Positions 1 through 11,088 of a DNA stretch of 11,088 nt are shown here, in pieces; the first letter of the stretch is position 1; each line of letters starts with the position of its first letter. This DNA is from a virus (lineage: Duplodnaviria > Heunggongvirae > Uroviricota > Caudoviricetes), in the IMG/VR virus record IMGVR_UViG_2744054872_000001, positions 1 to 11,088 of that record. One strand, written 5' to 3'. A program made the position numbers and the translations under genes. The notes beneath the pieces were generated by a model. The model saw only the letters and a list, made by a program, of their open reading frames with translations, had not been told where the DNA came from and did no database searches.

Positions 1-201
1 CTGATGGAAATGGAAGCCACGCAAGCACCTTAAAATCACCATCATACACTAAATCAGTAAGTTGGCAGCATTACCCAGATACCAGTCCCCCCATATCAAG
101 AACATTGGCTAACGTATAAGCGGCTTTTTGCTGGAATGATGGATCTTGTCCTGATTTAAGCCCAAACGCTCGACGTTGCGCTTCTGTATCATTCCAACCG
201 G

Positions 202-720
202 TTAAGCGAATTCCCAAAAACGCAAATCAACGATCGCTTCTTTGAATTCCGCGTCGTCTTCAGGTGGCAATGCTGCACGGCGCATCTCCAGCATTTCCAT
301 TGCCCAACCATCAAGCGGCACGATACGCCATTGATAAGGTACTCCCTCTACAGGCACCTCAATATCGTCAATGAACGGTTCCACTTCCAGGACCTGGATA
401 TCTTCAGCCAGAGCATTCATATCGCAATCGTAATAATGCTCTTTACCGCAATGTTTACAGGTGTAGGTGAATGTCTCGACCGGTGTTTCACGGGAGCCGG
501 TAAATATCCACCATAACGCGGTAATCCGGTCCTGCGCCGTCCATGTCAGGGGATCATGTTTCGCGGGTTCAGCCAGCAAGGCTTTTAAATACGCCGTTGT
601 CTGTTGTTCTTGTTCCTCCGGTGTTATCGAGTTGAAACGCATCGCATCAGCAATATTTGGCTGACGGAACTGGATCAATTCAGTTGGCCGCGATGGTAGC
701 GGGAAAAGGGGTAAAAGCAT
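202..720 (-). CDS. Hypothetical protein (172 aa) with a Cys cluster (C-x-H-C-G-x7-C-D); last gene of a three-gene operon
   Basis: ATG at 720-718, stop TAA at 204-202; 14 bp after the upstream gene; protein-like composition. Function not recognised. Confidence 0.55.
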   Translation of the reverse strand: MLLPLFPLPSRPTELIQFRQPNIADAMRFNSITPEEQEQQTTAYLKALLAEPAKHDPLTWTAQDRITALWWIFTGSRETPVETFTYTCKHCGKEHYYDCDMNALAEDIQVLEVEPFIDDIEVPVEGVPYQWRIVPLDGWAMEMLEMRRAALPPEDDAEFKEAIVDLRFWEFA

Positions 721-734
721 CCTTGCTCCTTAAT

Positions 735-1346
735 TCAAAGAGAAAAACTAAAGCCCAGAAGGGAAGCCAAAGAACTTGAGGATTGGTTAAACGTGCTGTG
801 CAATGCGAAGGTCATTGGGAATGACTTAAATTCCGTAACCTGATCCCGCGCATAGGTGACATCGCCGGTAGTGACCGGGAATACCGTCATCTCATTTTCC
901 AGTTTGGTTAAGCCGGAAGACAGCAACCGATAAATACGCACATTGAGCAAATATTTAGACGGTATATTCCCGGTACCGTCCGGATTGATCACCCGACTTT
1001 TTGCCGTCTTAAACCAGTCCAAAACGAGGCCATCAACGGTATCCCTGACCATCATTGTTATCTGCCCAGGCGAACGCTCTGTTGGTTGAAGGATATTCCC
1101 TCCGCCGATTTTAATCGTTTCATATTCGATGCTGTAATCGTGGTAGGTAATGTCTTTGGCAAAGAAGTCTGCCCCCTCCAGTCCATCAACTTCGACAGAG
1201 AACTGCCATCCTTGCGCGAACAGCATTTTGTTCATGATGATTGACGTCAGCTTACCAACTTCCCGCTCACCAACGCCGGAGCCAAATAATGTCGTCGTTA
1301 ATGCCGAAGATACATAAGACTTTACTGAAGCAACATTAAGCCCCAT
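735..1346 (-). CDS. Hypothetical protein (203 aa), middle gene of the three-gene operon
   Basis: ATG at 1346-1344 preceded on the minus strand by GAGGGGG; 10 bp after the upstream gene. No family recognised. Confidence 0.55.
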   Translation of the reverse strand: MGLNVASVKSYVSSALTTTLFGSGVGEREVGKLTSIIMNKMLFAQGWQFSVEVDGLEGADFFAKDITYHDYSIEYETIKIGGGNILQPTERSPGQITMMVRDTVDGLVLDWFKTAKSRVINPDGTGNIPSKYLLNVRIYRLLSSGLTKLENEMTVFPVTTGDVTYARDQVTEFKSFPMTFALHSTFNQSSSSLASLLGFSFSL

Positions 1347-1356
1347 ATCAGCCCCC

Positions 1357-1964
<608 letters not shown>

Positions 1965-2053
1965 ATGTCATTTGTCCATTGTGCCAACTGTTATTATGGA
2001 TATCATAATTCATACGAATCGCGCTGCTACAGGATGTATAGCAACCTTAATAA

Positions 2054-3313
2054 TTATTTGAATATATCAGTTATAGTTGGGTAATTATACATCTTAAGCT
2101 TATCTCTAAATTTCATAGAAAATATAGGGTCTACCTTACATCTGTGTAAGAGCTTTGCAATCCTTAGCTCCCTCTCATTCATAATATCTTTGTATTCGCT
2201 ATCAATACTTTCCTGAATTTGCTGATTCTCAACAGGAGACGGTTTAGTAATTTTATCCCATTGATAAGTTGGCTTCGTAGTGTAATTTAAACTATCATCA
2301 TTTTGGAGTAATGCCTCAAGACGAGACTTAGCATTTTCATATAGCATTCTATCTTGGGGCAACATACTTGCAACACGCATTTCCATTTCAATTTCCGATA
2401 CTATCATTTCAAGTTGACGTTTTTCCGTTTCAATAGCTAAAAGAAATGGAAATAGGGCTTCTTGCTTAATCATTTGACAATTCAAATTATTGTTTATGCC
2501 ACTAAGTAATTTTGTAAATGAGAACTTCTTTAAAGGCTGCTGATTTATAACACTCTGTCTAACTGGCATTGTGTAGTTCGGTGTTTTTTCAAGTGTTTTC
2601 TTCACTTGCTCTATAGCAACATTAGGAGTGTAGAAAACAGTCTTTGCTGGAATACGTAGCACCATAAACCCCTCCTTTATTGAATATTCATCACGAATAC
2701 GATCTCGCTCTATTTGTTCTGGGGATGAATGCCATGCTGCACCATCAATTTCTATAATTTGGCGTCCATTTACGACAAAATCAAAACGATAACGCTTATA
2801 GGGCACTTGCATTTCAAGCACTAAGTCAGGAGAAACTAACATTCCAGATTTAGGTTTAAGATTAAACTCTGCAACCATTTTACGAAGAAATGCCTCCTCA
2901 GCCGGAGATTCGCAACCTTTGCAAAATATATCAAGCCAGTTTTCTGCGTCAGCGTCAACAGTTTGCCACCATGCTAACAGTCCACGTCGGTGTCCATATA
3001 ATCGTTCATCTGACGGTTTTGTTAATGGCTTTGTTAACGGTTTAACTAAGGGTTCATTTAACGGCTTTAATAACGGCTTAAATAACGGCTTATTTAACGA
3101 ATTTAATAACGATTTATTTAATGGTTTGATTGACGGTCTATTTGACGACTCAATCGGTGGTTTAGATGATGATTTGTTTTTTTTATCAAAACCTACGATA
3201 GTTATATATGCTACATATAGCATCATGCCTGCAACAGGCCATACACATGGATAAATCACGTAACACAACAGTAATAGAACAATAGTCCCAAAAAATGTTA
3301 ACTTCTTCCGCAT
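2054..3313 (-). CDS. Membrane-anchored DUF559 (Vsr-like / restriction-endonuclease-fold) domain protein, 419 aa: two N-terminal hydrophobic helices, KPLx repeat linker, DUF559-like core, coiled-coil C-terminus
   Basis: N-terminus MRKK + two hydrophobic helices followed by DKKNK; linker KPLF-KPLL-KPLN-EPLV-KPLT-KPLT; core RFDFVVNGRQIIEIDGAAWH...RDRIRDEY...GFMVLRIP matches the DUF559 signature FDF...IE.DG..H...D..RD...G..VLR from memory. About 33% GC. Confidence 0.7.
   Translation of the reverse strand: MRKKLTFFGTIVLLLLCYVIYPCVWPVAGMMLYVAYITIVGFDKKNKSSSKPPIESSNRPSIKPLNKSLLNSLNKPLFKPLLKPLNEPLVKPLTKPLTKPSDERLYGHRRGLLAWWQTVDADAENWLDIFCKGCESPAEEAFLRKMVAEFNLKPKSGMLVSPDLVLEMQVPYKRYRFDFVVNGRQIIEIDGAAWHSSPEQIERDRIRDEYSIKEGFMVLRIPAKTVFYTPNVAIEQVKKTLEKTPNYTMPVRQSVINQQPLKKFSFTKLLSGINNNLNCQMIKQEALFPFLLAIETEKRQLEMIVSEIEMEMRVASMLPQDRMLYENAKSRLEALLQNDDSLNYTTKPTYQWDKITKPSPVENQQIQESIDSEYKDIMNERELRIAKLLHRCKVDPIFSMKFRDKLKMYNYPTITDIFK
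3013..3140. repeat. Imperfect 12-bp tandem repeat (about 9-10 units, consensus near TTWAATAACGGC) encoding the KPLx linker
   Basis: ACGG/ACGA/ATGG recurs at 3013, 3037, 3061, 3073, 3085, 3097, 3109, 3121, 3133, i.e. 12-bp period from 3061 onward; in frame with the 419-aa CDS. Confidence 0.7.
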
Positions 3314-3540
3314 ACCAAACTCTTTGCATCAATAAAGGGGACTGGCTTATATAATCAAATCACATGCCCGAAATAAAAGATGACCAACACCAACGGAAAT
3401 CACACTCTAAACTAATATACATTAACACTTAATATCGCCATCACAATTGATTGATTATGCTAATTTAAAAATGATATTTTTACAGAGAATATACAGCTCT
3501 ACAAGATGACTATTACACCAAAATTTAAAAAAATCATTGG

Positions 3541-3582
3541 CAACCTTGTAGAATTGATATTAACAATCGATTCTACGGGTTG
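3541..3582. promoter_or_regulatory. Palindrome copy B: CAACC-TT-GTAGAAT-N15-ATTCTAC-G-GGTTG; candidate operator for the 419-aa gene and/or weak terminator for the upstream operon
   Basis: Core GTAGAAT 3548-3554 and ATTCTAC 3570-3576 with a 15-nt spacer, identical spacing to copy A; on the minus strand the hairpin is followed by a U-rich tract (AUGAUUUUUUUAAAUUUU). Confidence 0.45.
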
Positions 3583-3628
3583 CCATTTGCTACATAGAGT
3601 GTAATAAGAGAGGATGGTTCAACGGAAA

Positions 3629-4168
3629 TTACCACCAGCTACTGGCTTTTTTCTCCCTTGCTTTACCTTCGCTTTGCAATAAATCCTTACTCCCTGAAGA
3701 GATGTTACGATTTGCATCAGCTTCAGACTGAATCACATCAGTTCTTGCAGCCCTTTCCTTTAGCTCCTGCTCAATGAAATCGTTTTCTCTCTTAACTCGA
3801 GCAGCTTTCGCTTGTAGCTCAAGCTTCATTTTCTCAAGTTCTAATTTACGAAGCTCATCTTCATAAGCCTGATTTCGCTTTTTCTCTGCGGTCAATTCAG
3901 CTTCACGCTTCGCTCTGCGCTCATTTTCCGCCGCTATACGAGCTTTCTCGCGGGCATTTGCAGCTGCCGCAGCCCTCTCTCTTCTTAAACGTTCAGCATT
4001 TTCTTGCTTGCGAATTTGCTCTAGTCTGGCATCCTCCAGCTGCTGTTCTCTTGCTCGACCTTCACTTTCTGCCTGGGCAATAGCAGCTATTTGACTCTGC
4101 AATGAATTAGCAAATACATTGCCTGTATTCAAAGCAGCCAAACATAAATAACAAATAATTTTCTTCAT
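3629..4168 (-). CDS. Secreted (Sec signal peptide) charged coiled-coil protein, 179 aa
   Basis: N-terminus MKKIICYLCLAALNTGNVFA|NS looks like a cleavable signal peptide; the rest is E/R/K/A-rich heptad-like sequence; starts 11 bp after the lipoprotein stop. Confidence 0.7.
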   Translation of the reverse strand: MKKIICYLCLAALNTGNVFANSLQSQIAAIAQAESEGRAREQQLEDARLEQIRKQENAERLRRERAAAAANAREKARIAAENERRAKREAELTAEKKRNQAYEDELRKLELEKMKLELQAKAARVKRENDFIEQELKERAARTDVIQSEADANRNISSGSKDLLQSEGKAREKKASSWW

Positions 4169-4179
4169 ATCTTATTGAG

Positions 4180-4701
4180 TTATTTTTTATCAGGACATGT
4201 AGCATTAGGTTGAATGCGCGTTTCGTTTTCTTTCGTTGAAATCAAAGCCGCGATTCCAGGGGCAAATTGGCAAGCTCTACCAACCTGTGTAGATGTATAG
4301 ACTTTAGTACCTTCCTTGTAAGTAAGAGATACACCTTCAACAATTGATTTATCACTTACCATAGAACCAGCAGCTGCGCCAAGAGCTCCACCGCCAGCAC
4401 CACCAGCAACTGCACCCAAGGTAGAAGTTCCTTTAATATTATATCCAGCAACACTACCAGCTACTGCACCGAGAACAGCACCGAAAGTCTGAGCTGCTTG
4501 TTTATTAGCTGTATTATCAACTTTTACTTTGGCTGGGAGAACAGAGATTATATTTACTACTCTTGTTTCTTGTTTTGAATTAAGTTGGGCTGTGTCGTAC
4601 ACATCTGCCGCATATTCAGCACCATTAGACTGACACCCTGAGAGAAAAATTGCAGAAACAACCATGACGCATAAAGAAGAAATTTTAGCCATTAGAATCA
4701 T
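4180..4701 (-). CDS. SlyB-like outer-membrane lipoprotein with glycine-zipper domain (about 170 aa from ATG 4701; alternative ATG 4692; the ORF-track start at 4752 is probably too long)
   Basis: Lipobox FLSGC after a K-containing n-region; Q at +2; GxxxG zipper AVLGAVAGSVAG...AVAGGAGGGALGAAAGS; architecture resembles SlyB/Pcp family. Confidence 0.7.
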   Translation of the reverse strand: MILMAKISSLCVMVVSAIFLSGCQSNGAEYAADVYDTAQLNSKQETRVVNIISVLPAKVKVDNTANKQAAQTFGAVLGAVAGSVAGYNIKGTSTLGAVAGGAGGGALGAAAGSMVSDKSIVEGVSLTYKEGTKVYTSTQVGRACQFAPGIAALISTKENETRIQPNATCPDKK

Positions 4702-4766
4702 CCCAGAAAAAAAATATAATCCAAGAAAATCTATCACATAAGCCAAATACAAACAAGATTAATCCT

Positions 4767-4815
4767 ATTGATGTATATCAATTATTATAAAAAATACGAT
4801 CTTCATTGCTGAAGC
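4767..4815 (-). promoter_or_regulatory. Candidate promoter for the lipoprotein/coiled-coil operon with an inverted repeat ATTGAT-GTAT-ATCAAT at the predicted start site
   Basis: Minus-strand TATAAT at 4789-4784; weak -35 around 4808-4813; inverted repeat 4767-4782 directly downstream. Sequence inspection only. Confidence 0.3.
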
Positions 4816-4982
4816 TGCGTTATATTAAGTCTAAAAAAATCAACTATCGACATTATATGCTCTGCTAATAATTTACACTTGATTTAGTTGAGTTGGTTTA
4901 ATATTGACACTAACTCACTCTCTAATTATATACAATTTCCAATTTTATATGCGCATATATGGAAACCTATACCAACAGCATG

Positions 4983-5030
4983 TTGCTCTAATAAATTTGT
5001 CTTTTTAAGTCACGAATGCTATCTTTTCGC
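4983..5030 (+). repeat. Conserved upstream box, copy 1 (TTGCTCTAATAAATTT-N-TTTT-TAAGT...GAAT...TTTCG)
   Basis: About 27 of 35 core positions identical to copy 2 at 6644-6692; lies about 300 bp upstream of the 73-aa ORF and first antirepressor gene. Confidence 0.5.
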
Positions 5031-5312
5031 ATCATATTGACCTTTTAATCGTTCAGGCTTATAGTTCCGCCGTCGTAGCAAATTCTGCGACCGGGTTTAG
5101 CAGCCTGAATGATTGTGCGGACAGCCGCAGATATCCGATATTGCGGTATTTTTGTGTCCGTAAAACCGCGTTACGCCCAAATTATGGTGGGACGTGATGG
5201 GGAGGCTTCGGCCTGCTGGTTTCACAATCGCCAGTCTGCTAACCCCGTCACGTCCTGCCACCTGTTTAGCAGCGGGTAGCAGGTTGTTAAACCTGATTGT
5301 GAGGCCGTAACT

Positions 5313-5534
5313 ATGGTTAATGCCAATCCTTACGCACGCCAAGAATTCATCTGGCGTTTCTATTCCTGTAAAAAACACCACTATCACTTCGTCATCGCAG
5401 CAACAGAAGACGAAGCACGCTCTCAATTGCCTGATGGCCCCTGCATTTTTACTGCCCGTTTTTCAACTAACTCGCGCAATTCACTTAGTTACTGGAACCT
5501 CCCCTTCTCTGCCGACGTTCAGGGGGATTTATGA
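5313..5534 (+). CDS. Small hypothetical protein (73 aa), translationally coupled to the downstream antirepressor
   Basis: GAGG 9-12 nt upstream of ATG 5313; stop TGA overlaps the ATG of the next gene (ATGA at 5531-5534); more protein-like than overlapping frames. Confidence 0.4.
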   Translation: MVNANPYARQEFIWRFYSCKKHHYHFVIAATEDEARSQLPDGPCIFTARFSTNSRNSLSYWNLPFSADVQGDL

Positions 5535-6565
5535 AAAAACCTCTCGTCACCCGTAATGAAATAGCCGAAGCGATCGCCCTGCATACAACCTGTATGCCGA
5601 CACGGGAGATCCCCGGCGCAATTGCCAACTATTTCATGATAACCAGACGTTTTTATACCCGAACAGATAAGGCTGTGATCAACAAGCTACTGATAGCCGA
5701 GATCAGGGATTATTTGATTGAACAAGGACGTCTACGTTACGCAACAGTGGCAGCAGAAATGAGAAAGGAGGCACACAGAGTGACCGGTAAAAATTTGAAT
5801 ATTGAAAAACCAGCACCTGTTACGTCAGCTACGCCAACACCAGCCGTGAATGTCATCCCCAACATCGGAGACACAATCGACAGCCAAACATTGTTGAAGA
5901 TGGTCAATGAGGCACGGAAATTATGTAGCGAAAAACCAGTTCGCAATAATGATTTCATTGCCAGAGTTAAGGATGAACTTGAAGGAGAAACCTACGAAAT
6001 TTTCGTAGGTCAAAAAAACGGCGCAGAAATAGATATTATAACAATGACCTACAAACAAGCCCTGCGAGTTGCCGCGCGCGAGTCAAAAGCGGTCCGCCGT
6101 TCGCTGATCGACAAACTGGAAGAATTACAGCAGGCAAACTCCCCTACCCCATCGATCCCCCAGACATTACCAGAAGCCCTACGCCTGGCTGCCGAGTTAG
6201 CAGAACAGAAAATGCAGTTGGAACAACAGCTGGTGGCCGCAGCCCCTAAAGTCGATTTTGCCGACCGGGTATCAGTGGCCAATGGAATCCTGATCGGGAA
6301 CTTTGCAAAGGTCGTTGGACTTAAGCAAAACGCCCTTTTCTCATGGTTGCGCCAGAACGGCATTCTCATGGCTTTTGGTGCGCGCAAAAACGTACCGCGC
6401 CAACAGTACATCAACGCCGGGTATTTCACGGTGAAAGAAGTGGTGTTGGATGATGAAAATGGCTACCAGATACGGCTGACGCCCCAATTAACGGGTAAAG
6501 GCCAGCAGTGGTTAACTCGCAAGCTACTTGATGCTGGTTTGTTAAAACCAGTAGCAATAGGTTAA
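5531..6565 (+). CDS. Phage antirepressor, KilA-C (ANT-type) C-terminal domain, 344 aa
   Basis: C-terminal block LPEALRLAAELAEQK...PKVDFADRV...GILIGNFAKVVGL...LFSWLRQNGIL...RKNVPRQQYINAGYF matches the KilA-C signature and is paralogous to the next gene; SD GGGGGA before ATG. Confidence 0.8.
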   Translation: MKKPLVTRNEIAEAIALHTTCMPTREIPGAIANYFMITRRFYTRTDKAVINKLLIAEIRDYLIEQGRLRYATVAAEMRKEAHRVTGKNLNIEKPAPVTSATPTPAVNVIPNIGDTIDSQTLLKMVNEARKLCSEKPVRNNDFIARVKDELEGETYEIFVGQKNGAEIDIITMTYKQALRVAARESKAVRRSLIDKLEELQQANSPTPSIPQTLPEALRLAAELAEQKMQLEQQLVAAAPKVDFADRVSVANGILIGNFAKVVGLKQNALFSWLRQNGILMAFGARKNVPRQQYINAGYFTVKEVVLDDENGYQIRLTPQLTGKGQQWLTRKLLDAGLLKPVAIG

Positions 6566-6576
6566 CAAAAGAAAAA

Positions 6577-6603
6577 ACCTGCCAGCAAACTGACAGGTTT
6601 CTG
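6577..6603 (+). terminator. Weak hairpin (8 of 9 bp stem, CAAA loop) after antirepressor 1; A-run upstream and short T-run downstream
   Basis: ACCUGCCAG-CAAA-CUGACAGGU with one C-A mismatch; only UUU follows on the plus strand. Confidence 0.3.
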
Positions 6604-6643
6604 AGCAGATCGACCAACCCGATCTGGATCGAGTTAGAAAAAT

Positions 6644-6692
6644 TTGCTCTAATAAATTTCGTTTTCTAAGTGCAAAGAATCACCATTTCGAG
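6644..6692 (+). repeat. Conserved upstream box, copy 2, about 40 bp before antirepressor 2; followed by inverted repeat AATCACCA-N8-TGGTGATT (6678-6701)
   Basis: Direct repeat of 4983-5030; its position relative to the 6729 start suggests promoter or operator. Confidence 0.5.
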
Positions 6693-6728
6693 CTGGTGAT
6701 TGAAGGTTGATGCAAATTTGGAGAAAAA

Positions 6729-7529
6729 ATGCAACAAACATTCAATGCGGATATGAATATATCAAACCTTCATCAAAATGTCGATCCTTCAACCACTCTT
6801 CCCGTTATTTGTGGTGTTGAAATTACGACCGACCGCGCTGGCCGTTACAACCTTAATGCTCTACACAGAGCGAGCGGACTCGGTGCCCATAAAGCGCCAG
6901 CTCAATGGCTAAGAACGCTGTCAGCTAAACAGCTCATCGAAGAGCTTGAAAAAGAAACTATGCAGAATTGCATAGTTTCGTTCGAAGGCCGTGGCGGCGG
7001 CACTTTTGCCCATGAATTGCTCGCAGTGGAGTACGCTGGTTGGATTTCTCCCGCGTTTCGGCTGAAGGTAAACCAGACATTTATCGACTATCGAGCTGGA
7101 AGATTACAACCTGCTATTCCGCAGAGTCTCCCTGAAGCTCTCCGTTTGGCTGCCGAACTGGCAGAGCAAAAGCAACGGCTGGAGCAAAAAATGCTTATGG
7201 ATGCACCTAAAGTCGAATTCGCCGAACGCGTTGCTACCGCCAGCGGGGTTCTAATCGGCAACTATGCCAAAGTGCTCGGCCTGGGCCAAAACTATCTCTT
7301 CACCTGGTTGCGTGATAACGGAATTCTGATCGCAACCGGTGAACGCAGGAACGTCCCCAAACAAGAATACATATCCCGTGGATATTTCACCCTTAAAGAA
7401 ACCGTGATCGATACAAGCAATGGAAGCAGGATTTCTTTCACGACTCGTATAACCGGCAAAGGTCAGCAGTGGCTGATGAAGCGATTGCTTGATGCTGGTG
7501 TGCTGGTACCTGTCGCGGCAACGCGCTAA
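6729..7529 (+). CDS. Phage antirepressor with KilA-N N-terminal domain and KilA-C C-terminal domain, 266 aa
   Basis: N-terminal YNLNALHRASGLG...GTFAHELLAVEYAGWISPAFRLKV resembles KilA-N; C-terminal block paralogous to 6130-6565; SD GGAG before ATG. Confidence 0.8.
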   Translation: MQQTFNADMNISNLHQNVDPSTTLPVICGVEITTDRAGRYNLNALHRASGLGAHKAPAQWLRTLSAKQLIEELEKETMQNCIVSFEGRGGGTFAHELLAVEYAGWISPAFRLKVNQTFIDYRAGRLQPAIPQSLPEALRLAAELAEQKQRLEQKMLMDAPKVEFAERVATASGVLIGNYAKVLGLGQNYLFTWLRDNGILIATGERRNVPKQEYISRGYFTLKETVIDTSNGSRISFTTRITGKGQQWLMKRLLDAGVLVPVAATR

Positions 7530-7558
7530 CAGACGTAGTAAGAACCACCAGCATTGTA

Positions 7559-8059
7559 ATGCTGGCTAAAGTCACTTTCCTGAGCTGTATAACGATGAGC
7601 GATTTTACTTTTTCTGGCTATGAATTGGCCTGCTTTGTAACACACTCCGGTCTATCCCGTAGCGCCGGGCATATCCTGTCGCAATGTGCAAATCTCGCGG
7701 CAACAACCAGTGAATACTTCATTCACAAGCCTCACCGCCTGATCGCGGCAGAAACTGGTTATAGCCAATCAACCGTCGTTCGTGCATTCCGTGAAGCTGT
7801 AAACAAAGGAATCCTGTCTGTAGAGATTGTTATCGGCGATCACCGTGAACGTCGCGCTAACCTGTACCGGTTTACACCATCCTTTTTGGCCTTCGCACAA
7901 CAAGCCAAAAATGCGCTGACTGAAAGCAAATTAAAGATCTCTTCAGCGGCAACCAAGGTTAAAGCTGTTATCGCTAAGACATTGGCTTTATTTAATTTTA
8001 TATCCACACCCCATGTCAAAATGATACCCCCTCCCCCTGTCAGGATGACGTGGCAATAA
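7559..8059 (+). CDS. Putative helix-turn-helix DNA-binding protein (166 aa; start may instead be ATG 7595)
   Basis: HTH-like segment AETGYSQSTVVRAFREAVNKGIL; ATG 7559 sits inside hairpin 7548-7565, so the start is uncertain. Confidence 0.4.
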   Translation: MLAKVTFLSCITMSDFTFSGYELACFVTHSGLSRSAGHILSQCANLAATTSEYFIHKPHRLIAAETGYSQSTVVRAFREAVNKGILSVEIVIGDHRERRANLYRFTPSFLAFAQQAKNALTESKLKISSAATKVKAVIAKTLALFNFISTPHVKMIPPPPVRMTWQ

Positions 8060-8403
8060 AGAATAAGAAGTCACAAGTTAAAAAAACAAAAAGATCAGTT
8101 TCCGGCGGTGCCGGAACGTCCAGACTCAAAAAATTGACTTCATGGATCGCTGAGGCAAAAGCAAAGGCTGACAATCTGCGGTTATCCCAAAAACGCGCTC
8201 AAAAACATGAGTTCAAGCAGAAAGTAGAGGCGGCTGCGCGGAAATATGCTTACCTGAAGAACAAGCGTTCGCCTGATATTGGCGGGATATCAAACTTCGA
8301 TAACCTACCGCATTGCATGACGGTAAACGAAGCTCTTAATGCGGTTTTAGCCAAAAATAAAGATAACGATCAATGGGGTATACCGGCGGGATTCAGAGGG
8401 TGA
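8050..8403 (+). CDS. Basic lysine-rich hypothetical protein (117 aa), GTG start overlapping the upstream stop
   Basis: ORF begins with GTG at 8050 and overlaps the previous ORF by 10 nt; K/R-rich; no family recognised. Confidence 0.3.
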   Translation: MAIKNKKSQVKKTKRSVSGGAGTSRLKKLTSWIAEAKAKADNLRLSQKRAQKHEFKQKVEAAARKYAYLKNKRSPDIGGISNFDNLPHCMTVNEALNAVLAKNKDNDQWGIPAGFRG

Positions 8404-8553
8404 TAGATTGCTCTAATCTGGAGTCACCTGGCGTTTTCAGTATGGATTTTCTTTGGCGCGGTCTGGCCATTAGGGATCATGTTTGCTGCAACGTTTCTTC
8501 TGATGTGGGTATTCACCCTTCCAGGTGATTTCTATAGAAAAAAAGCCAGACAT

Positions 8554-8562
8554 TGATACAAT
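8554..8562 (+). promoter_or_regulatory. Candidate hok mRNA promoter: extended -10 TGaTACAAT, predicted start near G8569/8570
   Basis: TG at 8554-8555 plus TACAAT 8557-8562; predicted start coincides with the 5' element GGGUGCUUGAGG (8569-8580), which is complementary to the 3' element at 10289-10301. Confidence 0.4.
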
Positions 8563-8631
8563 CGCTGCGGGTGCTTGAGGCTATCTGCTTCAGGCATTAC
8601 CCGAAAAGCAGATAGAAGAAAGCCCCAGATA

Positions 8632-8690
8632 ACATTACGCGTCCTGCAAGACGCTTAACATTAATCTGAGGCAATATCTATGCTTAGCAT
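8632..8690 (-). ncRNA. sok: Sok-like antisense RNA (approximate ends) complementary to the mok SD and start region
   Basis: Minus-strand TTGACC (8724-8719), 18-bp spacer, weak -10 TAATCT (8700-8695); predicted transcript covers mok SD 8668-8671 and ATG 8680-8682; ends in hairpin GCGUC-UUGCAG-GACGC (8656-8641). Position inferred from hok/sok family architecture. Confidence 0.5.
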
Positions 8691-8886
8691 ACGTAGATTA
8701 GCCTCTTACCGACCAAAAGGTCAAGGAGAAGCAGGCTATGAAGCAGCAAAAAGCGATGTTAATCGCTCTGATCGTCATCTGTTTAACCGTCATTGTGACG
8801 GCACTGGTAACGAGGAAAGACCTCTGCGAGGTACGAATCCGAACCGGCCAGACGGAGGTCACTGTCTTCACAGCCTACGAATCTGA
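8680..8886 (+). CDS. mok: Mok-like overlapping reading frame (68 aa) that overlaps hok in another frame
   Basis: ATG 8680 with GAGG 8 nt upstream; covers hok in a different frame and ends 7 nt before the hok stop, as expected for mok. Confidence 0.6.
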   Translation: MLSIRRLASYRPKGQGEAGYEAAKSDVNRSDRHLFNRHCDGTGNEERPLRGTNPNRPDGGHCLHSLRI

Positions 8887-8893
8887 AAGGTAA
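8738..8893 (+). CDS. hok: Hok/Gef-family type I membrane toxin, 51 aa: MKQQKAMLIALIVICLTVIVTALVTRKDLCEVRIRTGQTEVTVFTAYESER
   Basis: Own translation of 8738-8893; AAGGAG 10 nt upstream; single TM helix plus the conserved RKDLCEV...R.G...V.F.AYE motif; close to HokC/HokD as recalled, exact paralog not assigned. Confidence 0.9.
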   Translation: MKQQKAMLIALIVICLTVIVTALVTRKDLCEVRIRTGQTEVTVFTAYESER

Positions 8894-8915
8894 GAGACCT
8901 GGCGGGGAGAGATCC

Positions 8916-10253
8916 CATAAGCGCTAACTTAAGGGTTGAACCATCTGAAGAATGCGACGCCTCGGTGCCTCGTTAAGACGATGCCTCGCGTTCTTCAATT
9001 GCGTTTTGTAGGCTGTCAGGGATACTGTCCCACGAATGGCCACCTGTAAGCTCCAGATGACCATTTTTGTTATTCTCCACAACGAGTTAGTTCTTCTTTT
9101 CGGATCCGGCACTTCTGGGGGGGAAATCCAGCGATGGCTGGATTATGTCGTCAATTAAAAATGCGGCGAGTAGATTAGCAAATATCCACGCTTTCGCGAG
9201 TTCAGGTTCCTTTGCACGCAAAGCATCCAGGTGCAGCAAACTTTTGAGCCGCTTAAAAGCCAGTTCAATTTGCCATCGCAGACGGTAACAATCAGCCACT
9301 TGCTCTGCTGAATATTCATCTTCCGGTAATGATGTTAGCAATAGCACATGGCCCGCTGCTTCCAGCGTTTCCGCCTGAACTACTCGTCCTTTTCGACGAT
9401 TCTCGCTGAGCAGTCGGGTTTTACTGATTAATGCTTTTTCGGGAGGAAGTGATACGGCAATGAGACGTGCCGGAAAGGGAGCTCCGGCTTTTTTATTACC
9501 TGAATTGCCTATCATTACAGTGGTTTCACCGTTCTTACCGCAATCCAGCCCGCGCAGAAAACCCATCATGTCAAAGCGCATTCCTTCTGCAGTTAACCAG
9601 CGCAATCCTCGCCAGTGAACCCGGACGATATAATCAGCTTCTCCAAAAGCAAGTGAGCGGATACATTCGGGACGCGAACCGAATCCCCGGTCAGCAATGC
9701 GTATCTCGTCTGCCGTTTGCGCAAATCGGTCCAGCCGTTCAGCGTCTCTGCTGTCGGTTAGCTCAAAATCAGTGAACTGACAGGTATGAGGATCATATCC
9801 CATATGTAGTCGCCATTCAGCGCTGCCGCCCCCGGGCGCACTGATTGCTGTTCCATCGACAAGACGCAATCTCTTTCCGCTTGTACAACCCGTAACTGCG
9901 GCGCGTACAGCAAGTGTTTGTGCGGCAAGTATGCCAAACCAGTCGGCGGCATTCCGCAGCCGCTTCAGGAGAGCCACGTCAGATAATGTTGCAACGTCAT
10001 GGAGCTGAGCCCATGCAGTGACTTCACGTAATGACATCCCCCCGGGCCGTAAGCCAGCCCCAGACGTAGCAGAGTTGCAGCATCACGAATTTCGCGGCGG
10101 CGGGTTAGAGCCCCGGCATTACGTGCCGAAGTATCCAGTTCTTCGGGCTTACCAATATGGGCCAGAATTGCTGACCAGTTATCGTGAGAGTAATTCATCG
10201 GCACGTTAAATCATATCAGGCGTAATACCACAACCCTTAAGTTAGCGCTTATG
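8916..10253 (-). mobile_element. IS186 (IS4 family), complete 1338-bp copy with terminal inverted repeats and 10-bp target duplication GGAGAGATCC
   Basis: Left end CATAAGCGCTAACTTAAGGGTTG (8916-8938) and right end CAACCCTTAAGTTAGCGCTTATG (10231-10253) are reverse complements; direct repeats GGAGAGATCC at 8906-8915 and 10254-10263; encoded protein matches IS186 InsL as recalled. Confidence 0.9.
9087..10198 (-). pseudogene. insL: IS186 transposase InsL, reading frame broken by a 1-nt deficit in a G-run (plus-strand C6 at 10038-10043)
   Basis: N-terminal 54 aa MNYSHDNWSAILAHIGKPEELDTSARNAGALTRRREIRDAATLLRLGLAYGPGG (from ATG 10198) are in one frame and MSLREVTAWAQLHD... (9087-10037) in the +1 frame; one extra G would restore a 370-aa ORF. 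Could be a true mutation or a homopolymer sequencing error. Confidence 0.8.
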
Positions 10254-10311
10254 GGAGAGATCCCCGCCACTCTTCGTGTGTCAGGTATCCTCAATGCACC
10301 CTTTCCTCTCC

Positions 10312-10338
10312 AAATAAAAAAGCTCCCGAAGGAGCTTT
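10312..10338 (-). terminator. Rho-independent terminator (AGCUCC-UUCG-GGAGCU + UUUUUUAUUU on the minus strand); likely bidirectional between the hok 3' end and the convergent minus-strand gene
   Basis: Perfect 6-bp stem 10321-10336 with tetraloop; strong U-tract on the minus strand, weaker on the plus strand. Confidence 0.6.
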
Positions 10339-10357
10339 AAAATACAAGGGATGACTC

Positions 10358-10708
10358 TTAATCCCACTCAATCCAGTTGTAGACGATACGAAGTGACGGG
10401 CGCACAGCGGCAGTCACATCTTCGGTACTAAAGTCGATTGCATCACTGTAGATTTTGCAGTCCAACATTTCAATTGTTGTAGCAGCTTTTGTCACAGCGT
10501 TAACCCCGGAAGCTTTGGATTCAGGGGTAGCAGCCATCGTGATATCAACATAGTCCTTCGCCGCAATGCGATCCTTAATGAACTGAAGAATATCGCCTTC
10601 GATAGTCTCCACGCACTGGACCTGGATTTCCCCAGAGTTTCGAATTGCTCCGTGCTGGTTGAACTTCACACCATTCGGACCATAGTCCTCCACATCCTCT
10701 CGAGTCAT
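10358..10708 (-). CDS. Hypothetical protein (116 aa from ATG 10708); the frame stays open upstream into the IS3-family end, so this may be a 5'-truncated remnant
   Basis: Stop at 10358-10360 followed by the terminator; no SD before ATG 10708; the frame is open from 10709 to the IS boundary at 10785. Confidence 0.4.
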   Translation of the reverse strand: MTREDVEDYGPNGVKFNQHGAIRNSGEIQVQCVETIEGDILQFIKDRIAAKDYVDITMAATPESKASGVNAVTKAATTIEMLDCKIYSDAIDFSTEDVTAAVRPSLRIVYNWIEWD

Positions 10709-10784
10709 TTCAGGGATTTGCGACGTGCGAACCAGTACGCTGATATCTTCATGGCCTGCAAAAGTGAGCTGGAATTCAGAAGAT

Positions 10785-11088
10785 TGAACCGCCCCGGAAA
10801 TCCTGGAGACTAAACTCCCTGAGAAAGAGGTAAACAGGATGACTAAAAATACTCGTTTTTCCCCCGAAGTCCGTCAGCGGGCGATTCGTATGGTTCTGGA
10901 AAGTCAGGATGAATATGACTCACAGTGGGCGGCAATTTGTTCCATTGCCCCAAAGATTGGCTGTACGCCGGAGACTCTGCGTGTCTGGGTTCGCCAGCAT
11001 GAGCGGGATACCGGGGGCGGTGATGGTGGGCTCACCAGCGCTGAACGTCAGCGTCTGAAAGAGCTGGAACGTGAAAATCGTGAACTGC
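10785..11088 (+). mobile_element. Left end of an IS3-family element (IS629/IS1203/IS3411-like), running off the window
   Basis: Terminal TGAACCGCCCCGG... at 10785 followed 53 bp later by an OrfA start; protein [64 protein letters not shown]...ELERENREL matches IS3-family OrfA as recalled. Confidence 0.8.
10838..11088 (+). CDS. IS3-family transposase OrfA (HTH + leucine zipper), 3'-partial at window end
   Basis: ATG 10838 with AAGAGG 8 nt upstream; open to the end of the window. Confidence 0.85.

Follow-up and report, generated by a model that had tools for sequence, protein, structure and literature searches.

The window analysed here (the whole stretch of 11,088 nucleotides) carries a composite AT-rich island whose new element is a gene for a 419-aa protein, predicted to be a membrane-anchored endonuclease and a reasonable candidate for a new defence made up of one gene and directed against incoming DNA; the two remaining genes of the island, an envelope pair, are already known. 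With moderate confidence, we read the island as the cargo slot of a P1-like phage-plasmid, variable in content and here holding two functionally separate units, in which the nuclease would act in the manner of SNIPE or ShdA.

Position, composition and boundaries of the island

The window, 100% identical to a P1-like plasmid, belongs by alignment to a P1-like phage-plasmid. Its flanks share 98-100% identity with P1 and P7, and simCBA of P1 is replaced by the island at the same site. The comparison identifies the island exactly with the P1 sim (superimmunity) locus, LPsit and pmgC lying on one side and the C1 operator and c4 RNA on the other. A sequence-only reading had proposed an AT-rich block of three co-oriented minus-strand genes, set between phage genes in a moron or exclusion hotspot, and all of this holds. 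Indeed, the GC content of positions 1965-5050 is 0.368 (versus 0.475 in the left flank and 0.488 in the right flank), and no other 3086-bp stretch of the window has a lower one; inside the island, GC is 0.356 in the 419-aa gene, 0.324 and 0.279 in the two intergenic regions and 0.415-0.439 in the two envelope genes. The three minus-strand open reading frames (2054-3313, 419 aa; 3629-4168, 179 aa; 4180-4692/4752, 170-190 aa according to which start codon is used) are intact. To the left the island is flanked by the phage genes pmgC, tub and pmgB, and to the right by c4, icd, ant and kilA, likewise phage genes. The features of the region are:

1950-1974, minus strand: LPsit late promoter, copy 1 (-10 TAGAAT at 1955-1960, -22 box at 1965-1973), matching the LPsit annotated in P1 and P7 at 98-99% identity
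1976-3629, minus strand: 1654-bp segment without P7 counterpart (blastn breakpoints versus P7), GC 0.351
2054-3313, minus strand: gene for the predicted membrane-anchored DUF559/Vsr-fold endonuclease, 419 aa (open reading frame; Pfam DUF559; AlphaFold2)
3565-3589, minus strand: second, diverged LPsit core, a putative promoter (-22 box AAATGGCAA, -10 TAGAAT; direct repeat D4, 84% identity)
3629-4168, minus strand: gene for a secreted DUF5384 protein of 179 aa, paralogous to YfgI and P7 Upf50.0 (Pfam DUF5384, 150 bits; PHROG 1094)
4180-4692, minus strand: gene for an outer-membrane glycine-zipper lipoprotein of 170 aa, paralogous to YfgH and P7 Upf50.5 (PHROG 1277)
4693-4981, no strand: AT-rich intergenic region, GC about 0.28, approximately 50-60% identical to P7 (sliding identity)
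4982-4998, plus strand: C1 repressor operator Oc4 (Op51), immI region, differing from the consensus ATTGCTCTAATAAATTT at a single position, and annotated in P1 and P7 at the corresponding site
5059-5111: c4 a1b1 element, beyond Oc4
5180-5265: C4 RNA, beyond Oc4

The left boundary of the island is LPsit copy 1, which drives pmgC-tub-pmgB, homology to P7 stopping at window position 1975 (blastn), and its right boundary is Oc4, where identity to P7 and P1 leaps to 99%. In between, the identity profile relative to P7 marks 1976-4999 as a single haplotype block. P7 has 29 bp in place of the 1654-bp segment, which comprises the 419-aa gene alone with 78 bp downstream and 315 bp upstream, and which is found in 24 of 5426 complete Escherichia coli genomes, plasmid-borne every time. 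The second LPsit core lies 40 bp past the DUF5384 stop codon and approximately 250 bp upstream of the codon at which the 419-aa gene starts; in a gapped alignment with the LPsit of P1, P7 and the window, its homology runs on for approximately 55 nt to an ATG. The intergenic region at 4693-4981 should contain the putative promoter of the lipoprotein-DUF5384 operon.

The envelope pair and the 419-aa protein

The sequence-only reading was also right about the individual products, described as a glycine-zipper lipoprotein, a signal-peptide protein, and a 419-aa protein with two hydrophobic N-terminal helices, a KPLx repeat linker and a DUF559 core. The lipoprotein, whose gene has alternative upstream start codons at 4701 and 4752, displays the lipobox L-S-G-C with Q at +2, its Pfam glycine-zipper matches being under the cut-off, and shares 65% identity with E. 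coli K-12 YfgH and 84% with P7 Upf50.5. The DUF5384 protein, with a signal peptide ending in VFA before NS, is 49% identical to K-12 YfgI and 80% to P7 Upf50.0. By these similarities, the pair is not new: it represents a diverged allele of the P7 pair Upf50.5/Upf50.0 and is paralogous to yfgH/yfgI, which belong to the E. coli core genes (detected in 5419 of 5426 genomes of the species). All three pairs agree in gene order, sizes, lipobox and signal peptide, and the slot between LPsit and Oc4 is shared with P7, whereas the window holds a distinct allele, approximately 75% nucleotide-identical to the P7 type and with no intermediates. Among all these proteins, only chromosomal YfgH has been studied, and was reported as an outer-membrane stabiliser under stress (bioRxiv 10.64898/2025.12.22.696046). 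The phage-borne pair may likewise target the envelope of the lysogen, where it would strengthen the outer membrane or block entry.

The 419-aa protein matches Pfam DUF559 at residues 167-241 (29.1 bits versus a cut-off of 20.6), and its AlphaFold2 model has a mean pLDDT of 80.6. Its gene is divided as follows:

2057-2578, minus strand: conserved helical C-terminal domain, residues 246-419 (AlphaFold2)
2579-2977, minus strand: Vsr-like nuclease core of the PD-(D/E)xK superfamily, residues 113-245 (invariant residues)
2978-3184, minus strand: disordered basic Pro-rich tether with the KPLx repeat, residues 44-112 (TRF; pLDDT)
3185-3304, minus strand: hydrophobic helical hairpin, predicted inner-membrane anchor, residues 4-43 (hydropathy; AlphaFold2)

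The hairpin appears as a hydropathy span at residues 3-43 and as AlphaFold2 helices at 3-20 and 22-47, with a Pro-containing turn (YPCVWP). The positive-inside rule by itself would place both ends on the cytoplasmic side; as the C-terminal flank carries little charge, a periplasmic orientation is also conceivable, and the hydrophobic span, approximately 34 residues in most homologues, is short for two full membrane crossings. In the tether (pLDDT below 50 across residues 47-110), the DNA that encodes the KPLx linker is a tandem array of 12-bp repeat units (3022-3121; TRF). The hairpin is separated from the CESP motif by 91 residues, versus approximately 30 in a typical family member, the tether being approximately 60 residues longer than in other members. 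Its length also differs between alleles, a 419-aa and a 410-aa version being distinguished by an 8-residue indel.

In the nuclease core, E135, E139, D178, E188, D190, H195, R203, D204, R207 and D208 are invariant, and the first six are unchanged across 50 homologues. The catalytic residues are intact, and the protein is classed on sequence and model as a Vsr/DUF559-fold endonuclease with a conserved active site and predicted activity. The C-terminal domain consists of long helices (266-337 and 364-408, pLDDT above 90) with conserved E297, W352, P358 and R381, and gave no Pfam or PDB sequence match and no known family. No DNA-binding module (NUMOD, HTH) was detected in the protein. No defence-system model of PADLOC 2.0 covers its full length, the nuclease domain alone weakly matching PDC-S37 and Hhe. 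Between the two alleles on P1 plasmids, the C-terminal domain, the most divergent part, has accumulated 27 nonsynonymous and nine synonymous changes, versus three and one in the nuclease core. This concentration of changes in the C-terminal domain and the tether is the pattern expected of a recognition module.

Spread of the nuclease family and alternative readings

Homologues with the full architecture number 64, and the uncharacterised family as a whole forms approximately 220 clusters at 50% identity (E<=1e-30), spanning alpha- and gammaproteobacteria. The hairpin is kept in 33 of 34 genomic homologues. Members reside mainly in bacterial chromosomes and in small plasmids without phage late genes, including 3-kb Rop/ColE1 plasmids on which the nuclease is the only cargo gene; no relatives were retrieved from 50,697 phage genomes. 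Some loci have defence genes as neighbours (Lamassu LmuB/C, type I restriction-modification with a resolvase, Fic/SoFic, ZorD, NsnA, AbiJ), and integrases and transposases also occur. About eight of 118 nearest neighbours are defence-like, a raw count without a background rate, and many loci have plain housekeeping neighbours, so the association with defence genes is only suggestive.

These data bear on the proposal, made in the sequence-only reading, that the three genes constitute one undescribed module. Such a three-component system, spanning the outer membrane, periplasm and inner membrane, would sense or block incoming DNA and degrade it. The genes are indeed co-oriented with no terminator predicted between them, and could be co-transcribed; all three products are envelope-associated, the site is the P1 exclusion locus, 1976-4999 is one haplotype block versus P7, and the window-type pair allele never occurs without the nuclease among P1-like plasmids (20 of 20 PLSDB records, namely 16 full copies and four deletion derivatives), which taken by itself would be compatible with functional coupling. 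However, a single acquisition would account for this linkage, with derivatives losing the pair and keeping the nuclease. The nuclease is intact in seven to eight E. coli plasmids lacking the gene for the DUF5384 protein and the greater part of that for the lipoprotein, its 410-aa allele being preserved where window positions 3412-4383 are deleted. Conversely, the pair is found without the nuclease in approximately 180 P1-like plasmids, in P7, SJ46 and RCS47, and in nearly all E. coli chromosomes. Outside P1-like elements, none of 53 nuclease loci has a yfgH/I-like gene within 8 kb, and no neighbour family is common to more than three of 39 loci. As the nuclease family stands alone elsewhere, and the three genes are never together in other genomes save as one inherited haplotype, the three-gene module is not supported, and we judge it unlikely.

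Readings of the 419-aa gene without a defence role fare less well still. A selfish homing-type endonuclease, self-inserted between conserved phage genes with no benefit to the host, is improbable: the conserved hairpin is unfit for an enzyme needing a chromosomal target site, no NUMOD or HTH module accompanies it, phage genomes yielded no relatives, the family sits at unrelated chromosomal loci without conserved flanks, and the diverged promoter copies bracketing the segment suggest recombination instead. The late-promoter-like sequence upstream of the gene may point to a function during the lytic cycle and not in the lysogen: the nuclease, under late LPsit-like expression, would break down DNA of the host or of competitors close to the membrane, or process DNA before lysis. 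This putative promoter has both the -22 box and TAGAAT and is oriented as in the late sit operon, and the minus strand of 3314-3628 yielded no good sigma-70 promoter. Yet homologues are mostly in replicons without phage late genes, P1 and P7 manage without the nuclease, and the gene is retained in a plasmid which, with sit lost and repL frameshifted, is unable to grow lytically; we give a lytic role little credence. Least probable of all, the island might be inert acquired DNA, possibly H-NS-silenced, its genes decaying as passengers. The plasmid is degraded (truncated pmgB, frameshifted repL, several IS elements), AT-richness is typical of silenced foreign DNA, and whole-gene dN/dS between the two alleles is 0.79. 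Against this, the three reading frames are intact, the same island at 99.5% identity is carried by an apparently intact 98.7-kb P1-like plasmid, the nuclease core is almost unchanged between alleles while synonymous changes build up elsewhere, and the active-site residues are invariant across the alpha- and gammaproteobacterial family.

Proposed mechanism and known systems

In the cargo-slot reading that we favour, two units would have come into the plasmid lineage together as one diverged haplotype block: a two-gene operon for the outer-membrane glycine-zipper lipoprotein and the secreted DUF5384 protein, and an autonomous single gene for the membrane-anchored Vsr/DUF559-fold endonuclease. 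The N-terminal hairpin would insert in the inner membrane with both ends cytoplasmic, and the long basic KPLx tether would keep the active nuclease at the cytoplasmic membrane face, off the nucleoid, where it could cleave the DNA of a superinfecting phage or plasmid entering through the membrane. Alternatively, infection may release or activate the nuclease, leading to cell death. The C-terminal helical domain, conserved yet fast-diverging, might serve in oligomerization, regulation or target recognition.

P1 Sim is exported and processed, and in this resembles the two envelope proteins of the window. The simABC genes, dispensable for plaque formation, occupy the same genomic slot in the same orientation as the island. 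SimC has no sequence similarity to any of the three island proteins, and alignment identifies the island as a non-homologous replacement of simABC.

Known DUF559/Vsr-like endonucleases (NGO0050, 3hrl; Vsr, 1cw0; I-Bth0305I, 3r3p; the MTES_1575 REase domain) are soluble, and are either stand-alone proteins of approximately 100-150 aa or fused to helicases or DNA-binding modules. Unlike them, the 419-aa protein combines a hairpin, a tether and a helical C-terminal domain, an arrangement found in no described member.

It had also been claimed that no system of this composition is described. Taken literally this is true, but defence by a tethered single-protein nuclease is known from SNIPE and Shield ShdA. 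SNIPE, which cleaves phage DNA during injection, joins a transmembrane anchor to DUF4041 and a GIY-YIG nuclease. Like the 419-aa protein, it combines in one polypeptide a membrane anchor at the N-terminus, a nuclease in the cytoplasm (predicted for the 419-aa protein) and a further non-catalytic domain; in both, the nuclease is the most conserved part and the accessory and N-terminal parts diversify, and approximately 7% of SNIPE homologues have two transmembrane segments. The 419-aa protein differs by its Vsr/DUF559 fold, by the lack of DUF4041 and by an accessory domain that follows the nuclease. ShdA consists of a transmembrane anchor and an RmuC nuclease; this one gene is enough for defence and also reduces transformation efficiency, and the anchor-less version is toxic, the membrane anchor being thought to restrain toxicity. 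ShdA has an RmuC domain and one transmembrane helix, versus DUF559 and a hairpin, and often occurs with the partner genes ShdB-E, whereas the 419-aa gene has no conserved partner. ShdA is nonetheless, as predicted for the 419-aa protein, a membrane-tethered nuclease of the PD-(D/E)xK superfamily with a cytoplasmic catalytic domain.

Composition of the island and its place in the P1 sim locus

The AT-rich block at 1965–5050, hereafter the island, has a GC content of 0.368 versus 0.475 and 0.488 in its flanks, the lowest value among all stretches of the window as long as the island. Both this anomaly and the three minus-strand ORFs, with the architectures attributed to them in a sequence-only reading, were recovered. 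Several Escherichia coli plasmids of 71–99 kb match window 1900–5150 at 100% identity, and P1 genes are annotated around the island in pTetA_020022. The features concerned are as follows.

Island and flanking features of the window
left of the island: pmgB, tub and pmgC (PHROGs 1854, 1842 and 1851)
2054–3313, minus strand: gene of the 419-aa protein, a putative nuclease
3629–4168, minus strand: gene of the DUF5384 protein
4180–4692, minus strand: gene of the lipoprotein
4982–4998 and 6643–6659: C1 operators
5059–5111: a1b1 target of the C4 RNA (Rfam)
5180–5265: C4 antisense RNA (Rfam)
right of the island: icd, ant, kilA and repL (Pfam ANT and KilA-N)

At the DNA level, the match to P1 and P7 is restricted to the flanks of the island, and the corresponding gap is occupied by simC, simB and simA in P1 and by upf50.0 and upf50.5 in P7; the island therefore sits in the sim (superimmunity) slot of the P1 family. 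This slot is already known as the sim locus, and its sim genes are not needed for plaque formation. None of the three island proteins gave a significant BLASTP alignment to SimC, the locus alone being in common with P1 Sim. The comparison shows that the P1 sim locus is a hotspot for the exchange of non-homologous envelope-associated cargo.

The P1-like plasmid that hosts the island has undergone degradation, as seen at window 1–720 and 7559–8403. Only 172 of the 293 codons of pmgB are left; at approximately position 203 the gene gives way abruptly to a fragment of sit, and IS1 lies immediately to the left. A frameshift splits repL into two ORFs (7559–8059 and 8050–8403). This plasmid is probably unable to make tails or to replicate lytically. 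Further to the right lie a hok/sok type I toxin–antitoxin locus (8569–8893; Rfam sok, 114 bits at 8569–8743; 51-aa Hok-like ORF at 8738–8893, annotated hokD in RefSeq), an IS4-family (IS421-like) transposase gene frameshifted into two ORFs (9087–10204) and, after it, a fragment of P1 backbone (10254–10784). Within ant1, a patch at 6000–6099 falls to 68% identity with P7 in surroundings of 96–100%, as might result from recombination over a short tract, or from indels, in the antirepressor gene. Approximately 4.5 kb to the left of the window, pTetA_020022 carries a gene annotated as an anti-phage deoxyguanosine triphosphatase (dGTPase defence; 4478–5833), so that the element has at least one recognized defence gene elsewhere.

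The envelope pair and the predicted membrane-tethered nuclease

Judged by their sequences, the lipoprotein and DUF5384 genes (the pair) are already-known genes. The lipoprotein is 84% identical to P7 Upf50.5 and 65% identical to K-12 YfgH over 163 aa, and combines full-length homology to this family with a glycine-zipper core and a lipobox (LSGC, with Q at +2). Its description as a glycine-zipper lipoprotein stands as regards the lipobox and the homology to YfgH, whereas the Pfam glycine-zipper models stayed below threshold (21.6 versus 25 bits). The second protein, correctly read as carrying a signal peptide, matches the DUF5384 profile PF17358 with 150 bits, is 80% identical to P7 Upf50.0 and 49% to K-12 YfgI, and adjoins a yfgH-type gene, as expected of a YfgI/DUF5384 member. 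On the K-12 chromosome yfgH and yfgI are adjacent in the same order as in the island, and of 5426 complete E. coli genomes, 5419 have the yfgHI pair; the phages whose genomes carry a DUF5384 gene are almost exclusively P1-like.

YfgH is described as a SlyB-like glycine-zipper lipoprotein that stabilizes the outer membrane under stress (preprint, bioRxiv 10.64898/2025.12.22.696046), and DNA-damage sensitivity was reported for yfgI mutants. The phage-borne copies of these genes, present in approximately 180 P1-like plasmids of PLSDB, are candidates for lysogenic conversion or exclusion. The weak Pfam TraT match of the lipoprotein (24.1 bits, cut-off 31) does not count as evidence of surface exclusion; it overlaps the low-complexity glycine zipper. 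Likewise, the label ‘DNA methyltransferase’ attached to YfgH-like lipoproteins by PHROG 1277 is an annotation error inherited from phage records; it is spreading in RefSeq phage records, including NC_050152, NC_042128 and NC_031129.

The DUF559 assignment of the 419-aa protein was upheld by Pfam (PF04480, 29.1 bits, cut-off 20.6), a further profile, PF18741 (MTES_1575), remaining slightly under its cut-off (37.6 versus 38.2 bits), and the protein has a Vsr-type alpha/beta nuclease fold. Residues E139, D178, E188, D190, H195 and D204 align with the D / ExDG..H / D..R motif of 3hrl, and are on this basis the putative catalytic residues. The acidic and histidine positions expected of an intact active site are invariant in 50 homologues: the alignment of these sequences has W126, C134, E135, S136, P137, A138, E139, D178, E188, D190, G191, H195, R203, D204, R207 and D208 invariant, with conserved positions in the C-terminal domain as well.

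The AlphaFold2 model (mean pLDDT 80.6) comprises a helical hairpin at residues 3–47, disorder at 47–110, a confident alpha/beta core at 126–243 and long confident helices at 266–408, so that the tail initially described as a coiled coil is at least predicted to be helical. A hydrophobic N-terminus was indeed found (span at residues 3–43), and the KPLx linker, within the tether (residues 44–112) that joins it to the nuclease core, proved to be encoded by 12-bp units repeated in tandem at 3022–3121. The hairpin has flanking basic residues and an uncharged turn, which suggests that both termini of the protein would be cytoplasmic; a re-entrant or other topology is possible for so short a span. 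The span is present in 33 of 34 genomic homologues, typically with 30–40 residues and approximately 30 residues ahead of the CESP motif; the KPLx expansion widens this spacing to 91 residues in the window protein.

A database search returned 64 homologues, nearly all of 360–400 aa and from alpha- and gammaproteobacteria, and an exhaustive profile search yielded 220 clusters at 50% identity (E ≤ 1e-30), most of those listed covering most or all of the profile. Two small Rop/ColE1-type plasmids, NZ_CP180698.1 (3072 bp) and NZ_CP058889.1 (2998 bp), have a 365–368-aa homologue, approximately 51% identical, as sole cargo gene, the gene being without annotation in NZ_CP058889.1. In 50,697 phage records, tblastn detected no relative of the nuclease. 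The C-terminal domain alone gave no match in Pfam or among PDB sequences; the PDB profile search returned the DUF559 core and chance helical matches only, and the BFVD fold search the nuclease domain only.

Scans of the three island proteins against PADLOC, NCBIfam and PHROGs pointed to no named system. In PADLOC-DB 2.0, none of the three had a full-length model match: the nuclease domain matched PDC-S37 (E 1e-5) and Hhe (E 2e-3) weakly and locally, and the envelope proteins matched nothing. The literature searched on DUF559 together with transmembrane or anti-phage terms contained no description of the family. With neither a full-length PADLOC 2.0 match nor a description in the searched literature, this nuclease family appears uncharacterized.

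Linkage and autonomy of the nuclease gene

Relative to P7, the segment 1976–4999 forms one diverged block, with flanks 98–100% identical and the pair 65–83% identical, within which 1654 bp, containing the nuclease gene, lack any equivalent in that phage. A P7-type locus into which these 1654 bp were simply inserted would not explain the identity profile, in which all of 1976–4999 is diverged. In PLSDB the pair exists as two discrete alleles: the window type (16 full copies and four deletion derivatives) is always accompanied by the nuclease, and the P7 type (approximately 180 records) never is. The linkage of nuclease and pair is thus one of descent from a single event.

A second P1-plasmid allele of the nuclease, of 410 aa, is intact in 7–8 E. 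coli plasmids after a 972-bp deletion that eliminated the DUF5384 gene and left little of the lipoprotein gene. A separate acquisition of this allele in plasmids L007 and L008 was considered and dismissed, as blastn breakpoints reveal the 972-bp deletion of a window-type island; what is shown is therefore persistence of the nuclease without the pair, not separate arrival. Elsewhere, none of 53 loci with a nuclease relative from other bacteria has a yfgH/yfgI-like gene within 8 kb, no neighbouring gene family is common to more than three of 39 nuclease loci, and in 3-kb Rop/ColE1 plasmids of E. coli and Shigella a homologue is the sole cargo gene. From the survival of the 410-aa allele, these 53 loci, the lack of shared neighbours and the 3-kb plasmids, we therefore conclude that the island is composite and the nuclease an autonomous gene.

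The two alleles are identical over nuclease core residues 113–226, and differ by 27 nonsynonymous and nine synonymous changes in the C-terminal domain and by an 8-residue KPLx indel. Between window 2057–3184 and L008:8001–9233, four changes fall in the core (dS 0.012) and 36 in the C-terminal domain (dS 0.099, dN/dS 0.68), an unevenness which suggests either that the allele is a mosaic or that the C-terminal domain has diversified.

Two copies of the core of LPsit, a P1 late promoter, bracket the nuclease segment (1950–1974 and 3565–3589), with homology extending over approximately 55 nt (1915–1975 and 3535–3592) and with a downstream hairpin and ATG in each. The first is 98–99% identical to P1 and P7; the second has diverged to 84% over 25 nt, and what follows it is a 12-codon ORF, not pmgC. 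This second copy may have been left by recombination, or may act as a late promoter of the nuclease gene. Simple promoter and terminator scans gave counts near those of shuffled sequence, and these do not count as evidence of regulation.

Possible function and comparison with known systems

Homologues of the nuclease lie beside a Lamassu-like operon in one context and beside a SMEK-domain protein in another, and accompany a type I restriction–modification system and a resolvase at two loci, one of which also has Fic. Among 118 nearest neighbours at 33 loci, we found SoFic (twice), ZorD, LmuB, NsnA, AbiJ, PDC-S04 (twice) and HipA, together with three integrases and several transposases; many housekeeping genes are also present. 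These surroundings suggest an association with defence or mobile elements. Architecture, context and locus most favour the reading that the protein attacks incoming DNA as a membrane-tethered nuclease, or serves as an abortive-infection effector, for which the chances seem roughly even; its anatomy and the autonomy of its gene are much more secure than this function.

Several other explanations have to be weighed. That the lipoprotein, DUF5384 protein and nuclease form one undescribed module, as the sequence-only reading proposed, is unlikely, given that the nuclease outlives the loss of the pair, that none of the 53 other loci has a pair-like neighbour and that no partner is conserved. An I-Bth0305I-like core, in a segment that cleanly carries a single gene, would suit a selfish, homing-type endonuclease gene, but this is very improbable: the membrane hairpin is conserved, no DNA-binding module was detected and the 50,697 phage records contain no relative. 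The same low credence goes to a late lytic function: a diverged LPsit core does stand upstream of the nuclease gene, but the family is mostly found outside phages and the gene is kept in a plasmid probably incapable of lytic growth. Finally, inert DNA is extremely improbable, since neither the ORFs nor the active site are damaged and the same island resides in an apparently intact 98.7-kb P1-like plasmid.

Returning to the membrane-tethered nuclease, we tentatively advance, as a possibility somewhat short of even, that the hairpin–tether–DUF559–helical family would provide a hitherto unrecognized form of single-protein immunity, cutting foreign DNA at the inner membrane during its entry. The fast-diverging C-terminal domain and the variable-length KPLx tether would determine which invaders are recognized, and the sim locus would be a general site at which phage-plasmids swap non-homologous entry-blocking cargo, namely Sim, YfgHI-like proteins and membrane nucleases. 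Should the nuclease lack activity or have no bearing on invading DNA, the island would be an ordinary accessory block. Otherwise, the nuclease would offer a compact new family for testing, one that is carried by P1-like phage-plasmids, 3-kb plasmids and chromosomal islands across Proteobacteria.

The principle of defence by membrane-anchored nucleases is already described with other nuclease folds: ShdA (2023) and SNIPE (2025), both reported only recently, tell self from non-self by location instead of sequence or DNA modification. In Shield, the membrane-anchored RmuC nuclease ShdA suffices for defence as a single gene; it lowers transformation efficiency, and an anchor-less version was not clonable. 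The 419-aa protein has no RmuC match in Pfam and no Shield model among its PADLOC matches. SNIPE joins a transmembrane anchor to DUF4041 and a GIY-YIG nuclease, and cuts phage DNA during injection; the 419-aa protein, Vsr-like in fold where SNIPE is GIY-YIG, has no Pfam match to DUF4041 or GIY-YIG. SNIPE conserves its nuclease while its remaining parts diversify, and the P1-plasmid nuclease alleles similarly keep their core and differ in the C-terminal domain and KPLx tether. If the proposal is right, a third unrelated nuclease fold would share the same layout, and the strategy would have arisen repeatedly.

Follow-up and report, generated by a model that had tools for sequence, protein, structure and literature searches.

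What does an in-frame tandem repeat contribute to the nuclease-like protein that carries it? The question was raised by an earlier note on a Caudoviricetes sequence (IMG/VR record IMGVR_UViG_2744054872_000001, positions 1 to 11,088; this whole 11,088-nt stretch is the window analysed here), which had described a 12-bp repeat in the gene of a DUF559 protein. The repeat was indeed present at that place, and it is read from the minus strand of the following gene:

Positions 2054–3313, minus strand: coding sequence of a 419-aa membrane-anchored DUF559/Vsr-like endonuclease-domain protein (ORF list, translation, Pfam, RefSeq and homologues).

The RefSeq annotation of a 100%-identical plasmid (NZ_CP032890.1) has the same CDS, encoding the identical protein WP_077248989.1 ("DUF559 domain-containing protein"). 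Pfam matched DUF559 (PF04480) to aa 163–241 with 29.1 bits (cut-off, 20.6), and MTES_1575 (PF18741) to the same residues with 37.6, slightly below its threshold of 38.2. Homologues, full-length or partial, numbered 64, and the full-length ones are spread over many Proteobacteria; the family comprises 243 clusters at 50% identity (E ≤ 1e-10). Because one and the same ORF carries the DUF559/MTES_1575 matches and has full-length homologues, its frame is the true one, and the repeat does not lie outside it. NCBIfam assigned no family to the 419-aa protein, a PDB sequence search with it gave no meaningful match, and no description of the family was returned by a literature search combining DUF559, MTES_1575 or Vsr with membrane and anti-phage terms. 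The protein belongs to a family of membrane-anchored Vsr-like nucleases that is widespread but uncharacterised.

The repeat was delimited at two levels:

Positions 3005–3160, minus strand: full in-register 12-bp array, 13 tetrapeptide units, aa 52–103 (unit table; register common to all alleles).
Positions 3017–3124, minus strand: array core, nine well-conserved units (PLNK SLLN SLNK PLFK PLLK PLNE PLVK PLTK PLTK).

Translation of the ORF across the array reads ...SIKPLNKSLLNSLNKPLFKPLLKPLNEPLVKPLTKPLTKPSDE..., which contains the string quoted in the earlier note. From 3160 down to 3005, the 13 units are PPIE, SSNR, PSIK, PLNK, SLLN, SLNK, PLFK, PLLK, PLNE, PLVK, PLTK, PLTK and PSDE. The nine core units (3124–3017) follow the pattern (P/S)-L-x-(K/N/E), with the nucleotide form (C/T)C(A/C/G)-TTA-nnn-(AAr/AAT/GAA). 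True (K/E)PLx units number 7 among the 13, in good agreement with the "about seven regular units plus degenerate ones" counted previously. Tandem Repeats Finder reported periods of 12, 24 and 36 at 3022–3121 with scores of 64–113. Nucleotide identity at lag 12, taken over 120 nt, peaked at 0.69 at position 3015, compared with a mean of 0.276 (s.d. 0.061) across the window and a maximum of 0.48 outside the array, and the array is therefore far beyond chance. The autocorrelation was maximal at lags of 12, 24 and 36 nt and minimal (0.14) at lag 6. A higher-order 36-bp repeat, which received the top score in Tandem Repeats Finder, was rejected, as lags 12, 24 and 36 have approximately equal identity (0.65–0.68). 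The array is degenerate, with ~65–70% identity from unit to unit and a longest exact internal repeat of only 12 bp, and the region around it is AT-rich. Across units, K, P and L are retained while x varies freely. Differences from unit to unit fall mainly on the unconstrained x codon and, within the P and K codons, on synonymous third positions (the pN/pS pairs are non-independent), which argues for selection on the protein rather than on a DNA motif.

The array falls within a protein of four predicted parts:

Positions 3176–3310, minus strand: N-terminal membrane anchor, aa 2–46 (AlphaFold2 helices 2–20 and 24–46).
Positions 2981–3175, minus strand: predicted disordered tether, aa 47–111 (AlphaFold2 pLDDT below 50; composition).
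Positions 2591–2980, minus strand: nuclease domain, aa 112–241, with a Vsr-like "EDxHD" fold.
Positions 2090–2518, minus strand: C-terminal helical domain, aa 266–408 (AlphaFold2 helices 266–315, 319–338, 364–394 and 396–408).

The earlier note had placed the linker between a membrane anchor and a nuclease-like domain. Supporting this layout, the AlphaFold2 model puts the tether between a two-helix membrane hairpin and a nuclease domain with pLDDT above 90, and leaves the tether itself unfolded. Most of the 65-residue tether is the product of the 12-bp array, and its composition (11 P, 12 L, 10 K and 4 R) gives a net charge of +10. In this model, the repeat builds a long, floppy, Lys/Pro-rich tether that connects the nuclease domain to its membrane anchor. 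When the linker by itself was searched against a 5.8-billion-protein set, nothing was returned at E ≤ 0.01 and just 19 candidates shared words, a null that is uninformative except that KPLx words are rare. In the nuclease domain, an alignment of 45 sequences shows no variation at D178, E188, D190, G191, H195 and D204, so that the catalytic pattern D...E-x-D...H...D is complete, and the family motif W..FCxGCESPAEE lies on the N-terminal helix of the domain. The domain shows the Vsr-like fold of the DUF559/Vsr-like (EDxHD) superfamily, and with its catalytic residues intact the protein is a putative endonuclease. The C-terminal helical domain gave no structural match.

Comparison with homologues showed that the copy number is not constant. 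Alleles on related plasmids have 14, 13, 11 and 8 in-register units, corresponding to proteins of 423, 419, 410 and 398 aa. They differ by exact multiples of 12 bp, and all stay in frame and in one register; the linker thus changes length without a break of the frame, as had been anticipated. All natural insertions and deletions of whole units fall within the array core, and at least three such events lie behind the four alleles. Among complete E. coli plasmids and genomes, however, the modal length was found in all 15 class-A genes and in all 7 intact class-B genes, and variant lengths are rare (few contigs versus hundreds with modal forms). Anchored pattern scans for further copy-number alleles recovered 0 and 1 loci in IMG/VR and 1 in metagenomes, with lengths already known. 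The uniform length within each allele class therefore indicates a minisatellite that changes slowly rather than a contingency locus. The earlier view of an array prone to expansion and contraction holds in that whole-unit alleles exist, but the array is not very unstable.

The expansion itself is confined to one lineage. The distance from anchor to nuclease domain is ~34 aa in ~190 homologues, whereas it is 72–96 aa in the P1-plasmid alleles, and the expansion is therefore lineage-specific. The Pro-rich connector comprises ~12 residues in other family members versus ~65 here. Since most of the family works with a connector of ~12 residues, the long tether is unneeded for basic activity, and it may be selectively neutral.

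On which side of the membrane the tether lies bears directly on its function. The turn YPCVWP connects the two anchor helices, and MRKK and DKKNK form their flanks; the 39-aa hydrophobic segment has flank charges of +2/+2. In 88% of family members, the N-terminus is conserved as a hydrophobic stretch that contains a Pro, and a sister clade has an Arg in the anchor turn (LPRS). Several homologues lack both the anchor and a signal peptide and can therefore only be cytoplasmic. To our knowledge, the characterised nucleases of the Vsr/DUF559 fold are all cytoplasmic. The two AlphaFold2 helices, the basic flanks and the anchor-less homologues suggest that the tether is probably cytoplasmic rather than periplasmic. 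In remote homologues, the hydrophobic stretch spans only ~30 aa, its N-flank being positive and its C-flank slightly acidic; this arrangement would also fit a single-span N-in/C-out anchor followed by a nuclease domain in the periplasm.

Within P1-like phage-plasmids, this gene sits as low-GC cargo in the sim (superimmunity) locus, which is variable. Two further genes are cargo of the same sim-locus replacement:

Positions 3629–4168, minus strand: DUF5384 protein (annotation of the identical plasmid; PHROG).
Positions 4180–4752, minus strand: membrane protein (annotation of the identical plasmid; PHROG).

These two neighbours match PHROG 1094 and 1277, and in phage P7 their position is occupied by upf50.0/upf50.5, annotated with signal peptides. 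PADLOC picked up just PDC-S37 and Hhe, each weakly and through its nuclease domain, and the protein therefore belongs to no catalogued defence system. Evidence for an association of the family with defence islands comprises ~7 loci.

Taken together, we consider it probable that an in-frame 12-bp minisatellite of the P1-plasmid lineage lengthened the connector into the cytoplasmic leash of a membrane-confined defence nuclease. The minisatellite would have arisen within this lineage of the wider family, stretching a short Pro-rich connector into a disordered, strongly basic one made of (K/E)-P-L-x units. Whole units would be gained and lost through replication slippage or unequal recombination of adjacent units; as gain and loss proceed by whole units, the frame is never broken, and just the length and the charge of the tether change. 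Within the cytoplasm, the tether would act as a leash setting the reach of the nuclease from the inner membrane. The likeliest role, by analogy with SNIPE, would be that of an accessory nuclease held at the membrane, which would attack incoming foreign DNA while being kept off the resident genome.

SNIPE, an unrelated protein, is a membrane-bound GIY-YIG nuclease that has been demonstrated experimentally to cut phage DNA during injection while it is held off the resident genome. Each of the two proteins consists of one polypeptide that combines an N-terminal membrane anchor (here the predicted hairpin, aa 2–46), a nuclease and an additional domain; in both, the N-terminal region is highly variable in length and sequence among homologues, and the genes stand alone in variable or defence loci. 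The two differ in the nuclease, which is GIY-YIG in SNIPE but Vsr/DUF559 EDxHD here, and in the order of domains, the present protein having its nuclease after the anchor and its extra domain at the C-terminus. DUF4041, the SNIPE domain, was not among the Pfam matches of the 419-aa protein. By analogy, the gene may work like the SNIPE membrane nuclease. Only tentatively do we extend this to a complete SNIPE-like single-gene system for superinfection exclusion or anti-phage defence, in which an EDxHD nuclease held at the inner membrane by the hairpin and a variable helical C-terminal domain, serving as recognition module, would be combined with a leash that became about five-fold longer in the P1-plasmid lineage and whose 8–14 units would adjust reach, the capture of DNA or the trade-off between defence and self-damage.

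Could the tether instead stand in the periplasm? The earlier note had likened it to the Pro-rich spacer of TonB, and as an analogy this stands: in both proteins a Pro/Lys-rich non-globular segment directly follows an N-terminal membrane anchor and precedes a functional domain, and the length of the TonB spacer is thought to set its reach. Taken literally, the repeat would form a TonB-like, semi-rigid rod spanning the periplasm behind a single N-in/C-out signal anchor, and the nuclease would degrade DNA in the periplasm when neighbouring envelope proteins block injection. When superinfecting T4 is excluded, its DNA is degraded in that compartment, the sim-locus neighbours encode envelope proteins (the DUF5384 protein and the membrane protein, or Upf50.0/50.5 of P7), and the short hydrophobic stretch of the remote homologues is compatible with export. 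We regard this as improbable, however, because the strongly basic segment after the anchor (DKKNKSSSK; +10 overall) disfavours export, because a 39-aa hydrophobic segment split by YPCVWP, with Arg in the corresponding turn of the sister clade, fits a hairpin, and because the anchor-less, signal-less homologues and the known nucleases of this fold are cytoplasmic. Moreover, the TonB spacer is periplasmic, consists of X-Pro dipeptides, (EP)n and then (KP)n, and belongs to a single-span anchor with ExbBD, whereas here Pro recurs at every fourth residue (K-P-L-x) in a probably cytoplasmic tether that follows a predicted two-helix hairpin. Neither TonB_C (PF03544) nor TonB_N matched the 419-aa protein in Pfam even at E ≤ 1. 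The KPAA repeats of AlgP are a closer analogue than TonB. In this Pseudomonas protein, KPAA peptides bind DNA in vitro and the repeat number varies among clinical isolates (PMC9239181). AlgP and PhaF, with their histone H1-like tails, share with the present array tandem K-P-x-x motifs made from 12-bp units, a Lys/Pro-rich disordered character and a number that varies among isolates (PMC9239181). This likeness points to another reading, which we think possible though rather unlikely, namely that the array is a polycationic disordered arm and not a passive spacer, binding DNA non-specifically or the anionic inner leaflet and thereby capturing DNA or holding the nuclease to the membrane. The charge of the linker, the Lys at every fourth residue beside Pro, the constancy of K, P and L with x left free and the positive surface beside the SNIPE nuclease, which promotes DNA binding, are all consistent with such an arm. 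The AlgP repeats are nevertheless Ala-rich (KPAA/KPVA), number ~40 and make up the C-terminal tail of a soluble protein of the nucleoid or of granules, for which DNA binding has been demonstrated, whereas those here are Leu-rich, KPL(N/F/L/V/T), number 8–14 among the alleles (9–13 in the core and full array) and sit between an anchor and a nuclease, with no sequence relationship detected. Family members without a basic arm keep the nuclease and C-terminal domains, and the linker-alone search gave no related repeat proteins.

Two readings concern the DNA rather than the tether. The repeat could act as DNA, as iteron-type protein-binding sites or as a regulatory or recombination element within the coding region; 9–13 near-identical 12-mers with regular spacing in AT-rich sequence would suit this, and the P1 plasmid uses iterons elsewhere. 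We judge it very unlikely, since the pattern of variation between units indicates protein-level selection, the array lies inside a conserved ORF and is absent from homologues in other bacteria, and a 12-bp period does not keep phase with the helical repeat of DNA. Rfam gave nothing at the array, and promoter and terminator scans of 1900–5100 found 15 elements against 11.1 ± 3.8 expected from shuffles; as these scans were no better than shuffles, we make no operon or promoter claim. There is equally little reason to see a contingency locus, in which a hypermutable repeat would switch the protein or rapidly diversify it within populations. Four natural length alleles in an arms-race-type locus speak for it, but a 12-bp unit makes on/off frame switching impossible, the units are too degenerate to share exact repeats beyond 12 bp, and the modal lengths prevail in E. 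coli; this reading is already largely refuted.

The preferred reading of a cytoplasmic leash finds further parallels. ZipA of E. coli has a cytoplasmic, Pro-rich (P/Q-rich), unstructured leash from its N-terminal membrane anchor to a globular domain. By analogy, the Pro-rich tether proposed here would likewise link an anchor to a functional domain; the ZipA tether, however, is neither basic nor built from a regular tandem repeat, and the two proteins have unrelated functions. The tandem repeats of Borgs (aaTRs) resemble the array in being located on extrachromosomal elements, in having a unit divisible by three and in creating a new disordered region that is absent from homologues (PMC9879509), and membrane proteins are enriched for repeats of this kind (PMC9879509). 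In Borgs, the repeats are largely perfect and of very recent origin, whereas the present array is degenerate and stable within allele classes.

By itself, the repeat is a further case, of an ordinary kind, of an in-frame minisatellite making a disordered Pro/Lys-rich linker. The family nevertheless offers a natural series of tethers, from ~12 residues in most members to 8, 11, 13 or 14 units in the P1 alleles. If membrane confinement holds true, this series could be used to test leash length against protection and self-toxicity, and location-based discrimination of self from non-self would have arisen at least twice, through different nuclease folds. Divergence between the alleles lies mostly in the C-terminal domain (dS 0.099, dN/dS 0.65), with dS ≤ 0.025 in the N-terminal parts.

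The 12-bp tandem array lies within the minus-strand ORF 2054..3313 (419 aa, WP_077248989.1), which encodes the DUF559 protein, and the peptide string reported in the earlier note is read from this ORF. In a 12-nt register running from 3160 down to 3005 on the minus strand, the array comprises 13 units, in the order PPIE, SSNR, PSIK, PLNK, SLLN, SLNK, PLFK, PLLK, PLNE, PLVK, PLTK, PLTK and PSDE, with clear DNA-level kinship among the nine central units (3124-3017). Lag-12 identity peaked at 0.69 at position 3015 (window mean 0.276, sd 0.061; maximum elsewhere 0.48). Tandem Repeats Finder assigned periods of 12, 24 and 36; because identities at these three lags are about equal, a higher-order repeat unit was ruled out. 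The reading frame is genuine, as the same ORF carries a Pfam DUF559/MTES_1575 match at aa 163-241, is annotated as a CDS in RefSeq and has full-length homologues. Register, Pfam match, annotation and homologues thus agree in confirming the in-frame KPLx array. A plus-strand ORF across the array (2919-3254, 111 aa, TTG start), which by our reading would encode NG(F/L)x repeats, is unsupported and best regarded as an artefact of the stop-free repeat.

An AlphaFold2 model of the DUF559 protein, with a 45-sequence alignment as input (mean pLDDT 79.8), displayed the following layout.

Segments of the DUF559 protein in the AlphaFold2 model
aa 2-20 and 24-46: hydrophobic helices
aa 47-111: low-confidence segment (pLDDT below 50)
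aa 112-241: confident alpha/beta domain
aa 266-408: helical C-terminal domain

This layout agrees with the proposed linker between a membrane anchor and a nuclease-like domain, and shows a predicted disordered, basic repeat tether of variable length leading to an apparently active nuclease. The hydrophobic stretch of 39 aa is divided by YPCVWP and flanked by the basic segments MRKK and DKKNK, a strongly basic linker comes next, the sister clade places an Arg in the anchor turn (LPRS), and several family members have neither a hydrophobic N-terminus nor a signal peptide. These features favour a hairpin anchor, with both ends, the tether and the nuclease in the cytoplasm. A single-span anchor with the tether and nuclease facing the periplasm would fit the remote members, whose hydrophobic stretch is only about 30 aa and whose C-flank is slightly acidic, and we regard it as unlikely.

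Array copy number differs among alleles, as the earlier note had anticipated.

Copy-number alleles of the array
8 units: 398 aa; 8 contigs
11 units: 410 aa, class B; 7 complete plasmids and one IS91-disrupted copy
13 units: 419 aa, class A, including the window; 15 complete E. coli plasmids, commonest variant on 272 contigs
14 units: 423 aa; 4 contigs, including two NCBI assemblies; perfect duplication of CCGTTATTAAAG

All array length changes are multiples of 12 bp, so linker length alters without a frame break; class B is also missing S341, a single residue beyond the array. Since a 13-unit allele also occurs on a class-B-like E67/P72 haplotype (loci L004 and L005), the allele sequences call for at least three independent whole-unit events. 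The breakpoints fall at AAG|CC(G/A)TTA junctions, as would be expected if units misaligned by slippage or exchanged unequally. The suggestion that the repeat is prone to expansion holds in that whole units are gained or lost, with the qualification that the process is slow: modal length is common to all complete plasmids within each class and the longest exact repeat inside the array is only 12 bp, making the array a slowly changing minisatellite rather than a hypermutable switch. In NZ_CP142045.1 (L003 3155-5802), an IS91-family transposase breaks the class-B gene, so that its anchor, linker and nuclease survive as a 235-aa N-terminal piece and the C-terminus becomes an ORF of its own.

When units are compared, variation in the codons for P, L and K is mostly synonymous (CCG/CCA/CCC and AAG/AAA, with TTA invariant) while the x codon is free. 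Crude pN/pS was 0.24 for the P/L/K codons and 1.8 for the x codon, values that are only indicative because unit pairs are non-independent. This argues, at an indicative level, for selection on the peptide pattern rather than on a DNA motif. Classes A and B share an identical anchor and differ little in linker and nuclease (dS 0.011-0.025), whereas the C-terminal domain (2054-2575) showed a dS of 0.099, a dN/dS of 0.65 and 26 non-synonymous changes. Judged by this concentration of divergence, the gene is a mosaic whose variable part is the C-terminal domain, perhaps reflecting recombination that exchanges a putative specificity module. Across the family as a whole, many matches have just the nuclease part in common and end in other C-termini.

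Members of the family are found widely in Proteobacteria (Pectobacterium, Rhizobium, Mesorhizobium and Pseudomonas, for example); in a 50%-identity library, 243 clusters matched at E<=1e-10, and 52 passed the stricter limit of E<=1e-30. Cluster matches start at about residue 115-125 of the query versus 55-65 of the target. Typical members connect anchor and nuclease by about 12 residues, e.g. EDLKTPSIIPAPPIPTWRD, and, counted from the end of the hydrophobic segment, the conserved CESPAEE motif lies a median of 34 aa away (IQR 32-38; 187 sequences); distances of 72-96 aa occur only in the P1-plasmid alleles. The nearest sister clade (56% identical) resides on Escherichia chromosomes between cysE and trmL, and its linker, ...KNKPSNKQPNESPLPPLAWWQ, already shows a faint four-residue period. 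Sequence comparison thus places the origin of the KPLx array in a short Pro-rich connector that grew inside the P1-plasmid lineage. The E. marmotae sister versions (P0096/P0098) carry their own KPSS-KPSS duplication in the corresponding short linker, so the tendency of this connector to duplicate in steps of four residues seems not to be confined to one lineage. In E. coli chromosome CP057686.1 (L018 7001-8119), the insertion between cysE and trmL consists of the sister gene alone.

The window flanks match P1, P7, RCS47, SJ46 and similar elements at 96-99% (megablast), identifying the source as a P1-like phage-plasmid, and positions 1900-5100 are 100% identical to IncY plasmids, e.g. NZ_CP032890.1.

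Features of the pmgC-c4 region and its surroundings
202-720, minus: pmgB (PHROG search)
735-1346, minus: tub (PHROG search)
1357-1923, minus: pmgC (PHROG search)
2054-3313, minus: DUF559 gene, sim-locus cargo
3629-4168, minus: DUF5384 gene, sim-locus cargo
4180-4752, minus: membrane-protein gene, sim-locus cargo
5059-5111: a1/b1 targets of c4 RNA (Rfam search)
5180-5265: c4 antisense RNA (Rfam search)
downstream of the c4 RNA region: icd, ant and kilA (PHROG search and annotation of the identical plasmid)

In P1, the superimmunity genes simABC sit between pmgC and c4; P1-like phage-plasmids have eight highly variable regions, of which this is one (PMC9603915). The window instead holds three unrelated minus-strand genes here. 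A GC content of 33-38%, versus 46-52% in the P1 backbone, marks the DUF559 gene as acquired cargo. As some class-B plasmids carry it without the DUF5384 and membrane-protein neighbours, it probably stands as a module in its own right and has a promoter of its own; a consensus scan gave no convincing promoter site. The 315-bp non-coding gap separating it from the upstream DUF5384 gene (3314-3628) is AT-rich (about 33% GC).

What might such a tethered nuclease do? Family genes also stand alone in several settings: beside Lamassu, with HsdS, Fic and a resolvase as neighbours, within a TrwC conjugative element, and as a single-gene insertion. A precedent is SNIPE, a GIY-YIG nuclease that is anchored in the membrane, cleaves phage DNA as it is injected and is toxic once freed from the membrane; the DUF559 protein lacks both DUF4041 and GIY-YIG domains, so it is no SNIPE homologue. 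The superimmunity-locus position, cargo-like composition, stand-alone contexts and SNIPE precedent together suggest, as a tentative best guess, a nuclease confined to the membrane that serves in exclusion or defence. The tether would act as a leash setting nuclease reach: fully extended, 65 residues could span ~200 Å, versus about 40 Å for the usual 12, at standard per-residue lengths. As for the likeness to TonB raised in the earlier note, both proteins have a non-globular segment rich in Pro and Lys behind an N-terminal anchor; however, the DUF559 protein has no TonB domain, its repeat has a four-residue and not a two-residue period, and its compartment is probably not the same, leaving a loose analogy. 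The closest repeat analogue is the disordered KPAA tetrapeptide array of AlgP/PhaF, also of 12-bp units, whose DNA binding has been shown in vitro and whose copy number differs between isolates (PMC9239181). This likeness suggests a DNA-binding or membrane-binding arm, a role we consider rather unlikely. Borg elements are likewise extrachromosomal and carry in-frame repeats making new disordered regions in membrane proteins (PMC9879509). PADLOC and NCBIfam place the DUF559 protein in no family, and no paper describing its family was found in the literature. The array alone is of moderate-to-low interest; the uncharacterised membrane-nuclease family carrying it matters more. In Mesorhizobium (L009 7483-11308), a Lamassu-like operon encoding LmuB (E 2e-28), LmuC (E 6e-5) and a 412-aa protein without assignment directly adjoins a family member and is followed by an unannotated 1519-aa gene.

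Elsewhere in the window, the PmgB-like ORF 202-720 (minus) has a length of just 172 aa and aligns to positions 1-171 of a profile of 276 positions; other P1-like plasmids encode a 293-aa protein, followed by sit. Just past the window's left end, NZ_CP032890.1 has genes for an IS1 transposase and for an 'anti-phage deoxyguanosine triphosphatase'. Together with the short ORF, these suggest that the element may be a defective phage-plasmid with extra defence cargo. The repL gene (7559-8403, plus) is seemingly split into overlapping ORFs of 166 aa (7559-8059) and 117 aa (8050-8403), matching positions 1-154 and 166-291 of one PHROG profile, phrog_2418. Their junction lies just past a C5-T-C5 run at about 8027-8040, and the identical plasmid NZ_CP032890.1 lists no CDS there; either a frameshift in the lytic-replication gene or a sequencing error at the homopolymer would account for the split. 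Downstream of repL is a hok/sok type I toxin-antitoxin module (8569-8893, plus).

Components of the hok/sok module
8569-8743: sok (Rfam match, 114 bits)
8738-8893: hokD-like ORF, 51 aa

Finally, two copies of a 23-bp unit at 9575-9621 (Tandem Repeats Finder, 79% match, score 59) lie inside the minus-strand ORF 9087-10037, which matches PHROG 4555 (unknown function).

Follow-up and report, generated by a model that had tools for sequence, protein, structure and literature searches.

Two C1 operators upstream of the immI and kilA-repL operons in a P1/P7-type phage-plasmid sequence

An immunity operon and a lytic replicon of P1/P7 type

The window analyzed here, i.e., the whole stretch of 11,088 nt, is 100% identical over its full length (11,088/11,088 nt) to pTetA_020022, a P1-like IncY plasmid of E. 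coli, and positions 4984–8417 display 95.8% identity to P1 and 97.2% to P7. The P1 GenBank features all map onto this window with conserved sequence (Oc4/Op51, P51a, P51b, a1, b1, c4, a2, b2, icd, ant1, ant2, the Dam sites, P53, OrepL/Op53, kilA, P53as, and repL), the P7 record is concordant with this P1-based mapping, and no evidence against a P1/P7-type assignment was encountered. Throughout, our analysis itself provides the orthology of all elements, the matches to RNA families, the protein domains, and the cognate c1 gene on the same replicon; for binding by C1, the activity of the promoters, the action of C4, and the Ant1/Ant2–C1 complex, we follow the P1 literature and annotation.

The upstream operon, on the plus strand, carries two promoters. 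P51a (P2c4; 4996–5025), mapped from the annotated P1 promoter, has its −35 at 4996–5002, which differs from P1 by 1 nt and overlaps the 3′ end of operator Op51, and a −10 (TATCTT, 5020–5025) identical to that of P1. P51b (P1c4; TTGACC-17-TATAGT, 5037–5065) sits downstream of Op51, was independently recovered by a promoter scan (10/12), and is identical to the P1 feature. These are followed by the a1/b1 decoy target sites for C4 RNA (5059–5118, plus strand; a1 TTAGCAG at 5097–5103, b1 GATTGTGC at 5111–5118), which match Rfam c4-a1b1 (RF03163) at 5059–5111 with 55.5 bits (gathering cutoff 46.7), and by the 77-nt c4 antisense RNA itself (5186–5262, plus strand), mapped from the P1 misc_RNA and matching Rfam C4 (RF01695) at 5180–5265 with 69.8 bits (gathering cutoff 45). 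This RNA is of the P7 specificity type, being the same as that of P7 except for A5192, and its loops CUGCUAA and CACAAUC show complementarity to TTAGCAG and GATTGTG in each target pair (a1/b1 and a2/b2). The second pair was placed in the icd leader by loop complementarity and mapping (a2 5266–5272, b2 5295–5302, plus strand), where C4 presumably blocks icd translation and hence ant translation, as given in the P1 annotation.

Downstream on the same strand, icd (5313–5534) encodes a 73-aa cell-division inhibitor orthologous to P1 Icd (NCBIfam phage_ICD_like, 52.6 bits, cutoff 25) and overlaps by 4 nt the ATG (5531) of ant1. The latter (5531–6565, plus strand; 344 aa) is the orthologue of P1/P7 ant1/ant2 and includes the nested in-frame ant2, with a GTG start at 5780 preceded by AAGGAGG at 5764–5770. 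Its product carries a C-terminal Pfam ANT/KilAC domain (E = 1.2e-30), and its first 230 aa matched no Pfam family and revealed no KilA-N remnant even at E ≤ 10. Ant1 is thus the distal gene of the operon c4-icd-ant1/2, the main control of which is translational, via the C4 antisense RNA. Between ant1 and the next operon, a terminator scan identified a 13-bp hairpin followed by a T run (6573–6602, minus strand), a probable terminator of the P53as antisense RNA: the fold of 6748→6565 displays z = −5.0, with a terminal hairpin and U run. The same hairpin may also terminate immI transcription on the plus strand.

The second operon is transcribed from P53 (PkilA, plus strand; −35 TGGATC at 6625–6630, −10 TCTAAT at 6648–6653), with the annotated P1 elements kept base for base, the −10 inside operator Op53, and three GATC Dam sites near the −35 (6608, 6621, and 6627). 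Its first gene, kilA (6729–7529, plus strand), is the P1 kilA orthologue and encodes a 266-aa protein with Pfam ANT/KilAC (E = 2e-32) and KilA-N (E = 4e-21) domains. On the minus strand, an independent scan recovered P53as (PaskilA; TCGACA-17-TATATT, 6756–6784, 10/12), also an annotated P1 feature, whose transcription start at 6748 directs an antisense RNA back over Op53/P53. The lytic replication initiator gene repL, which contains oriL, was located by P1 alignment at 7559–8403 (plus strand) and is split into two ORFs (7559–8059 and 8050–8403) by a 1-nt deletion, C5 to C4, in the run at about 8004–8008; the C5 run is kept in all 78 other loci containing this repL segment. A definition as KilA plus an intact repL with oriL does not describe this locus, in which KilA is intact and repL is frameshifted. 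The replicon is the same locus as that of P1, decayed and probably non-functional here: because of the repL frameshift, the operon under Op53 has ceased to work as a lytic replicon.

The repeated boxes correspond to C1 operators

A preliminary description of this region, made from the sequence alone, had noted a similar box at 4983 and 6644, upstream of two genes sharing a KilA-C domain. Both observations stand. The box is an exact 16-nt direct repeat, TTGCTCTAATAAATTT, at 4983–4998 and 6644–6659, and the sole repeated 16-mer in the window (mean of 0.015 in 200 shuffles), while Pfam places ANT/KilAC at the C-terminus of both proteins and KilA-N in the second only. C1 of P1 recognizes a 17-bp, asymmetric operator with the consensus ATTGCTCTAATAAATTT, for which 22 operators have been reported in P1 (PMC8546580). 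Two matches to this 17-mer with 1 mismatch each were found in the window against 0.06 expected by chance: Op51, or Oc4 (GTTGCTCTAATAAATTT, 4982–4998, plus strand, 16/17), which controls c4-icd-ant1/2, and Op53, or OrepL (TTTGCTCTAATAAATTT, 6643–6659, plus strand, 16/17), which controls kilA-repL. Position 1 deviates in both, with G and T, respectively, in place of the consensus A, and the P1 and P7 orthologues likewise deviate at positions 1–2. In the alignment, Op51 coincides position by position with the protein_bind feature of P1 named "monovalent C1-controlled operator Oc4; former Op51", and its counterpart in the P7 annotation is Op(c4); Op53 is identical in sequence to the operator of P1 and of P7, where it is named Op(rep).

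Op51/Oc4 and Op53/OrepL are among the experimentally defined C1 operators of P1/P7 (PMC9948254, PMC8546580), and C1 bound at Op53 blocks P53 and hence kilA-repL (PMC9948254). For C1 binding and repression at P1 sites, PMC9948254 cites Eliason & Sternberg 1987 and Velleman et al. 1987. The suggestion that the box is a functional operator serving one repressor for both genes is borne out by the orthology of both copies to these annotated sites, and Op51 and Op53 are predicted to be the operators by which the single repressor C1 controls the two genes. A search of the host genome for that repressor had been proposed; however, it is the element's own C1 rather than a host-encoded protein, since c1 is carried by the source plasmid itself (39650–40501 of the 100%-identical plasmid, outside the window), and its product matches the NCBIfam phage_rep_C1 equivalog (611.6 bits, cutoff 500) and is 99.3% identical to P1 C1. 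Overall, we consider it highly probable (about 95%) that this region represents the immI immunity operon and lytic replicon of a P1/P7-type phage-plasmid, with both boxes being monovalent C1 operators.

The original box was proposed to span about 45 bp, of which only ~17 bp are specifically shared. Aligned identity is 16/17 across the operator, 8/12 over the next 12 nt, which form part of a T-rich flank common to many C1 operators, and 8/19 over the last 19 nt, i.e., at chance level, with the GAAT match between the boxes requiring compensating 2-nt shifts. Downstream identity of the c4/rep operator pair (16/31) is unexceptional: C1 operator pairs average 10.4 (sd 3.0), and three others also reach 16. 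Likewise, both boxes do lie upstream of the genes and on the same strand, yet box 1 does not immediately precede its gene, as it is 548 bp upstream of ant1, an interval occupied by two promoters, icd, and the C4 RNA with its targets. The two sites do not belong to a shared promoter either, because Op51 overlaps the −35 of the sigma-70 promoter P51a and Op53 contains the −10 of P53, with the hexamers conserved. Finally, only one of the two genes can be described as an established antirepressor. Ant1/Ant2 is an antirepressor repressed by c4 RNA, with a documented complex with C1 (PMC8546580), whereas KilA is a host-killing protein, the expression of which is lethal to the host and which is not needed for replication (PMC9948254); an antirepressor role for KilA is a hypothesis given as a personal communication (PMC8201110).

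Origin of the repeat

The two boxes had initially been interpreted as upstream DNA of an old gene duplication, conserved by selection, so that the promoter would have been copied along with the ANT-domain gene. The C-terminal 140 aa of Ant1 and KilA are truly paralogous and align without gaps at 64% amino acid and 61% nucleotide identity (37% at third codon positions), and the position of both boxes upstream of the genes, on the same strand, fits such a scenario. However, the box falls outside the duplicated segment and is one of about 20 C1 operators dispersed over the genome, most of which precede unrelated genes (such as ref, mat, ssb, dam, ban, and lpa); the first 100 kb of P7 carry 17 annotated sites, and the source plasmid has 10 consensus-like ones. 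The stretches linking each box to the shared domain are not homologous, c4 and icd separate box 1 from ant1 with no counterpart before kilA, and the two operators overlap different promoter hexamers. In addition, c4-icd and repL of phage D6 occur without a P1-type operator, none being present within 4 mismatches over the 12 kb examined, so that operator and genes are separable modules. These points effectively refute a duplication remnant, which we regard as very improbable.

Even less credible is a coincidental match. The location of both copies in AT-rich intergenic sequence and the chance-level match of the final 19 nt of the claimed box would favor it, but the shuffles, the excess of consensus matches, and the annotation of both sites as operators in P1 and P7 together refute this explanation.

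Close relatives were too similar for a comparison to add much. KilA is 99–100% identical in all 80 IMG/VR loci found with it, leaving phylogenetic footprinting with little power, and among 36 distinct close relatives, 1/17 columns varied in the operator vs. 27/203 in its surroundings. The operator is thus not much better conserved than its surroundings, and comparison at such short distance adds little.

Predicted regulation in the source plasmid

The C1 operators suggest the following scheme. C1 on Op51, overlapping the P51a −35, would limit c4-icd-ant1/2 transcription, and P51b, downstream of this operator, would keep supplying the transcript from which the 77-nt C4 RNA is processed. C4 would in turn pair with a2/b2 in the icd leader and block translation of icd and of the translationally coupled ant1/ant2, so that the antirepressor would be held off at two levels. 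Meanwhile, C1 on Op53 would cover the P53 −10 and keep kilA-repL off, preventing both host killing and lytic replication, and the convergent antisense RNA from P53as would add another control layer.

The source plasmid is degraded: many morphogenesis genes are missing, with few recognizable in the CDS table. It nevertheless retains C1, the C1 operators, and the toxic icd and kilA, alongside the frameshifted repL. This combination of retention and decay fits a plasmid unable to afford repressor loss, and the persistence of the operators is probably explained by the toxicity of Icd and KilA when not repressed.

The arrangement of boxes and genes is already known, consisting of ordinary P1 C1 operators before the classic antirepressor and kilA-repL operons. 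How the tripartite P1/P7 immunity system works has been established since the late 1980s, and neither boxes nor operons add biological novelty. Two copies alone sufficed, however, to recover a genuine dispersed repressor operator from sequence, and the practical use of this analysis lies in the annotation of P1-like IncY resistance plasmids.

A possible extension of the C1 operator

Most C1 operators, including both boxes here, are followed at +19 to +29 by an oriented T-tract and then AA(G)T. The functional unit might therefore exceed 17 bp, with the 3′ T-rich stretch (TTTT.TAAGT) forming part of an extended operator of ~29 bp. In the 17 annotated operators of P7, T accounts for 79/119 bases (66%) at +19 to +25 vs. 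26% further downstream (Fisher 7e-16), and 10/17 have at least 5 T in this 7-nt stretch, compared to a frequency of 7% in AT-rich control windows (p = 3e-8). The tract is followed by AA at +26/+27, and the signal stays (70% T) without c4, rep, and paired operators. Conversely, the tract is absent from several bona fide operators (rap, shtB, and banB), information per position is low (0.4–0.8 bit), and the T-tract could stem from promoter or leader composition rather than from repressor contact. D6, with no P1-type operator in the 12 kb covered, contributes no site to the extended motif. We thus view an extended operator as a tentative idea that is probably incorrect. If functional, the T-tract could serve, e.g., as a contact for C1 or the Lxc co-repressor, or as a bend. 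Separately, conserved operator cores may serve as module-exchange junctions. That both propositions hold, a C1 recognition unit longer than 17 bp and operator cores as exchange junctions, seems to us unlikely.

Comparison with known systems

Relative to the immI region of P1 and P7, the order, spacing, and sequence of each annotated element are kept, the C4 RNA and a complementary set of four target sites are all present, and ant2 is likewise nested in frame within ant1. The assignment to prophage immunity in the preliminary description was accurate, because the region is P1 immI, while nothing points to the satellite-helper interplay also envisaged there. In contrast to P1, C4 has recognition loops of the P7 type, and small indels make Ant1, at 344 aa, shorter than its counterparts in P1 (347 aa) and P7 (348 aa). 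To the left of Op51, the window contains a lipoprotein gene, DUF5384, and a DUF559 gene where P1 has simABC, and this DNA differs from both P1 and P7, with the break falling precisely at the edge of the operator. Of the three operators in the window, two coincide exactly with homology breakpoints between P1-family genomes.

Similarly, the operator, promoter hexamers, Dam sites, antisense promoter, and kilA of the P1 lytic replicon are kept here, unlike repL, which is frameshifted, and the downstream Op55. An Op55-like site (ATTGCTCTAATCTGGAG, 8407–8423, plus strand, 11/17) has only its 5′ 11 nt in common with P1/P7 Op55 and marks a module junction, and P1 rlfA/B is replaced by a hokD/sok module.

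Beyond the P1 family, immI here is not a member of the P22 immI (mnt-arc-ant, with sar antisense RNA) or Gifsy-1 isrK-anrP systems, which differ in repressors (Mnt/Arc vs. C1), RNA mechanism, and antirepressor family. An isrK match overlaps the a1/b1 region at a sub-threshold score (43.7 bits, gathering cutoff 50). These systems nonetheless follow the same logic, in that the antirepressor of a secondary immunity region is silenced by a dedicated regulator including a small RNA, as here.

The repeat is a C1 operator shared by ant1/ant2 and kilA

Over its whole length, the window was 100% identical to the E. coli plasmid pTetA_020022 (NZ_CP032890.1, 91 kb, IncY), and positions 4984–8417 were 95.8%, 97.2%, and 98.4% identical to phages P1, P7, and RCS47, respectively. 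Only one 16-mer, TTGCTCTAATAAATTT, was repeated on the same strand across the 11,088 nt (4983–4998 and 6644–6659, both exact; shuffle mean 0.015, 200 shuffles). Each copy matches 16 of the 17 positions of ATTGCTCTAATAAATTT, the published consensus for the operator of C1, the P1 master repressor, with 22 such sites reported for P1 (PMC8546580). In the P1 record (AF234172), C1 operator annotations coincide exactly with both boxes: the first is the "monovalent C1-controlled operator Oc4" (formerly Op51), controlling c4, and the second is the "monovalent C1-controlled operator OrepL" (formerly Op53), controlling kilA and repL. Both features are likewise annotated in P7. The preliminary description had suggested a repressor site common to both genes; this reading is correct, and is textbook P1 biology, already known. 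Its box of about 45 bp, however, shrinks to a 17-bp core: the copies agree at 16/17 positions in the first 17 nt, at 8/12 directly after, and at 8/19 in the last 19 nt, about chance for AT-rich DNA. The repressor, expected in the host genome, is instead encoded by the element itself, with c1 at 39650–40501 of the source plasmid. Its product scored 611.6 bits against the NCBIfam C1 equivalog (cut-off 500) and is 99.3% identical to P1 C1, and the plasmid carries ten sites with ≤3 mismatches from the C1 consensus.

Both downstream proteins, encoded at 5531–6565 (344 aa) and 6729–7529 (266 aa), contain a Pfam ANT ("KilAC") domain (E = 1.2e-30 and 1.9e-32), while KilA-N (E = 3.6e-21) is found only in the latter, and the first 230 residues of the former matched no Pfam family even at E ≤ 10. 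This agrees with the architecture originally proposed. Their C-terminal parts share 53% identity over 200 residues (BLASTP), and an ungapped alignment of the last 140 residues gives 64% identity for amino acids and 61% for nucleotides. Since third codon positions in this segment are only 37% identical, the duplication is old, as had been supposed. The claim that both genes encode antirepressors stands for the first, as a complex of Ant1 and Ant2 antagonizes C1 (PMC8546580; P1 annotation), but the second is KilA, for which such a role is only conjectured (PMC8201110).

Anatomy of the immI operon and lytic replicon

P1 features were placed on the window by global alignment. In the immunity operon immI, Op51 (4982–4998) overlaps the −35 hexamer of P51a (−35, 4996–5002; −10, 5020–5025) and is followed by P51b (5037–5065), a1/b1 (5097–5103 and 5111–5118; Rfam target motif, 55.5 bits, gathering 46.7), c4 RNA (5186–5262; Rfam C4, 69.8 bits, gathering 45), a2/b2 (5266–5272 and 5295–5302), icd (5313–5534, recognized as Icd by NCBIfam), ant1 (5531–6565), and ant2, which starts from a GTG behind AAGGAGG (5780–6565). 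The lytic replicon comprises the P53 −35 among three Dam sites (6625–6630), Op53 (6643–6659) with the P53 −10 inside it (6648–6653), kilA (6729–7529), P53as on the minus strand (6784–6756, TSS 6748), and repL (7559–8403). P51b and P53as were also recovered independently by a generic promoter scan.

In its C4 recognition specificity, the window belongs to the P7 type (a, TTAGCAG; b, GATTGTG; 5097–5302). Across 80 IMG/VR loci found with KilA, two a-types are combined with four b-types, and C4 loops and both target pairs always change in match, which makes these variants a naturally occurring set of compensatory immI specificities. At 5192, in the C4 stem, a single A stands where P1, P7, and common variants have G; this substitution appears to convert a G·U pair into A–U.

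Functional steps are taken from P1 literature and annotation, and anatomy and orthology from this analysis. C1 at Op53 blocks P53 and hence kilA-repL; KilA is lethal on expression and dispensable for replication, and RepL initiates lytic replication at oriL (PMC9948254). Through Op51, C1 likewise controls c4-icd-ant, according to the P1 and P7 annotations. The c4 RNA acts in trans to repress Ant1/Ant2 synthesis (PMC8546580; P1 annotation), and Icd inhibits cell division (PMC8198154). The position of P51b downstream of Op51 suggests that C4 supply would persist during C1 repression. The predicted P53as transcript runs leftwards on the minus strand from 6748 (6565–6748, ~180 nt) across Op53 and P53, has a markedly more stable fold than shuffled sequences (z = −5.0), and carries a strong 13-bp hairpin and U-run at its 3′ end (6602–6573). 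Such a structure is in keeping with the antisense control published for the lytic replicon (Heinrich et al. 1995, as cited in PMC9948254).

Separate recruitment of operators and their T-rich flank

The preliminary description had argued from an old duplication with better-conserved upstream DNA to a functional promoter, and the box might accordingly have been copied along with the duplicated gene. This is ruled out by several observations. The 17-mer also precedes unrelated genes (ref, mat, pro, ssb, dam, ban, lpa, and others), and 17 operator copies are annotated within the first 100 kb of the P7 record. Spacing is unequal, with 548 bp, including c4 and icd, between box 1 and ant1, and 70 bp between box 2 and kilA. 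Promoter overlap also differs (Op51 at the P51a −35, Op53 at the P53 −10), and in phage D6 no P1-type operator was found in the 12 kb examined, though c4-icd and repL are kept. Taken together, these observations show that each promoter recruited the operator, a regulon-wide site, on its own.

The motif TTTT.TAAGT, initially considered a mark of both boxes, is not specific to the pair. Most P7 operators have, 3′ of the 17-bp site, an oriented T-tract that leads into AA(G)T (4999–5010 and 6660–6671 in the window); rap, shtB, and banB lack it. Counting from the operator start, positions +19 to +25 of the 17 P7 operators are 66% T (79/119) versus 26% further downstream (Fisher, 7e-16), with at least five T in 10/17 operators versus 7% of AT-rich control windows (p = 3e-8), and AA follows at +26/+27. 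For the c4/rep pair, 16/31 downstream nucleotides match, a value in the upper part of the range seen across operator pairs (mean 10.4, sd 3.0; 16 is reached by three other pairs). This flank is the sole element of possible, and modest, novelty. KilA is 99–100% identical across the 80 IMG/VR loci; among 36 distinct ant1-kilA spacer sequences, variable columns amount to 1/17 in Op53 versus 27/203 in the whole stretch, consistent with constraint but non-discriminating at such short evolutionary distance.

Mosaic junctions and neighboring modules

In repL, one C is lost from a C5 run (8004–8008) that is intact in P1 and in 78/78 IMG/VR loci containing this segment, and the resulting frameshift splits the gene into ORFs 7559–8059 and 8050–8403. 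Unless a shared sequencing error in the homopolymer is responsible, the element's lytic replicon has thus probably lost its function. Only the 5′ 11 nt (ATTGCTCTAAT) of a third operator, Op55 (8407–8423), are kept, and P1/P7 homology stops exactly at their end, where a hokD/sok module (8418–8893; sok, Rfam 114 bits, 8569–8743; Hok ORF, 8738–8893) common to hundreds of P1-like plasmids takes the place of rlfA/B. Compared with p2RM9154-C1, the window is missing 143 bp in this region. To the left, homology among the window, P1, and P7 breaks off precisely where Op51 begins (4940–4983), with unrelated flanks in all three (sim genes in P1, two different lipoprotein-gene contexts in the others), and the 8–10 nt just 5′ of Op51 are hypervariable among close relatives. 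Mosaic junctions thus occur at two of three operators here (Op51 and Op55). To the right of hok/sok, an IS4-family (IS421-like) transposase frame (9087–10204, minus strand) is apparently split or truncated, with ORFs of 316 and 79 aa.

A 419-aa protein encoded between the tail-tube genes and DUF5384 (2054–3313, minus strand) has short KPL-type repeats in a row at its N-terminus, together with a DUF559/MTES_1575 restriction-endonuclease-like domain; the P7 annotation has no counterpart at this position. Outside the window, the source plasmid carries a second complete immI-like operon adjoining c1 (40534–42223), at the place of lpa-pacAB in P1. Its C1-type operator (CTTGCTCTAATAAATTG) is accompanied by an isrK-like element (60.2 bits), a C4 match of 75.4 bits, an icd-like gene, and an Ant-like protein of 371 aa that shares the C-terminal domain of Ant1 and KilA. 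The element therefore has three genes with a KilAC domain, and a C1 operator precedes every one of them.

Follow-up and report, generated by a model that had tools for sequence, protein, structure and literature searches.

What does a structured, GC-richer leader do ahead of a phage antirepressor gene, and why is a small ORF of 73 amino acids set between the two? The locus that raises these questions lies in a stretch of caudoviral DNA (IMG/VR record IMGVR_UViG_2744054872_000001, positions 1 to 11,088), and this whole 11,088-nt stretch is referred to here as the window. An earlier note, made from the sequence alone, had suggested that the layout reflected regulated translational coupling or a cis-acting RNA element, and had named an Rfam search, RNA structure prediction, covariation across homologues and transcription across the region as ways of deciding the matter. 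Its description of the base composition was accurate, i.e., 5040-5312 has a GC content of 52% vs 28% in the intergenic region at 4753-5039.

The identity of the region was readily obtained by megablast of positions 4800-5700 against phage genomes. Phage P7 was 98.6% identical at the nucleotide level over 4984-5700 and phage P1 was 95% identical, also from 4984 onward, and at the aligned positions the records of both phages annotate the operator Op(c4)/Op51, the promoters P51a and P51b, a1, b1 and the 77-nt c4 RNA, followed downstream by a2, b2, icd (73 aa), ant1 and the nested ant2. Based on these alignments, the region is almost certainly the immI immunity operon of a P7-type P1-like phage-plasmid, and as judged from its sequence it holds no feature that contradicts this reading. 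The immI system is an already known and ordinary one, having been known since 1990 and being present in Rfam and in the annotations of P1 and P7. An Rfam scan of the window at the gathering threshold produced three matches (RF01695, RF03163 and RF01794), which are included with the other features below.

4982-4998, + strand: C1 repressor operator Op51, or Op(c4), GTTGCTCTAATAAATTT, with one mismatch to ATTGCTCTAATAAATTT; aligns with protein_bind features of P7 and P1
4997-5025, + strand: C1-controlled promoter P51a (P2c4), -35 TTGTCT at 4997-5002 and -10 TATCTT at 5020-5025; mapped from the P1 annotation by alignment
5037-5065, + strand: promoter P51b (P1c4), TTGACC, 17-nt spacer, TATAGT; 10 of 12 consensus positions, identical to the annotated P1 promoter
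5059-5111, + strand: c4-a1b1 motif (Rfam RF03163), two hairpins, the second of which holds a1 in its loop, with b1 following immediately on the 3' side
5072-5153, + strand: IsrK-like 5' leader segment, consisting of hairpin 1, hairpin 2 (a1 in its loop), the b1 spacer, a terminator-like hairpin and U5
5097-5103, + strand: a1 target copy, TTAGCAG, complementary to a', in the loop of the second a1b1 hairpin
5111-5117, + strand: b1 target copy, GATTGTG, complementary to b'
5186-5262, + strand: mature C4 antisense RNA, 77 nt, a three-way junction; aligns with misc_RNA c4 of P7 and P1
5203-5214, + strand: helix P2 of C4, the AGGC-UUCG-GCCU tetraloop hairpin, from motif search and folding
5222-5229, + strand: b' recognition loop of C4, TCACAATC, in the 9-nt terminal loop of helix P3
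5236-5242, + strand: a' recognition segment of C4, CTGCTAA, single-stranded in the junction
5266-5272, + strand: a2 target in the icd-ant mRNA, TTAGCAG
5295-5302, + strand: b2 target, GATTGTGA, overlapping the icd Shine-Dalgarno sequence (GAGG, 5301-5304)
5313-5534, + strand: icd, an ATG ORF of 73 aa, cell-division inhibitor and upstream partner of a coupled pair
5522-5534, + strand: ant1 Shine-Dalgarno sequence GGGGGA (5522-5527) and the ATGA stop/start overlap (5531-5534)
5531-6565, + strand: ant1, antirepressor of 344 aa with a KilAC domain (Pfam PF03374, E 1.2e-30)
5780-6565, + strand: ant2, in-frame internal start, GTG here and ATG in P1 and P7, behind AGGAGG at 5766-5771; aligned to the annotated ant2 of P7 and P1
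8569-8743: sok (RF01794, 114.3 bits), unrelated to the immI finding

The whole window is 100% identical to several IncY plasmids of E. coli (e.g., NZ_CP032890), and the identical 11-kb sequence is found in more than 10 plasmids from differing hosts and countries. The right part of the window has been replaced by hok/sok and other plasmid cargo, and the left end adjoins IS1. The neighbouring lytic replication gene, repL, has a frameshift caused by a 1-bp deletion, and because of this the host element may be defective for lytic growth and selection on immI may be relaxed in this lineage.

The centre of the leader is the gene for C4. The Rfam C4 model (RF01695) matched 5180-5265 with 69.8 bits vs a gathering score of 45 (E 2.8e-12, full model 1-87), and the c4-a1b1 model (RF03163) matched with 55.5 bits vs a gathering score of 46.7 (E 4.6e-12), so that the Rfam search proposed in the earlier note was answered by two families at E values of about 1e-12. 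Structure prediction was equally informative, as both the leader of 255 nt (-110.5 kcal/mol, z = -5.7) and the 77-nt core at 5186-5262 (-45.5 kcal/mol, z = -5.9) folded better than expected by chance from dinucleotide shuffles. The minimum free energy structure of the core was the expected three-way junction, with a UUCG loop, a 9-nt P3 loop and 7 unpaired nucleotides, CUGCUAA. Helix P2 of C4 often ends in UNCG, according to a passage in the supplement of Weinberg et al. 2010 (PMC2864571), the paper in which the C4 and a1b1 motifs are described. From 5' to 3' the leader presents two hairpins with a1, then b1, the terminator-like hairpin, C4, a2 and, over the icd Shine-Dalgarno sequence, b2.

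This arrangement changes the meaning of the two hairpins cited in the earlier note. The AGGC-TTCG-GCCT hairpin exists and is helix P2 of C4, although it had been placed at 5207-5218, 4 nt from its actual position. The motifs CTGCTAA and TTAGCAG, which had been read as the arms of a hairpin around 5237-5275 (a position off by 1 nt), are both there, but they are a' and a2, i.e., an antisense segment and its target. The intervening 23 nt belong to the closing helix of C4 (17 bp), of which they form the 3' strand, and a' and a2 therefore cannot form a simple hairpin in cis while C4 is folded. All helices of C4 were 100% paired in 28 distinct sequences of related loci and almost invariant among the P1-like loci, and hence gave no covariation. 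The internal helices are supported by the Rfam model and by L205, a prophage fragment of E. coli O157 with a divergent homologue, in which compensatory changes occur in helices P1, P2 and P3, consistent with Weinberg et al. 2010 (PMC2864571) and with that model. The only difference in C4 from P7 is G>A at 5192 in the closing stem, where a G·U pair has become A-U and pairing is kept.

The recognition sequences proved to be far more variable than the helices that carry them. The a' segment is the exact reverse complement of both a1 and a2 (7 nt), and b' is exactly complementary to b2 over 8 nt and to b1 over 7 nt. Neither the b'/b2 pair over the Shine-Dalgarno sequence nor the upstream a1 and b1 copies appear in the earlier note. 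Relatives were collected as 80 IMG/VR loci fetched through Icd, plus P1, P7 and D6, and in these 83 loci almost all variable columns of the leader fell within the recognition sets, with allele counts equal between sets. For a, columns 5099/5100 co-varied with 5239/5240 and 5268/5269, and for b, columns 5111-5116 co-varied with 5224-5229 and 5295-5300. When the 28 distinct sequences were aligned, the a'/a2 and b'/b2 pairings had 100% of cells paired and 8 pairs with double compensatory changes, and the a1/a' and b1/b' pairings gave the same two figures, vs 0-1 compensatory pairs in six slid controls for either pairing set. In all 28 sequences a1 co-varied with a', and for b1/b' compensatory double changes were found in 6 of the 7 pairs, again with 100% of cells paired. 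By these comparisons, selection for complementarity to C4 acts on the upstream copies as it does on the downstream targets, and the upstream copies are most likely a competing or decoy site that modulates the availability of C4, which we offer as a proposal.

A larger sample was obtained by a second scan anchored on the invariant helices of C4, which gave 66 distinct complete regions. The three-way register, i.e., agreement of the loops with both target sets, was perfect in 65 of them. Mismatched elements of the L011 type, whose b2 differs from b', may reflect assembly chimerism or a constitutively expressed Ant. There were two a-alleles (AG and GA) and six b-alleles (GATTGT, GTTAGT, ACTTAC, ACGAAT, ACTTGT and GTACAT), seen in 11 of the 12 combinations, and the predicted loop/target duplexes had about -23 kcal/mol when cognate vs -7 to -18 kcal/mol when non-cognate. 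The window has the P7 alleles (AGCAG; GATTGTG) at all six sites, every discriminating position being of the P7 type.

Upstream of the leader, the C1 operator (4982-4998), one of 2 such sites in the window vs 0.06 expected, extends into P51a, and the second promoter, P51b, lies downstream, with the operator and both promoters at the positions known from the P1 annotation. With start points taken from the promoter hexamers, the leader would extend to the icd ATG for approximately 241 nt from P51b and 281 nt from P51a, values that bracket the length of about 270 nt given previously. Transcription across c4-icd-ant is evident from RNA-seq of P1vir (PMC8201110), a result that holds for the family, P1vir not being this plasmid.

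The 73-aa ORF is icd, and, as had been noted, it has a good Shine-Dalgarno sequence (GAGG, 8 nt before the ATG) and a TGA that overlaps the antirepressor ATG. Its product is identical to P7 Icd at 71 of 73 residues and to P1 Icd at 69 of 73, and matched NCBIfam NF033153 with 52.6 bits vs a cut-off of 25; a Pfam search with the 73-aa protein gave no match. Both the ORF and the ATGA overlap were intact in 81 of the 83 related loci, which together with the register described above provided the conservation across homologues that had been sought. In D6, c4 and icd are kept and a TGATG overlap leads into a non-homologous, Roi-like antirepressor. The translational coupling inferred in the earlier note was well placed, being documented for icd-ant1 of P1 (Riedel 1993 and Heinrich 1994, as cited in passages of PMC8198154 and PMC8546580). 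Passages of PMC8201110 and PMC8198154 also state that icd is needed for ant expression and inhibits cell division.

While the parts, their order and their complementarity can be read in the window, the way in which they would work is drawn from its 98.6% identity to P7 and from the P1/P7 literature. Passages of PMC8546580 describe C4 as a trans-acting RNA that represses Ant synthesis and, after Citron & Schuster 1992, as a processed 77-base RNA. Its precursor is a substrate of RNase P (Hartmann 1995, as cited in a passage of PMC2190699), and full repression of ant requires both C1 at the operator and C4, according to a passage of PMC8198154. By analogy, transcripts in the window would start at P51a, under the control of C1, and at P51b, and C4 would be excised from the leader, its 5' end being cut by RNase P. 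Its a' and b' would bind the a2 and b2 targets on immI transcripts, thereby occluding the icd ribosome-binding site, and C4 would do so in trans, on its own transcript as well as on those of a superinfecting phage. If icd were not translated, Ant1 and Ant2 would not be made, with the loss of translational coupling contributing to this outcome, and Rho-dependent termination inside the untranslated icd would probably contribute to ant shut-off as well. The C1 repressor would then stay active, and the prophage would be immune to superinfecting phage of the same C4 specificity. Biere et al. reportedly found in 1992 that binding of C4 blocks icd translation and so leads to Rho-dependent termination within icd. 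Repression of an icd-ant reporter by C4 from a second replicon has been reported for P1 and P7.

Comparison with the two classical phages places the window close to P7. The immI operon of P7 (AF503408, 50853-52448) has every element in the same order and with the same spacing, and is identical at all a and b specificity positions. Over 4984-5540 the two differ by four substitutions. Of these, 5001 A>C and 5192 G>A lie ahead of icd, whereas the other two alter Icd, 5332 G>A giving C7Y and 5527 G>A giving G72D, the latter within the ant1 Shine-Dalgarno sequence. Downstream, Ant2 has the GTG start in place of ATG. Ant1 matches its P7 counterpart at 322 of 348 aligned columns and lacks 4 aa within a patch where the two proteins diverge. 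Private to the window are 5001 A>C in the -35 of P51a, 5192 G>A in the closing stem of C4, and Icd C7Y. Upstream of 4984 the similarity to P7 falls below the megablast threshold, and blastn aligned 3630-8417 with the upf50.0/upf50.5 region of P7 at about 90%. The immI operon of P1 (AF234172, 48140-49731) has the same architecture and mechanism with 95% identity, but its alleles (a, GACAG; b, GTTAGT) differ from those of the window in all three copies. This allele difference between P1 and P7 is the basis of their heteroimmunity, with a cross duplex of about -11 kcal/mol vs -23.6 kcal/mol for the cognate one.

The immI reading had to be weighed against others, the most obvious being the cis-acting element of the earlier note. 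A riboswitch, thermosensor or attenuator that gates icd/ant translation without any trans-acting RNA would be in keeping with a whole leader of 255 nt that folds so much better than its shuffles, and with the terminator-like hairpin at 5124-5153. However, the best Rfam matches are an antisense gene, C4, and its target motif, and riboswitch families gave no match in the Rfam scans at either gathering or relaxed thresholds. Variation is also confined to loop and target positions that co-vary 30-140 nt apart while the helices are constant, which is the signature of intermolecular recognition, and C4 is documented, in a passage of PMC8546580, as a trans-acting immunity factor. We consider a purely cis-acting leader very improbable: an RNA element in the leader does control antirepressor expression, as had been supposed, but it is the gene for the 77-nt C4, processed from the leader and acting in trans. 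Scarcely any credence can be given to the original annotation of c4 as a small protein repressor, despite the ATG ORF of 56 aa (5109-5279) that spans the C4 region and the old P1 GenBank record X15639, which still has c4 as a CDS. The start codon is ATA or AAA in 12 of the 28 distinct relatives, and a 1-nt indel at 5162 shifts the frame such that the ORF has 39, 56, 66 or 69 aa or is open; on these two grounds the protein was rejected. The substitutions, moreover, are compensatory at the RNA level, and the genome annotations of P1 and P7 give c4 as misc_RNA.

It could also be argued that the cassette is a relic that looks intact but lies idle in a defective phage-plasmid, where a lysis-lysogeny switch is no longer controlled, and the repL frameshift, the replacement of the right part by hok/sok and plasmid cargo, and the left end at IS1 are all compatible with that. 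Yet all parts of immI are intact and in register, the private change in C4 at 5192 preserves pairing, more than 10 plasmids from varied hosts and countries carry the 11-kb sequence with 100% identity, and any C1-controlled element needs repression of Ant and Icd for stable carriage. We consider an idle relic improbable.

The 5' segment of the immI leader resembles IsrK. When the threshold was relaxed, the Rfam model of isrK (RF01394) matched 5072-5153 at 43.7 bits (E 4e-8), below its gathering score of 50, and the segment is accordingly not assigned to the family. Alignment to this model and folding identified the terminator-like hairpin, which has 10 bp at 5124-5147 followed by an A and U5 (5149-5153), although a simple terminator scan of 4900-5600 called none. 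In relatives the resemblance is stronger, with isrK above the gathering score in L205 and in a second locus, L206 (53.8 bits), and at 46.5 bits in D6. The isrK match of L205 is followed immediately on its 3' side by a strong match to C4 (80.7 bits). IsrK has reportedly been linked to seqA of phage P4 by Hershko-Shalev et al. in 2016.

The Salmonella prophage Gifsy-1 offers a parallel, in its isrK-orf45-anrP locus (PMC4825925). Its promoter-proximal short RNA has two hairpins, as the a1b1 segment of immI does, and ends in an intrinsic terminator. IsrK is a terminated sRNA of 77 nt, the read-through mRNA comes with a processed, stable RNA of about 80 nt downstream (STnc1160), and the stop codon of the small leader ORF overlaps the antirepressor start (AUGA), with translational coupling demonstrated (PMC4825925). 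The two differ in that the leader ORF of Gifsy-1 is orf45, not icd, and overlaps the processed RNA, and in that the short IsrK acts in trans to activate translation of the read-through mRNA, whereas a short a1b1 RNA in P1 and P7 is only hypothetical. In the satellite phage P4, CI RNA is likewise an antisense RNA that arises from a leader by processing; it belongs to the same Rfam clan (CL00128), and seqA, seqB and seqC are complementary sites up- and downstream on the same transcript, with RNase P taking part in processing (discussion of PMC4825925). The outcome in P4 is premature transcription termination of the replication operon, unlike the occlusion of the ribosome-binding site of an antirepressor-coupled leader ORF. 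The immI region of phage P22 (sar, ant, mnt, arc) also has an antirepressor gene checked by a small antisense RNA. Its sar RNA, however, is a cis-antisense RNA from the opposite strand, is unrelated in sequence to C4, and is not known to be accompanied by a coupled leader ORF of the icd type.

Competition by a1/b1 was proposed by Citron & Schuster 1990, as summarised in a passage of the supplement of PMC2864571. Because the architecture of immI is the same as that of the Gifsy-1 isrK locus, it is a plausible hypothesis that elements of the P1/P7 type also release a short, a1/b1-bearing RNA that would compete for C4. Two linked claims can be framed around it, which we advance tentatively as a pair, leaning against them rather than towards them. 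The first is that 5072-5153 (about 80 nt) may be released as a terminated, IsrK-type a1/b1 sRNA, an anti-antisense decoy for C4; the second is that the a and b modules may combine into at least 11 immunity specificities found in nature, mutually orthogonal and in three-way register. Both may have been anticipated in part by Citron & Schuster 1990 and Hershko-Shalev et al. 2016. If the decoy reading were true, immI would be a three-RNA circuit of decoy, antisense and target, homologous to the Gifsy-1 isrK-orf45-anrP switch. By the second claim, the three-way register would be kept even though a single module swap needs at least two separate DNA exchanges.

For the window itself, the result is mainly one of annotation. 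Annotation of the NZ_CP032890 type lists only two proteins here, a “host cell division inhibitor Icd-like protein” and a “phage antirepressor KilAC domain-containing protein”, and, as in the PGAP and PLSDB tables, the C4 RNA, the six recognition sites, the operator and the promoters are unannotated on many AMR-associated P1-like plasmids. The immI specificity (P7-type a, P7-type b) predicts which P1-like phage-plasmids would superinfect, or coexist with, this one. Beyond this one element, the allele survey suggests that the natural repertoire of orthogonal antisense/target pairs is larger than the classical P1/P7 pair, and such a repertoire could be of interest for work both on the incompatibility of phage-plasmids and on synthetic RNA regulators.

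The recognition segments of the C4 antisense RNA and their targets in immI, the immunity operon, proved to be combinatorial. Across the related loci L004-L204, two alleles of the a segment and six of the b segment occur in 11 of the 12 possible combinations, and in 65 of the 66 distinct regions the upstream copies (a1/b1), the C4 segments (a'/b') and the targets near the icd ribosome-binding site (a2/b2) are in perfect three-way register (sites 5097-5117, 5222-5242 and 5266-5302 of the window). Along the DNA the modules run a1-b1…b'-a'…a2-b2, an order that means that the exchange of a single module takes at least two separate conversion tracts. Two markers lying between b1 and b', at 5124 and 5133, track the a-type and not the b-type.

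The sole out-of-register element among the 66 regions, at about position 141 of its locus, is in L011 (IMGVR_UViG_2565956613_000015), which has ACGAAT in b1 and b' and GTTAGT in b2. Judged from these alleles, its C4 would be mismatched to the target at the icd ribosome-binding site, and L011, on a contig of 4.9 kb, is a derepressed recombinant that arose naturally or else a chimera of the assembly.

The cassette has also been kept in a different setting. Phage D6 (1803-2992 of its locus) retains a1b1-C4-icd with a leader 87% identical and an Icd identical in 38 of 77 aligned columns, and there a TGATG overlap joins it to a Roi-like, non-homologous antirepressor. Such coupling suggests that the module of RNA plus leader ORF is portable between antirepressor genes.

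Upstream of C4, the leader at 5072-5153 matches IsrK, an sRNA of Salmonella Gifsy-1, at 43.7 bits, below the gathering score of 50, and the match takes in a terminator-like hairpin (5124-5147) followed by U5. In an E. coli O157 prophage fragment (L205) the isrK model scores above threshold at 514-593, immediately 5' of C4 at 622-709. An outer helix around the hairpin, GCGGACA (5117-5123) with TGTCCGT (5155-5161), is conserved in both the window and the fragment.

In a set of 59 distinct relatives, three substitutions occur in this plasmid lineage alone:

5001, A>C, in the -35 element of P51a, the C1-controlled upstream promoter, adjoining the C1 operator
5192, G>A, in the closing stem of C4, converting a G·U pair to A-U
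5332, C7Y in Icd

The start codon of Ant2 (5780-5782) is GTG in the window, a codon shared by 10 of 81 related loci, whereas P1 and P7 have ATG. Compared with P7, Ant1 diverges over a short stretch at 6010-6040 that includes a 4-aa deletion (VGQKNGAEIDIIT versus VTPMDKKKGGADQVVIV).

Compared with P7, the window carries an insertion of about 1.65 kb (1976-3629) that separates the tail-tube genes from the upf50.0 homologue. A type I toxin-antitoxin system of the hok/sok kind (8569-8893; sok, RF01794, 114.3 bits) is found shortly past 8417, where similarity to the compared P7 stretch ends, close to that P7 locus's own end. These two stretches carry:

2054-3313, minus strand, 419-aa DUF559/REase_MTES_1575-like protein, within the insertion
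8738-8893, hokD, as annotated

Homologues of P7 upf50.0 (DUF5384) and upf50.5 (a TraT-like/glycine-zipper lipoprotein) occupy 3629-4752, the slot that in P1 holds the sim superimmunity genes; they diverge from P7 more than immI does, and megablast similarity to P7 begins only at 4984. The plasmid annotation places an IS1 family transposase against the left edge of the window (1-20).

Downstream of the antirepressor genes is a second C1 operator, the counterpart of Op53/Op(rep):

6643-6659, TTTGCTCTAATAAATTT, upstream of kilA (6729-7529)

Beyond kilA, the lytic replication gene repL (7559-8403) has suffered a 1-bp deletion after 8008, in which a C-run is shortened from CCCCC to CCCC, and is thereby broken into two ORFs (7559-8059 and 8050-8403). 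Since repL is split, and more than ten plasmids share this sequence at 100% identity, the lineage may, on this sequence evidence, be defective for lytic replication.

What the first reader, a model, noticed from the sequence alone, without database searches (positions are those of the whole stretch)
8554..10340. hok/mok/sok locus split by IS186, separating complementary 5' and 3' mRNA elements
The hok transcript architecture can be reconstructed from sequence. The promoter is an extended -10 at 8554-8562, giving a start near 8569. The 5' element GGGUGCUUGAGG (8569-8580) is complementary to CCUCAAUGCACCC (10289-10301), as 12 bp with a one-base bulge. This is what the known hok tac/fbi fold-back mechanism predicts. 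IS186 plus its 10-bp duplication sits between them, 22 bp after the hok stop. Without the insertion the mRNA would be about 394 nt. With it, hok transcripts should lose the 3' fold-back element and read antisense into the transposase gene.
Basis: partly seen in the sequence, partly recalled or inferred. Interest (0 to 1): 0.6.

Follow-up and report, generated by a model that had tools for sequence, protein, structure and literature searches.

The report
IS186 splits a plasmid hok/sok locus

Summary
The window is a P1-like (IncY) phage-plasmid. It carries a Hok/Gef toxin ORF (8738-8893), an overlapping mok ORF, a Sok region on the minus strand and an extended -10 promoter. A 5' element (8569-8580) has its best partner in the whole window at 10289-10301: 12 bp with one bulged U. 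IS186 (8916-10253, duplication GGAGAGATCC) lies between them, 22 nt after the hok stop. An otherwise identical plasmid has the empty site. The reconstructed RNA folds end to end (z = -8.9). Most of the hok loci checked, from Escherichia to Photorhabdus, keep the pairing, with compensatory changes.

IS186 sits in the loop of the conserved 3' stem-loop GGCGGGG-N6-CCCCGCC, a canonical IS186 target, so the hairpin is broken as well. K-12 hokC and hokE carry IS186 at exactly the homologous position. About 40% of plasmid copies of this locus carry the same insertion, which was reported for pSvP1 without mention of hok.

The likely result, inferred only, is loss of the stable inactive hok mRNA pool and of post-segregational killing. 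This is a new member of a known kind, of low to moderate interest.

The parts
8535..8562 (+). hok promoter: -35-like TAGAAA (8535-8540), 16-nt spacer, extended -10 TGATACAAT (8554-8562)
   Evidence: Promoter scan. A -10-like hexamer lies 6-7 nt upstream of the GGG start in the homologous loci.
8569..8580 (+). Predicted hok mRNA 5' end and tac element GGGUGCUUGAGG
   Evidence: The Rfam RF01794 hit starts exactly at 8569. It pairs with 10289-10301. It is conserved in homologues.
8622..8626 (+). ucb-like box GCCCC. It pairs with the mok Shine-Dalgarno in the full-length fold and with tac in some folds that lack fbi.
   Evidence: MFE folds and the RNAalifold consensus, pairs 56-58 with 104-107.
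8612..8688 (-). Putative Sok antisense RNA, about 77 nt, 5' end near 8688. Its promoter is TTGACC (8724-8719), 17 nt, CTAATC (8701-8696).
   Evidence: Mapped by alignment to the annotated K-12 sokC. Expression was not tested.
8680..8886 (+). mok ORF (68 aa) overlapping hok; Shine-Dalgarno GAGG at 8668-8671
   Evidence: ORF list and translation.
8738..8893 (+). hok toxin ORF, 51 aa, annotated HokD
   Evidence: Pfam PF01848 HOK_GEF, 78.7 bits. RefSeq annotation WP_001313475.1.
8901..8915 (+). Left half of the split 3' stem-loop GGCGGGG-AGAGAT-CCCCGCC, including the left target-site duplication GGAGAGATCC (8906-8915)
   Evidence: The intact hairpin is -19.3 kcal/mol and the left-junction remnant -10.0.
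8916..10253 (-). IS186, 1338 bp. Inverted ends are 8916-8938 and 10231-10253. The transposase is on the minus strand, split into ORFs 9965-10204 and 9087-10037 by a 1-nt deletion at 10043.
   Evidence: Identical to K-12 IS186A except for that one base. DDE_Tnp_1 domain. Annotated as frameshifted.
10254..10268 (+). Right target-site duplication GGAGAGATCC (10254-10263) and the right arm of the split stem-loop
10289..10301 (+). fbi element CCUCAAUGCACCC, now orphaned 1.4 kb from the rest of the mRNA
   Evidence: Homology with other hok loci ends exactly at 10301.
10319..10338 (.). Hairpin AAAGCTCC-CGAA-GGAGCTTT. It scores as a terminator for the convergent minus-strand gene and is only a weak terminator for hok.
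   Evidence: Terminator scan.

Best explanation
This is a complete hok/mok/sok type I toxin-antitoxin module carried between repL and bplB of a P1-like phage-plasmid. IS186 transposed into the loop of the GC-rich stem-loop that lies 8 nt after the hok stop codon. At the DNA level that stem-loop is a canonical IS186 target, GGGG(N6)CCCC. The insertion does two things. It moves the 3' fbi element 1.35 kb away from the 5' tac element it normally pairs with, and it breaks the stem-loop that protects the 3' end of the processed hok mRNA. Shown here: the anatomy, the empty site, the conserved and covarying end pairing, and the identical insertion point in K-12 hokC and hokE. Inferred from the R1 hok/sok model: transcripts from the interrupted locus cannot adopt the closed, stable, untranslatable full-length fold. 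They would fold into local 5' structures, bind Sok or be degraded quickly, and leave no long-lived mRNA reservoir. The locus would then no longer kill plasmid-free segregants, while staying harmless as long as Sok is made.
For: Hok matches PF01848. The Rfam hok-leader model scores 114 bits starting at 8569. The IS has 23-bp inverted ends, a 10-bp duplication and 1338/1339 identity to K-12 IS186A. The empty site is 100% identical in pXD35003. The end pairing appears in the MFE fold, z = -8.9, and is the unique best partner in the window. It is kept in 31 of 36 homologous loci, with GGGUGC/GCACCC changing to GGGCGC/GCGCCC and other compensatory changes. K-12 hokC reads GGCGGGGAGTGATCC|IS186|GGAGTGATCCCCGCC and hokE reads GCGGGGAGTAATCC|IS186|GGAGTAATCCCCGC, the same position. 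The IS186 target GGGG(N6/N7)CCCC is published (PMC5009759), and the hok hairpin is the only such site in the window. Mutations that weaken the last stem-loop of truncated R1 hok mRNA abolish toxicity (PMC9841398). The K-12 hok loci are described as non-functional, some of them because of insertion elements (PMC7232551, citing Pedersen and Gerdes 1999). Without fbi the 5' end folds locally, and no substitute partner exists in the IS (best -13.3 against -20.5 kcal/mol).
Against: No transcript ends, RNA levels, toxicity or plasmid-stability data exist for this locus, so the functional consequence rests on analogy with R1 and K-12. MFE folds of interrupted transcripts switch between two local 5' structures depending on the assumed 3' end, so thermodynamics does not say whether the mok Shine-Dalgarno is open. 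The 3' end of the intact mRNA is not defined by sequence: the + strand has only a weak terminator after fbi. A remnant hairpin of -10 kcal/mol survives at the left junction, and a strong IS hairpin (8946-8997, -25 kcal/mol) could stabilise some chimeric transcripts.
Confidence: 0.8

Rival explanations
1. The interrupted locus is still a working toxin-antitoxin system with changed behaviour. Transcripts lacking fbi would be constitutively in the open form, kept in check by Sok, and stabilised by the IS186 end hairpin. The module would then respond faster to loss of Sok, for example during phage attack or stress, instead of acting as a slow post-segregational killer.
For: The promoter, mok, hok and Sok region are all intact in the window. 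The IS-bearing allele is common, about 161 plasmid records against 217 with the empty site, so it is not strongly counter-selected. The IS end contains a strong hairpin. A secondary source says K-12 gef with IS186 is still transcribed and regulated by its antisense RNA (PMC3562002).
Against: The K-12 loci with IS elements are described as non-functional (PMC7232551). Weakening the 3' stem-loop alone abolished R1 hok toxicity (PMC9841398). Some IS-bearing alleles carry changes at regulatory positions, such as G8670C in the mok Shine-Dalgarno of p4M18F. That would fit relaxed selection, but it was not tested.
Confidence: 0.13
2. The 5'/3' complementarity is a chance match, and the IS simply landed in an intergenic spacer with no RNA function.
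For: A 12-bp match with a bulge could occasionally arise by chance in 11 kb.
Against: It is the single best partner in the window by about 5 kcal/mol. It sits exactly at the end of the block conserved among hok loci. It is kept with compensatory substitutions across Escherichia, Kluyvera, Citrobacter, Pantoea and Photorhabdus.
Confidence: 0.02
3. The IS is an assembly artefact, or a laboratory-acquired insertion confined to one sequenced isolate.
For: IS186 is active in laboratory E. coli and hits hot spots repeatedly (PMC5009759).
Against: The same junction occurs at 100% identity in about 161 PLSDB plasmids from E. coli, E. albertii, E. fergusonii, Shigella, Salmonella and Cronobacter. It has a clean duplication in all six other plasmids examined. 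It was reported independently for pSvP1 (PMC6906374).
Confidence: 0.01

Closest known systems
E. coli K-12 hokC (gef)/mokC/sokC with IS186A
   Same: IS186 is inserted at exactly the homologous base of the homologous GGCGGGG-N6-CCCCGCC hairpin, in the same orientation, with a 10-bp duplication (GGAGTGATCC against GGAGAGATCC here). The fbi (CTTCAACGCACCC) is stranded on the far side.
   Different: It is chromosomal (dnaJ-nhaA region), not on a phage-plasmid. Hok is about 82% identical. The leader lacks the 18-nt extra hairpin present here. The K-12 IS has an intact transposase.
E. coli K-12 hokE/sokE with IS186B
   Same: IS186 is in the same position of the equivalent hairpin (GCGGGG-AGTAAT-CCCCGC) 7 nt after the stop codon.
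   Different: The IS is in the opposite orientation, and the Hok protein is much more divergent.
hok/sok (parB) of plasmid R1
   Same: The architecture is the same: a hok ORF with overlapping mok, antisense Sok over the mok start, tac/fbi end pairing, ucb pairing with the mok Shine-Dalgarno, and a GC-rich 3' stem-loop (mechanism as summarised in PMC9841398; elements found).
   Different: R1 is uninterrupted and experimentally characterised. No R1 sequence was aligned here, so the comparison is by element, not by alignment.
hokD (relF) and hokW-type loci of Qin/Rac and lambdoid prophages
   Same: These are the closest Hok proteins (96% identity) and share about 88% DNA identity from the -10 box to the end of fbi.
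   Different: K-12 hokD lacks the whole 5' part; the match starts near window 8724. The prophage hairpins (GGCGGGGGAGAAATCCCTCGCC) do not fit the IS186 motif.
IS186B insertion reported in P1-like plasmid pSvP1 (Venturini et al. 2019, PMC6906374)
   Same: It is the same insertion. The reported 10-bp direct repeat GGATCTCTCC is the reverse complement of the duplication here. [quoted passage not shown]
   Different: The paper does not mention hok, mok, sok or the RNA elements. It attributes the replacement of rlfA, rlfB and pmgF to the IS, whereas IS-free relatives already carry hok in that place.

Membership tests
hok/sok type I toxin-antitoxin | Small (about 50 aa) membrane toxin of the Hok/Gef family | tested here: met
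   PF01848, 78.7 bits against a cut-off of 22.
hok/sok type I toxin-antitoxin | A mok reading frame overlapping hok, with its own Shine-Dalgarno upstream | tested here: met
   ORF 8680-8886 overlaps hok 8738-8893, with GAGG at 8668-8671. GAGG is invariant, and an ATG at the aligned mok-start position is present in nearly all 28 aligned loci.
hok/sok type I toxin-antitoxin | A cis-encoded antisense Sok RNA covering the mok translation start | tested here: inconclusive
   Homology to annotated K-12 sokC maps a 77-nt RNA to 8688-8612 (minus strand), with a TTGACC-17-CTAATC promoter like that of K-12. The -10 is weak and was not picked up by the scan. Transcription was not tested.
hok/sok type I toxin-antitoxin | 5' tac element complementary to a 3' fbi element (mRNA end pairing) | tested here: met
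   12 bp plus one bulge, present in the MFE fold. It is unique in the window and conserved and covarying in homologues.
hok/sok type I toxin-antitoxin | ucb box sequestering the mok Shine-Dalgarno in the full-length fold | tested here: met
   GCCCC (8622-8626) pairs with the Shine-Dalgarno region in the MFE fold and in the RNAalifold consensus. This is a prediction only.
hok/sok type I toxin-antitoxin | Slow 3' processing to an active mRNA, and post-segregational killing | not testable with these tools
   This needs Northern or RACE data and plasmid-loss assays.
IS186 (IS4 family) | About 1.34 kb with 23-bp terminal inverted repeats CATAAGCGCTAACTTAAGGGTTG | tested here: met
   1338 of 1339 nt identical to K-12 IS186A.
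IS186 (IS4 family) | A single DDE transposase ORF | tested here: not met
   The DDE_Tnp_1 domain is present, but the ORF is broken by a 1-nt deletion at 10043. This is a defective copy of IS186, not a different element.
IS186 (IS4 family) | Insertion at GGGG(N6/N7)CCCC with a duplication made of the core plus flanking G/C | tested here: met
   The target is GGGGAGAGATCCCC and the duplication is GGAGAGATCC. The motif comes from PMC5009759.

The most novel reading that the evidence does not exclude
The conserved 3' stem-loop of hok mRNAs doubles as a high-affinity IS186 landing site, making hok loci natural IS186 traps. Repeated, independent IS186 capture would then be a general and possibly selected route by which chromosomes and phage-plasmids silence hok modules. 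Three results are compatible with this. IS186 sits at the same base in three different hok loci: hokC, hokE and this one. About 40% of plasmid copies are occupied. The occupied allele occurs on at least three flank haplotypes, each with an IS-free counterpart.
Probability: 0.3. Interest if true: 0.45.

Novelty: new member of a known kind. Interest (0 to 1): 0.25.

Why it matters
It adds a plasmid-borne, widely spread example to the K-12 cases of hok loci disabled by IS186 without any damage to the toxin gene. It also gives a simple reason for the recurrence: the RNA hairpin that hok needs is, as DNA, the IS186 consensus target. For annotation, 'hokD' on these IncY/P1-like plasmids should not be counted as a working addiction module without checking for the IS. 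For experiments, pTetA_020022-type and pXD35003-type plasmids are a natural pair that differ in the compared flanks only by the IS. They could be used to test what the fbi element and the 3' stem-loop contribute in a native context.

Tried and rejected
(1) I looked for a substitute fbi inside IS186. The best duplex with tac is -13.3 kcal/mol (8958), against -20.5 for the true partner, so this was rejected.

(2) I used MFE folding of interrupted transcripts of eight assumed lengths to decide whether the mok Shine-Dalgarno opens. The result flips between the local 5' hairpin (nt 20-34) and the tac/ucb stem, so it is not decisive.

(3) I tried to obtain the primary papers. SaiSree 2001 (PMC95536) is not held, and Pedersen and Gerdes 1999 was not found in the library. 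I relied on secondary citations (PMC7232551, PMC3562002) and on direct comparison with the K-12 sequence.

(4) I asked whether a single origin or recurrent insertion explains the spread. All seven IS-bearing plasmid copies compared (the window plus six others) share site, orientation and duplication. They lie on different flank haplotypes that also exist without the IS. Recombination and recurrent insertion cannot be separated with these data.

(5) The Rfam 'sok' hit was first taken as locating the Sok gene. It lies on the hok-sense strand, in K-12 as well, so Sok was mapped from the K-12 annotation instead.

(6) The + strand terminator for hok was not resolved. The scan finds only a minus-strand terminator at 10338-10319, plus a terminator-like site inside the IS at 9469-9488.

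Full report
**Context.** The whole window is 100% identical to part of the 91-kb plasmid pTetA_020022 of E. coli SCEC020022 and to a dozen similar plasmids. The annotated neighbours are icd, two KilAC antirepressor genes, repL and P1-type morphogenesis genes. Rfam finds the P1 C4 antisense RNA and its a1/b1 targets at 5059-5265. The element is therefore a P1-like (IncY) phage-plasmid. In this lineage the hok locus lies between repL and bplB, where phage P1 itself has rlfA, rlfB and pmgF (PMC6906374).

**Check of the observation.**
- The promoter scan finds TAGAAA-16-TACAAT with a TG (TGATACAAT, 8554-8562).
- GGGTGCTTGAGG is at 8569-8580 and CCTCAATGCACCC at 10289-10301.
- The hok ORF is 8738-8893 (51 aa) and the overlapping mok ORF is 8680-8886. 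Hok matches Pfam HOK_GEF at 78.7 bits.
- The insertion is 8916-10253, 1338 bp, with 23-bp inverted ends and the duplication GGAGAGATCC on both sides. It starts 22 nt after the hok stop codon.
- The insertion differs from K-12 IS186A by one missing base at 10043. That deletion splits the transposase ORF on the minus strand.

**Is the reconstruction right?** Joining 8915 to 10264 gives a sequence that matches plasmid pXD35003 at 100% in one piece, so a true empty site exists. The 385-nt RNA from 8569 to 10301 folds with nt 1-12 paired to nt 373-385, with U379 (window 10295) bulged. The MFE is -156.9 kcal/mol and z = -8.9 against shuffles. In the same fold GCCCC (8622-8626) pairs with the mok Shine-Dalgarno region. 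That is the closed state described for R1 hok mRNA (PMC9841398). When the 12-nt 5' element is scanned against every 14-mer of the window, 10289-10301 is the best partner at -20.5 kcal/mol. The next unrelated site scores -15.6.

**Is the pairing conserved?**
- A scan of species-representative genomes with the Hok protein returned 47 loci from Escherichia, Shigella, Kluyvera, Citrobacter, Pantoea, Photorhabdus and Erwinia.
- In 31 of the 36 loci examined (the reconstructed window plus 35 of these), a 5' element lying 6-7 nt after a -10-like hexamer forms a duplex of -17 to -25 kcal/mol with a 3' element. That element ends 57-69 nt after the hok stop.
- The changes are compensatory. Escherichia has GGGUGC/GCACCC, while Photorhabdus and Pantoea have GGGCGC/GCGCCC. 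GAGG/CCUC becomes GAGA/UCUC, and one Citrobacter locus has GAAG/CUUC.
- RNAalifold on 28 distinct sequences puts the end pairing into the consensus structure. For pair 4/405 it counts UA 16, CG 10, UG 1 and CA 1.
- The five exceptions include K-12-type hokD copies that lack the 5' half.
- DNA homology between this locus and prophage hok loci runs from the -10 box to 10301 and stops there.

- *The insertion point is not an arbitrary spot in a 3' UTR.* It is the loop of the hairpin GGCGGGG-AGAGAT-CCCCGCC, -19.3 kcal/mol when intact, which is conserved across the aligned hok loci. In R1, mutations that weaken the corresponding last stem-loop of the processed mRNA abolish toxicity, which the authors attribute to exonuclease attack (PMC9841398). 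After insertion only a -10 kcal/mol remnant is left at the left junction.
- *The hairpin is a canonical IS186 target.* As DNA it matches GGGG(N6/N7)CCCC, a motif found only 54 times in the K-12 genome and hit repeatedly in mutation-accumulation lines (PMC5009759). It is the only such site in the window. Of 37 hok loci sampled, 24 carry the motif after the stop codon, and one more is already occupied by IS186.
- *K-12 shows the same event twice.* IS186A in hokC and IS186B in hokE sit at exactly the homologous base. The duplications are GGAGTGATCC and GGAGTAATCC. hokC has the same IS orientation as here and hokE the opposite one. The K-12 hok loci are described as non-functional, some of them through insertion elements (PMC7232551, citing Pedersen and Gerdes 1999). 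IS186 downstream of gef/hokC is said to disrupt fbi (PMC3562002).
- *This insertion has already been published.* It was reported for plasmid pSvP1 as IS186B with 10-bp repeats GGATCTCTCC, the reverse complement of the duplication here. The paper does not mention hok (PMC6906374; pSvP1 is a junction hit).

**Sok.** The Rfam family named 'sok' (RF01794) matches 8569-8743 on the + strand, from the predicted mRNA start to the hok start codon. In K-12 it also matches the hokC-sense strand, opposite to the annotated sokC gene. So the hit marks the hok leader, not the antisense gene. Aligning the K-12 leader to the window maps Sok to the minus strand, from 8688 down to 8612 (77 nt; the extra length is an 18-nt hairpin absent from hokC). 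The promoter TTGACC-17-CTAATC closely resembles that of K-12. Expression was not tested.

**Spread.**
- The 240-nt hok-IS186 junction is present, with at least 80% of the query covered, in 161 PLSDB plasmids.
- A 242-nt query centred on the empty site is present in 217 plasmids. About 40% of plasmid copies therefore carry the IS. These are rough counts and include redundant records.
- Six further IS-bearing plasmids from E. coli, Salmonella and Cronobacter have the same site, orientation and duplication. Four of them have an intact 1339-bp IS, and one has a different 1-nt deletion.
- The occupied allele occurs on at least three flank haplotypes, each of which also exists without the IS. Either the hot spot was hit more than once or the allele has spread by recombination. 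I could not separate these two explanations.

**Mechanism.**
- *Shown here:* the anatomy, the empty site, the conserved pairing and the target motif.
- *Inferred from the R1 model (PMC9841398):* without fbi the 5' end cannot lock the mRNA into the closed, stable form. In MFE folds of interrupted transcripts the 5' end pairs locally, either with nt 20-34 or with the ucb box, depending on the assumed 3' end. No substitute partner exists in the IS. Together with the broken 3' hairpin, this should remove the long-lived hok mRNA pool on which post-segregational killing depends.
- *Uncertain:* how far transcripts read into the IS. A secondary source, however, reports that the equivalent K-12 gef transcript ends inside IS186 about 200 bp after the stop, near the end of the transposase ORF (PMC3562002). 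The length of the intact mRNA is also uncertain: 385 nt to the end of fbi, or 424 nt to 10340, just past the next hairpin.

**Verdict.** The finding is a further, plasmid-borne and common, example of a known kind. The link between the hok hairpin and the IS186 consensus target is the only element that adds something, and it is modest.

Noticed in passing
window 5059-5111 and 5180-5265 (+): Rfam finds the P1 immunity C4 antisense RNA (69.8 bits) and its a1/b1 target (55.5 bits) upstream of icd and the antirepressor genes. This identifies the window as a P1-like ImmI region.
   Followed up: partly
window 8569-8743 (+); L003 1702-1854 (-): The Rfam family RF01794, named 'sok antitoxin', matches the hok-sense leader from the mRNA 5' end to the hok start codon. 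In K-12 it lies on the strand opposite to the annotated sokC. A hit therefore marks the hok leader, not the Sok gene or its strand.
   Followed up: yes
window 8438/8439: Compared with P1-like relatives such as MH422554, the window lacks 143 bp, which truncates a small ORF between repL and the hok promoter. The deletion is shared by the empty-site plasmid pXD35003 and leaves the hok promoter untouched.
   Followed up: partly
window 7559-8403 (+): repL, annotated as 'MarR family transcriptional regulator', is frameshifted into two ORFs (7559-8059 and 8050-8403). The lytic replication gene of this phage-plasmid therefore looks defective.
   Followed up: no
window 10043; L059 at the position equivalent to 9117: The IS186 transposase is broken by a 1-nt deletion in the window lineage. 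An ETEC plasmid carries a different 1-nt deletion, and four other plasmids have the intact IS at the same site. The IS copies appear to be decaying independently after insertion.
   Followed up: partly
window about 10785-11088 (+); L001 13839-17088: Identity with related plasmids stops at 10784, and an IS3-family transposase gene begins at about 10839. The neighbouring minus-strand gene, a bplB homologue (510 nt in relatives), is shortened to ORF 10358-10708, annotated as 255 nt. Further on, the IS3 element itself carries a group II intron with ltrA.
   Followed up: no
L060 (p4M18F) and L058 (Salmonella plasmid), positions equivalent to window 8670, 8689 and 8693: Some IS-bearing alleles carry substitutions at regulatory positions: G8670C in the mok Shine-Dalgarno GAGG, and changes at 8689 and 8693 next to the predicted Sok start. 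This may reflect relaxed selection after interruption, but the sample is too small to say.
   Followed up: no
L009-L015, L017, L018 (chromosomal hokD-type loci): The 3' hairpins of prophage hokD-type loci (for example GGCGGGGGAGAAATCCCTCGCC) keep a stem but do not fit the IS186 target GGGG(N6/7)CCCC. The hokC-type and plasmid loci do fit it.
   Followed up: no
L005, L054, L008 compared with the window, L059 and L060: The IS186-occupied allele sits on at least three different flank haplotypes, each of which has a near-identical IS-free counterpart. This points to repeated insertion at the hot spot, or to recombination between plasmids.
   Followed up: partly

Follow-up and report, generated by a model that had tools for sequence, protein, structure and literature searches.

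A split hok/sok locus on a P1-like phage-plasmid

The window, an 11,088-nucleotide stretch of DNA that was analysed as a whole, carries what its sequence identifies as a hok/sok member by descent, disrupted in its 3′ untranslated region (UTR) by a copy of IS186. Over its entire length the window is 100% identical to the Escherichia coli plasmid pTetA_020022 (NZ_CP032890) and to a few sister plasmids, and its gene content marks it as the repL-bplB region of a P1-like (IncY) phage-plasmid. The gene order is that of c4 antisense RNA and its targets, icd, two KilAC antirepressor genes, a repL-like gene, hok and bplB, and the Rfam matches in the window, C4 and c4-a1b1, are those of the P1 immunity region. 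Annotations of the identical and sister plasmids place ParB, ParA and RepA further along. The features that define a P1-like context, namely c4 RNA, icd, ant, repL and bplB, with parA/parB and repA nearby and IncY typing, are all present. The match to classical P1 (NC_005856) is confined to the bplB part, and classical P1 is therefore without this hok module, which is present and uninterrupted in the P1-like phages phi456 and Punavirus P1 MH422554.

The hok toxin gene (8738..8893, plus strand) is intact and encodes a HokD-like protein of 51 amino acids that matches the Pfam family HOK_GEF (PF01848, E = 2.4e-22, 78.7 bits against a cut-off of 22); on the identical plasmid it is annotated as hokD (WP_001313475.1). 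It is overlapped by a mok frame of 68 amino acids (8680..8886, plus strand), taken from the list of open reading frames (ORFs), in the arrangement known from K-12 mokC/hokC. The hok mRNA leader and sok antitoxin region (8569..8743, plus strand) was recovered with the Rfam model RF01794 (sok), whose gathering score of 59 it exceeds at 114.3 bits (E = 5e-26), and homology to K-12 sokC would put the antisense Sok RNA on the minus strand at roughly 8612-8688. A consensus scan placed a promoter-like site for the hok mRNA at 8535..8562 on the plus strand, with TAGAAA and TACAAT separated by a 16-nt spacer and an upstream TG. The transcription start predicted from it, at about 8569-8570, fits the conserved 5′ end GGTGCTTGAGGC, which in our alignment is common to the window, hokC, hokE and the cysH-cas3 hok locus.

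At this 5′ end, the 'tac' element GGUGCUUGAGG of the hok mRNA (8570..8580, plus strand) pairs, in the restored fold described below, with a predicted fold-back-inhibition (fbi) element, CCUCAAUGCACC, at 10289..10300 on the plus strand. The predicted fbi element aligns with that of hokC and now stands 1348 bp away from the hok body. It is followed by a terminator hairpin, AAAGCTCCCGAAGGAGCTTT (10319..10338), which was flagged on the minus strand in a terminator scan and belongs both to the hok transcript as restored and to bplB, the convergent gene. Like hok/sok of R1, the locus combines a Hok/Gef toxin with an overlapping mok and an antisense sok, has a GC hairpin beyond the stop codon and encodes a transcript whose ends are predicted to pair. 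The locus of R1 has no interruption, and its activity is known from experiment, whereas the locus in the window is split in its 3′ UTR and resides on a phage-plasmid with other maintenance systems.

IS186 (also IS421) occupies 8916..10253, a length of 1338 bp, on the minus strand. Elements of the IS186/IS421 type (IS4 family) are about 1338-1341 bp long and have perfect 23-bp terminal repeats, a duplication of about 10 bp, for which variable lengths have been reported, and a single DDE transposase, InsL, of 370 amino acids. In the window, a repeat search found 23-bp terminal inverted repeats, CATAAGCGCTAACTTAAGGGTTG, that are perfect at 23 of 23 positions (8916-8938 and 10231-10253), and a 10-bp direct target-site duplication, GGAGAGATCC, borders the element on both sides (8906-8915 and 10254-10263). 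Aligned with the K-12 copies IS186A and IS186B (1339 bp each), the element differs at one of 1339 positions, a single deleted base at alignment position 208. A preliminary description made from the letters alone had named the element IS186 and given a range of 8901-10268. The identification held, with no mismatch to IS186 found in the terminal repeats or the duplication, and the range proved accurate for the element together with both halves of the hairpin that it splits. Across E. coli records, 2,694 match this IS186 at a coverage of at least 80%.

The repeat finder itself reported a 12-nt direct repeat, GGGAGAGATCCC, because the terminal C/G of IS186 extends the match. We considered a duplication of 12 bp, in which the staggered cuts would lie 12 nt apart, the element would measure 1336 bp and the IS186 boundary would be ambiguous. 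The 10-bp reading is preferred because it results in the canonical inverted repeats and the canonical element length.

The insL-type DDE transposase gene of this copy (9087..10198, minus strand, antisense to hok) is a pseudogene, as read from the ORF list, translations, alignment, Pfam and PGAP. A 1-nt deletion in the run at 10044-10046, which changes GGGG to GGG on the plus strand, splits the 370-amino acid frame into a GTG-started ORF of 79 amino acids (about 50 when counted from the native ATG at 10198) and an ORF of 316 amino acids that keeps the DDE_Tnp_1 domain (Pfam, E = 1.1e-26). PGAP labels the identical plasmid sequence 'IS4-like element IS421 family transposase, frameshifted', IS421 being a near-identical isoform name for IS186. 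Six further IS186 copies at the same site on other plasmids are 1339 bp long and intact, and the copy in the window would have gained its transposase frameshift after insertion. With both ends retained, it is a family member by descent whose autonomy is doubtful and which is probably non-autonomous.

The target hairpin and the fate of the hok transcript

The hok stop codon ends at 8893 and IS186 starts 22 nt downstream, inside a hairpin whose left half (8901..8915) holds the left copy of the duplication and whose right half (10254..10268) holds the right copy. When IS186 and one duplication copy are deleted, the flanks join to give GGCGGGGAGAGATCCCCGCC, in which a 4-nt loop tops a perfect stem of 8 bp. 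The same joined sequence occurs in nature. Plasmid pXD35003 (NZ_CP089136, IncY) matches the joined flanks as a single piece, with 100% identity over 1137 bp, and has one copy only of GGAGAGATCC; the contiguous match means that the empty site really exists. Two proposals of the preliminary description, that IS186 sits in a GC-rich palindrome directly 3′ of hok and that its removal restores a perfect 8-bp stem, are thus confirmed, the first by the 22-nt spacing and the second by both the deletion and the empty allele.

SaiSree et al. are said to have described, in 2001, IS186 hotspot targets at GGGG(N6/N7)CCCC, such as the lon promoter. The target motif 5′-GGGG(N6/N7)CCCC-3′ was defined from 59 reconstructed insertions, in either orientation, in mutation-accumulation lines; the K-12 genome has only 19 N6 sites of this motif, and in those lines the same GGGG(N6)CCCC sites were hit again by IS186 in both orientations (Lee et al. 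2016, PMC5009759). The only such motif in the restored window of 9,740 bp, GGGGAGAGATCCCC, coincides with the insertion site; the mean for shuffled sequences is 0.096. The agreement with a preference for a G run, a spacer and a C run that had been suggested at the outset is therefore borne out by the published motif. Only four perfect 8+4+8 palindromes were counted in the restored window, where 0.19 would be expected. The lon promoter, menC and fimA hotspots (Lee et al. 2016, PMC5009759) resemble the site in the window in motif, in use of both orientations and in repeat hits. They differ from it in that their targets are a promoter or coding genes with selectable phenotypes, whereas the target here is the 3′ untranslated hairpin of a toxin-antitoxin mRNA. 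In the mechanism that we propose, the IS186 transposase would recognize GGGG(N6)CCCC and make staggered cuts within the G and C runs, giving rise to the 10-bp duplication GGAGAGATCC.

The consequences for the hok transcript were explored by minimum-free-energy folding of a restored transcript of 426 nt (8570-8915 joined to 10264-10343). It folds at -165.4 kcal/mol (z = -8.8), with 8570-8580 paired with 10289-10300, the GC hairpin formed and the terminator hairpin (10319-10338) at its end. Pairing of the 5′ (tac) and 3′ (fbi) elements is predicted in the restored sequence only; in the actual window the partner lies beyond IS186. Both elements and the hairpin are conserved across four hok loci in the alignment. 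An occupied transcript was also folded with an arbitrary 3′ end, and its 5′ end paired inside IS186; this was discarded as an uninformative chance pairing, given the arbitrary choice of 3′ end.

The R1 hok mRNA has an end-pairing architecture in which an inert, stable full-length RNA requires 5′-3′ pairing. In the window, hok, mok and sok are intact, the 3′ UTR is cut in two, the stable hairpin is destroyed, and the predicted fbi element and the terminator are shifted 1.35 kb from the hok body. Applied to this arrangement, the R1 model suggests that the transcript would be unable to reach the closed, inert, long-lived 5′-3′ paired form that post-segregational killing needs. The locus would be expected to be transcribed and Sok-controlled as before, but disabled as an addiction module. 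Other P1-type maintenance functions remain on the plasmid.

K-12 gef (hokC) points in the same direction. IS186 downstream of gef is thought to disrupt fbi and normal processing, and gef with IS186 is still transcribed and regulated by antisense RNA, its transcript ending inside the element (PMC3562002). From these reports and from the displacement of the fbi element and terminator we infer that hok in the window is expressed, without a stable inert mRNA pool. Taken with the R1 model, the K-12 case suggests that the insertion probably disables post-segregational killing.

The same observations could be read in the opposite sense, with an insertion that is neutral or activating for hok because an IS186-supplied 3′ end substitutes for the original one and the addiction or defence module works. 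Such a reading draws on the intact state of hok, mok, sok and the promoter, and on gef, where the same IS186 arrangement is transcribed and antisense-regulated (PMC3562002). IS186 also has a terminator-like hairpin on the hok strand, at 9469-9488. Against it, the partner for 5′-3′ pairing lies beyond the element, and it is established for R1 that this pairing is needed for the inert, stable full-length RNA. We consider a working module unlikely and favor the loss of post-segregational killing.

IS186 occupancy at hok hairpins

For comparison of junctions, every locus was oriented with hok on the plus strand. The junction in the window reads TAA-GAGACCT-GGCGG[GGAGAGATCC]-IS, with the transposase antisense to hok. 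At K-12 hokC it is TAA-GAGCAAC-GGCGG[GGAGTGATCC]-IS186A, with the transposase oriented as in the window, and at K-12 hokE it is TAG-CCGTTGT-GCGG[GGAGTAATCC]-IS186B, with the transposase in the opposite orientation. The cysH-cas3 hok locus of strain KMi012 has the junction TAG-CCACCAC-GCGG[GGGTAAAACC]-IS, again with the transposase antisense to hok, and a junction of this type is also present in E. albertii.

At K-12 hokC, IS186A (NC_000913.3, 15387-16731) lies, as in the window, 22 nt after the stop codon and in equal orientation. The hairpin that it splits there, GGCGGGGAG(A/T)GATCCCCGCC, is homologous, the duplication is likewise 10 bp long, and IS186A too has parted a fold-back element from hok. 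The two loci differ in their surroundings (the interval between dnaJ and nhaA on the chromosome, that between repL and bplB on a P1-like plasmid), in their toxins (HokC versus a HokD-like protein), in their duplications (GGAGTGATCC versus GGAGAGATCC) and in their transposases, which are intact in IS186A and frameshifted here, the elements being one base apart. K-12 hokE (IS186B, 608007-609351) and the cysH-cas3 locus share with the window a GGGG(N6)CCCC hairpin and 10-bp duplications (GGAGTAATCC and GGGTAAAACC, respectively). In contrast to the window, their insertions lie 21 rather than 22 nt after the stop codon, and their Hok proteins are more distant and HokE-like; at hokE the element is, in addition, reversed.

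The preliminary description had placed an IS186 copy 22 bp downstream of hokC in K-12, had remarked that the neighbouring genes here are different, and had suggested alignment with hokC and hokE. The placement is correct to the nucleotide and extends to a homologous hairpin, and the alignment reveals a homologous hairpin position with locus-specific duplications. The neighbours do differ, being repL and bplB here and dnaJ and nhaA in K-12, and with its HokD-like gene in the repL-bplB region the locus is a paralogue and not hokC. The notion that the window is simply the K-12 hokC locus with the same flanks is ruled out by flanks, duplication and protein.

A species-wide scan for the IS186 end returned 21 stretches only and is of no use as an occupancy survey; many of the 21 were short contigs with K-12-type hokC or hokE junctions within non-enterobacterial assemblies, a sign of contamination. 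A regular expression for Hok C-termini adjoining IS186 ends gave no match in these 21 stretches, and the junctions at those ends were read by eye.

Occupancy was instead surveyed with query constructs in which the element was removed, present or flipped, and a record was counted if one place covered at least 80% of the query. Among PLSDB plasmids, the P1-like hok locus was empty in 217, occupied as in the window in 161 and occupied in the opposite orientation in 32, and among 5,426 complete E. coli genomes hokC was empty in 3,792, occupied in the K-12 orientation in 670 and flipped in 912, the corresponding figures for hokE being 2,839, 1,655 and 273; all of these figures describe occupancy in collections that hold many related genomes and plasmids and are redundant, and they do not count events. 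Expressed as proportions, hokC is occupied in about 29% and hokE in about 36% of the complete E. coli genomes, and the P1-like plasmid hok in about 47%. IS186 as a whole was found at 9,721 places in 2,221 of the 5,426 complete genomes, and the hokC and hokE hairpins take up about 3,510 of the roughly 9,700 matches, or around a third. In the seven plasmid loci that were read base by base, neither position nor duplication changes with the orientation. Both orientations also occur on two flank haplotypes of P1-like plasmids, GGCGGGG.../CTCTTCGTG and GGTGGGG.../CTCTTAGTG. The survey of hok loci for IS186 at the hairpin, which had been proposed as a check, thus found recurrent occupancy in both orientations at all three loci covered, and on the strength of the counts in both orientations we call the hairpin a recurrent hotspot, a conclusion that the data support.

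Recurrence in a database need not mean recurrence of insertion. The copy in the window is itself inherited within its plasmid lineage and is not a fresh event, and frequent occupancy may owe as much to the tolerance of insertions at a neutral site as to a preference for the target. It could be argued that each locus received one ancient insertion, which was then passed on vertically or horizontally with an occasional inversion, and that the hairpin is tolerated rather than a hotspot. The 161 plasmids that agree in site and orientation, the frameshift common to a sub-lineage and the phylogenetic redundancy of the collections are all in keeping with this. Opposite orientations could in principle be produced by inversion, and not by a second insertion, between the 39-nt extended inverted repeats that the repeat search detected and that consist of an IS186 end and a half-palindrome. 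A single insertion per locus nonetheless fits poorly with the occurrence of both orientations at every locus in the survey and on two of the flank haplotypes, and with the renewed hits by IS186 on the same sites, in both orientations, in mutation-accumulation experiments (PMC5009759). Furthermore, there are four paralogous loci, each with its own duplication, and at least four separate insertions are therefore needed. We judge it very unlikely that old insertions followed by inheritance and inversion account for the pattern. Independent insertions at a hotspot, which the preliminary description had offered as one of two possibilities, are supported by the four loci, their own duplications and the use of both orientations.

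It is extremely improbable that recombination or gene conversion brought in the hok-IS186 junction ready-made from a hok locus on the chromosome, such as K-12-type hokC, with no independent insertion: although orientation and 22-nt spacing equal those at K-12 hokC, and IS186 copies at hok hairpins do recombine (in NZ_CP020936 the duplications are unequal, GGAGAGATCC and GGAGTGATCC, and the right flank is foreign), the two duplication copies in the window are identical to each other and differ from the hokC and hokE duplications, the toxin is a HokD-like protein and not HokC, and both flanks equal the P1-like empty allele with 100% identity up to the element, which contradicts import.

We are therefore confident that IS186 inserted at a preferred hok hairpin hotspot on a P1-like plasmid, with loss of the addiction module as the inferred outcome. 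As we envisage it, hok loci conserve a hairpin of the required type 7-10 nt after the stop codon, and for that reason several paralogues, chromosomal as well as plasmid-borne, have become repeated targets in one orientation or the other.

Implications for IS186 and for hok loci

Earlier work has described IS186, the rule by which it chooses its targets and its position 3′ of both hokC and hokE in K-12. Pedersen & Gerdes reportedly noted the association of IS186 with hok in K-12 in 1999. The association with gef/hokC in K-12 is likewise on record (PMC3562002). The present analysis adds an occupied hok locus from IncY phage-plasmids of the P1-like kind, a fourth locus (cysH-cas3), which is chromosomal, and occupancy numbers in both orientations.

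A broader hypothesis can be put forward only tentatively, and taken as a whole we think it rather unlikely: that the hok hairpin is a family-wide 'landing pad' for IS186, that hok loci carry IS186 between hosts, and that IS186 repeatedly silences hok, perhaps under selection. The share of E. coli IS186 copies found at the hokC and hokE hairpins and the 47% occupancy on P1-like plasmids speak in its favor. If it were true, hok loci, being spread over plasmids, phage-plasmids and prophages, could serve as vehicles for IS186, and the hok promoter might drive the transposase in those copies that have it co-directional with hok. The hypothesis goes beyond what we found described; a recent preprint on Hok diversity (10.1101/2025.08.07.668861) does not discuss IS186, fbi or inactivation.

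For annotation, the results mean that it would be unsafe to treat hok on widespread P1-like resistance phage-plasmids as a functional addiction module, and that the IS186 transposase in this lineage is a frameshifted pseudogene. The survey leaves current understanding unchallenged and puts numbers on what had been a textbook anecdote. It also makes hok hairpins a convenient natural system for the study of target choice, retention and IS-mediated recombination between replicons.

The P1 immunity region and the repL-hok interval

The window contains the P1 immunity region, immI (5059-7529), whose RNA parts were assigned with Rfam. It comprises the c4 antisense RNA (5180-5265) and its a1/b1 targets (5059-5111), icd (5313-5534), and two successive genes for KilAC-domain antirepressors (5531-6565 and 6729-7529). 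On the basis of this content, we identify the window as part of a P1-like phage-plasmid.

Downstream of immI, a repL-like gene (7559-8403) is broken into two ORFs of 166 and 117 aa, and PGAP names it "MarR family regulator, frameshifted". Its counterpart in sister plasmids is annotated "Replication protein repL" or "helix-turn-helix". When both halves of the split gene were searched against Pfam, neither gave a match (0/2). It is possible that the phage-plasmid carries a defective lytic replicon. The interval between repL and hok also varies, being approximately 143 bp longer in sister plasmids (positions 255-500 in loci L007 and L009) than in the window (8440-8556). The additional sequence gives rise to an 81-aa hypothetical ORF; in the window lineage only a remnant is kept, which bears the annotation "membrane domain protein" (partial). 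This indel is present or absent alongside empty and occupied hok sites alike.

IS elements in and around the window

Three IS elements, IS1, IS186 and an IS629-like element, lie within a single 11-kb stretch of the phage-plasmid. The end of an IS1 copy touches the left edge of the window, and it is here that the parent plasmid has a "morphogenetic protein" gene (202-720) cut short. On the right, an IS629/IS3-family element starting at 10785 truncates the convergent bplB gene (10358-10708), leaving 116 aa as compared with approximately 169 aa in relatives; homology to other P1-like plasmids ends at 10784. In the parent plasmid (L001, 11439-14922) the IS629/IS3-family element has in turn been interrupted by a group II intron, which comes with ltrA. 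Inside IS186, at 9469-9498 on the + strand (the strand of hok), a hairpin resembling a terminator precedes a T run. It was recognized by consensus match only and, with IS186 oriented as it is here, is a candidate site at which transcripts reading through from hok could end.

IS186 at other sites and probable recombination between copies

In a scan of genome contigs, IS186 ends were found on short contigs (L016, L025, L029 and L030) from assemblies labelled as Marinobacter, Kocuria and Streptosporangium and from one labelled as an Aerococcus MAG. There they adjoin K-12-type hokE or hokC flanks, or the hok flank of a P1-like plasmid, and these contigs most likely represent E. coli or plasmid contamination of the assemblies.

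IS186 copies in E. coli ECDA1023 (L031) and Serratia marcescens (L027) lie within hairpins with an A-run/GC-stem/T-run arrangement that resemble intrinsic terminators; at one such junction, AAAAAAGCCGGGGATAATTCC directly abuts the IS. This suggests that the GGGG(N6)CCCC motif is supplied by GC-rich terminator stems generally, and not by hok stems alone.

The IS186 copy of plasmid NZ_CP020936.1 (L011, 860-2198) is flanked by unequal repeats, GGAGAGATCC on the left versus GGAGTGATCC on the right, and its right flank differs, with an additional MazG-like gene. It looks like the product of homologous recombination between two IS186 copies residing in different hok hairpins and, by the same reading, like a case of IS-mediated module exchange.
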